Assembly (NCBI GenBank): GCA_024704765.1
Contig: JAKMXF010000221.1
Coordinates: 635,763-699,762, forward strand
Length of the DNA stretch: 64,000 bases
Source: Oopsacas minuta
Taxonomy: Eukaryota; Animalia; Porifera
Reading direction: 5' to 3'
Every line of letters begins with the position of its first letter. Position 1 is the stretch's first letter. The translations under genes and the position numbers were made by a program. Positions 1 to 64,000 of the stretch are shown piece by piece. A model generated the notes under the pieces. The model was given only the letters and a program-made list of their open reading frames with translations, did no database searches and was not told the DNA's origin.

Positions 1-2273
1 ATGTCATTATTATCAGTACCATTGTTTAGTTCCAGTTTATAACTAGTATCAGGTGTTTTATCTTCCAGTGGAATTTTATGGTTTGTTAGCTTCAAACTTA
101 TTTCTGTTTGTTTAAAATCCAAATTGTTTTTAGAAAGCTCGGTTTTGATTGGAGGAGTCTGATATTGTATTTCTGAATTATTGAACATTCCTTGGTTGCT
201 AGGGAGCTGTTTCCTCTCATTGGTTAATAAGGCCCCAGTAGGAGGGCTTTGTAAGTTGATGTCTGATTGGTTAATTTCTGGTTTAGTTTGTAGCTTGTTT
301 ACAGCTGGTATTGATTCAAACGGGAAATGGTCCATTCTAAAACTAGAACTTTGGGCGGGTAATCTGTTATTCATTCTCTGATGTGAGTAAACAGGCGGGA
401 TTTGAGTATGCATACGAGCTTGTGAATATACTGCCTGGTTCCTGAACTCTTTCTTAGGAGATATATGAGTATTGGAACTAATCTGATTGGTGTAAATTTT
501 GGCGCGTGATTGCATCATATGTTGTAAATATTTTTGATAGTTATGCTGGAAATTAGCAATCTGTGTATGAGAGAGCTGTGAGATTACATGAGCAGGCAGT
601 AACAACTGTGCTAACGGGAAATTACTCTGTGATAGCAATATCTTATCGATGTTAATAATATCCTGGAGAATATCCAAGCTCTGTAGATTAAGGCAAAATA
701 AGGTGTTACTTTTGGGGAGTTTAGATAGTTCCTGAATCAGCTGTTGATTGAATCGCTCCTGATTTGAGATAATAGAACTTGGATCTTGGGGTAAGGTATG
801 TGTAGTTTCAATACCCTGGGGTAGTGGATCGATTGGAAGTATAGGCCCGATGGAATGGGGGATAGTTTCAATATCAGGTGTAGTTTCAATACTATGGGGT
901 AAAGATTCGATTTGAGGTATAGTTCCGTTATCATGTGGTATAGTTCCAATTTGAGTAGTCTCATTACTATGAGGTATGATGTCAATTGAATCTGTAGTAG
1001 TTTCAAGAATTGGGCTGGTGTCTGGAGGTGTGAAAACCTGATCCTCAATGGAACTATCGACAGGAGGGGATGTTTCCAATACGATGCTATACCGGTCTGG
1101 TATCTCAACATCCTCAATAAGACGGTCTATATTGTCCTCGTTTGGAGATGGGGACACTGATAGAAGGGGATTGAGGTCTGTAATGGAGGCTTTATCTCTG
1201 AGAGGAGAACTGTCAATACTATCTGTGGAACTGTTAAGATTTTCGTCCTCTAGGTCTGGGTCATATTCTTGGTTCTTGGTCCCATTCTCCTCCATAATTT
1301 GCCTCATGGCTATTTTCCCTATAACGGTTTCAACAGTAGGATACTTCTGGAAACGTTTTAGCATTCGTTTAATAGTCTCAACCGGTACACCATGAGAATT
1401 ATGTACATATAGTTGGTCTGGGTCATAGCGCCAAGGGGTCGATGGTTCCACAAACTCGATCCTGTATCCGTGACGTAGACCTGTCTCTACATAGGGACGC
1501 ATCTCCCAGAATGTCGTGTTTGTGTTGTCTATAACCACAGGACTGACTCCCTCTGAGATGGCCTCTCTCGCTCTCTCTTGGTTCCGTTTATGATACACTG
1601 CAACTTTCTTAGGATCAAACACGTATTCACCGTTTGACTGTATAAAGAAGTCATCTGTTGAAAATATTCTACCATTCCTTCCCTTCAATTCGGTTGCTAG
1701 GGTCGACTTTCCACTACCCGGACATCCTCTCATGATATAAAGCACTTGAGAATTCAACTCGGGTATTTTCTCAATTGTATCCTTGACAACGGGATGGTCA
1801 GAATGGAATGTAGGAATAGAATCAGTTTCAATATCAGTATACATTTCTTCTTTCTCACTCAACCAATCAATTTCATTCTTGCTACATTCTTTATTAGGCC
1901 TCTTAAAATCCCCGCCCATTTCTCTTAACCAATCAGAACTCTCGACAGCTTCCTGTGTTATAACTGTATGTGGATTATTCTGCATTCTTTCTAGACGAGA
2001 GAAGGGGAGTTCAACTTTACCAACGATACCAGCACCACGGCCTATACCCAATCGGGCCCTTGTACTGGGGACCACACCCTGGATCGGTTGAGGATGCTTC
2101 CCCTCCATATTGACTAGAAACGTGATTTCCTTGTCACCAATTTTGAGGATTTTCTTAGAAGGGCTAATAGATGGGTAACAAGTATTGGGCAGGGGTGGTG
2201 CCTGTTGGAGCCCCCGGACCACTTTAGGTGGCTCTTTAGGGGGCGGAGAACCTCGAGGTAAGGAGGGGTCCAT
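1..2273 (-). CDS. N4BP2: NEDD4-binding protein 2-like (P-loop polynucleotide-kinase/AAA_33 domain), long form; 3' end lies outside the window
   Basis: Read manually: ATG at 2273 (MDPSLPRGSPPPKEPP...) stays open to position 1, so it is absent from the ORF track. Contains VLYIMRGCPGSGKSTLA (Walker A), FSTDDFF and VVIDNTN, followed by a long low-complexity region. The C-terminal Smr domain would be outside the window and was not seen. Confidence 0.8.
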   Translation of the reverse strand, partial: MDPSLPRGSPPPKEPPKVVRGLQQAPPLPNTCYPSISPSKKILKIGDKEITFLVNMEGKHPQPIQGVVPSTRARLGIGRGAGIVGKVELPFSRLERMQNNPHTVITQEAVESSDWLREMGGDFKRPNKECSKNEIDWLSEKEEMYTDIETDSIPTFHSDHPVVKDTIEKIPELNSQVLYIMRGCPGSGKSTLATELKGRNGRIFSTDDFFIQSNGEYVFDPKKVAVYHKRNQERAREAISEGVSPVVIDNTNTTFWEMRPYVETGLRHGYRIEFVEPSTPWRYDPDQLYVHNSHGVPVETIKRMLKRFQKYPTVETVIGKIAMRQIMEENGTKNQEYDPDLEDENLNSSTDSIDSSPLRDKASITDLNPLLSVSPSPNEDNIDRLIEDVEIPDRYSIVLETSPPVDSSIEDQVFTPPDTSPILETTTDSIDIIPHSNETTQIGTIPHDNGTIPQIESLPHSIETTPDIETIPHSIGPILPIDPLPQGIETTHTLPQDPSSIISNQERFNQQLIQELSKLPKSNTLFCLNLQSLDILQDIINIDKILLSQSNFPLAQLLLPAHVISQLSHTQIANFQHNYQKYLQHMMQSRAKIYTNQISSNTHISPKKEFRNQAVYSQARMHTQIPPVYSHQRMNNRLPAQSSSFRMDHFPFESIPAVNKLQTKPEINQSDINLQSPPTGALLTNERKQLPSNQGMFNNSEIQYQTPPIKTELSKNNLDFKQTEISLKLTNHKIPLEDKTPDTSYKLELNNGTDNND

Positions 2274-2865
2274 TATCAGTAATTAAAAATAATACAATAC
2301 AACGATATATGAGATAAGTTTTCAAGAGGTGTTTCCGCTTGAATAAAAATCAAACATTAAAAATGACCCAGTATAGCATGTTACCAGACAATAGGACAGG
2401 AGCTAAAGTGATGTATAAAAGGTGTTAAGGTTATTCATATAAACAGAGGGGGGTTCCCAACCTTGTAGGCCTTTAGCTCTCAGTTTGGGAACAGCTTTTA
2501 TATAGACTATATCAAATCTTAATGTGTTACTATATTACAGTAATACATACATATTTAGGATAACTTTCTAATTAACCAATCAAATTGCAGTGAAATGGAG
2601 CTAATAATCTGGCGCCTATTTTACCTGAAGTAAAAAGAGCTTTGAAATAATCATATTTTTGGGTACATATTAATTTACAAAATAATTCATATTACTTATT
2701 TGATAAAGTACGTTGCCATGGTGATCTTAAGGAGTGTTATATGATACCTAGGGTCACAGGAGGTCGCCCAATGATACACGCCAATGAGCGATGGATCAAA
2801 TTTTATTTATGAAATAAGAAAAATGCATTTAACTCGCTTCATAACAATTCGGCTAAAACATAGCG

Positions 2866-2962
2866 TATGCTAGATGTAAGCCGATCCTCTGGATGACAGT
2901 TCTCGCATATTCCTGTATATTATACCGGTTGTAAGCACCATCCTCTGGAAAACGGTTCTCAT
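2866..2962. mobile_element. MITE family 1, partial copy with an internally repeated subunit
   Basis: ATCCTCTGGA...GTTCTC occurs twice; the reverse complement aligns with 52185..52253. Confidence 0.6.
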
Positions 2963-3409
2963 ATATAAAAAAATTCGTCACCTTTTCTCAGAGGTGTGTT
3001 AATGTAATTATGATACTCCTACCTGTCAGTTTGGACAGTTACTTGTTGTTTGGTTCCAGTTTCAACTTTATATAGCTTCACACCAAACAGCTACGCGGGA
3101 CACAATACATATACATACAGGGCAATTAGTAAACAAATAATCAAAATATAAACAAACAAGCAAATATAAAATCAAATAACAAACATGATGAAGTAATAAT
3201 AACAATAATTATCCTCAAATATAACTCACAGGTTCTTTTGTAATATTTTGAGTTTGAGAGCTACATTGATATCCCTGGTTTTTTTACTAAAGATTTTTCA
3301 ATCAAAACTAGCAAATCAATGAATGAAATATCAAAAATATCGCCAGATGGTTTCGATTTTATTTCATTGGTCTCTTCAGGGACATTTGTGTACTCCAGGG
3401 GAACATTAG

Positions 3410-4102
3410 TCAAAGGGACGGGGCGTCAATTTTGGGGGTTTCTTGGGGTGCTAATCCTTGAACCGAATGGTCGTTTGCTGGTGTCAAAATATTAAATGAA
3501 TTAGAAATAGGAACTGTATAATTTGGTATACATTCCTCACTGGTTGCTAGGCTATGCCTAATATCTGAGATATCAGAATTATCAAATTTTGGCGCCTCTT
3601 TTATTAACACCTGGCAATCATTACTTGATTTACCCGTGCGTTTACTCATAATTTTTTCAACAGTAGGATACTTCTGGAAACGTTTTAGCATTCGTTTAAT
3701 AGTCTCAACCGGTACACCATGAGAATTATGTACATATAGTTGGTCTGGGTCATAGCGCCAAGGGGTCGATGGTTCCACAAACTCGATCCTGTATCCGTGA
3801 CGTAGACCTGTCTCTACATAGGGACGCATCTCCCAGAATGTCGTGTTTGTGTTGTCTATAACCACAGGACTGACTCCCTCTGAGATGGCCTCTCTCGCTC
3901 TCTCTTGGTTCCGTTTATGATACACTGCAACTTTCTTAGGATCAAACACGTATTCACCGTTTGACTGTATAAAGAAGTTATCTGTTGAAAATATTCTACC
4001 ATTACTTCCCTTCAATTCGGTTGCTAGGGTCGACTTTCCACTACCCGGACATCCTCTCATGATATAAAGCACGCTACCACCTGTCTCATACAAACTAGCC
4101 AT
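3410..4102 (-). CDS. Short N4BP2-like (N4BP2L1/2-type) kinase-domain-only paralog, 230 aa
   Basis: Intact ORF with GCPGSGKST, STDNFF and VIDNTN; 3656..4072 is a near-identical copy of 1329..1745. Confidence 0.8.
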   Translation of the reverse strand: MASLYETGGSVLYIMRGCPGSGKSTLATELKGSNGRIFSTDNFFIQSNGEYVFDPKKVAVYHKRNQERAREAISEGVSPVVIDNTNTTFWEMRPYVETGLRHGYRIEFVEPSTPWRYDPDQLYVHNSHGVPVETIKRMLKRFQKYPTVEKIMSKRTGKSSNDCQVLIKEAPKFDNSDISDIRHSLATSEECIPNYTVPISNSFNILTPANDHSVQGLAPQETPKIDAPSL

Positions 4103-4283
4103 CTTAAATATGAACCAATCAAATTAACGTCTGTACTATCAATGAATTCCAGAGATAACTGGCCAATGGGATTACAGACTGGTCAGTAGGCATAACAAAT
4201 CAAAATAACAATAAATCTGAATTCATAGCTAATGCCAATTGAGTAATGCATGATTATACAAATTGCAATAATAACAACAAACT

Positions 4284-5051
4284 TTATGAATTTCTATAAA
4301 TAAATGAGTACAATGCAAATCCAATGAACACTATCCCGCCTATTATTGTGACTGTCCGTGTGGATATTTTCTCAGACAAGAATTTGCCCCCGAGTACGGC
4401 TAGTCCTGTGCATATACTGTGGCCCAATATGCCTCCCATTGTTATACCAAATGGTTCCTCTCTGGCAGCTAACACTATGGTAGTTAATTGACTCCTATCC
4501 CCCCATTCCGCTAGGAATGTTAATGTGAAAGCTTGTAAGAAAACAGGGGAAATCCAGCGTCTCAGAAAAATTCGTCCATTCGTGATCCGATTCCCTCCGT
4601 TCTCTGCCTCATCCTCCCCGGTCTCCCCCTTACTGACCTCTTGTTTCACCTCTTCGAACTCTTCTTGTTCGCACCCCTCCTTCATGCGACACCCATCATA
4701 CACCATTTTACCGCCAAATACTAACAGGAGTACACTAGCTATCGTCTGAGTCAAATACCGAGGAATTAGCTTAGCACTCATACCAACTAGAACTGAGAAT
4801 GTATGCATAAGTCCCAAAGCAAAAATAGATCCGAGGAATACGATCATTCGCGGCCGCCGCATAGCTAGAATAGCTGCGATAAAAAACGTTTTATCACCCA
4901 ATTCTGAAACTACAATGAAAAGGAACGAAACAGCAAATGCATGTACGAATCTAGTAATGAAGTCTGCTGAGTGATAAATTGATTGGTTAGGAATGTGGTC
5001 TTGCAGATCAGCCAGAGGATCCATACTGCTAATAAGAGACAAATTATACAT
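4284..5051 (-). CDS. TMEM165: GDT1/TMEM165 family Golgi Ca2+/Mn2+ transporter
   Basis: Two UPF0016 motifs (SELGDKT and AEWGDRSQ) separated by an acidic loop; intronless. Confidence 0.95.
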   Translation of the reverse strand: MYNLSLISSMDPLADLQDHIPNQSIYHSADFITRFVHAFAVSFLFIVVSELGDKTFFIAAILAMRRPRMIVFLGSIFALGLMHTFSVLVGMSAKLIPRYLTQTIASVLLLVFGGKMVYDGCRMKEGCEQEEFEEVKQEVSKGETGEDEAENGGNRITNGRIFLRRWISPVFLQAFTLTFLAEWGDRSQLTTIVLAAREEPFGITMGGILGHSICTGLAVLGGKFLSEKISTRTVTIIGGIVFIGFALYSFIYRNS

Positions 5052-5676
5052 AAAATTTAGTACCTTAGACCCCTTCCTCTTGTATACTACCTTTGAATAG
5101 AGCTACACATGAATATTTACAAACCAACCAATAAACATACATTCTAATTTAACAATGAATTCCACATGTATCCGATATAACTGATTGGCTGAAGGAATAA
5201 GAGGGAAATATAGTATGCTTATATACAGAATTATCTCATAGTTTGTATTTTCAATTTAGGGAATTTTGTTTTTTGTTTTTAACAACTTAAAGGGTAAGTT
5301 TTCGTGACTGGTTTGAAAATATATTTAGTCAGACCGTATATGAAATTATGAAATATGAAATTATGAAATATTTAATTATGATAAGTTTGAAAATGATTGT
5401 TAGATATTTTCGTGGTTCACCAGTGATCCCTGCATGGCATTTATAGGAGTAAATAATCGCCTGGAATTGATACTTATGGATGTAAAACTTTGAAATCAGG
5501 GAAATTATTGTAAGGGATTGGCAAGTATCATGGGTCCAATCTTTTTAAAATTATACGAAAAAACCTCAAATCACCGTCTGTGCCGACTTAAATTTTACCA
5601 AATGAATTTTAGTGGATTATAGAGACTATATTATTCTACTAAAAATATGTATACCACCGTACTATGATTAAAATAT

Positions 5677-6795
5677 CTAGAAACAACTTGTTTTGTTAAC
5701 ACAAGCTGGTCCTCTTTCATCATATTCTTGTTTAACTATCCAGTGAGAATGGAAAGAACTGAGCGATGCTAGAATTGAACCACCAATCCATGTGGAATAT
5801 TGCCTCTCGGGTGGAGCTATTACCTTAACAATAATACTCCAAGGGGCTAGAGCCCCTATTTCTTTCTGTATACGATCTTGAAATCCTGGGAACATCGTGC
5901 TACCGCCTGATAGGAGAATGTTTGCGTAGAGATCTTTCCTCACATCTATATCACAAGCGGTTATAGCGTTGTAAACAAACTTGTGTACTCCTTCCATTTC
6001 CCTATCTAGCAAGGAGGGACGGAAAAGTGTTTCTGTACACCGGAACCTTTCATCCCCCATCGTGAATACCTGACCGTCTGGGAGTTCATACACTCTCTCG
6101 ATATCAGAGCATGAGTTAGCCATTATCATTTCTTGGTCAAAATCGGTAGCCACATACCCCAATTTCTCCTTCAAGTCCCGGATGATTTCCCGTTCAGCAC
6201 TTGTAGTGAATGAATATCCTCGTTCAGTTAAGATATTCATTAAGTATTCGTTTAAGTCAGATCCAGCGAGCTCTTTCCGTTGTATTGCATTCGAAAATGT
6301 GTACCCTTGATAAATGGGAAGTGTATGACTTACTCCCTCCCCAATGTCTAGCACCATGGCAGAACTTCTGCCTGAAGCGTAAACAGCGAGGACTCCTGGT
6401 ATTTGAAAGTATGTACACGGGCAATTGAAAGTTTCAAACATTATTTGCATCATTTTTTCCCGATTCGCTTTGGGGTTCATTGGTTGTTCAGTGAGAAGGA
6501 CAGCATGATCCTCTGGAGCGACACACAGTTCATTATAGAAAGTATGATGCCAAATCTTTTCCATATCATCAAAGTTTGTAACTATTCCTCGTTGCATTGG
6601 ATAGGTTAGTGAGAGGATACCGCGTTTTACTTGTGCCTCATCTCCAACATAGCTTGATTTTTTTCCCATACCAACTAATGAAGCTTCAAGGTATGGATTT
6701 CCGACCATGGATGGAAATACAGCTCGTGGCGCGTCATCTCCTGCAAATCCTGCCTTACACATGGCAGTACCATTGTCGATAACCAAAGCCTGCAT
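5677..6795 (-). CDS. Divergent actin / actin-like protein, 372 aa, intronless
   Basis: Colinear with conventional actin ([49 protein letters not shown]-terminal CF) with many substitutions. Confidence 0.92.
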
Positions 6796-6927
6796 TTTAG
6801 CCCAAATTTAGAAAATATATATTCTAAGAAACTACCAAAAAAACTTTCATTGTATGATATTGTAATAGAAAATTAACTTTACATTAACAATTATTAGAAC
6901 AGTAAGTTTTTATGAATTATAATAAAC

Positions 6928-7284
6928 AAGGTAAGTAAGATAAGATAAGTAAGATGATAAGTAAGTAAGATAAGGTAAGTAAGATAAGGTAAGTAAGATG
7001 ATAAGTAAGTAAGATAAGGTAAGTAAGATAAGGTAAGTAAGATGATAAGTAAGTAAGATAAGGTAAGTAAGATAAGGTAAGTAAGATAAGGTAAGTAAGA
7101 TAAGGTAAGTAAGATGAGGTAAGTAAGATAAGGTAAGTAAGATGATAAGTAAGTAAGATAAGGTAAGTGAGATAAGGTAAGTAAGATAAGGTAAGTAAGA
7201 TGATAAGTAAGTAAGATAAGGTAAGTGAGATAAGGTAAGTAAGATGATAAGTAAGTAAGATAAGGTAAGTGAGATAAGGTAAGT
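6928..7284 (+). repeat. Minisatellite of about 25 units of GTAAGTAAGATAAG / GTAAGTAAGATGATAA
   Basis: Directly visible tandem array between the bHLH-PAS stop codon and the actin start. Confidence 0.95.
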
Positions 7285-7376
7285 GCTATATATTATGAGT
7301 CCAGATTAAGGTTCAGTGGACAATCTACTTAAGCAAACTAGTTGAAAGAACTGGAGTCAAAGTATGACGGATCATT

Positions 7377-8792
7377 TTAAAAATCATAATTCTCTGGTTT
7401 TTGATTGTAGAGATGATAACAGAATTTTTGATTTTCTGGTTCTGACTTCTGACTGAACTCTGGTACAATGCTTGAATTGTCTACACGATTTAGGACACCA
7501 GTTGCTGCAAATTGATATTCCTGTAGTGAAGAAGTTGGGACATATGCAGAAATCAATTGCGGGTTTTCACAGTGAACAATTGGACCACTGTGTTTAAAAC
7601 AGGCAGCTTCCATCAAATGGTCAGCGAAATAATTATGACCTCTTCTCAGATAGAAATCTTGTCCAGCTGCAATATCGAATATAGGATTATTTATTCGCTC
7701 TGATGTATCCATTGCATTTAAATAGGATGGTATAGATACATTTTGATCATCATGCTTTGAATATCCTTGAGAGGATACTGTATCTGGAGATATTCCTTGA
7801 AAATATATTTTATTTGGAGATATTCCTTGGAAGGATACTGTATTTGGTGATATTCCTTGGAAGGATACTGTATTTGGTGATATTCCTTGAAAGGATACTG
7901 TATTTGGAGTAATTCGTCGTTGTTTTACCTGTTGGGCAAGTACAGACGGTTTTTGATCTAATAGAGTGGGGAGTATCTGATATTTATGATTGTGTGCTAA
8001 TGATATGGGAATCATTGCTTGTTGGTGTGCTGTTGGTATATGAGTCATTGCTCGTGTATGTGCTGTTGGTATATGAGTCATTGCTTGTGTATGTGCTGTT
8101 GGTATATGAGTCATTGCTTGTGTATGTGCTGTTGGTATATGAGTCATTGCTTGTGTATGTGCTGATGGTATAGGAATCATTGCTTGTGTATGTGCTGATG
8201 GTATAGGAATCATTGCTTGTTGGTGTGCTGATGGTATATGAACTACTGCTGACTGTTGATGTGTTTGTGTTAACGGAGTACTGGATAGTCCTTTTTGTTG
8301 TGCAGCAAGCTGAAAGGGTTGAATAAAATTGTTCTGAGTACATGTGGATACTACTTTAGGTAAGATGGCGGGTTCCTGAAGCTGATAGAGAGAGATTGGT
8401 GCTGGTGGAATAATAACTCTTTGTTCTATGAAGGATTGTTGAGGAGGTAAAATAACATTATGAGTTGACGATTTAGGGATAACTACGTTCTGCTTGGGAA
8501 AAGCTCCCTGATGAGTACATGAAGGTTGTGATGACGGTGTGTTTATAGGAATAATGACATTTTGTTGTACACATGTCTCAGCTGGATTGTTGTTTAGTTC
8601 TTTTTGAGAAAATAGGGCAAATACCGGTGGAGCAATGTTTACCTCTTGTTTGAGATTTGTCTCGTGAAGAGGTAGCCCTTCTTGGAGGTGGGAAGCTAAT
8701 TGTGGAATCGTATATACGGAAGGGATTGCCACTTCTTGTTCGATATGTGTAGTCAAGATGTTGGATCGGGGAATTGCAGCATTTGAATCAAG

Positions 8793-8848
<56 letters not shown>

Positions 8849-11576
8849 GAGGGGGTTGGAGTTGATATGATTTCAACTCTTGTGTCGTATTAGCAGGCAG
8901 TTTATCTTGTCGATGTGAAGCAAAATCTGTTGGAATAACGATAGCTGATTCCGATTGTGGATATTCGTATCTTGGTATTGCATGTTGAACGTTTTCGGGT
9001 ATATAGGGGCTGATAGGGATATTAGTTGTATTGTATGCAACTAAGTCATTCAGTGGGTAACTATCTGGACCTATAGGAATTTGTGGTTGTATTACTTGAT
9101 CCATTGGAATTGTTGATTGATTTTGGAAACTTGGAATTTCGGGATGATGGAGATGATCTTGGATACTAAAATTTGAGATTTCCAATGGATGGCTATTAGG
9201 GATAGATCCTGTGGTATATTCTAATGCAGGTGCATTTGATGAACAGTTATTCGTTGGTGGATACTCCCCTTTCTCTCCTAATACATGGGCAATTACTATT
9301 ATGAGTTTACCTTTTTCTTCCAATTCAATTTCTGGTGAGTCGTAAAATGCTGTGCTAGACCGAAGCCATACCCAACCAGTTTTAGATTTGCTCAAATACT
9401 CACAAGTTTGTGCTTCTCCTTTCTCACACAAAACTGCACATGCTGGTGTCATGGTATTTATGAAATCTTGATGTATAAAACTCAAAGCTGATTGTCCTTG
9501 GACTTCGTCCTGTTCAAAGCCAACGTATCTATGTGCTCGGTGATCTTGATAGAGAATTTCTAGCGTGTCAATACTAAGAAGCGTGACAAATATATGATCA
9601 GTCAAGGGTCGATCCATCCACTCGTCAACAAAAGCAAGACTACATAGTATATGTACCAGTCCATCACTAGCATCGATGGTCCCCTGTAAATTGTATACCC
9701 GGTAGCCAGAGGTCATGGTAATTATATTTCGTGATCTCCTGGTGGGAAAACGCAACCTGCAATAGTGTAAGAAATTCTTTAATTTCTTGCTTCTAAAATT
9801 TTCCAAAGTTTCACTCAGTTGAATCAGATCATCATGGTAAGCTAGTTTGCTGAAAGGTTGTCCAATCAATTTGTAGCTTAGCGAGCCGATGAATTTGTGT
9901 GAATTTGTACTGAGGTAACATATCGTCAAATGCTGGTCCAATACTATATGGAAATTCCCGAGGAGATCCAGGAAGCTCTTGTCCGATTCTTGTGACGCAT
10001 TAAGCACTGACTATAGAGAGAATTAAAATAATAAAATTATTCTAGTACATAATGGCGATATTATTAGTGCATATTTCCAGTAATTCACGTAACGAAAGGC
10101 TTTCATGATGTATGAAAATGTAGATACTTTAAAAGTTCTATTTTTGGATAAAAGACATTTTCAGAATGGAGATAGTCATGTAATGACTACAACCTTTGAT
10201 TAACTCAATATCCATAAATATTAATAAAATAAACACAATGAATAAATAATAAATTGAAGTATAATATTGTTGGTAAAGTCTGTACGAGTTAAAGTCATTA
10301 AATAAATAAAATTGGAACCAATTGAATAATTAACACAATTATTTATTATAATCTGTGTTGCTAGCTTGCGCTGTGCGGTTTGAGCAGAAATGAATGTCCA
10401 TTTTCTTCAATCAACTTAGAAAAATCAAAACAGTTTTTATAGAAAATGTGTAATTTTTATTCAAATAATTTTACCAAAATATACTTTAATCATAATTCAG
10501 TTCGTTCTCTCTAATTGTCCATTTGTTTATACACAAAAATTTTGTAATCGTTATTCACCTCGAATTCTCTAATCGTGCGCATTCTCTAATTGTCTGCTTG
10601 CCAACTGGTAGACATTAGTGAAGACTCAGAGTATTTGTGAAATTTCTGGCAATATTTTTAGAAAATTTCAAATGAACGAATCCTGCCAAAAATATGAAAA
10701 AGTATTTTAGAATTTATTGATGGCAATTGTGACACAATTTACAGCTGTCTTTCTTGAATTTATTACTTATAACAAATGATTATTTTAAAATCGCGATTAA
10801 TCAGCTGTATAATAATATTCGATAATTTAATTATAAATGCTCTCCCCATGGTATCAAAAATAATTGTCAGTCATTGCTAAAATTATTAAACGCTCTACTC
10901 ACGGGAATTTATTCACTAAAATGCTATTTTTTGCTTTGTTATTCAGTTTCATAATTATTCGTTAGTTGTGTGAATTCGTTCCAATTCATTAGTTGCAATT
11001 ACTTTGTTCTTTACTTAATTCTGGGAACTTATTTGGAACTTTTGAGTTTGACATCAATTAGCTTATAATAATAATGACGATGATAATAATAATAATAATA
11101 ATAGTAATAATAATAATAATAATAATAATAGTAGTATACAACAAATCTTTACGATTCAAGAACCTTTCTACGAAACTATTAGTCAACCACCTGACGAAGA
11201 ACCCGATAATACACAAGATGTCACAATCAATACCACAATTACAACAGATTTAGAATATACTAGTTCAGAAAATTCAAATGATCATCTCTAAACCAAACAT
11301 GATTACATAGCCTGTCAGCAATCAACACTTTCAGAAACCACCATTGCTCAAATCCACTTTATATAGTAACTCCCATAAATAATATTAGTAAGCCCAGATA
11401 CGATTTATCATCTTTTGTTACTCAGAAATCTAGAATGTTCCTTCAAACCTTAGACTAGCAGCAATCAGTTATATTTAGTACTATAGTTGTGTTTGTACTG
11501 ATGAGCTGGATAAATAGCCGGCGAAACAAATTATGTTATTGTCTACTACTATTAAATCTACATATACTCTTTAGTT

Positions 11577-11614
<38 letters not shown>

Positions 11615-12447
11615 AGAATTTAAGGACGCTTCCAGATTAAGTATATTCCCTCTAAAAATACAAAAACAGAACAAAAATATTATTTAAAATTTACAAATAC
11701 ATTTTAGTGAGTAATTTGGTCTTAGAAGTGTTTCTAGCTTTGGAATTATTTGAATTTATACGAGGGGAATTCCAAAAGTTTTGTCGTTTATATATTTGCA
11801 TAATCGATATTACTTGTTGTATAGCCAAAGACAAAATAATACACTTTACTATCTGTCATTTGTCCCCTTAAATATGTTTATGGATGAAAGGATACGAAAA
11901 TTACAATAAAATAAACAGTAAACTGTCTAGAAATAAGAAATTACACAAAGATTAGCTTTGAAAATGTAAAATATCTTCGAGGCAATTACAGAGTGTTACA
12001 ATCTGCCATTAATATTTTGGGAAATGTTATAATCTAATTAAAATTTGTTTATGATATCAAATGAAAATTAATCATAATTTCACACCTTTTAAATTTATTA
12101 ATATATTGTCACCTGTTATCGTTTCGAGTTTTTACCAAACAATTATAACATATTTTAATGATTTTGGCGGGGAAAGCATTTCTAAAATTCTATAGAAATG
12201 ATTTCCTAATCTTTGAAAGCGAAAACGAGAATTATTAACAAATAATTACCTGAAAAAATCCTTTGCCTTCAGCTCCCCTCAAAGAATTGTCTTTATTGTT
12301 ATTTTTCGCAGATTCCATCGTTGAAATTGAGAGACGTAGAATAGATTGAGAATCCAAAGTAGATTTGATATTATCTGGGAAAGGTAGAAGGTTGCATAAC
12401 TCCGATAATTTCTGACGGAACTTATCGTGTCTTTTCACTTTAGACAT
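7377..12447 (-). CDS. Class I bHLH-PAS transcription factor (AHR/SIM/HIF-like), join(12250..12447,7377..10010), ~943 aa
   Basis: Exon 1 encodes the HLH (KRHDKFRQKLSELCNLLPFP...LDSQSILRLSIS, resembling AHR LLPFP...LDKLSVLRLSVS) and ends CAG|GTAATT in phase 0. The acceptor CTCTATAG|TCA at 10010 (phase 0) leads into PAS-A (SFLDLLGNFHIVLD), PAS-B (SALSFIHQD, GWVWLRS) and a Q-rich tail. Confidence 0.88.
7775..7910 (-). repeat. Coding 30-bp tandem repeat (ISPNTVSFQG, ~5 copies) in the bHLH-PAS C-terminus
   Basis: Period-30 GATACTGTAT anchors; the peptide repeat is visible in the ORF translation. Confidence 0.9.
8011..8241 (-). repeat. Coding 33-bp tandem repeat (AHTQAMTHIPT, 7 copies) in the bHLH-PAS C-terminus
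   Basis: TCATTGCT recurs every 33 bp; the peptide repeat is visible in the translation. Confidence 0.92.
8793..8849 (-). repeat. Pure (CAA)n polyglutamine tract, ~19 Q
   Basis: Uninterrupted (TTG)n on the plus strand. Confidence 0.95.
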
Positions 12448-13436
12448 TTACGGTGGAATAATTTCTTCGAATTTTCAGTTTCGACTTTTGAATGGTTTGT
12501 TTATGCAATTGTGTGTATTTATGAAGTTTATATACCTACTGTGAGGTTAGGTATTATTTAGGAATGTGCATAGACGCTACTAGCGCCTATATGGGCTGGA
12601 ACTTGTCCAGTTTCCACCCTGGAATCTTGTCCCAGCTCAGATGAACCAATTTCTCGCCGTACTAGAGACATAGGTACAAGCCACAAGTAGGAGGTAATTA
12701 TCACAGATAATTCGTCATCGTCACATTAAGTCATAATAGTATGATTATATCTGCAGAGAAAGCGTTCGATTATTCTGGTTCATTGATTGCAATTACAAAA
12801 TCAACATTGGAATCACCGCGATTTCTCCAAAATAGAGCTAGTCAATAACCTTTCCCATAACGTGAATTACTAATAATAGGTTTAGAAGACTTTATGGAAT
12901 ATTCGATAGGAATACTTAACTTTGTAACTATTTACAAATGGATAATCTGAATAATAATAATCGTTCTTGGAGAAGGGGAAGAGGTGGCCGAAGACGTGAT
13001 GAGCAAGCATTTCTACATGAAATGCTTAGAAATGTGAAAATATAATAACGGTAGTACACATTGTAATTACAATTTATAAACATCAACCATTCACACTTTA
13101 TTTCAATTTAGAGTGAAAATGGGAGCCGCCAGAGGGCTGAGAGGAGGCTGCAACAACAACAACAATAACAACAACAAACAATGTGATGTGTCTTTTTTTG
13201 CGTCTTTTGTTTAGTTTGTGTGTTGTAAATATCGTATGGAAATTAAATCGCGCCGAGTTCATCTCGAAGCGACGAGCCAAAGACTCAGATTATATTAAGT
13301 TTGAAGAATAAAATTAAATACAAAGTTTTAATAATAAACTATTTTCAAATATTTATTTTGAATAATTTTTAAATGTTCTTACCTTCTATCAAAGGAAATT
13401 TATCTTTAGGAAATTCCTTTGCTCCAAATAGCATTT

Positions 13437-13543
13437 ATTTACATCCCGGTATTCTCATATTTACATCCCGGTATTCTCATATTTACATCCCGGTATTCTC
13501 ATATTTACATCCCGGTATTCTCATATTTACATCCCGGTATTCT
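13437..13543 (+). repeat. 22-bp tandem repeat ATTTACATCCCGGTATTCTCAT x5
   Basis: ACATCCCGGT occurs at 13441, 13463, 13485, 13507 and 13529. Confidence 0.95.
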
Positions 13544-14624
13544 TATTTGTTTGTAAAGTTATACAAATTTTCAAGTAATCAAACACAAAAAGTAACAAGT
13601 CAGACCAAGGGTTACCGATTATTTTCTTGTAGATTACGTATTCGCATTATCAATAAGGTTGTTGGTGTTCACAATATGTTACCAGTGGATGGTCCCATTC
13701 TTATTGTATAGCAAAAAGCGTAACACAGCGAGGTGTCAAATTGTCTGGAATTTTACGCTTGAACAACCCCTTAGTGTTCTTAAAATTTGGAATTTGAAGA
13801 CCTGAAACCACAAATATTTATTCTTCAAATACCCTTGCGATATTTCATCATTCCAGGATTTTCAGTATTCGTATGCATTTTGTGATTAATGTTTATTTGT
13901 TTGCAAAACAAATAAAATCTTTATTTTTTCACTCTCAAGCATTTTAACCGTCTGCTTTTATTCATATTTCAGCTCCTTGACCTACCTTTTAGATCCCCGA
14001 TCTTACAATGCAAACAATTGCAAGTTGAATAGTTGACAACTTCGCATAGTATATCTTTCTGAATTTCATTTTCAATAATTTCTAGACCCGCTCAAAGGCG
14101 CCCACTTATACTTTTCTTGACACTAAGTGTATGGGGCACACCCATTCGGATGAATTTTACTTTTAGAAAAATTATAGTATAGTTATAACATTCTATAATT
14201 ACTGTATTTCTAATTCATTTGTATTATTTTATCAAATATCCACTGCATTATTAAATTCAGTATACGCATTGTTATTCAAGTTTATCAATAAACAGGGCTT
14301 GGCTGGTATTAACAATCACAAGTTTATAACTCATATCTTCTTGAACCATAATTATTAATTTTATCAAAATACCACAGATTACGTCATAGTCTCATTTCCA
14401 GAAGTGCAACCAAAATCTGGTCCCATTTTTGAAATCTACAGTGTCGATTTACTATATATGACAACATTTTAACATATATCTTCAGTGTAAGTACCTATTA
14501 CCCCATAATCGCCATTTGGCCACACTGTGAGCTACAAATGTCATATGAGTATGTTGTCTATGTACACACATGTGTAACTTGTGACTAAATTATGTTCTAT
14601 AGCTGTTACTGATTAGCCAATTAG

Positions 14625-17600
14625 ATGACGGGGTTGAGTGAGAGCTTCTGGAGTTCTCTGACTGAGGAGTCTGGTAACAGTATGCCAATTAGTTTGGAGG
14701 AAGAATTCTTATTGGTTGAGAAGAGCAACCATAAATGGGATGGAATGCTGGAGTTCATTCAACAACAACCTATTCAAGGTTATTTGCGATATATGCACAT
14801 GAGGGTGTCTAGCCCATAACTGTCTTCGCGGGATATCCTGCTTTACCGGATATTTTAGGTCTTATGTAGATGTTTACTTACACAAATAAATTTTCACCAT
14901 TTTTCATAAAATCAATATTTCAATTTTTACATATTTACCGTTGCTAGGAACTACAGAAGTATGTGAATCAGCTGATAACCAATCTCTGATAAGATTTCCT
15001 TCACAATCTATCTGGGATAAATCACGTGTAATTCTAACAACTGATTCTATTACTAACTTTATTAACGCTTCTTACATCACACTACCCAAAGTATGTTTAT
15101 TTCCAACAGGTGTTAGAGTTAGAGTAAATTGTATACATTTTCGAGATGTCGTTATTTATTTGAGGTTTACAAAAGGTGTGAAAATGTGATTAATCGAGAG
15201 GATTCACATCTCTTAATATTATTATCCTTCAAATTTATACTCAATAATTATCCTTACGACTAACCCTAAGTTTATTGACGTTCACATTTAGCCATAAATG
15301 GAACTATTCAAATATTGAAAATATTTCTTTTGACAAAAAATAGTGAAAAATTCATATTATTTGGATCTACAATTATAAATCCAGAGAAGTATTTAGAAAA
15401 GGTTCGTGGCCTGTGACCTTATTAACCTGAGTCTCCTGTGTATAGGTAGACCGCCGGTACATCCTCACAGAGTCTCCTCTTCTTAACACTATGACTAACT
15501 TCTGGTTAATGATATGGCAGAACCAAATAAATTCAATTATCATGATGAATATATTCAATGAAAAGACTGACTCACCGACCAATCAAATTCATGCTTATAT
15601 GCCTATTGGGGGTGAGAATGGAGATACAGATTCTAAGGAGTTTGGTGATTACGTCATAACTTATGATTCTAGAGAGGTTAGTTATTAACAGCTGCATTCC
15701 TTACTCATAGTTTTGTAACCAAGGAGAATTTGACTGAATGAGGGAGTTTGATTATTGTTTGTTGTTGTCTAGAGCTATCCTAGCTTTGATGTGACACTAC
15801 TACTGGTTACTGAGCAGAGCTCTGGATTGTCTCGTAATATTACTCACTATGCATTCCATTCTTGGACTATGGATACAGAGAATCCAACTCATTCTTCTAG
15901 GTATATATCTTAACCAATCAAATTAGATTCTCAGAGATAGTTGTAAAGAACTCATAACCAATAGAATATCAGTCTGTATATACTGGTAAACCCTCAAATC
16001 TGATAGGTCAAGTTCTTAACATTCCATTCATATAGGTGTGAAGATATGTTGGGATTTATATTCCAATTATACTCAAGAGGACTATTCATTAAATCTGACC
16101 ATTCAGTTCCCTCTCCTCCTGTTCTAGTACACTGTTCAGATGGTCTTGGTAGATCTGGCGCCTTAATTCTCCTGGAGTACTGTCTTCAAATTCTTATGCG
16201 TAACCATTCACTCAAAGATGTAAAGGTAATGCTATTTATACGTTTGTGTTGACCTATGAGAATTGAGGGTTATAGCCAGTATATATAGACCGATATTCTA
16301 TTGGTTTATTCACATTTTAACACCAATCTGATACTGTAAATTTATTTGTTAAGAGTTTACCACTTCAATCCGTCCCTGTAGATTATACTAACAGTTTTGT
16401 TAAATATACACACATTTGTTTAATAGAGCTTATCAATTTCTTCAATTTTAATTACAGGAGGATTCCCACTGAATCTAAATTTAGGATTTTCATCTGTCAA
16501 AATAGGAATTTGAGTTTTGATAATAACATTCTTTAAACTGCAGTTGTATCCAAGGAAATTATTTGTACCCTCTAGTCCCCTATATCCCCAGGTCGCTATG
16601 ACTCCCTTAGGGTGCTTGAGGTACCCTAGTGTCCTATGTGTTAGTTCCAAATAGTAACAAAACCATACACCAGCTATAGTCTTGTACCAATCCGTCTTGT
16701 CACCGTAATTAATATTTCTAGCAGCAAATGTATTGCCGAGATCTTTAATGTTAAATTTATTGCTATTTATAGTTTCTCTCGCCCAATCAGAAAACAGCCT
16801 CCAGACCAGAGGATTTGGGAATAAAGCTCGTGAATTGATTGGCTGAGACATCACGAGGTTGTCTTGGTATTGAGCTGATAGTTTCAAATAGGCTTTAGAA
16901 TTTGGCGGGAAAGTTAGTGGCGGTTCTAGGCTGACACCTCCTATATTTCCTTCTAACCAGCTGATTGATTCTTTGATTGAATCCATTGCTTTAGTTAATG
17001 CTATGTAGAAATATGTAGATAATGTGACGTCATCTTGAAAGAGTATAAATTGTGTAATACCCAACTTATCAACTTCTAACCATTGTTCTAATTGAGTCAA
17101 ATGTTTATGTGACAAGTGGATCAATTTATCTCCATGTACCCATTTAGAATTTGACACTACGTTAAGTGTTTGTAAATCAAATAATTGTGTCTTCCCTCTG
17201 TTCACAATTATAGCCAGGTTTAAGTGGCAGTTGTATGCCACATTGTTCAGCTGTGTGATTAATCTCTCTAAGGAATGTGGCTTATTTAGTGTCACAACTA
17301 CAAATGTCAAATCTGAATTATCAAAATATTCCCCTTTTCTTGTATTTTGAATGTTTCTTATAGCTGTGTTGTAACCTTCACTAAACTTAGTAACGAGATT
17401 GGTGGATAGGAATGTGTGTTTGACTTTATCATATATCATTATTTCTTTATCAGAATGTATAGTTTGGAATTCTGAACATAGAATTGAAGAGTGGCTAGTT
17501 TTGACACCAAAAATCTTTTCGTTCCAGTCTGTCTCACCTTGATCAGCGTATAATGCTAGAAATATACAAATTTATAAATACTAATTCAGAATTGTACAAC

Positions 17601-19240
17601 CCCTGTGCCACTTCATGCCACTTCATGCCACATTATTTCAATTCTATTTTGGCAAATTTTTTGAAGCCATAGCTCAGTCGAATCCAACCTAGTTACCATA
17701 ATAGGCTTCAGGCATTTCTGATTAATTTTACAAATTCAAATAATTCGAATAATCCAGAACTCTGATAACTTATTATGCATCAAACTGGAACTATAAATGG
17801 AACTAATAAACACATTCATAACTCACATGTTGAATATCCCAGCTGTTTAACTTGATGTACCAATGGGATTGTAGCTGTTGCATCCACCATCTGTATTTCA
17901 TTATGAAATGCAAAATCAACCATGAATGAATCAAAAAATCGCCGCGCAACCAGCATATCCGGAAAGCCCGCCCAATCGTAAGTATCCCGCGTAAAAATAG
18001 CGTAATCTTTCGCAAAAGGCTTATTCGTCTCTGAAATTTGTTTCAACTTTTTAATTTCAATTTCAGTTCCAATTCTATCGTTTGTTTTCACATTGAATCT
18101 GTGACCTATAATTAGAACTTTTGTTGACATTTCACCAGACTTTATAGCGTCAAATATTGTTGTTGTTGTTGATATAAGTGAGTTGTCATACAAATTGTCA
18201 GCATTTGCAAACATATAGAATGGTGTATCGTATGTATCCATAGCTCCGAGTGCCATATGCTTAATCAGAGGTGTTGAAAATGGATGTACAAGTTTTATTG
18301 GGAGTATACTTATATGTGAATATTCATTGTTTATTAGATTAACCCAATATGTACAATTTGTGTATATTACGTAATTTATTTGTGTTTTAGTGAAAGTTGT
18401 TGACTGTAAATAATTAACTTGAGCATTCCTTCTGTAATTGTCACCTTCATTTGTGCCATCTGCCACATCTGCAAAAGTGGTGAATTGTGTCACTAACTTT
18501 CCATTGTGTTTTTTGTTGTTGTTGTTGTTGTTGTTGTTTATTATTGATTTTATAGAATTTCCATGAATTGTGTTCTCTAAGAGTATTGTTTTGTCATTTG
18601 TTGTGTTGAGGTGTTTGATAATAAACATAAACAGAACAACAAATGATATCAAAATTATTATTTTTTTAGATTTTCTAACATTCCATCTTAACATTTCTAA
18701 TATGATTAATCTCTCTTTGAGTATATTCATATGTTATTTATACTAATTGAGTATGCATTCTTTATTAGTTCTAGTTTCATTTTGGTGGCTTTGTTGGTTA
18801 GTTTACTCTTTTGAATATTCTTCAATTATCATATTATCAGGATATTGGATCAGTGCCACTTCCATGCCACTTTCAACCACCTAAAATTGTGTCGATAAAT
18901 CTGGAATAGTAATATTATAATATTTGTAAATAATAGTGTGAAAATGTGTCCAAGACACTCAGCTTAATATGGTCACTTCTCCAGAAACAGAACCATGCAA
19001 TTAATTCAATGTATATAGATACCAGAACTAGTAATTGAACTAAGAGAACAGAGGAGAGGTGTCATAACCTCAGGAGATCAGCTGAGGACTATTTACATGT
19101 CTCTGATATCTGGAGCTAGTAAGCTATTAACTCCTAAAACAGCTGTAACTATTCTAACAGCTGGTGAGAGTATTAGAGAATCCGATGATGAGTCTGTTGA
19201 TCTGGAAAAACAGCAAATACAAGTATGTTTATATTATTAA
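14625..19240 (+). CDS. Single-domain classical PTP-fold protein, probable pseudophosphatase; exons 14625..14778, 14948..15090, 15446..15676, 15773..15900, 16036..16225, 19019..19222 (3' end uncertain)
   Basis: All six exons join in phase through GT-AG sites and give the PTP motifs in order: DKSRVIL, FINASY, YILTESP, NFWLMIW, HYAFHSWTM, VHCSDGLGRSG, LREQRRGVITSGDQL. Confidence 0.85.
16420..18730 (-). CDS. Type II membrane two-domain glycosyltransferase-like protein, join(17827..18730,16420..17555), 679 aa, nested antisense in PTP intron 5
   Basis: Donor ACAT|GTGAGT at 17826 and acceptor TTTCTAG|CA at 17556 are phase-matched (phase 1), and the 38 codons upstream of the second ORF are open. N-terminal TM (IIILISFVVLFMFII); domain 1 has YMFANADNLYD and LIIGHRFNV; domain 2 has FVVVTLNKPHSLERL, WVHGDK and FILFQDDVTLS (GT-A/GT2-like). 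Confidence 0.8.
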
Positions 19241-19694
19241 TCTCCAAGGTGTTAAAATATGATTAATCACTAATTATAGTGTAAAAATATGATTATTTCC
19301 AAAAGGTGTGGAAATATGATTAATTACCCACTACAACATGTCTTATTCTCTGTCGGTAAACATCTTAATTTTGGCGGGACATTCTTTTCCGGAAATGTTT
19401 GTATAAGCTAATTCCTGCCAAAATGCGCCGAAAAAGTAATTCTTCCGCTCAATATTCCCCGCCAAAAATCAGCTCCGTTATAATTATTAATTACAGATAA
19501 TGATTTAATTATCTTATTGTCTTGTTATTGTTTGTATTATTTACATTCAGCACTTGTGTAAATTGTTGTTTTCTTTGACATCAATTTATGATTCACTCGT
19601 GTTTGTATATAAATCTAATTATTTATTTCTATATTACCATAATTCAATAGCGCATATTACCAACAACTCAATCAATATACGATATACAAACAAA

Positions 19695-21249
19695 ATGCTG
19701 GCTACATTTTTGTTGTTATTGTTTTTCTCACCTCTGGGATTGTGTCATTTCAGTGATGTGTCAGGGCACAATGCTAACACCTTGAAGGTTGGAGATCCAT
19801 TTCGGTACAGGAGGGATCAAAATGAATCCACAGAGACCCCAACACCAGTAATGGTAGCAGACCATGTATACTATGAGAGCAATTTCTATACTGGAAATAA
19901 GTTCGATGAGTTATGGTTGGATATATCAGTTAATAATAATAGCTATCATTCACCCCTATCTACTGGATATTATTTGTATGATCCTATCGATCTGAAGTTC
20001 AATTTCCCCTTCTATGGGCACTATATTTATGTAAGTTATTACAAAAGGTAACCATAGTTACGGTAGGAATTTGAGTAACAATAGAAATATGTGGAATATT
20101 GATTCAGTTTAGTTTTGCCTAAGAAATTATAAGTAAAGATTGATATTGATTGGCTGAATTTGGCCAATAAAATGCAATACCCTGCTATACACTACACATA
20201 ATTAGCAAACCCTCTAATATGATTGGGTGATGATATTGTCACCTTTTCTCAGAGGTGTGTCAATATTTTATGATTCTAATAAGGTCTAAGACTGTTCTCG
20301 ACCATTGCGGGTCATTTAATACCGATTACTAGTTTCTATGAGCACTGCTTGATACCAAACGATCACTCTTAATTTTGTTTTATAATATTTATGGTTTACA
20401 TTCCTATAGAGCATTGCCATCACCACGCACGGATTCCTGAGTACAGCTGATCTCCTACATCCCAATATATACCTTACTCAATACATAGCTCCATTCTCAG
20501 CTGATTTCAATCCGTCTCTATCACAAAGTTCTAGGATACATTACTACTCATCAGCTGATCTATTTATTGCCCAATGGTCCAATGTATCTGTAGTGACAAA
20601 ACGGAGTGCAGGAGGGTTCACATTCCAGGTCCAATTACGTCCCAGCGGTCAGATAACATTCGTCTATAAAACAGTACCTCTCACAATCAGACAGGCGTCT
20701 AAAAGCTCATATGAGAGCTTCTACGGTCTAGCTGATGGGTTCATATTAAAAATAGAAGGAAACCTATATCTCTATAGTTACCATAATGTGTCACTACCGT
20801 TAGATAGGAATTTAACACATTCTGTGTATATATTAAAACCTTTAGAGAATTGTATCATTGCTGGTGACAGACAGGCTTGTAATGCAACTTCTTGTACGAC
20901 AGAATTTGAATGTGGTTGGTGTGACACATTACAGAGGTGTTCTGATGGTATTGATAGGAGGCGACAGGATTGGTACACCGCTGAGTGTAATCATGATGCG
21001 ACACTATATTGTGTCGCTCAACCAGAACAAGGAATTTCTACAGTTGTTATAGTTGCAATTATCCTACTTGTTCTCTTCCTGATTCTAACACCTATTAGTA
21101 TACCAATTGTTATAGTCATGGTATGGGGGATACATAGGTACAGGAAGGGGAGATTATCTTGGGCACCAGGTTATGTGTCAGCTGATGAGGAACTAGTGAC
21201 TCATAAATCCGATCAGGTGATCCTCAGGGAAGCAGAGGACGCGATCTAA
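19695..21249 (+). CDS. PLXDC: Plexin domain-containing protein (TEM7-like), join(19695..20030,20410..21249)
   Basis: Signal peptide; FNFPFYG, TQYIAPFSADFNP and FTFQ motifs; PSI domain (CGWCDTLQRCSDGIDRRRQDW); TM helix; exons join in phase 0. Confidence 0.9.
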
Positions 21250-21680
21250 CACCCCTCACCCCCCCCCCCCCCCTCCATTCTGAATTTTATCTACCCGAAC
21301 TATATTATTAGTTAATAATGTTTGTTTATTTGTTTCTATTTCCACTTTATGCGGGTTAGGTTCGTCCTCTGGGGGCAATTGGTGGAGCTAGTTATATAAT
21401 AATGTATTTAGGACGTAGAGTCTTCGGATGAAGATTTTGAATTAATACAACATCCTCGATACAGCTCATCAGATGTAGGAATAGGTAGGTGTTAACATTC
21501 ATATATTATCATGTATTATTGATATTAGTAGCAGCAATTTGTAGAGGAGAGGTTGGCCCAATTCACACCGTGAACGGTACCATATTGTCGAATTTACACT
21601 CCTTAGCAACCAAACATTCCATCACTAATATTATTTATTTATTGTTTACAGAAAACTCTAAATAAATAAATAAAATTTGT

Positions 21681-22655
21681 TTACTCTTCTTTGTTGTTGT
21701 TGTCTTCCTCTACAAGTATTCCTTTATACACATACACAAATATACACGATGAAATGCCTACCATCCAAAATGTACAGAATCCTAGCAACCATGCAGTCGT
21801 AAGGAATGTAGGCTTTACACTTTGTATCATTAGTTCTGGCCATCTGTTATCAATATCAGTTTTCATTAATCTCAGATGTAATGTCGTAACAGCTGTTGAG
21901 AACACATGCGCCCATTGGTGAGAACCCCCGATTATGTCGAAAGAGCCAGGCGACAATCTCTCTGGGAGCTTACTAGCGAAAACAAACACTAACAGGATTG
22001 AGAAAACAACAATAGCGAAGTGTGAATATAATTGTTTGTAAATAAACGTTTCTGATCCATCAGGGAAGAGATACAGGACATAAATAAGAGTGTTAGACCA
22101 GAGGAATGGTTGCATATACGCTAGACTCCTGATGATAAATCTGTACCTCCTCCAGTAGAACCGACTCAGACAGGTTATTGGTACCACGCTCATAGTCAAG
22201 AGGGCCCCCAGTCCTAGATACGTATACTCGAATTGGAATGTTGGTCTGTTTAGCGGTCTATAATAGTAGAAACTGGCTATAATCCCTCCCATCTCGTATA
22301 GTGCTATTCCTGAGTAGTCCATGAAAAAACAGAAATGTCTGAATTTGTAGGAAATTGCGTTGAATAAATGCGCGAAACTTGACAGGAAAGTATACAATAA
22401 ACTGCCAACCCAGTAACATACCAATGGGAGGTACCGTGTGTCTGTTATGTCTCTATATGAATCCCATAACCAATATGCCCATACCATAAATGGCACAAAA
22501 TGTGTCCAGAAATTCACCACTTCGTTGTTGTCACTTCTAAACATAGTTTTTACACATGAGACAGGACTTAGGCCTATTCGTCTGTACCCTGATAGAATAT
22601 AGGGCTCCCTCAACCAATGAGATACTGAGTTAGCTGACAGACCTCTCAGAGACAT
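21681..22655 (-). CDS. PAQR family 7TM protein (membrane progestin receptor-like)
   Basis: EPYILSGYR, NEVVNFWTH, SSFAHLF, MDYSGI, PERLSPGSFDIIGGSHQWAH motifs. Confidence 0.92.
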   Translation of the reverse strand: MSLRGLSANSVSHWLREPYILSGYRRIGLSPVSCVKTMFRSDNNEVVNFWTHFVPFMVWAYWLWDSYRDITDTRYLPLVCYWVGSLLYTFLSSFAHLFNAISYKFRHFCFFMDYSGIALYEMGGIIASFYYYRPLNRPTFQFEYTYLGLGALLTMSVVPITCLSRFYWRRYRFIIRSLAYMQPFLWSNTLIYVLYLFPDGSETFIYKQLYSHFAIVVFSILLVFVFASKLPERLSPGSFDIIGGSHQWAHVFSTAVTTLHLRLMKTDIDNRWPELMIQSVKPTFLTTAWLLGFCTFWMVGISSCIFVYVYKGILVEEDNNNKEE

Positions 22656-23340
22656 TGGTGCTAAAAATAGAAAGTTTTAACCAATAGAATTACTTGCTTG
22701 TAAATATTTTAACAAATCTAGCTTTTTATTGAAGCTTGTCAAATAGTTAGCTTCTCTATGGTTACGGTTAATACGAATGGAATGTGTGTTGCAACTAATT
22801 TATTTGTATTTATATTTTGTTTTCTGGAATACAGAAACAGTGTTTGCATTATTTGCATTTTGCTGTGTGCAAATTATGTAATTATTGATCTGTAAGTGTT
22901 ACTTGTTATCCTCTTTTCCCGCCTAGAATTTCATAATCCGCGCCTAAGTAACACAACTCTTACGTCTATCAAATTCCCTGCTCTAAGATGCCCCCGCGTT
23001 TTGTTAAAACTTTAAACTACACTAAATGGGCCTTAATTCGGAAGCTAGAAATTGAATTTACAGCTAATGCAATAATGACAGTAATGGATATGACCTCAAC
23101 AGTAATCAGTTACGTAAATAACATCTGTGCTTCGTATAAAATATATTAGAAATTATGCACCAAATTGAAACTAGTACTAACCACAACTGGCTAGATTAGT
23201 TGTACGCACTGATGCACGGAGTGCAGGACCTGTAGCCGTCATACTAAACAGCTATTATGGAAGTCATATAAGTGTTACTATTAATAGCTAATGTCCTCAT
23301 ATAAATACAGCAATCTTATTTGTTAAACAAAGAACGAAAA

Positions 23341-24378
23341 ATGTCCCAATCAATACTTATATTAAGCGCTAAAAATAGTAACTGTGCTGATTGTAACACC
23401 TCTAAGCCCTCATGGTACAACTTTAAGCAGGGGGTGTTTATTTGTACCAATTGTGCTGGAGTACATAGAGGACTCCCAACACAAGGTGTTAGAGTAAAAT
23501 CTGTGGATTTGGATAATTGGACAGAAGAGGAGGTCAAAGAAGTTGAGATGGCAGGAGGTAATAAAGTTGTTAATGATCGTTTGGAGAGGTTCCTCCCCCT
23601 CTACTACCCGAAACAGGGTGACATGACACCTCCAGATATAAGGAAAGAGTTCATAACACATAAGTATGTGAAGGAGACTTTTTGTACCAATGGGAATTAT
23701 CTTAAGTATACTCCTGCTTCTGGAGGAATGGAGGGTGTTTTGGAAAAGAAAGGCAAGGACAAGAGTCTCTGGAAATCGCGACACTTTGTACTGACACCTG
23801 TCAGCATTAAGTACTTCCTGGAGACAGGACAATCCGAACCAAAGTCCTGTCTCCCTGTCTCACAACTGGAAATACATCTGGAAATGTGTGATAGGACAAG
23901 GTCCTGTTTAGTACTCACTCACCTCAGTGATTCGGGGGCCTCAGGACGTAAGTACTACGTGAGGACAGCTGGAGGGGACCTTCTATTCGATTGGTACTTC
24001 GCACTACTCACTGCACAATCAGCAAAGGATTCGTTTAGTTCCAGTTCCCAAATGGATGTTTATAGAATGGGTAATCTTTACAAGGCAGGAGCACAAAGTT
24101 TTGATATGTGGAGGTTACGGTGGTTTTCTCTAAATGGCGCGCACGTCACCTATTCCTCAGAAAAACTGTCCGCTAAACCACGAGGGGACTTCATGATGGG
24201 ACCAATGAGCAAGGGATTCAAAGTAGAGTCAGGTGTTACCCACCGGATACCAGCACCCACCAGTTTCACCTTCCAGGTCCTGACGGGGGGAAGGACCTAT
24301 AAATTATGTGCTGAAACAGCTGAGGAGAGGGACAGTTGGATAGATGCATTTTCCCGCTCAATTTCCCTCCAATCATAA
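23341..24378 (+). CDS. ADAP1: ArfGAP with dual PH domains (centaurin-alpha/ADAP), copy A, catalytic residues intact
   Basis: CADC-x16-CTNC-AGVH-R zinc finger with arginine finger, VKSVDLDNW, two PH domains; ATG at 23341. Confidence 0.92.
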   Translation: MSQSILILSAKNSNCADCNTSKPSWYNFKQGVFICTNCAGVHRGLPTQGVRVKSVDLDNWTEEEVKEVEMAGGNKVVNDRLERFLPLYYPKQGDMTPPDIRKEFITHKYVKETFCTNGNYLKYTPASGGMEGVLEKKGKDKSLWKSRHFVLTPVSIKYFLETGQSEPKSCLPVSQLEIHLEMCDRTRSCLVLTHLSDSGASGRKYYVRTAGGDLLFDWYFALLTAQSAKDSFSSSSQMDVYRMGNLYKAGAQSFDMWRLRWFSLNGAHVTYSSEKLSAKPRGDFMMGPMSKGFKVESGVTHRIPAPTSFTFQVLTGGRTYKLCAETAEERDSWIDAFSRSISLQS

Positions 24379-25581
24379 TATTTGTAATTAATTAATCCAA
24401 TAAATTCCTTATTAACTTTTGGTAGTTAAGTATTGGCCATTAGAGAGATGTCCTTACGGTATGGGGCTAGAAATTGTCCTATGGGTACAGTTTGGGGTTT
24501 TTTTCTATAATTAATAAGGAATGATATATTCACACCTTTTGCTGTTTATAATATAACAAAGGAAACCCTCATATCAATATGAGGATAATCTCATAAATTC
24601 CATTCTACAAGTGTGTTGCTACGCAAACTATTCCCTGTTATAACACATATAATATTTCAAAGTTTAATCTAGAAATCAACAGAATTGAAATCTATTTTTA
24701 CATTCCAGAAGACAGATAGGTTGTCATATAGAATTTGACAATTGATCGTTATCTCCAATAATATTTTCAATAGCACAGTTGAACGCATACATCCAACTTT
24801 CTCTATCTTCATAGGTGTCAGCACATAACTTATAAGTCCTGTCAGGTGTGACCAATTGGAATGTGTATTTTGTAGGTGCTGGCATTTTGTGAGTAGCCCC
24901 CATCTCCACGGCGTACCCCTCATAATCTGGTCCCAGCATGAAGTCCCCCTGAGGTAACGCTGATAGTTTATTGGCTGAATAAGTGACGTGTGACGCGTTA
25001 ATTGAGAACCATCTTTTCCTCCAAATATCAAAACTATGTGTGCCTACTTTATACAGCTGTCCAGATTTAGAAACCTTCTTTGATTGGCTGACTAGTCCAA
25101 CAACTGCTCTTGACAACGTACCACGGTGTTTGGAATCCTTTGCTGATTGTGCAGTGAGTAGTGCGAAGTACCAATCGAATAGAAGGTCCCCTCCAGCTGT
25201 CCTCACGTAGTACTTACGTCCTGAGGCCCCCGAATCACTGAGGTGAGTGAGTACTAAACAGGACCTTGTCCTATCACACATTTCCAGATGTATTTCCAGT
25301 TGTGAGACAGGGAGACAGGACTTTGGTTCGGATTGTCCTGTCTCCAGGAAGTACTTAATGCTGACAGGTGTCAGTACAAAGTGTCGCGATTTCCAGAGAC
25401 TCTTGTCCTTGCCTTTCTTTTCCAAAACACCCTCCATTCCTCCAGAGGCAGGAGTATACTTAAGATAATTCCCATTGGTACAAAAAGTCTCCTTCACATA
25501 CTTATGTGTTATGAACTCTTTCCTTATATCTGGAGGTGTCATGTCACCCTGTTTCGGGTAGTAGAGGGGGAGGAACCTCTC
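23584..25581. repeat. 449-bp inverted repeat, arms 23584..24032 and 25133..25581
   Basis: The arms are reverse complements; one mismatch noticed (GCT vs GCC, synonymous). Confidence 0.92.
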
Positions 25582-25821
25582 GTACTTACCGTTAACCTTA
25601 ACGTTCCCCTCTCCACGGACTGCTTGCCCCTTCTTACCCTCGCTTAACACCTCTAACCTCTGAGATTTTAATGTTCCCCTCTTGCATTGTATTTCTTCAT
25701 GTATTTGTGCACAGCTCATACATACAAATATTTGATAGTTTGGGTTGTAATATTTGGGATTTTCTGAATTGCAATCTGCACAATTGGTTGTCCCTTGAGC
25801 TGCTTCTAACCATTCACACAT
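24724..25821 (-). CDS. ADAP paralog B, probable pseudo-ArfGAP with dual PH domains
   Basis: CADC-x16-CMSC-AQIH-E (Arg replaced by Glu); PH1 identical to copy A; first ATG at 25821. Confidence 0.9.
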   Translation of the reverse strand: MCEWLEAAQGTTNCADCNSENPKYYNPNYQIFVCMSCAQIHEEIQCKRGTLKSQRLEVLSEGKKGQAVRGEGNVKVNGKYERFLPLYYPKQGDMTPPDIRKEFITHKYVKETFCTNGNYLKYTPASGGMEGVLEKKGKDKSLWKSRHFVLTPVSIKYFLETGQSEPKSCLPVSQLEIHLEMCDRTRSCLVLTHLSDSGASGRKYYVRTAGGDLLFDWYFALLTAQSAKDSKHRGTLSRAVVGLVSQSKKVSKSGQLYKVGTHSFDIWRKRWFSINASHVTYSANKLSALPQGDFMLGPDYEGYAVEMGATHKMPAPTKYTFQLVTPDRTYKLCADTYEDRESWMYAFNCAIENIIGDNDQLSNSI

Positions 25822-26644
25822 TTCTAAATTTAGTAACAAATAACTGTCCTTGAGTAGTATTGTTTGTTGTTGTTTATGTTTGTTTATCTGTTAGTTATTC
25901 ACATTATACACATTTCCCGTTATATCTAACACGGATATCTCTAAATACCCGCTGATATCGCAGTTTAAATTGTAAAAAAAGGTCCCAAACCGTCGGAATA
26001 ACATTATATCTAATACAGGATAATCTGCTTAATAGAGATACCCGTTAATCTTGTCACTTCGCCAGAAACAGAACCAAACAAAAAGTGTTAAAGTACTCCG
26101 GTTAATCGGGTCATAATTGCCTCTTGTACCGATGTGACTCTATTATGAAGAGTCTATTGTAATTCCAGTCTCTGGAGTTTCGATATAATTATAATACCTA
26201 TTGAATTAGTATTATGTTACACATTATATGTATGTTACATAACACCTGTATATTCCTATATAATTATAGCATAGAGAGAGTATACCTTTTCACACCTGTA
26301 AAATATAATTTGTAAGATCTACAAATTTGAAATTTGGTATGTGTGTGGAATGTGATACATCTAGGAACATGTTCTACTATTTAAGTTAGCTGTTCCCACC
26401 CATGTACCCTCTATACCAATTTTAACACGTTCTGTGGACCCTTTTCATGTACTACAATACAAATTTTGAGATCCTGTGTACCCCAGCTATCGTCCGTGGA
26501 TCTCTTTGTACCCGAGGTTGGTATTAATTACAGTTAATAATAGTCCTATACTATATCATATTCTGCTATGATAGATGAAATAATCTCTTCTACTAAATAA
26601 TGAGATATTCTCCATTCTGGAACTGGAACTGGAATTATTAAATT

Positions 26645-28529
26645 ATGACATTTTTCTCTTCAAGAAGTACAATTTTTGTGCCGGGTAATTTAATTACAGA
26701 GCCAAAGGTGTGTGTAGATTGTAATGCGAGTAATGCTTGTTACTATAGTTACGCATATCGGGTCTACGTATGTATGGAATGTTCAAAAGTACATGATTTA
26801 TATTTGGAGAAATATAGCGAGGAAACTCCAGTCATATATCAGGACAGAGAATGTCAGTTAGTAGATATTGAAGGTTGTAAAGAAGATGACAACGGATCGT
26901 TGAATAAGGAATTGGAGTTATTTTTACCAGAATTCTATCAGAAAACGGGTGTCAATACTCCTCTGGTTAGTTCCATATTGTGACACCTTTTTGAGGTGTG
27001 AATTAATGTGTTTTATTTAGGTAATAAGAAAAGAGTTTCTAATATCAAAATACAGTCATAAGTCCTTCACTTCATCAATAGGATTGGATACATTATTGCC
27101 TGATTCTAAAATTGGAATTTTATGGAAGAAAGGAAAGTCCAAAGGGACCCCTTGGCACCCCTGCTATGTCAGAGTGGACAAGCACTCCCGAACCCTTGAG
27201 TACTTCAGTCACAAATCCAATCGGTTACTCCCCAAGGCTACGATACCTCTCGAAGATATAAATTTATTTGTTGAACCAATGTACCGATTAACTGAGCCCC
27301 TGACCAATGACGGAGAATTTTATCTTCATATTATATGGACAAAACACGCGCCAAATACATTTACCAAAATGTCACTTCTAAAAAAGAAAAATTCTGTTAT
27401 CGAAATCAGGAATTTATATTTCAGACCGTCAACAGATTTTGATTTGTTTCAATGGTATTTCTCTATTTTGGCAGGTAAACATGAAATTGTGTCGCTCACA
27501 CCCACGCGAAACAATAACACCTTGAAGCGTTGCTACACTTTTGACACCAGACCAGATATCATCGGAGAGCGGGAGCAGTTTGGTCCAATTGTTTCTAGGA
27601 AGCGTCTTACTGATATCATTTCTGATGAAAATGAATTTATACCTCAAAATAGAAAATCTGATTTGTACGATCTAGCCATAGACCCATTGGTATGTTCCCC
27701 TAATCCCCTAGTGTCTCCTCCTGATCCCAGGGAGGTAAAGACCCTCCCTGACCGCTTAAGGATGGCCATGACAGGTTCTTACTGCATGGATACAAGAGGT
27801 GACAATAGTTATGTCGAATCAGCTGTTCCCTCTAATCTGATTGCTCCAGATGAGGAAGTGGAAGGTGATTTTAAGACTAATGTAACCGATTTTGAATTAT
27901 CAGGTAAATTCTATTCCTGCCACTCAGCTGGCACAACTAATCCCTTCTTGGAACCACCTGCGCCATCTTTGGATAATATATTCCAGAGTAAGTTGGATAT
28001 TTGTCCCATTATTGATCCCCAGGGTGCAGGAATTGATAAGGACTCTTGGATTAATTGTTCTGTTAACTATGCTAATTATCCTTCAATTGATTCTTGTCCT
28101 CTTGACCTATCTGATACTGAGGTGGATCAATTCACGTTAACACCTTTATGTGACACATTACGACTAGACATACAGAGCAATAAGAAGTACTACCAGATGT
28201 CTGGCTGGTTACATAAAGTTGGCGACATGCAAGGTGACAAGTGGCGGAGTAGATGGTTCACTTTATCGAATACTCTTGTCACATATTCCGACACTAATTT
28301 ATCACCTTTCCCTAAGAACTATTTCTATCTTGGTTCCGATTTCAAAGGGTATTATGTGGATACAAATTACCCGCGGTTCCATCTAATGCCCCCTCCCACT
28401 AGATTTGTATTCAGGATTGTAACACCTTCTAGAATTTATCATATTTGTGCTCAGACAGAGGAGATTAGGAAGATATGGGTAGAAATTATTTCTAGAGTAA
28501 TTGCCTTGTCCTTTGTGTTAAAATTATAA
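26645..28529 (+). CDS. ADAP paralog C, divergent pseudo-ArfGAP with PH1, long insert and PH2, join(26645..26965,27021..28529), 609 aa
   Basis: CVDC-x16-CMEC-SKVH-D. A 55-bp phase-0 intron restores TPL|VIRKEFLISKY (cf. PPDIRKEFITHKY in A/B). C-terminal PH GWLHKVG...WRSRWFTL. Confidence 0.85.
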
Positions 28530-29005
28530 TATTTATTTATTCATTGTTTGTTTACTCTATTTACCAATTTATCACATTACAAACACATGCCATATTTGTG
28601 TCGGTAATAGATATATACATATTTTCACACCTATTACACTGGTCAACAAACAATTTGTTGCCTAAGATGTTAGATCCGTTTCTATGTATATTGATCTCGG
28701 GGAATCTGAAAATAGCATCGGCTTACCCGAATTGACTCTATTTTTTGGGATAGCCAATGTTATATTTGGCGTGATAAGTATAACAATAGTGAAGATATAC
28801 AACACATTAATAGTGTGATGGCGTTTCAGTGGTGACATATAATTATGCTTCCAAGTGTAAAATTTGTAATTTTTGAATGTAACTATTAACAGCAAAACCG
28901 ACAATATGGAAGTACAATATTAACATTAAGGCTAATCCGAAGGAAATACTTTATTATTGACAAAACCATTAATTGGTTAAAAGTAATAATAAAAGAATAA
29001 TAAAA

Positions 29006-29006
<1 letters not shown>

Positions 29007-29066
<60 letters not shown>
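29007..29066. repeat. (AAT)n microsatellite, ~20 units
   Basis: Directly visible; the source of the spurious poly-I and poly-L ORFs. Confidence 0.95.
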
Positions 29067-29067
<1 letters not shown>

Positions 29068-29470
29068 TACTCTTCCTTAAGCTTTGTTGAATGTCCAATT
29101 GGAATAGATACATATTTATTTCCATTATGCAATACAACGCACTTCAAGCTTCTCTTGGAATTATCAATGAATAGACGCCAATCTTCTGGTCTATATTGTG
29201 GTACTCCCATTTCCAGGAGAAGTCCTCCAATGCCATTGCAGAAGACGAGGCCTTCTTGTTGGCTAAAGTAATGAAGTAATTCTTCTTCTCTATGACGGTA
29301 ATATGTTATCTTAGTTCCAGGGCTAAGAATATTCTTCTCTTTGAGCCTGGATGCCAAATTTCTGAACAGTCTTTAGACAGGCTGAGGTCCCTGATTAGAT
29401 AATTGAGCTCTTCCTGATTGAATTGACCAAATAATGAAGAGCTGTCTTGGTCTCCAAGCTTTACCTCAAA
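29068..29470 (-). mobile_element. Frameshifted, truncated DNA-transposase relic
   Basis: FNQEELNYLIRDLSLSK / frameshift near 29359 / LASRLKEKN...WRLFIDNSKRSLKCVVLHNGN resembles a widespread invertebrate transposon-derived protein family (recalled; superfamily not verified). Confidence 0.7.
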
Positions 29471-29833
29471 GTAAGCAAATTATGCCTTTCGCACGAAGTC
29501 TGAGATACCTCTTCTTTGATCTTTCAATGTATATTCACCACATATGTAACATTAGAACATTTTCTTCTTTGACGATTGCCATAGAGTTAGAATATGCTAG
29601 ATACTTATAATTATAAAATATTGATTCTATTGAATATACATTTGGAAAAGGTAAATAACAATATAAACATAAATGTGGACCAAAATCAAGAGCCAATCCA
29701 GCAAAGCCGATGTCATTTTCGAACTCGGCACAGCGAACCTAGTCTAAATTCAATCTAAAATCTTAGGCAACAACAACAAAAATATATTTTCTTGTCCTGT
29801 GTTATTATTCCTCACTTATTAGAGTCTGAACAT

Positions 29834-30903
29834 ATGTCTTCTATTGAGAGTACAGAGGATACGCGTGATCCCATGTCCGTTTCTCTCCCTGACAACACTT
29901 CTGATCCTTTGGTATTTATTATTTGTTTGTAAATTGTATAATTTTGTTAATTTGGTTTCCATAGTTACAATCAGATACAATTGGAATGGATATTATTCAA
30001 GAAAACACTGATAGTATTATTCCTCCAATCGGGACCCCCTTAGAGGACATAACACCTCCGGTAGACACCCCTCAGGGTGCTAATATGGACCCTAACCTCC
30101 CTCTAATAGATACTACAGGTATATATATCTTATGATAGTGTTATGTGATTAATTCGTTGTTGTTTACAGTTACTGCAGGTGATAAACCAGAGGTGTTAGA
30201 AGAGTTTAATGTAGAGAGTGTTCAAGAGGTACCAGAAGATCAGAAGGAGGTTCCATGGGTGCAGGAGGGTATCAGGGCTCCCCCTCTATCTGATAAATTC
30301 TATAGTATAGCTCCTGAGTCAAAAGAAGAAATCAGTTAGTATAATTATTACCAATTATGAACCGGGGTGATTATTCATATTTTAACACCCTTGAACGTGT
30401 GACATAATCGTTGGTGACCCCTCAAGGGGAAGGGTATCATTCAATGGGGCTATTATTCGAGGTGTTAGGTACAATTAATATTATTATTGTTTACTATTTA
30501 GTGTCAAGTGATGTTCTTAGAGAAGGTGTTACAAAACGTGTACCTATCCATGAGGGTGACAATGTCCCCCTCAAGGTGACCCCTATGGTATCATCTCCTC
30601 CCCCTGCCCCTGTTGTGCCCACCCAACATTCTCTACAAAGTATTTCTATTTTTATTTACCTGTTACTTCCTTTGTTTGTTGTTGTTTTTGTTATTTTAGT
30701 TTTGATGTCTTTTAACTGATATTTGTTTGTTTACTTGTTTACTTAATGATTTATTTTATGTTTGGAAATCACTAATAATTGTTTGTTTGTGTTTATTTGT
30801 AATATATATTACACGTGCTTATGAATTCTGGAATATTTGCGAGATATGGCGATTAAGGCATCGACCAATCAGATTTCGATATGATTAATTTTTAGCCCTT
30901 TGA
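29834..30903 (+). CDS. Multi-exon acidic/Pro-rich hypothetical protein; exons 29834..29911, 29965..30118, 30170..30334, 30502..30639, last exon uncertain
   Basis: Four GC-richer segments bounded by GT-AG sites join in phase without stops (MSSIESTEDTRDP...PPPAPVVPTQHSLQ). Confidence 0.55.
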
Positions 30904-30918
30904 GCTATTTTATTCGTT

Positions 30919-31992
30919 ATGACAGAACAACAGAAGTTCTATGAATCCTCGCTTCCTGATTGGTCAAGATATCTCTGGTCTCTATTCTACAAATCCTCTC
31001 CTGTTTTATTAAACCAATCAGAATGCAGGATGTTACAAGCTCTTGACAACAGATACACTTTATGGAATGTTAACATTGCGCCAAACACATTTATACACAC
31101 TCTGCATATCAAACATTCCAGCGCGTATCCTAGCAACCGACCTCCCCTGTTAGTATTACATGGAATGGGGGCCGGGATTGGTCTGTTTGTGAAGAATCTT
31201 GACACCTTTTCAGAACACACAGATGTCTATGCTATCGATATTTTAGGATTTGGAAGAAGTTCTAAACCTATTTTTAGTAACAAGCCTAATGAATTGATTG
31301 GTCAATTCGTTCAGTCAATAGAGGACTGGAGATCAGCTGTTGGTTTGAAACAGCTGATTCTATTGGGTCATAGTTTTGGCGGGTTTATAGCGACTAATTA
31401 CGCGCTCAAATTTCCAGACAGGGTCGTGAAGCTAGTTCTAGCGGAACCATGGGGATTCCCGGCCCTAACAACAAGTAGAGGAAATAGGAATGCACGATAT
31501 AAAGGTTTTAGATGTAGAGTATTCATTCTTCTGGTATCCATGGTTACCATATATCTTAAACTATTCCAACCTTTCTCTTTCATTCGATGGAGTTTTGGAT
31601 TTGCTAAGTATTTGTTATTGTTTACAAGAAGTGATTTAACTAAGTTGTTTATTGGTTGTGTTTACCCAGAAGAGCTTTGTAGTTATATTTACCATTTTAA
31701 CTGTCAATACCCTTCTGGGGAGATGGCCTTCTCTAATTTACACATTCCATTCGGAAAGTGTAATTATTCACTGTTACCAGATAGAATATTACAAATTGAT
31801 TCTGGAATTCCTATACATTTTCTTTATGGAACTGATTCTTGGATTAGTTCTAATAGTGGTTTCAGTTCCAAATACCTTTTGACTAATTCCGTTACTGTGG
31901 ATATTATAGAAGGAGCTAGTCATCATATTTATGGTGAAAATACTGGAAAATTCAATTTGTTGGTTTGTGAGTATTTGAAACAAGTTTGTTGA
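30919..31992 (+). CDS. ABHD4: ABHD4/ABHD5 family alpha/beta hydrolase; serine present (ABHD4-like)
   Basis: LLVLHGMGAG, DILGFGRSS, GHSFG nucleophile elbow, AEPWGF, PSGEMAF, HHIYGE. Confidence 0.88.
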   Translation: MTEQQKFYESSLPDWSRYLWSLFYKSSPVLLNQSECRMLQALDNRYTLWNVNIAPNTFIHTLHIKHSSAYPSNRPPLLVLHGMGAGIGLFVKNLDTFSEHTDVYAIDILGFGRSSKPIFSNKPNELIGQFVQSIEDWRSAVGLKQLILLGHSFGGFIATNYALKFPDRVVKLVLAEPWGFPALTTSRGNRNARYKGFRCRVFILLVSMVTIYLKLFQPFSFIRWSFGFAKYLLLFTRSDLTKLFIGCVYPEELCSYIYHFNCQYPSGEMAFSNLHIPFGKCNYSLLPDRILQIDSGIPIHFLYGTDSWISSNSGFSSKYLLTNSVTVDIIEGASHHIYGENTGKFNLLVCEYLKQVC

Positions 31993-32227
31993 TTTTATTT
32001 TGTTTGTTTGTTTGAGTATCGAATTTTTGAAATTTATATAAATATATTCTTCTATCATTTGTATATTCCTATTAATTCGATTTATATTCTCCCGCCTAGA
32101 ATTTCAGATACCCCGCCTAAAATATAAATATCCCGCCTATCTATCTATTAGCCCGCCTAAATATGAGAAATAAGCCAATCACATTAATCCTATCTATTCC
32201 GCACTTATAATACATAAAATCTTAAAA

Positions 32228-33700
32228 TTATGAATTGTTTTGGAAATATTTGTTTGGAACAAGAAAGTAGTCACTCTCTTTACATGTCTCGCTGTCATTT
32301 ACCGGATACTGTAGAGGGAAATTAGTTGTTGCAGATAGATATGGGTGCTCAAATACCTTGTGGTTGTCCCTAGATACGCCTTCGTTACTTTGCAATTCCA
32401 AATATTCACTTTCAACCTCGTTATCGTTTCGCAGTTCGTCTTGTTCCCTAATCACTACTTTGATACCAAGGTCCCTAGCTGCTGTTGGGTCTACCCTGTT
32501 GGCAGACACGTAAATCCCCCTGTCCTTAATCTTTGCCCTCTCTGAAGCGGGCGGAGGCTCTAGAGGAGGGACCTCGACTGACCCTAGAGGAGATTTAGTT
32601 TTCGGTTTGTACTTCGATCGAATCATTGATTTATACCAATCATCCCTGATATCAGCACTCTTGATACAAATAGTGCATTGTACGATATTATTTGACCACA
32701 ATTGTATCAAATTTTTGGACCTTCCTTCATCCTTTGGTACAATCTCGTAGTCATCAAGCGAGTAAATTAGTTCCGATTGGTCATCAGCATAATTCCGGGA
32801 TACATACATATTCTTACCAACAAGTGTGATATACATTTGAGTGTATTTCCCTGATTTAGACTTGAATTTTACGTGAGACGATCTGAGAGAGTTCGATAAC
32901 AGAGTCGATTCGCCGGTTAAGTCCTCATTACTGAGTCTCAGTATGTCGCTACAAGATCCGGTGGGCTTCATCTTGGGGACATCTATGCTAAGATTGTCCT
33001 CTGAAGAGGACAGGGGTGAAATCTTACGGTTCAAAGGTTCAGGGGTCGGTAGCCAGTCCATGGGGTTGTTATTCAGGTTGATATCATAACTACGAGTTAG
33101 GGTGTCAGAATCTTTTGGTTCCAGACTGGTTTTAGTTGGTTCCAGACTAGTTTTATTTGGTTCCTGTTGTATGTTAGTGTTCTTAATTCTAGACATAGAG
33201 TTCAAATTAACACCTAACTCACAACAAGAATTGCTCACTTTTAAGTCCTTTCTTTTCATCCCCGCCTCTTTGTGGACATTTCCCTGCGTGAGATTGTTCC
33301 TCGGCGGGAGAGTGGGGGGAAACCTAGAAGGAGCCCTAGGGGGCAATTCTTGTGGGACCGCTAAGTACTGTTCTGGGTCTTTTATCTGTATATCAGCTGA
33401 TTTGACGGGAGCAATGACTGGCAATTCTTTTTTAACTACTTTCGTAGATTCAATTTTAGAATTTCTCCTGACCCTCTCTAGCGTCTCTTCGAAATTCTTT
33501 TTTGAACATCCGACATGCTCTGACATTTGGCGCCTATTTTTGTTGTTGTCATCTTTTTGTTGTTTCCATTCCTCGATTAAGTTCTTTACAAGTGAAGATA
33601 AATATTTTTGTTCCTTATTGCTGTCTGGTATTGTGTTTATGAATCTTAACACCTCTTCAAAGCAGGAAATAGTTTGTGTAACTAAGATATTGAATGACAT
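32228..33700 (-). CDS. Pro-rich PH-domain adaptor-like protein
   Basis: PxxPxR motifs (ELPPRAPSRFPPTLPPR), a PH-like block (HVKFKSKSGKYTQMYITL...RDDWYKSM) and C-terminal Tyr motifs; family not identified. Confidence 0.65.
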   Translation of the reverse strand: MSFNILVTQTISCFEEVLRFINTIPDSNKEQKYLSSLVKNLIEEWKQQKDDNNKNRRQMSEHVGCSKKNFEETLERVRRNSKIESTKVVKKELPVIAPVKSADIQIKDPEQYLAVPQELPPRAPSRFPPTLPPRNNLTQGNVHKEAGMKRKDLKVSNSCCELGVNLNSMSRIKNTNIQQEPNKTSLEPTKTSLEPKDSDTLTRSYDINLNNNPMDWLPTPEPLNRKISPLSSSEDNLSIDVPKMKPTGSCSDILRLSNEDLTGESTLLSNSLRSSHVKFKSKSGKYTQMYITLVGKNMYVSRNYADDQSELIYSLDDYEIVPKDEGRSKNLIQLWSNNIVQCTICIKSADIRDDWYKSMIRSKYKPKTKSPLGSVEVPPLEPPPASERAKIKDRGIYVSANRVDPTAARDLGIKVVIREQDELRNDNEVESEYLELQSNEGVSRDNHKVFEHPYLSATTNFPLQYPVNDSETCKESDYFLVPNKYFQNNS

Positions 33701-34636
33701 TTTGCTGTATATATTCCTTTAGGAAAGTTATATATACTTCATGTACAGAGAAAATAGCTTACGAACACTTAGCAACAGTTGTGTATTACTGGAATTTGGA
33801 TTATTTTAGTTGTATATTATTCATCACTATTTTGTGATTCTAACCTTTTATCATATTTGGATTGAGGACAACTTATGGTACTATTGGTACTGGTCTTATT
33901 CATATTCTAATCGGTGCCATCTCCTTGGTAACCTGATCAGTTATTTGGTATTTGGATACATGTATACGTTACATAGATACGAGGAATGATTTAGGTTTAA
34001 TCAATCAAATTACAGTTTAATAAAGGTGTTACAAGTGGATACAGTCCCGTACTTGAATGTAACCAATAGAATACTCGGAATACTGTAATCTGATAAGTCA
34101 AGATATTTTGTGAGGTTGTAGCATATTTCAATATTTTGTATATATAATCTTACATTCCATTTGGTTGCTATAATCTCCATATTAAAGTTATTAGAATATT
34201 ATCAATAAACAGCTGATATTTCTGATCACTCAATTTCCACAAATTCATTTTGTAATAATAACTTTTCACTGAAATATTTATAAATTCTTTGTTGTATTTA
34301 TTCCTTTGTTTTTGTTTATTTCACTGTTTGAATCATCTAACACATCATTGTAGGCGCCATATGTAGCTATTGATTTCATTGGTTGAGAATACTCAATACT
34401 TACATATTCACATGAATGCAATGGGTCCTCTTTAATTGTTCCCTTCTGACCCATTGCCCTCTGTATCTAATAAATGGTATCCATCCGCGGACCAATACTG
34501 GGCGCTATTTACAGGTGCCAACAATGTACACTGTCTCTTCCACTATTAGAATTCCATCTCCCAATACTGTTGTTAGGCAAGATATAACAAATATGTGTTT
34601 ATTATTTTGATTCCATAAATAAAATACAATAACAAT

Positions 34637-36012
34637 CTATTCAGAAGAATCATTAGTGATTTCTCCATCTCCTGAATATTGTATAATCATAGAATCATGC
34701 CACACGTCTATGTCACCTTCTAACCGACACTTCCATTTTCCTCTGCTCTTACAGACGCTATAAATAGAATAATATTAATCACATTTTCACACCTTTTGAT
34801 ATATTTCAGTAACCTCACACCTCGGGCAATTTTCTGGCCAAATTCTGTCAGGTCTGTAGGAGATGGCGACACAATTTTCACACCTCAACACCCTCGATAA
34901 TCCCAATTTTTCTAACACAAAAGTATTTTGAGAAAGCATTCGTGAAATCAATTTACTAATTATAGACTGAAAGCAGATTTTGATTGGTCAGGAAATGTTT
35001 CGTTTGTGATTATTAATAAAATAAATTTGTAATATTTATTCAATTTTTAGAATTTATGTAACAACTCAGCTCCGTCTGCTTTCAGTTCCGATTAGGTTTC
35101 AAGTTTTCTAAGCATTTTGTTACAATGGAATGCTTAGGAAATATGGCGCCTATTCAACTAGCCAATCTATTTTATTTCTGCAAGTCAGTTAGCGACAAAC
35201 TTATTATCCATGGTTTCTATCTAATTACTATATTTGTTATTATCCATAGTCCATTAATACAATAACTTACCATAATGTGTTATCCTCAGTTCTATATGAA
35301 GTACCGTAACTAGCTATTTGTGTATCAGCTGATCTTCCTAATAGGTTATAGTAACATCCATTCTCTAAACAACAAACAATTTTAATATAACAAATAACAA
35401 ATATTCTCTTATTTTTGGACTTACCTATTGGTCTGCAGTAACCAGGAAGTTGGTGTGTGTCTCCTGGGTTCCTCACACATGCTAGTCCAACTTCACACCT
35501 TCCATATTGCCCCCACACCCCCCCACATATCTCTGTATTCTGTTTGGAACATATTTTGCAACAACCACACACATCAAGATAGAATGAACCCACACATTCC
35601 TGATTTTGACAATTTTCCTGTGGAAAGTAAAGATAATTATATTACTGCTAACTGTAGAGATTATAGCGGGAGGTGTAGATACATATTATTTGACACATGT
35701 TACTCTGCTTCACACCTGTTAATAGTTTGCAGAATATTTGTTGTTATCCATGGTTCATACAGCCAAATCTTAATTCAAATTAAATGATATAACTTGTATA
35801 TGACTATATTCCTGACTTAATAAGGTCACATCAGGAATCGGTACACAGGACAAGTTGACACTATTAAAAGGGGAAAAATGTGTTTTGTATTATTATTTAT
35901 TTGTAACACTTACTAAATATTTGTTACACTTTTTCCTGCAAGAAAGTAAATTTGCTTTTTTCAAAACTAAAATGAAAAATACAAACAATAAACAATTTCT
36001 AAATATTTGCAT
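34637..36012 (-). CDS. Secreted IGFBP N-domain + VWC-like protein, join(35914..36012,35425..35617,35271..35364,34637..34757), 168 aa
   Basis: Exon lengths 99+193+94+121=507 join in phase. Signal peptide MQIFRNCLLFVFFILVL; CRKKC...CQNQEC...DVCGCCKIC...CGGVWGQYGRCEVGLAC (CRIM1-like IGFBP domain); then GCYYN...LCVCKSRGKWKC. Confidence 0.8.
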
Positions 36013-39000
36013 TTTGGATTCTCTAATTTGTAATTTGATTAATTTACTATTATTTATAGTTTTGTGTTAGGACACAATTTCTCTGCCACCACAAACCACT
36101 TGAATGTGACACAATTTAGAATCAATTAAAATACTTCCTAGATTCCTCAAACTGGTAGCAGTCATCATTCATTTATTTCCATAAATTAGCTCTAATCCAA
36201 ATGTGGTTATTTAAGATAGTGTCAATAACTGGAACTAATTGTGCTGAGGTTATACAGTCATAGTTCCATATTGGTTAATAGGATATTCAGTTTGTATATG
36301 CTGGTATTATCTGGAATTCGTTAGGTTTCAGTTCTACCGTATTATCACCTATCTCAGGGAGTTATTGAGATATGTATTATTAGATTAATGACATTCCACA
36401 ACTATAGTAGTTCAACTGAAACGATGGATATTATTGCCCCGTATGAGCTCACGATCGAACCTCAAACTATGAATACTTTCGATACTATTGTGCCATAAGA
36501 GACCCTCCTCTTTACAATCTAATTTATACTTGTCTCATATTTCTAGCTTAATGTGTAGGTCATTTATCCGATTATGTAATTGTTAATATTAGAATTACTT
36601 AACAGAGCATTTATTGCTGGATTGAATTTCTATATTCATTTACTGTTGCTATGATTAGAGACCAGTGTAGAATATATTTCTGGTCATATCTGATCTAGCT
36701 GACAAACACACAAACAAGCAAACAAGCAAACACAGCGAGCGTAGCGAATATTGGACCGCGAACCACTGTTCCTTGTCTTCAAGCCTTTTGGAGACATACG
36801 GGGAACAATGAAGTTTATGCGGCAATTCCTACATAACTCATTTCGAAGCGATCAAAGTATGTCGTCCTGTTCAAATATAAGAATTTCGTTGTCATTCAAA
36901 GAATATATCCTGTCTATTACAATAGTTATGTCCAATACATTCCTAGCTCGTTGCCTAGTAACCACCAATTATGTCAATTACATATTACAAATCTTCTGCT
37001 CTGTTATGTTATCATATATCATATCGTAATGGGAATATCTCTACCTGTTAGTTTCAGTAAGGATCAATTACACACAGAGTAGGACATTACTGAATCTTTG
37101 TCCGCAAGATCCTGGAGGATCTATTAGTACAATTGCTGTGAAAATTGGCACATAGGTATGTCATGGGGTGTAGATGTAGACCTGAGGACATCAAGTTTCT
37201 ATAATTAATATTTTCACACCTTTTTTTGAGTTTGCTAGATTTTCACACTTAAGTTATCGCTGTGAACAATTTTCAACTGCAATGTATTCGTTATTCAGGT
37301 ATGTCACATGTAGATATGATTATTTATCATATGATAAACCATATTTACACCTTTCATGAATTCTTAACATTTCAAATTATACAAAACAACAATAAACAAT
37401 ACATATAGGATTATATAATCGGAAAAATCAATAAACCGTCAGTTCTATCTGCTATTAAATCAAATATTAGTATTTGCCCCAGAGGTGTCAGTCCCTATAA
37501 ATATTCTGATTAGCTACTCTGATGAGTAGAGCTGTCTTATGAAATATTCTGAATTGATAAATCATATTTATTTATTTGTTTGTTTGTTTGTTTGTTTGTT
37601 TGTTGATTACTTTAATTCGTATTTCAACTACTACAATGTTTGGACATATATAAGAGGAATCTCATTTCTCTGGAAAAGGTGACAATTGTGTCGACCTGTC
37701 AGATTTTAGGGTTCATTGGCTGATGTTATACTTGTAAATATGTTATTAATTATTCACACCTTTCTGAGACTGTATATCATTGGTTTATGAGAACACAAAC
37801 TTGTCTATAATTAGAATTACTTTACTAGTAAACAAACAGTTTACGTTTGTTGTTATTTATAAGTTTGTACATTTATCTTATAATATTCTTTTGCGTATTT
37901 TACATATTTCTGCAATCAAATCGATCTAATTTGAATTAAATATTACATATTTGAGATGATTTTAGTCATTTTTCCGTCTCAGCTGATTTCAAATAGCTGA
38001 TTAGTATTCTTGGAAAATATTGTACAGAATTTCCAGAGTTTATTATTGGAACTATTTTTGTTTGTTTAATCAGATGTAAATATATTTGTTGTCCTGTTTA
38101 CATTTATTGCTTATCATTACTGAAGTAATCAATAAATTGAAATTTACTCTATTTTTACAGAATTGTATATTTCTTATAATTCTTACAATAGTTTTAACCA
38201 ATAGAATATCAAGTTACACATGATGGGAGCGCGGGTTCATGCAGAACAGCTGATCACCATCATATACCTACAATCCTTTAGGGGTAATGTTTTCGCTCTG
38301 CTGTTCACACCTTCAGAGATTAAGACACCAAATTTGGCATGTGTACTCGTAGTGATATCTAGTTATGCGCCTGACATTTGAAAAATTTCTAATGTGTATA
38401 TTTTCACACTTTTTGACACCTCTGTATTTTAGCCCAATCAGATTGTAGGGTTTACAATTAGGCATAAATACATAAAATTAGTTCTGATGGAATGTTTGTA
38501 TTGATTGTAGACTGTAATTCTATTGGTCAATACATTATATCAATAAATATACACTGATTAATCATATTTTCACACCTTTTGGTGAACATTTCAGAATTAT
38601 CCTAGAGATTAGCTTCCACTTGTTATGTAGGGGTAAACAGGGACGTAGAATTCGATTCTAACATTATTAAATGTCTAACAAGATTATTTATATACACTTT
38701 GAGATTTTTGTTAAAATGGATATTTAGTAGAATTTTATAGTTTCAATAATCCACTGAAATCAGTTTCATATTGGTTGTACATACGTGTATATTGTAATTA
38801 ATACTGTTCGGATTACTTACATATTTCGAGTATTTAGTAGTTGCTTATGTCCACTACTATGTTTATTACGCACTTGTTGTCCTTTATCCTTTGTAAACGA
38901 CTATATTTAGAATGTGAATTTATCTCAAATTAGAACATCAATATATGGATAACCTCTAAGCAGATTATTGAATACTTTCAGTTTGTATATTATATGACTA

Positions 39001-39094
39001 ATAATATTTATTATCTCATTTGTAATTGTTACTATAAAAGCAAATAAATTATGATAAATAACAATAACAATAACAATAACAACAAATAATTACA

Positions 39095-39547
39095 ATGTTA
39101 AAATCAGATAATGTTTGTATAATATCAAAATGTAATCGAGCTATTTGTATACTGAAAGATAACTACAAAGATCTCCTACAGAATGGAGGCGATAATTTTC
39201 TTGATATTGTTGATATAGACAAACTTGTTTACACAAAAGCATCTAAACTAACACCTCTCCTAGACACAAATGTGTTCAGTGAGATTGAAAAGAATTGGAT
39301 CAAAGAGAACAGAAGGAAGGCAATAAACAGAAAAACAGCAGGAGAGTCACGTGACCGCAAAAAACGCGAACAATCAAAACTAGTAAATGATTTAAAATAT
39401 CTTGAACGATACCGAGATGTGTTAAGTCAACAGAAAGAAGAATTTATTGAGGAGATTTATGGCCTAAAATGGGGTATTCGGAAAATGTCTTTTGAATACT
39501 CACTAGCTATTCCTACCAATCAACTGGGAGTTTATTCTAACACCTAG
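39095..39547 (+). CDS. Maf/CNC-like bZIP transcription factor, intronless
   Basis: IKENRRKAINRKTAGESRDRKK keeps the N-x7-R basic signature; a leucine zipper follows. Confidence 0.8.
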   Translation: MLKSDNVCIISKCNRAICILKDNYKDLLQNGGDNFLDIVDIDKLVYTKASKLTPLLDTNVFSEIEKNWIKENRRKAINRKTAGESRDRKKREQSKLVNDLKYLERYRDVLSQQKEEFIEEIYGLKWGIRKMSFEYSLAIPTNQLGVYSNT

Positions 39548-40190
39548 ACGCTGACACTTAATTTAATTATCATGTTTCTAAACTTTTGTAGAAATATTCT
39601 TTGTACTCATATTTTATTGAGGATTATCATAGGTATATTATTCACATTCCTATCTGTTGCTATGGTATCAAATTCACTAATTTGACAATTATGTAATCTA
39701 ATTGGTTGATTTAATAATTACAAAGAGTGAATAAGCAAAAATGGGTCTATAATATTAATAGAATTTCTTATTGGTTTTGTCGCTTTGATACCCACTTTTT
39801 GTAAATGTATTGTATTATTCATTAAAGTGTGATAATTTCCGCAATCAGCTGATTAGAGCTATATCTAGAAATACAGTAGATGCTATGTAATTAATATTTA
39901 TAATATCAAATGCGAATGTCCTTTTATCAGAGTTTCAATTTGTGCTATCACTTCCTCCAACTATTGTCTTGAAAATGAAATTTGTTTATTCTAATATTTT
40001 GTGCTCTAAAGTTGTTAGTTAATTGAATTTTGTAAGAATTTTTCTTCTGAAAATCCAAAGATTCAATTCATCATAAACACCTTATTATTCTACAAATTTA
40101 GTATATTAACTGATTAAAAACATTTATCGTAGAATTCCTCATTTATAGAAGTGTTAGACGTAATTATCTCTAAAGTATTCCCATTCCACC

Positions 40191-40349
40191 TTCCCCTGCT
40201 ATACAGGTTCCCCTGCTATACAGGTTCCCCTGTTATACAGGTTCTCCTGTTATGCAGGTTCCCCTGTTATACAGGTTCTCCTGTTATACAGGTTCCCCTG
40301 CTATACAGGTTCCCCTGTGATACAGGTTCCCCTGCTATACAGGTTCCCC
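40191..40349 (+). repeat. 17-bp tandem repeat ATACAGGTTCCCCTG(C/T)T, ~9 copies
   Basis: Period 17 is directly visible. Confidence 0.93.
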
Positions 40350-40692
40350 GCTTATAAGTTTGTACTTCTGTAATGGAACTAACTGGTTTCATAATATTAT
40401 ACATGATTTAGGATATTTCACTTTGAAATGGAAAATCTATAAATTTGTGCTAATAATAGAATATGGCGCCATTTTGACGGATGTTTAATAAACTGAATTA
40501 TGAATATAACTTATAGTTCTTGTTTAATACGTGTTACTTCCATTATACGCATATTTCTGGTACAGTTTATTCACGTTTTAGCGGGTCATATACTTGTTTA
40601 TATTTATTTAAACTATAAAATATACAAATACAGATAAATATCAATAAAATACAAACAAACAACTTTACACATAAACACTTGAGTAAATATAA

Positions 40693-42138
40693 TTAATCCA
40701 TTTGTACATATTTATGCATTTTCTTATCTGTATTATTCCTTGGAATTCTGTTATACTGTAGTCTAATTAACCACACACAAACACACAAAATAACAATAAT
40801 AATAATAATAGCAATGAAGGAGCTGACGACTGTTATCGATATTTTAGCTGCCATAGTTAAACCCTCTGGCCTGGGACAGTTCTCTACAAAAGTAACTAAG
40901 AAACAGAATGGAGGGTTGTGGTAGTGACATTGTATGTATATTGTAAAGTTAATGAAGTTATAACTGTCAACATCTGTGAAGTTTACATATAAATAAGAGT
41001 CCCCCTCGCCCCCCATAGTGAAATTAATCCCCTTTAGGTTCCAGTTTGGAGTGCAAGTAGCAGCTGGGTTGTATAGCTTGCAGGAATTATTCTCTAACTC
41101 TTTCAGTTTATATTTTATTAAGAGGCCTGGTTTCCTAGGGACCCTGATCCAAGGATTGTAGCCTAGACCCTCAAATCTGTCCGTACATCCTCTGCAGAAA
41201 TAGGGGATACTGTTGTTAGACCGTAGCTCACACACCTATACAATATTTGTTTGTTTATATAAAACTGTAAATAATAATATAATACAAACAGTATAGTAAT
41301 ATAGCGGTTCCCAGGCTAATTCACCCGTGGACACCCTTGCTGAGGTCTGGACCCCCCTGCTGTCTTCTGTGTACCATATGTTTGTAACCGCTATAGACCT
41401 GCTATGAACGGTGCTGTTATGATTGTTATCTGTTGAACCATGGACTAATAACATTGTAAAGTTAACATTCTTAACAGTATTTATTGCAACCATGGTTTCG
41501 GCGCCTATATTTCTATTATATAATTAATACAGCAGTCAGGGGAATACTGTATCTTGAGTTCCTGAAAAAGATTAGACCAAACTATGTCAATATGAAACTA
41601 ACACTTATAGTTCCAGTTATGAATCCAATGTGTAATATTTCATAAAATAATATTTTCTCAAAAACTATAGAATTCTAATTACATTTAATTTGTTCAATAA
41701 ATTTTTAATATTAAGAAATATTACATAACTATGAACCTAGCAACCTAGCAACCTAGCAACCATTAAAGAATTATTCCTTAGAATTCTAATTATTTAATTA
41801 TTATTTAATGTAATTGGAATTTATCATAGAATCTGTATTATTAAATTCCTTGAGTTATACGTGAATGATTGCATGACACTTGCCAATAGAATGTATGCGT
41901 TGTTAGGGGCTAATAAGACCCACACAAACAGACTACCCTTCCTTGGATACGGTGGATAGCGATAAATGTTCTTATAACCGACACCCACTGAATTGAATTC
42001 CTTCCTCCCTATTATGTATCCAAGGAACATACACGTATTAATATACTCACCTCTCCAACGTATTCTTCTCTTGCCATAACATTGCTCAGTAGTATAGCAC
42101 AGCACACGAATAGTGTCACATAACACGCGTAGATATTC
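40693..42138 (-). CDS. Single-pass type I membrane protein; exons 41861..42138, 41290..41512, 40693..41235; 5' exon not located
   Basis: Phase-consistent GT-AG joins; many N-x-S/T sequons; Cys-containing ectodomain with a weak CUB-like stretch (YPPYP...VWVLLAPNNAYILL); TM ISITVVSSFIAIIIIIVILCVCVWL. Confidence 0.55.
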
Positions 42139-42610
42139 CTATATACAAATATGATAAATATTCACTTAGCTGTGTCGACCTATCAGATTTGAGGGTTTAC
42201 TTCCCCAGCATCTCCAGCTGGTATTCTATTAGTTAAATTGAATACACAAGTAATGTAATTATAACACCTATCTGATGTATATGGAAAATATATTCTAAGA
42301 ATAAACTTATTTGTTTTAGTTCAGTTCTATTTACTATCAAATATGGTTAATAACATTCCTATCTATCATAGTTGTTGACAGGATTCTATTCATAAATTCT
42401 AAAAGATAGAATTCTTATAAAAGAAGGAAATTCATTGATTTATTAATTCCGAATACAACCATTTAGAAAAAGGAACTATATTCTATCATAGTTCCCTTTA
42501 GGCGCTGATATTTGGTAATTTATGTAACTATACGCTTTACTTAACGAAATATCACAATTATAATTATCTATAAGACTTCCGGTATATTAATTACTGCCAC
42601 TTGGTTGGAC

Positions 42611-42680
42611 ACTTTGTGACACTATTTTGACACTATTTTGACACTATTGTGACACTATTTTGACACTATTTTGACACTAT
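42611..42680 (+). repeat. 11-bp tandem repeat TGACACTATT(T/G), ~6 copies
   Basis: Directly visible. Confidence 0.9.
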
Positions 42681-43456
42681 AGGCAAAAGCTTGTAAACAA
42701 TAAGATTTGAAAACTTTCAAATTTAGAATTACACAAATTCCATGAATATTTTTAATGTATTATTAATTGTGATTTTAGTAACACCTTATATACTCATATA
42801 TTTATCATAATAAAGTGTCACAGATATATTAACACCTGTTAATTAAATTAGAACATAACTCACATCTGTAGTATTATCACAAATCTGCTCAATAAATATT
42901 AATCAGTGGTTTATATTCGAATACGTGATAGAATAGCTTTTATACAAATCTCAGCTGTAACAGGGCTTCAAATGTATTATCTACATATTATCAGCTGGTG
43001 AGTAGATAGCTGACTTAATTATTCAAATTAATATCAATTGTTCATGGAACTAACTTAATATTTACAGGTGTGAGGCAACAGAACTAAGGATTTTGTCGTT
43101 AATATTAATACTTTATTTCAAGATAACTATTTTCATACTAACGATATGGAATGTTAGTCATAATCTAATTAACTCTATTAATTAGATTTATATTGAGTTG
43201 AATAGTATGAAATTCTTCACATTCCTATCCTATTTAACCGTATCTAAGAAACGAATACTATCTTTCATATTACAAACTCTTAATGCGATCGACAAAATTG
43301 AAAGTATTTGGTGGCTCTAGCTTTGTCAAGTAGTGTAATACTAACTGTCCCGAGCCCTCTGTTATCCATGGTTCTTATTATGTAATTAATAACTGAAGCA
43401 ACAAGTGTTATTTGATATTAATAATATTCTCATTATTATAGGCTGCTTATTGTGAA

Positions 43457-45214
43457 ATGAATTTATATTTTTTATGCATTCTTTGTGTGTCTTCCCTAGC
43501 AACCACGGCATGTGTGTTTAATATTATATCGGAGTCTGAGACTTACTGTGACTTCGATAAGAATTTGAATATAGAATTTTGCGATGAAGTTAATGCCATT
43601 TTTGTGCCACAAGGACACTATTATAGTGTCACAGATTGTGTCGCTTACGTGACACCTTATGATACTTTAGTTTCACACCTCTGTCCGTTTGTGATAGCCT
43701 CTATGAGTGAGCTTGATAACAATTGTCACGTATTCTATTCCAGTAACGGGACCGTATCTATTATAAACCTCAAAATGCAGCAGCCACCTACTCTATTTGG
43801 CGTCACAATTGGTACTGTGACGTCACCATTCAATGACGATGTGTTCTTTTTATATTGTCCCCTATATGGACAACCTGCCCTCTCCTATAATTGGAGTATA
43901 CCGATCGCTGGGGCTGTCTGGCACTTAAATATTACAACTCTAGCGGACTACAAAGATAGCAACGAATTTTCAAGTGGTTTTTTGTCCTCTGTTTATATGT
44001 ATGCAAACTGCCCGTCTGCAGTACAAATACTCTATGACGTCAAAATTGGATTTGAAGGTGCATTCCATTGCACTGGAACTAATGAGTTTGGTTCCAAAAC
44101 CGTTCTTGTAACTATTTTAACAGACTCTAATGTGTGTGTTACCCAACAGAATCCAATCTTCAGTAACAGTAGCAACCGAATATTCCAGTTGGAATCTAAT
44201 CGTAAAGTTCTAGCTGAAGAAATAGGCGGGAATATAACTGTAGATTGTAAATTCACACCTTTTTCTAAGGATATTATCTTGTTTTGGGTTAGAACAGGGA
44301 ATTTATCTAAAATATCTAATATTTGTACAAGTACACCTGATCCTTATATCCTGACTTCTGATGATAAATACACGATTACTGATGAGTTAGTTTCTGAGAA
44401 CTCTAACTTCCCCGGGACTCCCAATTGTACCAAATCTCTTTCTATAACAATTCATGAATTCCATCTGTCAGATGAGGGGGCGTATTCGTGTGTCGCGGTT
44501 CTGTGTACCACTGGTTTCCCGCCTAAAGTGTCCAGCAGGGATATAGAAATAACAGGAGACAGAGAGACCCGGACTCTCTTAATCTGGTTATTCTCTCTGA
44601 TCTCTCTCCCTGTCCTCTTGATAATAATCTCCTTGGTAACAGCTGGTATTCTCATGTATTTGAATAAAGTTAGACTCATCCGATGGTACATAGCTTGGAA
44701 GATAGAGGATCCAATTGGTCAGTTTGAATACGACGCGTTTATTTGTACTCCAGAGGAGTACGATCATCAATTAGTAACAGAGGTTACGGAAGTCTTTGAA
44801 GATTTACAGAATATACGTATTCTGTGGAGTGAGCATGATCAGTGCATTTTAGCTGGACGCAGTCATGTAGAGAATGCTGTAGAGATAATGGAGAAGTGTA
44901 AAAAGTTCATTTTTATTGTTGACACAAAGTTTGTTGATTGTTTCTTCTGTAAACAACTTGTCGAGCTTGTTGTTGAGAAGAGTAGTGTTAAGAATTGGAA
45001 CATAATACTCCCTGTTAAATGGTACCAGCATTCCATTGTACCAGATGAGTTGCTAGTCTACAGATATGTGGATAGAGAGGATAATCAAGATTATCTCAAA
45101 GAGATTTCTAGTTTTATGGAAGGAAGGAATGCGGCTAGAAGGAATGTGGCTCATGGCTATGAATTGTTAGATATACGTGTTGATGATAGGAGCAGACCTT
45201 TACTTAATGTTTGA
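43457..45214 (+). CDS. Ig-domain / TM / TIR receptor (IL-1R-like, IgTIR type), intronless
   Basis: Signal peptide; Ig motifs (LYCP...YNWS...EGAFHCTGTN; VDC...LFW...DEGAYSC); TM helix; TIR box 1 FEYDAFIC and SHVENAVEIMEKCKKFIFIV. Confidence 0.88.
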   Translation: MNLYFLCILCVSSLATTACVFNIISESETYCDFDKNLNIEFCDEVNAIFVPQGHYYSVTDCVAYVTPYDTLVSHLCPFVIASMSELDNNCHVFYSSNGTVSIINLKMQQPPTLFGVTIGTVTSPFNDDVFFLYCPLYGQPALSYNWSIPIAGAVWHLNITTLADYKDSNEFSSGFLSSVYMYANCPSAVQILYDVKIGFEGAFHCTGTNEFGSKTVLVTILTDSNVCVTQQNPIFSNSSNRIFQLESNRKVLAEEIGGNITVDCKFTPFSKDIILFWVRTGNLSKISNICTSTPDPYILTSDDKYTITDELVSENSNFPGTPNCTKSLSITIHEFHLSDEGAYSCVAVLCTTGFPPKVSSRDIEITGDRETRTLLIWLFSLISLPVLLIIISLVTAGILMYLNKVRLIRWYIAWKIEDPIGQFEYDAFICTPEEYDHQLVTEVTEVFEDLQNIRILWSEHDQCILAGRSHVENAVEIMEKCKKFIFIVDTKFVDCFFCKQLVELVVEKSSVKNWNIILPVKWYQHSIVPDELLVYRYVDREDNQDYLKEISSFMEGRNAARRNVAHGYELLDIRVDDRSRPLLNV

Positions 45215-45515
45215 GTGTTTATTAGTAATTTATTTGTTATTTACTTCTGTTTACAAACATTTAAATCTATTTTTTGAGGTTCTTAAACGCGGGTTATTTT
45301 TTGTCAATTAATCTCAGGATTAGGTGTGTATAATTGGAATAATGAATGCTTGTAAATATTATTCTATAAATATCCATCAGCTGTTATTCATTACAGAATT
45401 CATACAAGCACTTCTCTTCTAAATATTCTTCCATTCGAATTCCAATAATCCATAATTATCTCTAAGCTAATACGGCTTAGTTGCTATATAAACCAACTCA
45501 CAGATACACGATTAA

Positions 45516-46277
45516 ATGATTGGTTGTAAATATAGTTTGTTGTTGTTATTGTTGATTCAATCAACACATCTGTGTACAGCTGATGAGGTGTCATATGATT
45601 ATATCGTCCTGGCATTAACCTGGCCGCCTGGGTTCTGTACAAGTATAGGGAATGAGTGTGACAGCTCTAAGGTGAGGAACATCTGGACCATACACGGCCT
45701 CTGGCCCACCCTTAAGCAGCAGACCTCTAATCCCGCCTTCTGTGACGGAGAGCCATTCAATTCTAATTATTTAAGCGCCAAACTACTCAATCAGCTGACT
45801 GCCTCGTGGCCTAATTATAAGCAGTCTAGTACTGATGAATTATTTTGGAATTATGAATGGAGTAAACACGGTACCTGTGCGGTACAGGGAGATTATGACA
45901 CCTTCCCGAGCCAATCAGCTTACTTCTCACGGACACTGGAACTATATAACACCTATAATTTCAGTTCCATATTGACGAATAATGATATTTATCCTGGATC
46001 TACTACTTTTCTATCTGAGCTTAAATCTACTTTTAGCAGATTCTTCGGATTATCAAATACTGTAACATTCCAATGCTCCACTCACAACAACCGTCACTAT
46101 GTAACTAGCTGTCACTTCTGTCTTAGTTCCAATTTCTCAGTAATCAGCTGTCCTTCTGGTAAAACAGACAGCTGTCAATATTCATATCCTATCGTGTATT
46201 CTAGCAGAGCTGATATGGTGGACTGTTATTTGTTTTTGTTCATGTTTTTGTTATTATTTGTTATTGAAATGTTGTAA
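45516..46277 (+). CDS. RNASET2: Ribonuclease T2 with a hydrophobic C-terminal tail
   Basis: Signal peptide; CAS I WTIHGLWP and CAS II FWNYEWSKHGTC. Confidence 0.95.
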   Translation: MIGCKYSLLLLLLIQSTHLCTADEVSYDYIVLALTWPPGFCTSIGNECDSSKVRNIWTIHGLWPTLKQQTSNPAFCDGEPFNSNYLSAKLLNQLTASWPNYKQSSTDELFWNYEWSKHGTCAVQGDYDTFPSQSAYFSRTLELYNTYNFSSILTNNDIYPGSTTFLSELKSTFSRFFGLSNTVTFQCSTHNNRHYVTSCHFCLSSNFSVISCPSGKTDSCQYSYPIVYSSRADMVDCYLFLFMFLLLFVIEML

Positions 46278-46489
46278 TGCGTATTAATATATTGCTTTAT
46301 TTGTATATTGATTGGAGAAAAGTTATTCAATTATCAGAACAATAATTAGATTAATAACAAAAGAGTAACACCTCGTTAATAAGAACTCCAACGGACGGTC
46401 AAATGTGTTCTCTTTATCCAGAGTGATACCAACAAACTGTCCGCTGGTGTTAGTATTAATGATATTCTACTGTTATGTTTACTAGCTTT

Positions 46490-49400
46490 ATGGGACTGAG
46501 CAAATGTTTGAGAGTTCTAAGATCAATTTCTGGTAGTAAAATATCAACTTTAGTCAACAACAAATCTGGTATGTAAATACAAATAACATATTAACCTATT
46601 GGAACTAATGATGCATATATTGTTATAGGTTCCAGTTGTCTTCTGTTTGAGAATAATCAGCTGCTGGAATTGAATCAATCTGAGTTCTCCAATAGAAAGA
46701 GAGAGTTGGGATATTTACCAGAATTAGACGCGTATGCTATTATTGGAATTCTCAACACTTTTATTGGTTAGAAATTATATTAATTAGATTAGAATGTGTA
46801 AATATGTTATCTGGAGGTGTCAGGTGTACTCCTTGTACCCCTGGGGACATGTTCTTAAGACAGATCTCCTCCCCCTATTAATATACACCCATATAATCCA
46901 CACTAATATAATTACACTAACAAAGCATTGGATATGATTTGCTACTCTTTCAAAAGCTTGTTAGAGACTATTCTCTAAGAATGTCGTAGAGAGTAAATCT
47001 ATAGTACTCGTGGGTGCGAGTGAGTAGTCTTGCTTCCTCTCAATACGAGTTGTATATTATACCTAACTACCTGTTTGTCCTCTGGAATGCAGCTATAAGG
47101 GCGAGTATAATCCAAGTGTGACAACACCACCTGAATTATATTTTAAATTCCTGTTTAGTTGCTGTGGAAACACAGTCATATTTCTCCTCTAGTACCCCAT
47201 GCATGGAGCTACTCTACTGCATGTCACCTCTCCTTAATTAATCATATTACCCTAAAGTATATCATATGAGATGCCTCATATATAGCTGAGCTATATTATA
47301 ATACAGGTTTTGCAATACAAACCCCCTTACCCTCATTCGAAAAGCTGGTTTTCATTAACCCGAAAAATGACCTTTCTCGAAGATAGCAAATCTAATACAC
47401 AAACCTGTACTATAGTTATTTGGTATCATATTGAGTAGCCATATGTCCTTATGATTAATTAACCTTACTACTGTAATTAGAAATTGAGTTCAACAATTCA
47501 TTATTTTCCGTTATTAAGTCATGTTTGTAAACATCATTGTATTATGAAAATGTTAGTAAATAGTTTATACGCTTTATTGTATAGTCAGTTAATAATTATT
47601 ACTACAAAGCATTGCGTAATTTTCAGTTATAATAATAGAATATGTTAACGACTACTGTATTAACTATAGGCGGATCTAGGGTGTGGGGGCAAGGGGAGCA
47701 GGTGTTCCTTGTACCCAAAAAATCATTTCTAAGATTGTACACAATTCATATGTTTGATTTGCTATAATATATTATAAACAGGAAGTATTCTATTCTTAGA
47801 ATTTTCTCCACTGCCTATAGGTGTAAATGTCCTATTCTGGCTTCCTGGGGGTCCTGACTCCCAAGGTCTGAGATCTTGGCATCCGCGACCGTGCCTCTGC
47901 CTATTTTACCCATCTAAACCCTAAAATTTGATTGGGCGAGAACTCTGTCACAACAGCCAAATTTTCTATTTGTGTGAATGTTTCACACCTCTAATATTCA
48001 TTCAGAAGTTACATTCAAATCGCTAAATTGTCAATAAACAAAGTATATTTATCGATGATAAGAGTACAATTACGGGGTCTATTGGGTTCATAGCTCTTAG
48101 CATTGCCTGTTCCTCTAAATTACAAAAATAAATTTCTTATTGCTCAAAATGATTTTTCTATTTTCCAGCTTTAATACTTTATTACAATTACTGATGACGT
48201 CATTAATTCATTATTTCTATATTTATTTGCCAAATTATTTATTATATATCTTCCCTGACAACCATATGTACTATAGGAATGATGTGAATAATATTATTCA
48301 TATGTAATTACAATTTGTTACTAAGAATACACAAATATTTCAGTTTGTTAATAATTGTTGATAATTTCTAATTTCTGCTTCTAAATTTTCTTTTTTCGAT
48401 TGCAGGTCTCTTTTCAAATCGTTGAGAACTCTCATCTCGTCATTTATTTTTCTGTCATAAAGGACTGATCGGATTTTGTTGATCTCGGCGTAGTCTCTAA
48501 TTTTCATTTTTCTTCTTTGTTGTTTGATTACTTTAATTTGATTTCTGTCGAAGTTTTTCATTTTCAAAACTGTGTTTAGATATTTTATTGGCATTTCCTT
48601 TATGTGATTCTCTCTTAGATTCAAATATTTCGGACTAACTAGCAAATCTTCTTGATTAGTGCTATAAGGCTGGAATGTATACGCAAGTTCTTCGTAGTTC
48701 ATATTTGGTTCAATCAGTTCTCCGTAGTTTTGCATTTTGAATATTAGCAATGTTCTGTGTTTAGATTTTTATTTATTTTATAGTTTTGTTATTTTTGCGT
48801 GTATATATACATTTGAAATAAAAGACACCTCGTGGCGCCCGAAGGTCATGGGAATTTATTATTAGAATCCCTCTGAATTTTTCGTTTTCACTTAATATCT
48901 TATTTTCAATTCAAACTCAATCTCATTTATGGAGAATTTTTAATATTGAAAGTATAATAAATGCTAATGGCTAATGTATTCCAGATATAACAGTATTACC
49001 ATTTTAGGATACTTTACCTTCTATAAATTCCCTGAAATAATATCACACACTGAAATAAATCTGCTAGAATTCCTGCAACTTTATGTAATGGCTATTAAAT
49101 ATTCATATTTTCACACCTGACCTCGATCCCATATTTTATAATTATTCATAATTATATTCTTATCATTGGGAATTATTAATATTATTCCTGTCCTCCTCTC
49201 CCAGATATATCGGGGGATAATATCTAGCTGGGAAGAGTCATGTTTTCATAAACAAATTTATTGTTATTGTTATTATTATTATTATTATTGTTTAGAGGGT
49301 GATACAAAAGATACAATAAAGACTTACAGTTATCTTGTGTTAGTAAAAGAATGCCAAAGAGTAGCAGTCCTTAAAAATACAGAAATATATGTAATTACTT

Positions 49401-52400
49401 CTGTTCATTTAATCGCTCTTACAGAAGATGTTACCCCTGAGATTGCTAATAGTGTCAAGAGACTATTGTCACTTAAAGTAAGCAAATAACAACAAATTTA
49501 CTAATTAGCAAGTTTATCATTGACTTAGAGTCCATTTTGCATTAGAATTAATTGCTTACAGATATATTATTGTATTCATTCACTTTTCTGAATTATAGTT
49601 CCATTTACATGTCAATCGAGTACGAATTACAGCTGATTATATTATATTCATTAAGGAAGATATATTTGGAATTTTGAGATTATTCTAGCTATCATATGTT
49701 ATTCGATTATTTGTTTACATGTTTGTTTACTTTTAGGTGTTCTACTTCACGTGGTCTCCCTCCCCTGCAGACAGATGGGACCTGTCTAGACCCTCCTCTA
49801 AACAGACCTCTGTACCAATCTCCTCTGATCCAACTTTTGTATGGAATAACTATTTGAAGACGCCTTTTAATCAGTTCGGAATATCGACATCTGATTGGTT
49901 GGTGGAGCTGGTGTGTGGATTCGTGGAAGATAGGATTGTATACTCGGGTTCAGACCAGGTAGATTGTGAGTATGTTGTTGTTAGTATTTACTGTATCCTA
50001 ACCAACATATTTCATCTGATTATACACATTTCTATACGTAAGGGATATTCTATCTGGCATTGTAGTGCTTTCAGGTGTTACCAATTCTAAGATTGTAATT
50101 TGTTCTACTAATTAGCGTCCCGCTGGGATTATTTTTGAATAATCTGGAAGGAAAAATTTTATTTTATTTTGTTTAGAATTGCAATCTTTTGTGATTTATT
50201 GATTGTTTGTATTTTCAATATTTGCAATAGCTATTGCTAACATATTAATTTGTTGTTGTTGTTGTTGTTGACATTATTTCGGTATTCAGGTCCGTTGTTG
50301 TTTAATAACACGTCTGAGCTGCAGCAGGGCAGGTGCTAGATTATCCACACGGGGAATTGACACAGAAGGGAGAGTAGCAGTGTTTGCGGAGACCGAACAG
50401 ATAATCTCTATACATGAGGAGGGAATACTTGCCTCTTACACTCAAGTATGTTACAGCTGTTACTATTCTCTGGATTTCTAATTTGTATGAAATAATCAGA
50501 AATATTAATTATTTCCATAGGTAAGAGGATCAGTACCTCTCTTCTGGGAGCAGAGGAGCTATCAGGCAGAGCAACACAGGATTAGTTTTACTAGAAGATT
50601 CCATTGTACTACTCCTGCATTCCTGAGACATTTCAATTACCTTACTCGTCGCTATGGTAGAATTTTAATCTTGGATTTGTTAGGTAAATTTTGTTTGTTT
50701 GTTTGTCTTACAGTAGAGTTTATTGTTTACATAATTTGTGTACTTTGAGGTGTTTTCACTAATTTTGAGTGGAATTCTTATTTCCAAATTTATCTTTTAT
50801 CATTTTCTACTTAAAATCCTAAAATTAGAATTCTCTCATACTTATTGAGTTACAATCTTAGCTATCACTTCTGTGTATTGAATACTTTCAATAAACTAAT
50901 AAACTCTTAAAGGCTCAAATTACTCACAAATAATACAGAAACTAAAACTTTTACATATTTCCTTATTTGGTAATTCAAGGGAATATTCAGTTAATATTTT
51001 ACTAGAATTACTGTTAGATTAGTTAATGCGTGATGTTAACTTCCTCGCATGTATCTTACCTACAACTATAACATAGGGTCGTGAACCAGGTGTCTCATAC
51101 ACCCTTGTGTATGTACTATATGCTCATGATCATATCTGTTGTTATTTATTAATAATTCATCATATTTGATAACTCGTGTACTGCTTGTGAGCTGTAAAAT
51201 GGTAGAGTCTATCCTGGCGCTCAAGTTACCTACACATCTTCATCAGGGGGTCTTAAAATCATTTTGTTACTACACATCTCCTCTATAATCCGAACAGCAC
51301 TGTTATTGTATGAATTTGTTGTTGTTTTATTTACATATTTGTTTACAGGAATTAGAGAATCAGAATTCCAATTAAAAACAGAATTCAAACAACATTTAAA
51401 GTCAAACTCTGATTTGAAAGAATCCGTAAAATATGTGAATTTTGATTTCTTAGAACTTTGTAAAGGAGGAAAGAGAGACAAACTAGATGTGCTCTGGAAT
51501 TCTGACCTGTTAAATTTTGTACAAGCTACCAGCTGTTATTTTGAGAGGATTAATCAGCTCAATCAGCTGATGGTTGTATCTGGACAGTCTGGGGTAGTTA
51601 GGACCAATTGCTTTGATTGTTTAGACCGGACTAATGCTCTACAGACCTACATAGGTGACGAAATATACATAATCATAATTTATTTGTGTAATTAAATAGC
51701 GATACTTCTGTCTAGGACTGAAGATGGCTCAAGCAATGACTGATCTAATACTTAAGGACATACGAGTAGATTCTGATAGGACAAATATGTCTCAATGGGA
51801 GGGGAGGATAGAGGAGACATTTGCCTCCCTCTGGCATCACAATGGTAATAATTTGTCTCGTCTATTCACTGGTACAACAGCCTTGCACTCCTCTCACACT
51901 AAAAGTAAGCTGTCAGATAAAGGGGCCTCTGTAGCCAGGTTTGTGAATGCTAGTCTGCTGGAAGGACTCATGCAGGAAGGATTTGCATTACTACTGGGAC
52001 AATCTACTTTTGGAATTAAGAGTATTCTAACGGGAAATACACTGCTAGGTAATAGTACTACCATTATGTATAAGGACCATGGATTATCTGGCAATTAATA
52101 AGATTAATATTCATCGTTGTCACCTTCTCTAATTTTGTTGGTTATAAGAACATCATTAGTAGTAGCAATACATATTCTATAACTGGTATAAATAGACAGG
52201 AATATACGAGAACCGTTTTCCAGAGGATGATTCTTATATCCGGCATACACTGTACTTCTAAACATAGGTGTCAGAATATGATACTCATATATTACTATTA
52301 CAGATAAGAACAGCATCAGGGAGCCTGTAGTAATCCTCCAATCTCTATCCTCCAATTCTGATAATGTAACAATAAGGAATACAGAATTTACTATAGGAGT

Positions 52401-55400
52401 TGCTACATATAATGTTAACGGAGGTAAGCATACCAGAAGCTATTTAGATAAAGCTAACTCTCTGAGCGAATGGATTAATATTCCTGGCCTCAATCCTCCT
52501 GATCTGTTTGCTATTGGTATGTTATACATTCCTAGGGTGTAACCTAGCAACCAGTTTATGATATAATATTTAAGGTTTTGAAGAGTTGGTAGAAATTACA
52601 ACAAAGAATTTAATTAGTACATCCTCGTCACACATGAAGACATGGGAACAAGAACTAACTGCTGTCCTCTCCCAGAGACACCCGTACTATCTCCTAACAG
52701 CTGAGCAACTGGTTGGCACCTGTCTGTACCTATTTATTAAACAGGAACTAGTCGAGTTAGTGTCGGATTGTGACGTATGTGTTGTAAAGACAGGAATGTC
52801 TGGTAAGGCTGGGAACAAAGGCTCTATTGCTGTTTATGTGCAAATAAATGCTACAAAATATAGTTTCATTTGTTCACACTTCGCTGCTCATCAGGATAAG
52901 GTTATAGAGAGGAATGCTGATTATATAGAAGCATGTAAGAAGATAGAGTATACGTCACGATATGGATCTATCTCTATTGAGGATATGGACTATGTATTTT
53001 GGTGTGGAGACTTCAATTATAGGATTGATATGCCAAGGGAACAGGTGAGTAACTAGATATAAGGGACACTTTTTGAAAGGGCTTCTCGTCCCTGAGATAT
53101 ATGGATCAGGAGTTCCCCACCTTCTTCACCTGTTGAGTCCTGCTGTCTTCCGTGACTACCGAGGAGGCAATTCAATAATACCCACAGGTTGTAATCTAAT
53201 CAGCTGTTTAATTATTGTTCAGGTTCATACTCATATACAAAACAAGAATTTCTCAGAACTCCTTAAGGCCGATCAGCTGATTACCCAAATCTATGATGGT
53301 TGTGTATTTCACGGATTTACAGAAGGGACTATTGATTTCTGTCCAACCTTCAAGTACGATGTATTTACTGACCGATATGATACAAGTTCTAAACAGAGAA
53401 TCCCCGCTTGGACAGACAGGGTGTTATGGAGGTGTAATCGGAACTATAGCCTAGAGGATAAGGTGTCACGTTACAAATTCCTAGAACTAAAGAAACGCAC
53501 CAAAGGAATGTTTATCCTAGGGGAAGCTGATCCTGTTATTAACACCAGCTGGAGTACCGGGACTTGTCTGTACTACGGGAGGTCAGAACTCAAAGCTTCT
53601 GACCACAGACCTGTAGTAGCTTATATAAAGTGTGATAATATTAGGGTGATTAATCGCATTCCTTAGGTATCCATGACAACCATTTATCGGCTTATTATGT
53701 TATAGGTAGAGGAAGATAAGTTGTTGGAATGTGTGACGTCACTGACATCAGATCTGGGACCAATAGATAAGACAGTCCTGCTGGAGATAGATCCCAGTAA
53801 ATCAGCTGATTGCAGGATTCATATTGACACTATTATTGCGTTTATTAGTGGAATAGGAAAGATATCATTAATTAAGGTAGGATGAGGTGTTAACTAATAA
53901 ATAATCATATTATAGAGGTGTTATGTGTGTATATAGGTGTTAGATGATTACTCTATACTTGTTAGAATGTGTGAATTTAATCACACCTCTAGACTACTGA
54001 GTCTAAATGGTTGTCAGATAGACGGTAAGTTTATAAGAATATCAGCTGAGGGTTCTTGGAGGTGTCTGGTGGATAATATTGGTAGGAAATTTATGAGTTA
54101 TAACAACGAGATTATTAGTCCTGAAGCAAAGGTGTGTGTAACTAATATTTTAACACCTTGTAATTCTTAATATTATTTATTCTAACAGCATAACTATGTG
54201 GGACTGGAGTCTCTCCCCCTAGCTGGTGTTCCTATGCTTAACCTTCCTCTTAAGAGATCTATAGTCACCAGCAATAAGTCTCCTGTACCTGTCAGACATA
54301 GAACAGCGGATAATATTGCTGCAGCTGATTCTGTGCTGGAACAGCTGGAAATGAATGACGTAGTTAATCTAGAAGTTCCATTAGTTCCGGTTTCAGTTCC
54401 TGATAAACCCTCAAAGCCTATTAGACCAAAGAAGCCCATAAGACCTATATCAATGTATCCTAACCAATCAGATTGTGAGACTGACATTCCTAGCGTCAAA
54501 AAGGTATCCAAGGGAACTACATACTTAACTCAGTCGCTTAACTTGGTTTGTTTGTTTCCATATTATAACACCGTATAGACAGTTCCATATTACATTTTTC
54601 TGTTAGGAATCGTGTGTGACTAAACCCTCTCGTCCTCCTCGTCCCTCTGAGCTGTCTCCTCAACCAATCAGACGTGTCTCACCGGAACCAACACCTCATC
54701 CTAGATCCAAAACTATATCAGCGATTAGGCCAGTCAACAGACCTCGAGCATATACAGACCAGAAATCAACCAATCAGAATCCAGTTTTACACTCTCTAGC
54801 TTCTATAGAGGATACACTAACTGCTGCATTGAATAAGGTTGTAAATAATTGTTGTTATTTACCTGTTTTTTGTTGTTATTTACTTGTTTATTTGTTTATT
54901 ATTAGAGTTCATCTCTCCAATATTCAGATTCAGATTCAGAAGAGTCTAATAACTCAAATGAGGAAATAAACAATAAAATACATAATACAGGTCAGTAATG
55001 GAACATTCCTATCTATCCTTATTGTATCCATGGTCCTAATTATATTATCCGATTAGATCCTCCTCAACCAGTAACAGCTGATAACAATACGGAAGAAATA
55101 TATGCTACTGTCACTAAAGTAGGTGTATAACATATGTTATATTTGTTACACCTATTAATTAGTTCTATTTATAGCCAGCACCTCCTAGCAGGACTGATAA
55201 ATCAGCTGTTAGGAAGAATTCCCCGCCTATTTACCCGGATGCTTTACCAATCAGCTCATCCACTGGTAAGTACAGGATACCCTAGTGATAGCTGGTCCTC
55301 TTTGGTATGTCTGATATTATATTATTTCTATTCGTATTTAGAAAGTAAGAACTCTCCTCAACCTGTAACAAAAGCAAGGGTGCAACCTGTCCCTCCTAAG

Positions 55401-55457
55401 AGGTACACCCCCTCACCTACTCCTAGACCCAACAGACTCCCTCCTAGAGACACCTAA
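46490..55457 (+). CDS. SYNJ1: Synaptojanin (Sac1 + inositol 5-phosphatase + proline-rich tail), ~20 exons
   Basis: First exons 46490..46568 and 46629..46766 (MGLSKCLRV...CLLFE...LDAYAIIG, cf. MAFSKGFRI...CLMFE...LDAYGLLG), then 49296..49477, 49737..49958, 50290..50445, 50521..50683, 51349..51654, 51716..52048, 52304..52516, 52575..53044, 53223..53645 and further exons. Motifs VRGSVPLFWEQ, RTNCFDCLDRTN, FWCGDFNYRI, PAWTDRVLW, SDHRPV. Confidence 0.92.
47669..47888. mobile_element. Possible short non-autonomous element with GGCGGATC...CATCCGC ends, in synaptojanin intron 2
   Basis: GC-rich imperfect inverted ends in an otherwise AT-rich intron; target-site duplication not established. Confidence 0.3.
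48340..48735 (-). CDS. Maf-like bZIP with a degenerate basic region, nested antisense in synaptojanin intron 2
   Basis: Maf extended-homology-like segment (IKEMPIKYLNTVL...QIKVIKQQRRKMKIRDYA) plus leucine heptads; ATG at 48735. Confidence 0.75.
   Translation of the reverse strand: MQNYGELIEPNMNYEELAYTFQPYSTNQEDLLVSPKYLNLRENHIKEMPIKYLNTVLKMKNFDRNQIKVIKQQRRKMKIRDYAEINKIRSVLYDRKINDEMRVLNDLKRDLQSKKENLEAEIRNYQQLLTN
52135..52253. mobile_element. MITE family 1, diverged copy in a synaptojanin intron
   Basis: Aligns along its length with 61792..61914 and shares GAGAACCGTTTTCCAGAGGATG exactly with 2939..2960 (reverse complement). Confidence 0.65.
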
Positions 55458-55761
55458 CCTATCATATGCATGTGATATCTCTTCACACCTTTAGCTGTAT
55501 ATATATTTTAATGCATTAAGCTAGATTGAATAAATTGTCGCTTTTATGTGTTATGATTTGATATTCACATATTTTAATTCATTTCCCATCAAAGAGAGGT
55601 GTGAAATTAATCATATTATTGACACCTCACGGGACCACACCCTGATGACCTGTTTGTTTACTTATTAGGTTAACATATAGTATCATAAATGTAAACACAA
55701 ACAAATTAACAAATGTCAATAACATATCTTAAGCAAATAGGTAATAGTCAGTAATTCAAAA

Positions 55762-58203
55762 CTAATCTATCTTAATGAGAGAGTAGATTTTCCTTACAAA
55801 CAGGAGGGTAGATATGTACCCCACTGCTCCTGTAAACAGTCCCACTAGCATAGTAAACACCATCGTGTACCCGAAGAACAGGACCAGATTAGTGACACCA
55901 GCTATCGATAGTTTAGTGACGTAGAAATAGAAGGAATAACCTAGCACGTATAGGCCTACTGAGGATGAGTTTATAAACGCCCGCCATTGCCAGCTGTAAT
56001 TCTCTGAGCACAGATGGAAATAAGCCAGTAGGATTGTGTTGAGACAGCAGATGAGTAGCAGCAGTAGAAAAACTATAAATAGGAATCCGAACATGTAGTA
56101 GGTGGCGTGTCCCCAGATAGAGTTTAAAATGAAAAACATTTGTAGGAAAATGCACCCAAATGGCAAACCCCCTCCCACCAGGATTCCGAACGCACACTTA
56201 GAAAAGAATGTCTGCTGGGGGATAGCTCTGGGGATCTTGTTGACACGGACAGGGAAAGATATTTCTGCTTGTTTGAATCCTACCATACCTCCTAAATGAA
56301 CAATAATACAAACAGTAAACAAATAAATAACAAGTAACAAATATACTGTATTTACCTAGGAAGTTGAGGGGGGCAGATACACCTAACCACAAACAGAGCA
56401 GAGATAGTAGTGTCAGGAATGGAATAGCAGCTGATGAGCCATATAGCCAGAATACTAAGTTCAAACAAAATATTATTCCAAACACAATTCCTGGAAGTAA
56501 CAGGGCTGAAACAGAGAGACACATCTTCCATTTAACACCTCCAAATGTCTTGTATAATCTAGCTGATGTATATCCTGATGCCATACCTACAAGATATGTC
56601 CATATATGGTAATAGGAACTATAAGTGTTAATTAATATATTATATACCTAACAGGATGTAAGTAACGATCAGAGTAATGATGAGATATCCCCGGTTAGCG
56701 GGGGATAAGAATCCAAGACAGGCGGTCACTAGTGTAAACAGAGCCATGAGTACAATCTGTAATCCGTTACCTACGAAAACGGACAGTAGCAGACTATTAT
56801 GAGGAGACCTGAATACGTCACCGTGTACTAGCTTCCATCCGTATTCGTCCTGTATGTCATCTAGGAGAGTACTGTCTTTATTGTAGCGAGCTAAATCTCT
56901 ACGGAGAGCTCTGATAAGAATTACAGCAACCAAACCTAAGATGATACAAAGGCGATTATCTCTCCTTAGTAATCATACCTATTCACGTTGCTATGGAGTA
57001 CCTGATAGGAATGCGGCTATAACAACAGAGTTGACTAGTGACAGCCATTGTATGTGAGATTGTCTTGTGGTAGATCCCAATAGGTAGTCCCACCTAGATG
57101 CCCATCGTGTAGTAGCCTTTATAAACACTACACTATATGTGTACTGGATACTCAGGCTGCCGAACTGAAGTAAATAACAACAAATAACTATACTATATAC
57201 CTGTGTATTAATAATGTCAATAACAACAAATATATCTACCTTCTTCATCTCGGTCTCACTGGTCGGGAGCCTTAGGTGAGCTGAATCTATTTTACATTCC
57301 TTTAGCGGGTCTTTGCAACTCAGGGGGAATAAATTAACCTACATAACAACGATAAGAGTAGAAGGGTATGCATATATGCTTACGTAACATACTTTTACTA
57401 TTCGTTTACCGCTAGTAAGAATACCATTAGACTCATCGTTATAGAATACAGATATAGCTATATGATTATAGAGGTAGACATCTCCTGCCTCACTGTTGAA
57501 TAGACAACTACCTACATGGTTACGGAGATGAATATATGGAATGTGTGTACACTGGATATCGCTCATAAGAACATATTTGCTACTCCCAAGGGTGTTCTTA
57601 TAAGCGATAATCATATAAATATAATTGGAATTATAAATAGAACTAACTTATACTCTCAGACTCATGGTAACATCCTAGAGGGAAGTTCTTGATACACAGC
57701 TGATTGCCATCTTTATCATCTCTCCCGTCACATAGAGTTATAGGGAGATTGTCCGCTACCCACTGATGGAGGTAATGCTCCTGGATACCCTGTACCAAGA
57801 AAGATAGCTCAGGCGTCCAATCAGAATACGTCTTTTTACATTCCTGAGTTATAGGCTTATCTTTACCGAAAGGAATTTCTAACTTCAAAGCATGGAGACG
57901 AGTACCAAACAGGACCTGACAAAATATGATAAATAAATTATAGAATTTAGGCGGGTAAATAGTTGTCACCTGTCCTAGATTCTCAGAACTGGAGATGGTA
58001 GGGTCGGTAGGACAGAAATCAAATGAAGTATAATCATAAGAGAGAATAGATTTAGCGGAGTCAAGCTTGTTAGCAAATATTGTAAGTTTTGTTTGACAGG
58101 TCTCTCCGTCACCTCTCTCCTCACAGAAATTAGTAGGGGCTAGTCCCGGGAGGTAGAAGCACAGACAGGGGGATAGGATTGTAAGGAGGATTAACACCCT
58201 CAT
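55762..58203 (-). CDS. TM9SF2: Transmembrane 9 superfamily member 2, multi-exon
   Basis: ATG at 58203; [72 protein letters not shown]-terminal IKID. Confidence 0.93.
57550..57608. mobile_element. MITE family 1, internally deleted hairpin copy in a TM9SF2 intron
   Basis: TA-CACTGGATATCGCTCATAAGAAC...GTTCTTATAAGCGATA; matches 61801..61842 in reverse complement. Confidence 0.65.
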
Positions 58204-58626
58204 TGATAGGCTACTAGTAGTAATGTAAAGTGAAATGGAGAAGTAGAAATAACTAAACCTATATTTCGTAACCATGGTATAAAACGAATAAGGAGAGGTA
58301 ATAATTGACACCATGGATGTAGACTTATATTACTTATGATTAGCGTCTATGAGCCACACTGCACAATGTACTAGTAGTGTGTTATAACATTTGAGGAGAC
58401 TACCAATTTGATTGTGTCATTTTCACACCTTTGTGTAGTGTGAAATTTGATTACATTTTCCAGTAAACAAATGTAAGCTCTAATAATTTTTGATACATTA
58501 ATTCCAGCCAAATTGAATTCTGATTTCTGTTGCTATTCGTTTGCAACCTGTAACCAAATTTGCTATGCACAATATCACAGCTTCCACCATAATATGCGTC
58601 ATCAAATATATTGCTGGAGGGAAGTA

Positions 58627-58695
58627 CAGTGGAACCTGCATAAACCGGAACAATTTTCATGTCCCAACGAGTGTCGGTTTATTCAGGTTCCATTG
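58627..58695. mobile_element. 69-bp MITE (pogo/Tigger-type ends) with TA target-site duplication
   Basis: TA|CAGTGGAACCTGCATAAACCG...CGGTTTATTCAGGTTCCATTG|TA: 21-bp TIRs with 2 mismatches. Confidence 0.85.
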
Positions 58696-58902
58696 TATAG
58701 CAAGCTAGCTTGCTGGTTAGGAAGATACTGTATTTATTAGCTGATAGTTACCAGCAATTCAAATAAAGAATTGATTTAATATTTTGCTGAGAACAAACTT
58801 TGTAATTCTGACTTGTTAGAAATTAGGAAATTAGTTTGAATTAATTAATGATTACTGTTTCTACCTCACAGACTTAATGATTACAATTATCTACGCAGTA
58901 AA

Positions 58903-58942
58903 TATACGTATTCTATGAATAATTATTCATAGAATACGTATA
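58903..58942. repeat. Perfect 40-bp spacerless palindrome
   Basis: TATACGTATTCTATGAATAA followed directly by TTATTCATAGAATACGTATA. Confidence 0.95.
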
Positions 58943-59177
58943 AATATGGATTTCCTTATAATTAATTTGTTATTATTTACTGAGGATAGAACCAATTCTA
59001 GCAGGATTCCTATTAAATTCATCGAAATTTTTGTCTGTTATTAAGCTGTTATAGCACATACGTCATCAAATAACACCTAGTTATAAATATACATATTTCG
59101 TCACGTGATTGTTTGTTACTAGTTTGTTGTTTTCATTTATTGTTTACAAATGTTATGTGTCTAATTGCTAGCTAGTA

Positions 59178-61968
59178 ATGGGCGGGAAATCTTCTAAGAC
59201 AGCTGATCAGGGACTGGTACCTAAAGATGGATCTGACGAGGTGGAAATACCAGCAAGGAAGCAAGGTTACTAAAAATAGAATTATAGAATTATAACTTAC
59301 TTATTATTATTATTATTCTATTTATAGTAACACAAGGACAGATAGATGAATTAATGCACAAATTCGGTCTGTTAGAACAGCTGATGCTCAGAGATAAATC
59401 TCAACTTACTTCTCTTGAGACTTCTGTAAAAGAATACCAGCAGGAAAAACAACAACTGAGACAGTCATTCGTTGAAATCGATTCTGAGGTAATTAGGTGA
59501 CAAAATACACAGGGTGTGTGGAGTGGAGGATAGGTGACGAAATGTGATTATAAGTGCGTGTAGGTTAAGAAACAGAAGGAAGACAGGGTGATGAGTGAGA
59601 GTAGTATAGCTGACCAGCTGGAAGAGAGGACTAGACAGAAATATCAGCTGTTAGATCAGATGCTAAACTCTCAGAAACAGAGAATCGATCAGCTGATCAG
59701 AGAGCAAGAAGATAACTCTAATAAACTAAAGAATGAGTATGGACAGCTGGATCAGAGACTCACCACCTCTCTCAAGGTGCTAGTTCCAATTGGAACCATT
59801 ATTATTAGAAATACTAGCAATGAATGATCCGCATTATTTGTAACATTCCATTCAACACAATATTTTAATTATAGGCGGAGCGTAATGAAGTAGAGAAATT
59901 GGTAGAGGCTAGAATACATGAGGGAGGGAAGGACAATGATTTAGAGAAGAGAGTATCACAGCTGATCGACCAGAATTCTTTGTCCGTAACTACGGTACAG
60001 CAGCAGCTGGAAGATAGGAAAAGAGAGACAGAGGTAAATGACGTCATAATATTGTAGTATTATTTGCTCGTATATTAGTCGTAACTTGTAGGAAGTAAGG
60101 GAATCTATCAAGAAAGAGAAAGATGCTCTCTTAGAAGAAATTGCTAGAGTACAAAAAGTTATTCTTGAAAATAGAGAGGTTAGCATTCCCATTGTGTATC
60201 TTCGTTGCTATGGTAATTACTAATAATAATAATAGGGGAATGAAACAAAGAATCTGTCAGAACAGCTGAGCGCAACTAAACAGGAACTGGAAGTAAGACT
60301 GAGCGAGGAGGAGAAGGCAAGGAATAATTTGGAACTTATTTTGAAAACTATGTTAGACAATAAAGTTTCTGAAAACCAAAAAGAATTATTTGAAAAGATT
60401 AAAATTCAGGAAGAAACTATTCAAGCTCAATTGCTTAGGATGGAACAGCTGAGAGATAGTGTGGATAAGAAAGTACAGGTAAACAACAACAAATATGTAA
60501 ACAAACAATAATATAAAGGCTGTCGCTCATATGAACACGTATTATAAGTACAGATTTTGTTACTACTAACAATAATACATTTCCTGGTAGGATGAGAGGA
60601 ATGATGTCCTCGAGAGCGTAGACGCTAAAATATCAGAAATTAACGTTAATTACAAGCAACAGCTGACTGCTAAAGAAAAGGAAAAAACTGAAATAACTCG
60701 GAAACTTTCTGAAGATTTTGAAACAAAACTAAAACAGGTTCGTATGAATTTATATAGCATTCCATTCCCCATGCAGTGTTGCTACTGTTTGTGTGTAGAT
60801 ACAAACAAGTTTCAGTCAGGATATACAGATACAGAAATCTAAAACTGAGTCTATTATGGAAGATTCTGATAGCGATAAGAAGACTGTTCAGCAGAAGCTA
60901 GATGCGTTAGAAGAGGATATGATTATGAAACTACAGGTAATTATCCATAGTTCTAGTTACATATTACACTAGTTTATTGGTCTTGATTATTAGGACGCTC
61001 AAAAGGAAAGTAGAGCTCATTTGGATACAAACCTATCCATAGTTCGAGCAGAAGTACAATCTATTACTAAATCAACCAATGAATCTCTCCAGCAGTCTAC
61101 AGAGATGACTGGCATAAATGATCAGCTGAACGAAGTGAAAACTCAGTTTAAAAATCTAGAAAATTCTCAAACTTCAGTTAAAGACGAAATAGAAATAATT
61201 CAGAATAAATTTGAAAATGAAATTGACGCTAAAATACAACTAATCATCGAGGTAACTTATGAGTAACAGTTGTCCCCTTGAAGTATCCTCCCTTGGTTAT
61301 AAGGTGTTATAATCTAATTAACTATATTAATTACAGGCTAAACTATCAGCTGTTAGTTCAGAGCTGACCGATAAGATTTCTGCGAATGAAACATCCTGTA
61401 CTCAACTCTCAGAGAAGTTAGATTCTATCGCTACATCACATGACCCGCCACAAGACTCTAACTTCATGGAACATATGCAAAAGACAAGTTAGATATTATT
61501 TTCAAATATTATTGTAATTGTTTATTAATATTTGTTGTTGTTTAGATGAGGATATGGGATTGATATTAGATAGAATGGAGGAAAGACATTCTCAGTTCCA
61601 ATTTGTTTCTAAAGAAGTTACTGCAATGGATTTAGTGAACAAGCAGAGTCAAGCAAGGATAATGCATAATGAAGAACAGCTGCAAACTGCCCAATCAGAT
61701 CTCCTAATAGTGAAGGCAGATAACAGGGCTCTATCTGAGAAGCTACAGGTTAGAATTCTTCTCACTTTATATTTGATAGATTATTCAGTTACATTTATTT
61801 CGCTTATAAGAACGCCCTTGAGAGTAGCAAATATGTTCTTATAACCGGTATGAATAATACAAGAGTATATAAGGACAGTTTTCCAGAGGATGGTTCTTAT
61901 AAGCAATACCAGTGTAGCCAATAACGTACATATACATTTACTTACAGAGAGGTTATCATTCTAGTTAG
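59178..61968 (+). CDS. Multi-exon long coiled-coil protein with an N-myristoylation motif; last exon tentative
   Basis: ATG at 59178 gives MGGKSSKTADQG; about 12 E/K/Q/L-rich exons with canonical GT-AG ends; a possible final exon RGYHSS* at 61948..61968. Confidence 0.7.
61792..61914. mobile_element. MITE family 1, full-length copy (~123 bp) with TA target-site duplication
   Basis: Left end TA-CATTTATTTCGCTTATAAGAAC, right end GTTCTTATAAGCAATACCAGTG-TA. Confidence 0.75.
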
Positions 61969-63391
61969 CTAGCCCTCTATTAATATTTGTTAATACTGTA
62001 TTTATAAATATGTGTACAATCGTATAGTGTACCTTTGTGGGTTGTACATTAAATTCAAATCTCTAATTGGTTGCAATAATTTAGCACAAATACTTCAATT
62101 TTTGTTTTGTTCATTTGTGTTACAATCACGTTTCTGACCTACGAATTGTCAGTCCATACTATGAATAATAATAATAATAGTACTTTGTTATTGGGGACAC
62201 ATTTATGAACGTTAATTCAGTACATTTCCTGTGTGATATATCAATTTACAAATTCTAGAATATACCTGGCACAATAGTGATATATATCCTAATTTTAGAA
62301 ACTTAACCAATACGAACTTATTCACATGATTGTTTTAGTAGCCTAGCAACCATTTGACATATAAACTATGTAACCTATGGAGCATGTGGCTGATTTAATT
62401 GACGTTATGACCCATTTAACATTCTTTCACTCTAGCATAGTTACAACTATGCTGAATATAATATATCACAAATATGATACTTTCAATTAGAATTTACAGA
62501 TATTTATTTTTTGATAAAATATAATTTTTGATATCTCTTGGCATCTTTGTATATTTCATGTGACTTTCAATTGACACCTCACGCATTACGATCTGAAATA
62601 CTTGTAACCTAGCAACAAGGTTTGTAAAATGATATGCATTCTTTCGCGAATTCTACAATAATGATAGCTTCTTGCAGTATACTTTCAATAGATTGTACAG
62701 ATTCTAAGATTATATTAGATTTGTCTCTAAGCGGGTTATATCTTAAATATCTCCTTATAGTACATATATTGATGGGGCATAGCTAATGCCTGTAATGGTA
62801 TCTAACGTCACTAATTATTATTTATTTATAACTTTATGACCTTATATAGGTTATTAGGCGCTTAATTCTAGCCCAAATATGGTCCGCCAGATTTGGCACT
62901 TCACTGACGAACTTTTTCTGCTAATTTATTTTGTAATATTTTCTTTCAATAAATTTTCTAAATTCCGAAATAATTCATGAAATATTATATTTTAAGTTTC
63001 CACTATTACTGCCATATATGGTAATAAACATGAATCTCTAGAAGTTGATTTTGTCCCTCACAGATATCTATAATTAGAACAGACTAATGTACTTTAAGTT
63101 CGTGCAAATCATGCTAGTAGCATCTGCCTGTATGATCTAATATTATCAAGTGATAGCAGATAATCATGAGTGGCGTAGCACTGCTTCAAAAAGTGGTCCG
63201 GCTAGAAATAGAAACAAACCTGGGTTCTACTTCGAAAATGGAAGTATGTACCGATTAACAAGGGTAGAAAACTATTTCTATATTTTGGATACAATGGTGC
63301 GAAGAAATAATTCATCAAAACAAGAAAAGTCATGCTCCGGCTCTCAACCGGACAGCCGGACCTACTCCTACGCGTATGATCATTGACTCCC

Positions 63392-64000
63392 CTCTAATGG
63401 GTATAGCCCTGACCCCCTGGTGCTACATGTAATTATCAGATTATTATTTTATGTGTACTCTAATGGGTATAGCCCTGACCCCCTGGTGCTACATGTAATT
63501 ATCAGATTATTATTTATGTGTACTCTAATGGGTATAGCCCTGTCCCCCTGGTGCTACATGTAATTATCAGATTATTATTTATGTGTACTCTAATGGGTAT
63601 AGCCCTGTCCCCCTGGTGCTACGTGTAATTATCAGATTATTATTTATGTGTACTCTAATGGGTATAGCCCTGTCCCCCTGGTGCTACGTGTAATTATCAG
63701 ATTATTATTTATGTGTACTCTAATGGGTATAGCCCTGTCCCCCTGGTGCTACGTGTAATTATCAGATTATTATTATTATTATTTGTGTGTACTCTAATGG
63801 GTATAGCCCTGTCCCCCTGGTGCTACGTGTAATTATCAGATTATTATTATTATTATTTGTGTGTACTCTAATGGGTATAGCCCTGTCCCCCTGGTGCTAC
63901 ATGTAATTATCAGATTATTATTATTATTATTTGTGTGTACTCTAATGGGTATAGCCCTGTCCCCCTGGTGCTACGTGTAATTATCAGATTATTATTATTA
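63392..64000 (+). repeat. Minisatellite with 65-73-bp units (~9 copies, runs off the right edge) and an internal variable (ATT)n
   Basis: Unit CTCTAATGGGTATAGCCCTG(A/T)CCCCCTGGTGCTAC(A/G)TGTAATTATCAG(ATT)nT(A/G)TGTGTA. Confidence 0.95.

What the first reader, a model, noticed from the sequence alone, without database searches (positions are those of the whole stretch)
23341..28529. Three-gene ADAP cluster: one active ArfGAP and two pseudo-GAPs with the arginine finger replaced by an acidic residue
Seen: all three paralogs keep the C-x2-C-x16-C-x2-C zinc finger, but the residue at C+5 is R in copy A (CAGVHR), E in copy B (CAQIHE) and D in copy C (CSKVHD). The SxxLDxW segment is intact only in A. 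Copy C also lacks the basic K/R-x-R in PH1 (WHPCY vs WKSRH) and has a long acidic insert before PH2. All ORFs are intact. Established: the C+5 Arg is the catalytic arginine finger of ArfGAPs, and ADAP PH domains bind PIP3/PI(3,4)P2. Inference: two independent-looking charge reversals in retained genes suggest decoy or scaffold proteins that bind Arf-GTP or lipid without promoting hydrolysis, tuning the active copy.
Basis: partly seen in the sequence, partly recalled or inferred. Interest (0 to 1): 0.78.

Follow-up and report, generated by a model that had tools for sequence, protein, structure and literature searches.

The report
Glass-sponge ADAP genes lacking catalytic arginine
A glass sponge keeps one normal-looking ADAP Arf-GAP gene beside two sister genes whose catalytic arginine is replaced by an acidic residue, and these "dead" copies have been conserved by selection across seven genomes as part of a nine-gene family in which seven members lack the arginine.

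Summary
The window belongs to the glass sponge Oopsacas minuta. It carries three intact ADAP/centaurin-alpha-type genes (ArfGAP zinc finger plus two PH domains). All three keep CX2CX16CX2C. The residue at C+5 is Arg in A, Glu in B and Asp in C.

B and C are not decaying. The order PAQR-A-B-C recurs in six other related genomes. Every B there has Glu. C has Asp in six genomes and Gly in one. C keeps a phase-0 intron at the same codon in all seven. dN/dS is about 0.1-0.3, and uncorrected pN/pS never exceeded 0.64 in 500 bootstraps.

- A and B share a roughly 450-nt tract (end of the GAP domain plus PH1) that is 95-99.8% identical within each of six genomes, with the same borders. This is long-running gene conversion.
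- The genome holds nine ADAP-type genes forming one glass-sponge clade, and seven lack the Arg (K, Q, E or D).
- Arg-less ADAP-like proteins also occur in Schistosoma, Sycon, echinoderms and amoebae.

B and C are best read as selected, non-catalytic, PH-targeted adaptors or regulators. The Arf-GTP "decoy" idea remains untested. This is a new variant of a known kind, of moderate interest. Another first-stage note (s1-309917) flagged the A/B tract on this same stretch.

The parts
21681..22655 (-). PAQR/HlyIII-family gene. It is the conserved left neighbour and synteny anchor of the cluster.
   Evidence: Pfam HlyIII 102 bits. It sits next to A in all six related loci.
23341..24378 (+). ADAP-A, 345 aa: ArfGAP zinc finger with an intact arginine finger, plus PH1 and PH2.
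   Evidence: Pfam. Eight A-type proteins from other assemblies all read HR at this site. A keeps 21-23 of 29 conserved GAP positions.
23467..23469 (+). Arg43 codon (AGA) of A, at the C+5 arginine-finger position.
23569..24032 (+). A arm of the A/B gene-conversion tract. It covers the last third of the ArfGAP domain, the linker and all of PH1.
   Evidence: Inverted repeat of 464 nt at 98%. Best-scoring segment is 449 nt with 1 mismatch. In the tree of this tract, sequences cluster by genome.
24724..25821 (-). ADAP-B, 365 aa: pseudo-GAP head with Glu at the finger position, plus PH1 (identical to A's) and PH2. The C-terminal ..SI is conserved.
   Evidence: Pfam. Seven orthologues all read HE. 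omega is 0.07-0.2. The AF2 model has pLDDT 86.8 and its best structural match is centaurin-alpha-1.
25696..25698 (-). Glu42 codon (GAA) of B, at the position of the arginine finger.
   Evidence: In the PDB search it aligns to the R of ADAP1's CSGIHR.
25133..25596 (-). B arm of the A/B gene-conversion tract.
26645..26965 (+). ADAP-C exon 1, 107 codons: a degenerate ArfGAP zinc finger with Asp51 (GAT, 26795-26797) at the finger position.
   Evidence: Pfam ArfGap 29.4 bits. The N-terminus and zinc finger are conserved in seven genomes. omega is 0.12-0.23.
26966..27020 (+). Phase-0 intron of C (GT..AG, 55 nt).
   Evidence: The same codon position is split in all seven genomes, with intron lengths of 55-641 nt. 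NCBI's model LOD99_2846 uses the same junction.
27021..28529 (+). ADAP-C exon 2: end of the GAP domain, PH1 with WHPCY (27153-27167) in place of W-K-x-R-x-F, an acidic linker, and an intact PH2.
   Evidence: Pfam PH x2. Alignments.
27486..28190 (+). Acidic, poorly conserved linker of C, probably disordered. It carries an invariant TNPF motif (NPF at 27939-27947).
   Evidence: pI 4.2-5.0 in seven orthologues. TNPF is invariant in 11 sequences and was translated directly. AF2 pLDDT is 21-30 here, but the whole model is weak.

Best explanation
This is a real, conserved gene cluster of the glass sponge Oopsacas minuta, made of three ADAP (centaurin-alpha-type) genes.

A has the full ArfGAP catalytic signature and is presumably the working Arf GAP.

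B and C are pseudo-GAPs. They keep the zinc-binding fold and a lipid-binding PH2 signature. They have lost the catalytic arginine (Glu in B, Asp in C) together with many co-conserved residues of the GAP surface. Both have nevertheless been held under purifying selection since before seven glass-sponge genomes diverged.

They belong to a glass-sponge-specific expansion of nine ADAP genes, of which seven lack the arginine.

Inferred mechanism:
- B and C are recruited to phosphoinositide-bearing membranes by their PH domains and act there as non-catalytic adaptors or regulators.
- B carries a PH1 module kept identical to A's by recurrent gene conversion. It should therefore go to the same sites as A, where it can partner or compete with A without hydrolysing Arf-GTP.
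- C has lost the key PH1 arginine and gained a long acidic linker with an invariant NPF motif, a known EH-domain ligand. This points to a scaffold role in endocytic traffic.

Shown: gene structures, residue states, conservation, selection, gene conversion, family size and fold. Inferred: loss of GAP activity, lipid binding, and the partners.
For: Identity and architecture:
- Pfam architecture.
- Organism: NCBI LOD99_2846 of Oopsacas minuta is 100% identical to C exon 2 and lies on a contig of the same 699,762-nt length.

Conservation across genomes:
- Synteny PAQR-A-B-C in six other assemblies.
- Finger residue is R in all A, E in all 7 B, D in 6 C and G in 1 C. Both synonymous codons are used: GAA/GAG in B, GAT/GAC in C.
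- The C intron is conserved.
- omega is 0.07-0.2 for B and 0.12-0.3 for the C domains. Bootstrapped pN/pS never exceeded 0.64.
- B's head is as conserved as A's: 67% vs 66% mean identity, and 26 vs 28 invariant columns of 70.

Loss of the GAP signature:
- Of 29 GAP positions conserved in 27 Arg-bearing ADAPs of other taxa, A keeps 21-23, B 12-16 and C 8-11. All keep the four Cys and the His.

Fold:
- B's AF2 model has pLDDT 86.8 and matches centaurin-alpha-1 structures 3FEH/3LJU/3FM8/3MDB at TM 0.72-0.77.

Gene conversion:
- Within the tract pS is 0.01-0.11, against 0.5-0.9 in the flanks. Borders agree within about 5 codons in six genomes. Trees flip from clustering by paralogue to clustering by genome.

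Family:
- Nine ADAP-type ORFs in the genome, seven without Arg, forming one clade with SH-aLRT 99.
- PH2 signature residues (K, R, W) are invariant in all nine.

C's linker:
- TNPF is invariant in 11 C sequences.
- EH-domain genes are present in the genome.

Literature:
- The arginine in CX2CX16CX2CX4R is described as invariant and required for activity (PMC2542466; PMC6724607).
Against: - No biochemical or expression data were reachable. Exact-product look-ups for A and B found nothing. The one Logan contig for a B orthologue is colinear with genomic DNA, so it says nothing about RNA.
- Loss of GAP activity is inferred from sequence alone.
That they are glass sponges is inferred from synteny and identity.
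- Synonymous sites are saturated for most pairs, so omega rests on the few closest pairs.
- The AF2 model of C exon 2 is poor (pLDDT 41), so linker disorder is only suggested.
- The strict invariance of Glu in B hints at a positive role for that residue which a plain 'loss of function' account does not explain.
Confidence: 0.7

Rival explanations
1. Arf-GTP decoy. The B head, and perhaps the C head, still docks on Arf-GTP in the GAP-like pose but cannot trigger hydrolysis. It would thereby shield active Arf from A or act as an effector.
For: Many of B's changes at conserved GAP-surface sites are conservative: Trp to Tyr/Phe, Val to Leu, LDxW to L-D/E-x-L/M. B's head is as constrained as A's. 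B shares A's PH1, so the two should co-localise. [quoted passage not shown]
Against: In the canonical pose, a Glu or Asp at the finger site would face the GTP phosphates, which is electrostatically unfavourable (inference). C keeps only 8-11 of 29 conserved surface positions and has no VKS..LDxW segment. No binding data exist.
Confidence: 0.2
2. B and C are still GAPs that use another catalytic residue or a co-factor supplied from elsewhere.
For: Other GAP families manage without an arginine finger (my own knowledge, e.g. RapGAP's asparagine). The heads are strongly conserved.
Against: The whole co-conserved signature is altered, not just the Arg: Trp, Gly at C+2, LG after the Arg, and LDxW. 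The replacement is acidic. Reviews state that mutation of the arginine abolishes ArfGAP activity (PMC6724607).
Confidence: 0.06
3. B and C are decaying duplicates (pseudogenes) or annotation artefacts.
For: Loss of the catalytic residue. C's Pfam match to ArfGap only just passes the cut-off.
Against: ORFs are intact in seven genomes. C has a conserved intron. omega is far below 1. The finger codon shows synonymous variation with the residue retained.
Confidence: 0.02

Closest known systems
ADAP1/centaurin-alpha-1 and ADAP2 (vertebrate ArfGAPs with dual PH domains)
   Same: Same architecture and length. A, B and the other paralogues align end to end with ADAP1 at about 25-30% identity. B's model superposes on full-length centaurin-alpha-1 crystal structures. 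The PH2 basic signature is kept.
   Different: B and C lack the CX4R arginine and other GAP-surface residues. C has a roughly 235-aa acidic linker between the PH domains and a Cys in place of the key PH1 arginine. The sponge family has nine members against two in humans, and they form their own clade.
AGFG1/Hrb (ArfGAP domain protein with FG and NPF motifs that binds Eps15 EH domains; the NPF part is my own knowledge)
   Same: An ArfGAP-type zinc-finger head is joined to a disordered region carrying NPF motifs. It is thought of mainly as an adaptor, and it is listed with clathrin/AP-2/EPS15 vesicles in PMC6724607.
   Different: AGFG1 keeps the arginine (my own knowledge) and has no PH domains. 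C is an ADAP derivative, not an AGFG member.
Pseudo-GAPs of other GTPase families, e.g. the arginine-less RhoGAP-like domains of ARAP2, OCRL and p85 (my own knowledge)
   Same: The GAP fold is retained and the catalytic arginine is lost. The protein is kept for binding or scaffolding.
   Different: They belong to a different fold family. I found no published description of natural arginine-less ArfGAP-domain or ADAP proteins in the searchable library.
Arg-less ADAP-like proteins in other taxa found here
   Same: These have an ArfGAP zinc finger, mostly with the ADAP dual-PH layout (several are longer proteins), and a non-Arg residue at C+5:
- Schistosoma spp. 'centaurin alpha' (Gln; a 22-member cluster)
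- Sycon ciliatum ADAP1-like (His)
- Diadema and Apostichopus (Glu)
- Acanthaster (Cys)
- Soliformovum (Lys)
- Luapelamoeba (Ala)
- Diphylleia (Ser)
.
   Different: They fall outside the glass-sponge clade, so they are separate losses. None was seen as a conserved enzyme plus pseudo-enzyme tandem with a shared converted module.

Membership tests
ADAP subfamily of ArfGAPs | N-terminal ArfGAP domain with a C4 zinc finger spaced CX2CX16CX2C | tested here: met
   A, B and C all have the exact spacing. Pfam ArfGap scores are A 98, B 61 and C 29.4 bits against a cut-off of 28.7.
ADAP subfamily of ArfGAPs | Conserved catalytic arginine four residues after the last Cys (CX4R) | tested here: not met
   Met in A only (Arg43). 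B has Glu42 and C has Asp51. The same holds in all orthologues, except Gly in one C. B and C are therefore ADAP-derived but not catalytic-type members.
ADAP subfamily of ArfGAPs | Two PH domains following the GAP domain | tested here: met
   Pfam finds two PH stretches in A, B and C exon 2. B's model has two PH sandwiches and matches 3FEH/3LJU. In C the two PH domains are separated by a roughly 235-aa linker.
ADAP subfamily of ArfGAPs | Closest relatives are ADAPs (phylogenetic membership) | tested here: met
   The best named and PDB hits are ADAP1/centaurin-alpha-1. The nine sponge paralogues form one clade among ADAP-like proteins.
ADAP subfamily of ArfGAPs | PI(3,4,5)P3/IP4 binding by the PH domains | not testable with these tools
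   Sequence only. The basic signature is kept in PH1 of A and B and in PH2 of A, B and C. In C's PH1 the key Arg is Cys.
ADAP subfamily of ArfGAPs | Arf6-directed GAP activity | not testable with these tools
   No assay was possible. It is predicted present for A and absent for B and C.
Pseudoenzyme (pseudo-GAP) | Catalytic residue lost, fold retained, gene under purifying selection | tested here: met
   Residue states, fold of B, omega of 0.07-0.3. The fold of C's head was not modelled, because the exons were not joined.

The most novel reading that the evidence does not exclude
The strictly invariant Glu of B (seven genomes, both Glu codons used) may be a gained function rather than a mere loss. 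In this reading an ArfGAP-fold head inserts a 'glutamic finger' into the Arf nucleotide pocket. It would act either as an anti-GAP that locks or shields Arf-GTP, or as a nucleotide-destabilising factor, by analogy with the glutamic finger of Sec7 Arf-GEFs. Gene conversion of PH1 would keep it co-targeted with its GAP sister A, giving a paired on/off module at one membrane site.
Probability: 0.06. Interest if true: 0.85.

Novelty: new variant of a known kind. Interest (0 to 1): 0.55.

Why it matters
ArfGAPs are defined by an 'invariant' arginine, and I found no published account of natural arginine-less ArfGAP-domain proteins.

Here a whole animal lineage keeps seven such ADAP paralogues next to two canonical ones. 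One enzyme/pseudo-enzyme pair has its lipid-binding module held identical by gene conversion across deep divergences.

This offers a natural system for separating the GAP-dependent and GAP-independent (scaffold) roles of centaurin-alpha/ADAP proteins.

It also shows how selection can hold two heads apart (Arg versus Glu) while recombination homogenises the adjoining module.

The same loss in schistosomes, a calcareous sponge and echinoderms suggests that a non-catalytic ADAP function is general and has been overlooked.

Tried and rejected
- Pseudogene or neutral decay: rejected by intact ORFs, the conserved intron and omega well below 1.
- The A/B identical tract as an assembly artefact, or as protein-level constraint only: rejected. 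It recurs in six independent assemblies with the same borders. Synonymous sites inside it are near-identical (pS 0.01-0.11), while the flanks are saturated.
- A/B sisterhood as an artefact of the converted tract: rejected. A and B still group together in a tree of the unconverted N-terminal 68 columns (support 96/97), although that tree is short and weak elsewhere.
- Fixed inversion between the inverted tracts, which would swap the PH2 tails: not seen. All seven genomes join the Glu head to the ..SI tail.
- Expression evidence: look-ups of the A and B products found no records. The Logan contig L008 for a B orthologue is colinear with genomic DNA and carries no poly(A) tail, so it is uninformative.
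- Literature on natural Arg-less ArfGAPs or ADAPs: three searches found nothing relevant, and a search for the ADAP1 R49C mutant found nothing.
- Parsimony on the family tree needs only 2 Arg/non-Arg changes inside the sponge clade. I do not read this as a regain in A, because A also carries about 10 other canonical positions that would have to be regained with it.
- The AF2 model of C exon 2 was too poor (pLDDT 41) to use beyond suggesting a disordered linker.
- The joined (spliced) C protein was not built or searched. The exons were handled separately by reference, and NCBI's own spliced model P0035 was used where a single sequence was needed.
- The third word-index protein search was not used.


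Full report
**What is in the window.** The stretch 23341-28529 holds three genes of one family.
- A is a single ORF on the plus strand (23341-24378, 345 aa).
- B is a single ORF on the minus strand (24724-25821, 365 aa).
- C is on the plus strand in two exons (26645-26965 and 27021-28529), split by a 55-nt GT..AG phase-0 intron.

Pfam finds an ArfGap domain followed by two PH domains in A and B. In C, exon 1 has a weak ArfGap match (29.4 bits against a cut-off of 28.7) and exon 2 has two PH domains. A and B are tail to tail, and B and C are head to head. A PAQR/HlyIII gene lies to the left.

All three keep CX2CX16CX2C. Five residues after the last Cys, A has Arg (CAGVHR, AGA at 23467-23469). 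B has Glu (CAQIHE, GAA at 25696-25698 on the minus strand). C has Asp (CSKVHD, GAT at 26795-26797).
- The KSVDLDNW segment is intact only in A.
- C's PH1 has WHPCY where A and B have WKSRH.
- C has a roughly 235-aa acidic linker (pI 4.4) before PH2.

**Organism.** The product of C exon 2 is 100% identical to NCBI 'hypothetical protein LOD99_2846 [Oopsacas minuta]', which lies on a contig of the same length (699,762 nt) as the window's other products. The window is therefore from this glass sponge, as earlier notes of the scan had said.
- NCBI's model uses exactly my splice junction but starts at an internal Met. It therefore lacks the first CxxC.
- The upstream start is conserved in all orthologues, so the longer model is the better one.
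Exons were analysed separately by reference, and NCBI's own spliced protein (P0035) was used where one sequence was needed.

**Conservation.** A word-index search with A found pairs of A-like and B-like proteins on shared contigs of unnamed ENA assemblies.
- Fetching six of those loci showed the same gene order, PAQR-A-B-C.
- All A orthologues read HR and all seven B read HE.
- C reads HD in six genomes and HG in the most distant one.
- Both synonymous codons occur for Glu in B and for Asp in C. That is direct evidence the residue itself is held.
- C's intron splits the same codon position in all seven genomes.

**Selection.** Synonymous sites are saturated between most genomes. Where dS can be estimated, Nei-Gojobori omega is:

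| Region | omega |
|---|---|
| A, each of three segments | 0.07-0.24 |
| B, each of three segments | 0.07-0.19 |
| C exon 1 | 0.12-0.23 |
| C PH1 | 0.12-0.24 |
| C linker | 0.18-0.47 |
| C PH2 | 0.09-0.32 |

For the two closest pairs, even uncorrected pN/pS never exceeded 0.64 in 500 codon bootstraps. B's head is as conserved as A's: 67% versus 66% mean identity, and 26 versus 28 invariant columns of 70.

**More than the arginine is gone.** I took the 29 positions that are at least 70% conserved in the N-terminal two-thirds of the GAP domain of 27 Arg-bearing ADAPs from other taxa.
- A orthologues keep 21-23 of them.
- B keeps 12-16.
- C keeps 8-11.
- All keep the four Cys and the His.

Among the lost positions are the Trp after the first CxxC (Tyr/Phe in B, mostly Tyr in C), the Gly at C+2, the LG after the Arg, and the LDxW. 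This is the pattern expected when the catalytic or Arf-facing surface is released from its old constraint while the zinc-finger fold is kept.

An AlphaFold2 model of B (56-sequence alignment, pLDDT 86.8, pTM 0.81) has a confidently folded head. Its best matches are the full-length centaurin-alpha-1 crystal structures 3FEH, 3LJU, 3FM8 and 3MDB (TM 0.72-0.77). A sequence search of the PDB aligns B's Glu with the Arg of ADAP1's CSGIHR.

Reviews describe this arginine as invariant and required for activity (PMC2542466; PMC6724607).

**Gene conversion between A and B.** A and B share an inverted tract, 23569-24032 versus 25133-25596. Over 449 nt there is one mismatch. The tract encodes the last third of the GAP domain, the linker and the whole of PH1.
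- The same tract exists in five other genomes: 432-459 nt at 95.2-98.5% identity within each genome, with borders agreeing within about five codons.
- Synonymous difference is 0.01-0.11 inside the tract, against 0.5-0.9 in the flanks.
- It is absent from the most distant genome, L007.
- Trees of the N-terminal segment split A from B with 100/100 support. In the tree of the tract, A pairs with B genome by genome.

This is concerted evolution by recurrent gene conversion confined to one module, while the Arg head and the Glu head are held apart. Recombination between the inverted arms could in principle swap the two PH2 tails. All seven assemblies show the same isomer, with the Glu head joined to the conserved ..SI tail. 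Another first-stage note (s1-309917) flagged this tract on the same stretch.

**The cluster is part of a larger family.** A six-frame Pfam scan of the 61-Mb genome found 22 ArfGap matches. Besides A, B and C, six more single-ORF genes have the ArfGAP plus two PH layout.
- One has Arg (G000:C221:496353).
- The others have Lys (four genes, on C354, C310, C24 and C317) or Gln (C144).

So seven of nine ADAP-type genes lack the arginine. All nine keep the basic K/R/W signature of PH2.

I ran a full HMM search of 1.84 billion representatives with a profile of the family. A tree of 77 ADAP-like proteins then placed all nine paralogues and their orthologues in one clade (SH-aLRT 99). This is a glass-sponge-specific expansion. 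Orthologues from other assemblies keep the non-Arg state but not always the same residue: Lys/Lys, Gln/Glu and Lys/Glu.

A and B are sisters in the full tree and also in a tree of the unconverted N-terminal part. A carries the whole canonical signature, so the A/B ancestor must have had it. B's loss is therefore most simply separate from C's. Parsimony on residue state alone would allow a regain in A, which I consider unlikely for about ten co-conserved positions.

**Arg-less ADAPs elsewhere.** Among the 150 best representatives, C+5 is Arg in 76 zinc fingers and something else in about 24. Named examples:
- Schistosoma 'centaurin alpha'/ADAP1 (Gln; a 22-member cluster across many Schistosoma species)
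- Sycon ciliatum ADAP1-like (His)
- Diadema and Apostichopus (Glu)
- Acanthaster (Cys)
- The amoebozoans Soliformovum (Lys) and Luapelamoeba (Ala)
- Diphylleia (Ser)

They lie outside the sponge clade. The phenomenon is therefore recurrent, and I found no paper describing it.

**C's special features.**
- PH1 has Cys where ADAP PH domains have the key Arg, and this holds in all seven genomes (WHPC/WRPC).
- The linker is 213-282 aa, acidic in all seven (pI 4.2-5.0) and poorly conserved (34% identity, omega about 0.3).
- The linker nevertheless contains an invariant TNPF in 11 sequences, plus near-invariant FYSC..G and D.CPI motifs.
- NPF is the classical ligand of EH domains (my own knowledge), and the genome encodes EH-domain proteins.
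- The AF2 model of exon 2 is poor (pLDDT 41). It shows no structure in the linker and a PH-like pattern for PH1.

**Interpretation.**
- Shown: three real genes, one canonical and two arginine-less; long-term purifying selection on all; a conserved fold for B; module-restricted gene conversion between A and B; a nine-gene lineage-specific family dominated by arginine-less members.
- Inferred: B and C cannot stimulate GTP hydrolysis, and they act as PH-targeted, non-catalytic adaptors or regulators. B would be co-targeted with A through the shared PH1. C would act as a scaffold using its NPF-bearing linker.
It is unlikely for C. An acidic side chain facing the phosphates argues against a canonical docking pose (inference).
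- The invariance of Glu in B suggests a positive role for that residue. A 'glutamic finger' acting on the Arf nucleotide pocket is the most novel reading that is not excluded, and I give it a low probability.

**Limits.**
- There are no expression or biochemical data. Look-ups for transcripts failed or were uninformative.
- dS is saturated for most pairs.
- The family tree is a quick search with a midpoint root.

Noticed in passing
L001:607-8987 (ENA ERZ26869290 ctg357917; also L002): The contig end carries an inverted duplication of the B and C genes (B-C then C-B, followed by A and PAQR). This is either a real palindrome or an assembly artefact.
   Followed up: no
L003, L005 and L006, A versus B, alignment codons about 290-340 (PH2): There is a second stretch of raised A/B nucleotide identity (76-96%) inside PH2 in three of the related genomes. 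It may be a further, partial conversion tract. It is not seen in the window.
   Followed up: partly
window 26645-26773, compared with NCBI model LOD99_2846 (P0035): The public gene model for C starts at an internal Met (MECSKVHD). It omits 43 conserved N-terminal residues, including the first CxxC of the zinc finger, so Pfam sees only PH domains in it. The database product for A (P0008, 216 aa) likewise starts at an internal Met and lacks the GAP domain.
   Followed up: partly
G000:C221:496353, C354:627198, C144:249666, C310:404845, C24:27685, C317:376030: Six further single-ORF ADAP-type genes lie elsewhere in the genome. At the finger position one has Arg, four have Lys and one has Gln.
   Followed up: partly
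G000:C166:192729-196784 and G000:C3:23243-24598: The Arf family gives at least 49 matches in the genome. About ten are high-scoring Arf-like genes, some in local clusters, and one copy has two in-frame TGA codons.
   Followed up: no
G000:C321:200754-201101 (L013): An ArfGAP domain with an intact Arg is followed by a C2 domain. This is the architecture another first-stage note (s1-221613) flagged as plant/protist-type.
   Followed up: no
window 28977-29357 (-) and 28995-29070: An (AAT)n microsatellite is embedded in a 126-aa ORF whose N-terminal part looks like a transposon-derived fragment (recalled resemblance, not searched). The repeat reads as a poly-Ile/poly-Leu run.
   Followed up: no
P0092 cluster (Schistosoma spp.), P0186 (Sycon ciliatum), P0150/P0163/P0116 (echinoderms): Proteins annotated as ADAP/centaurin-alpha-like in other phyla also lack the finger arginine (Gln, His, Glu, Cys). 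In Schistosoma the Gln form is shared by many species.
   Followed up: partly
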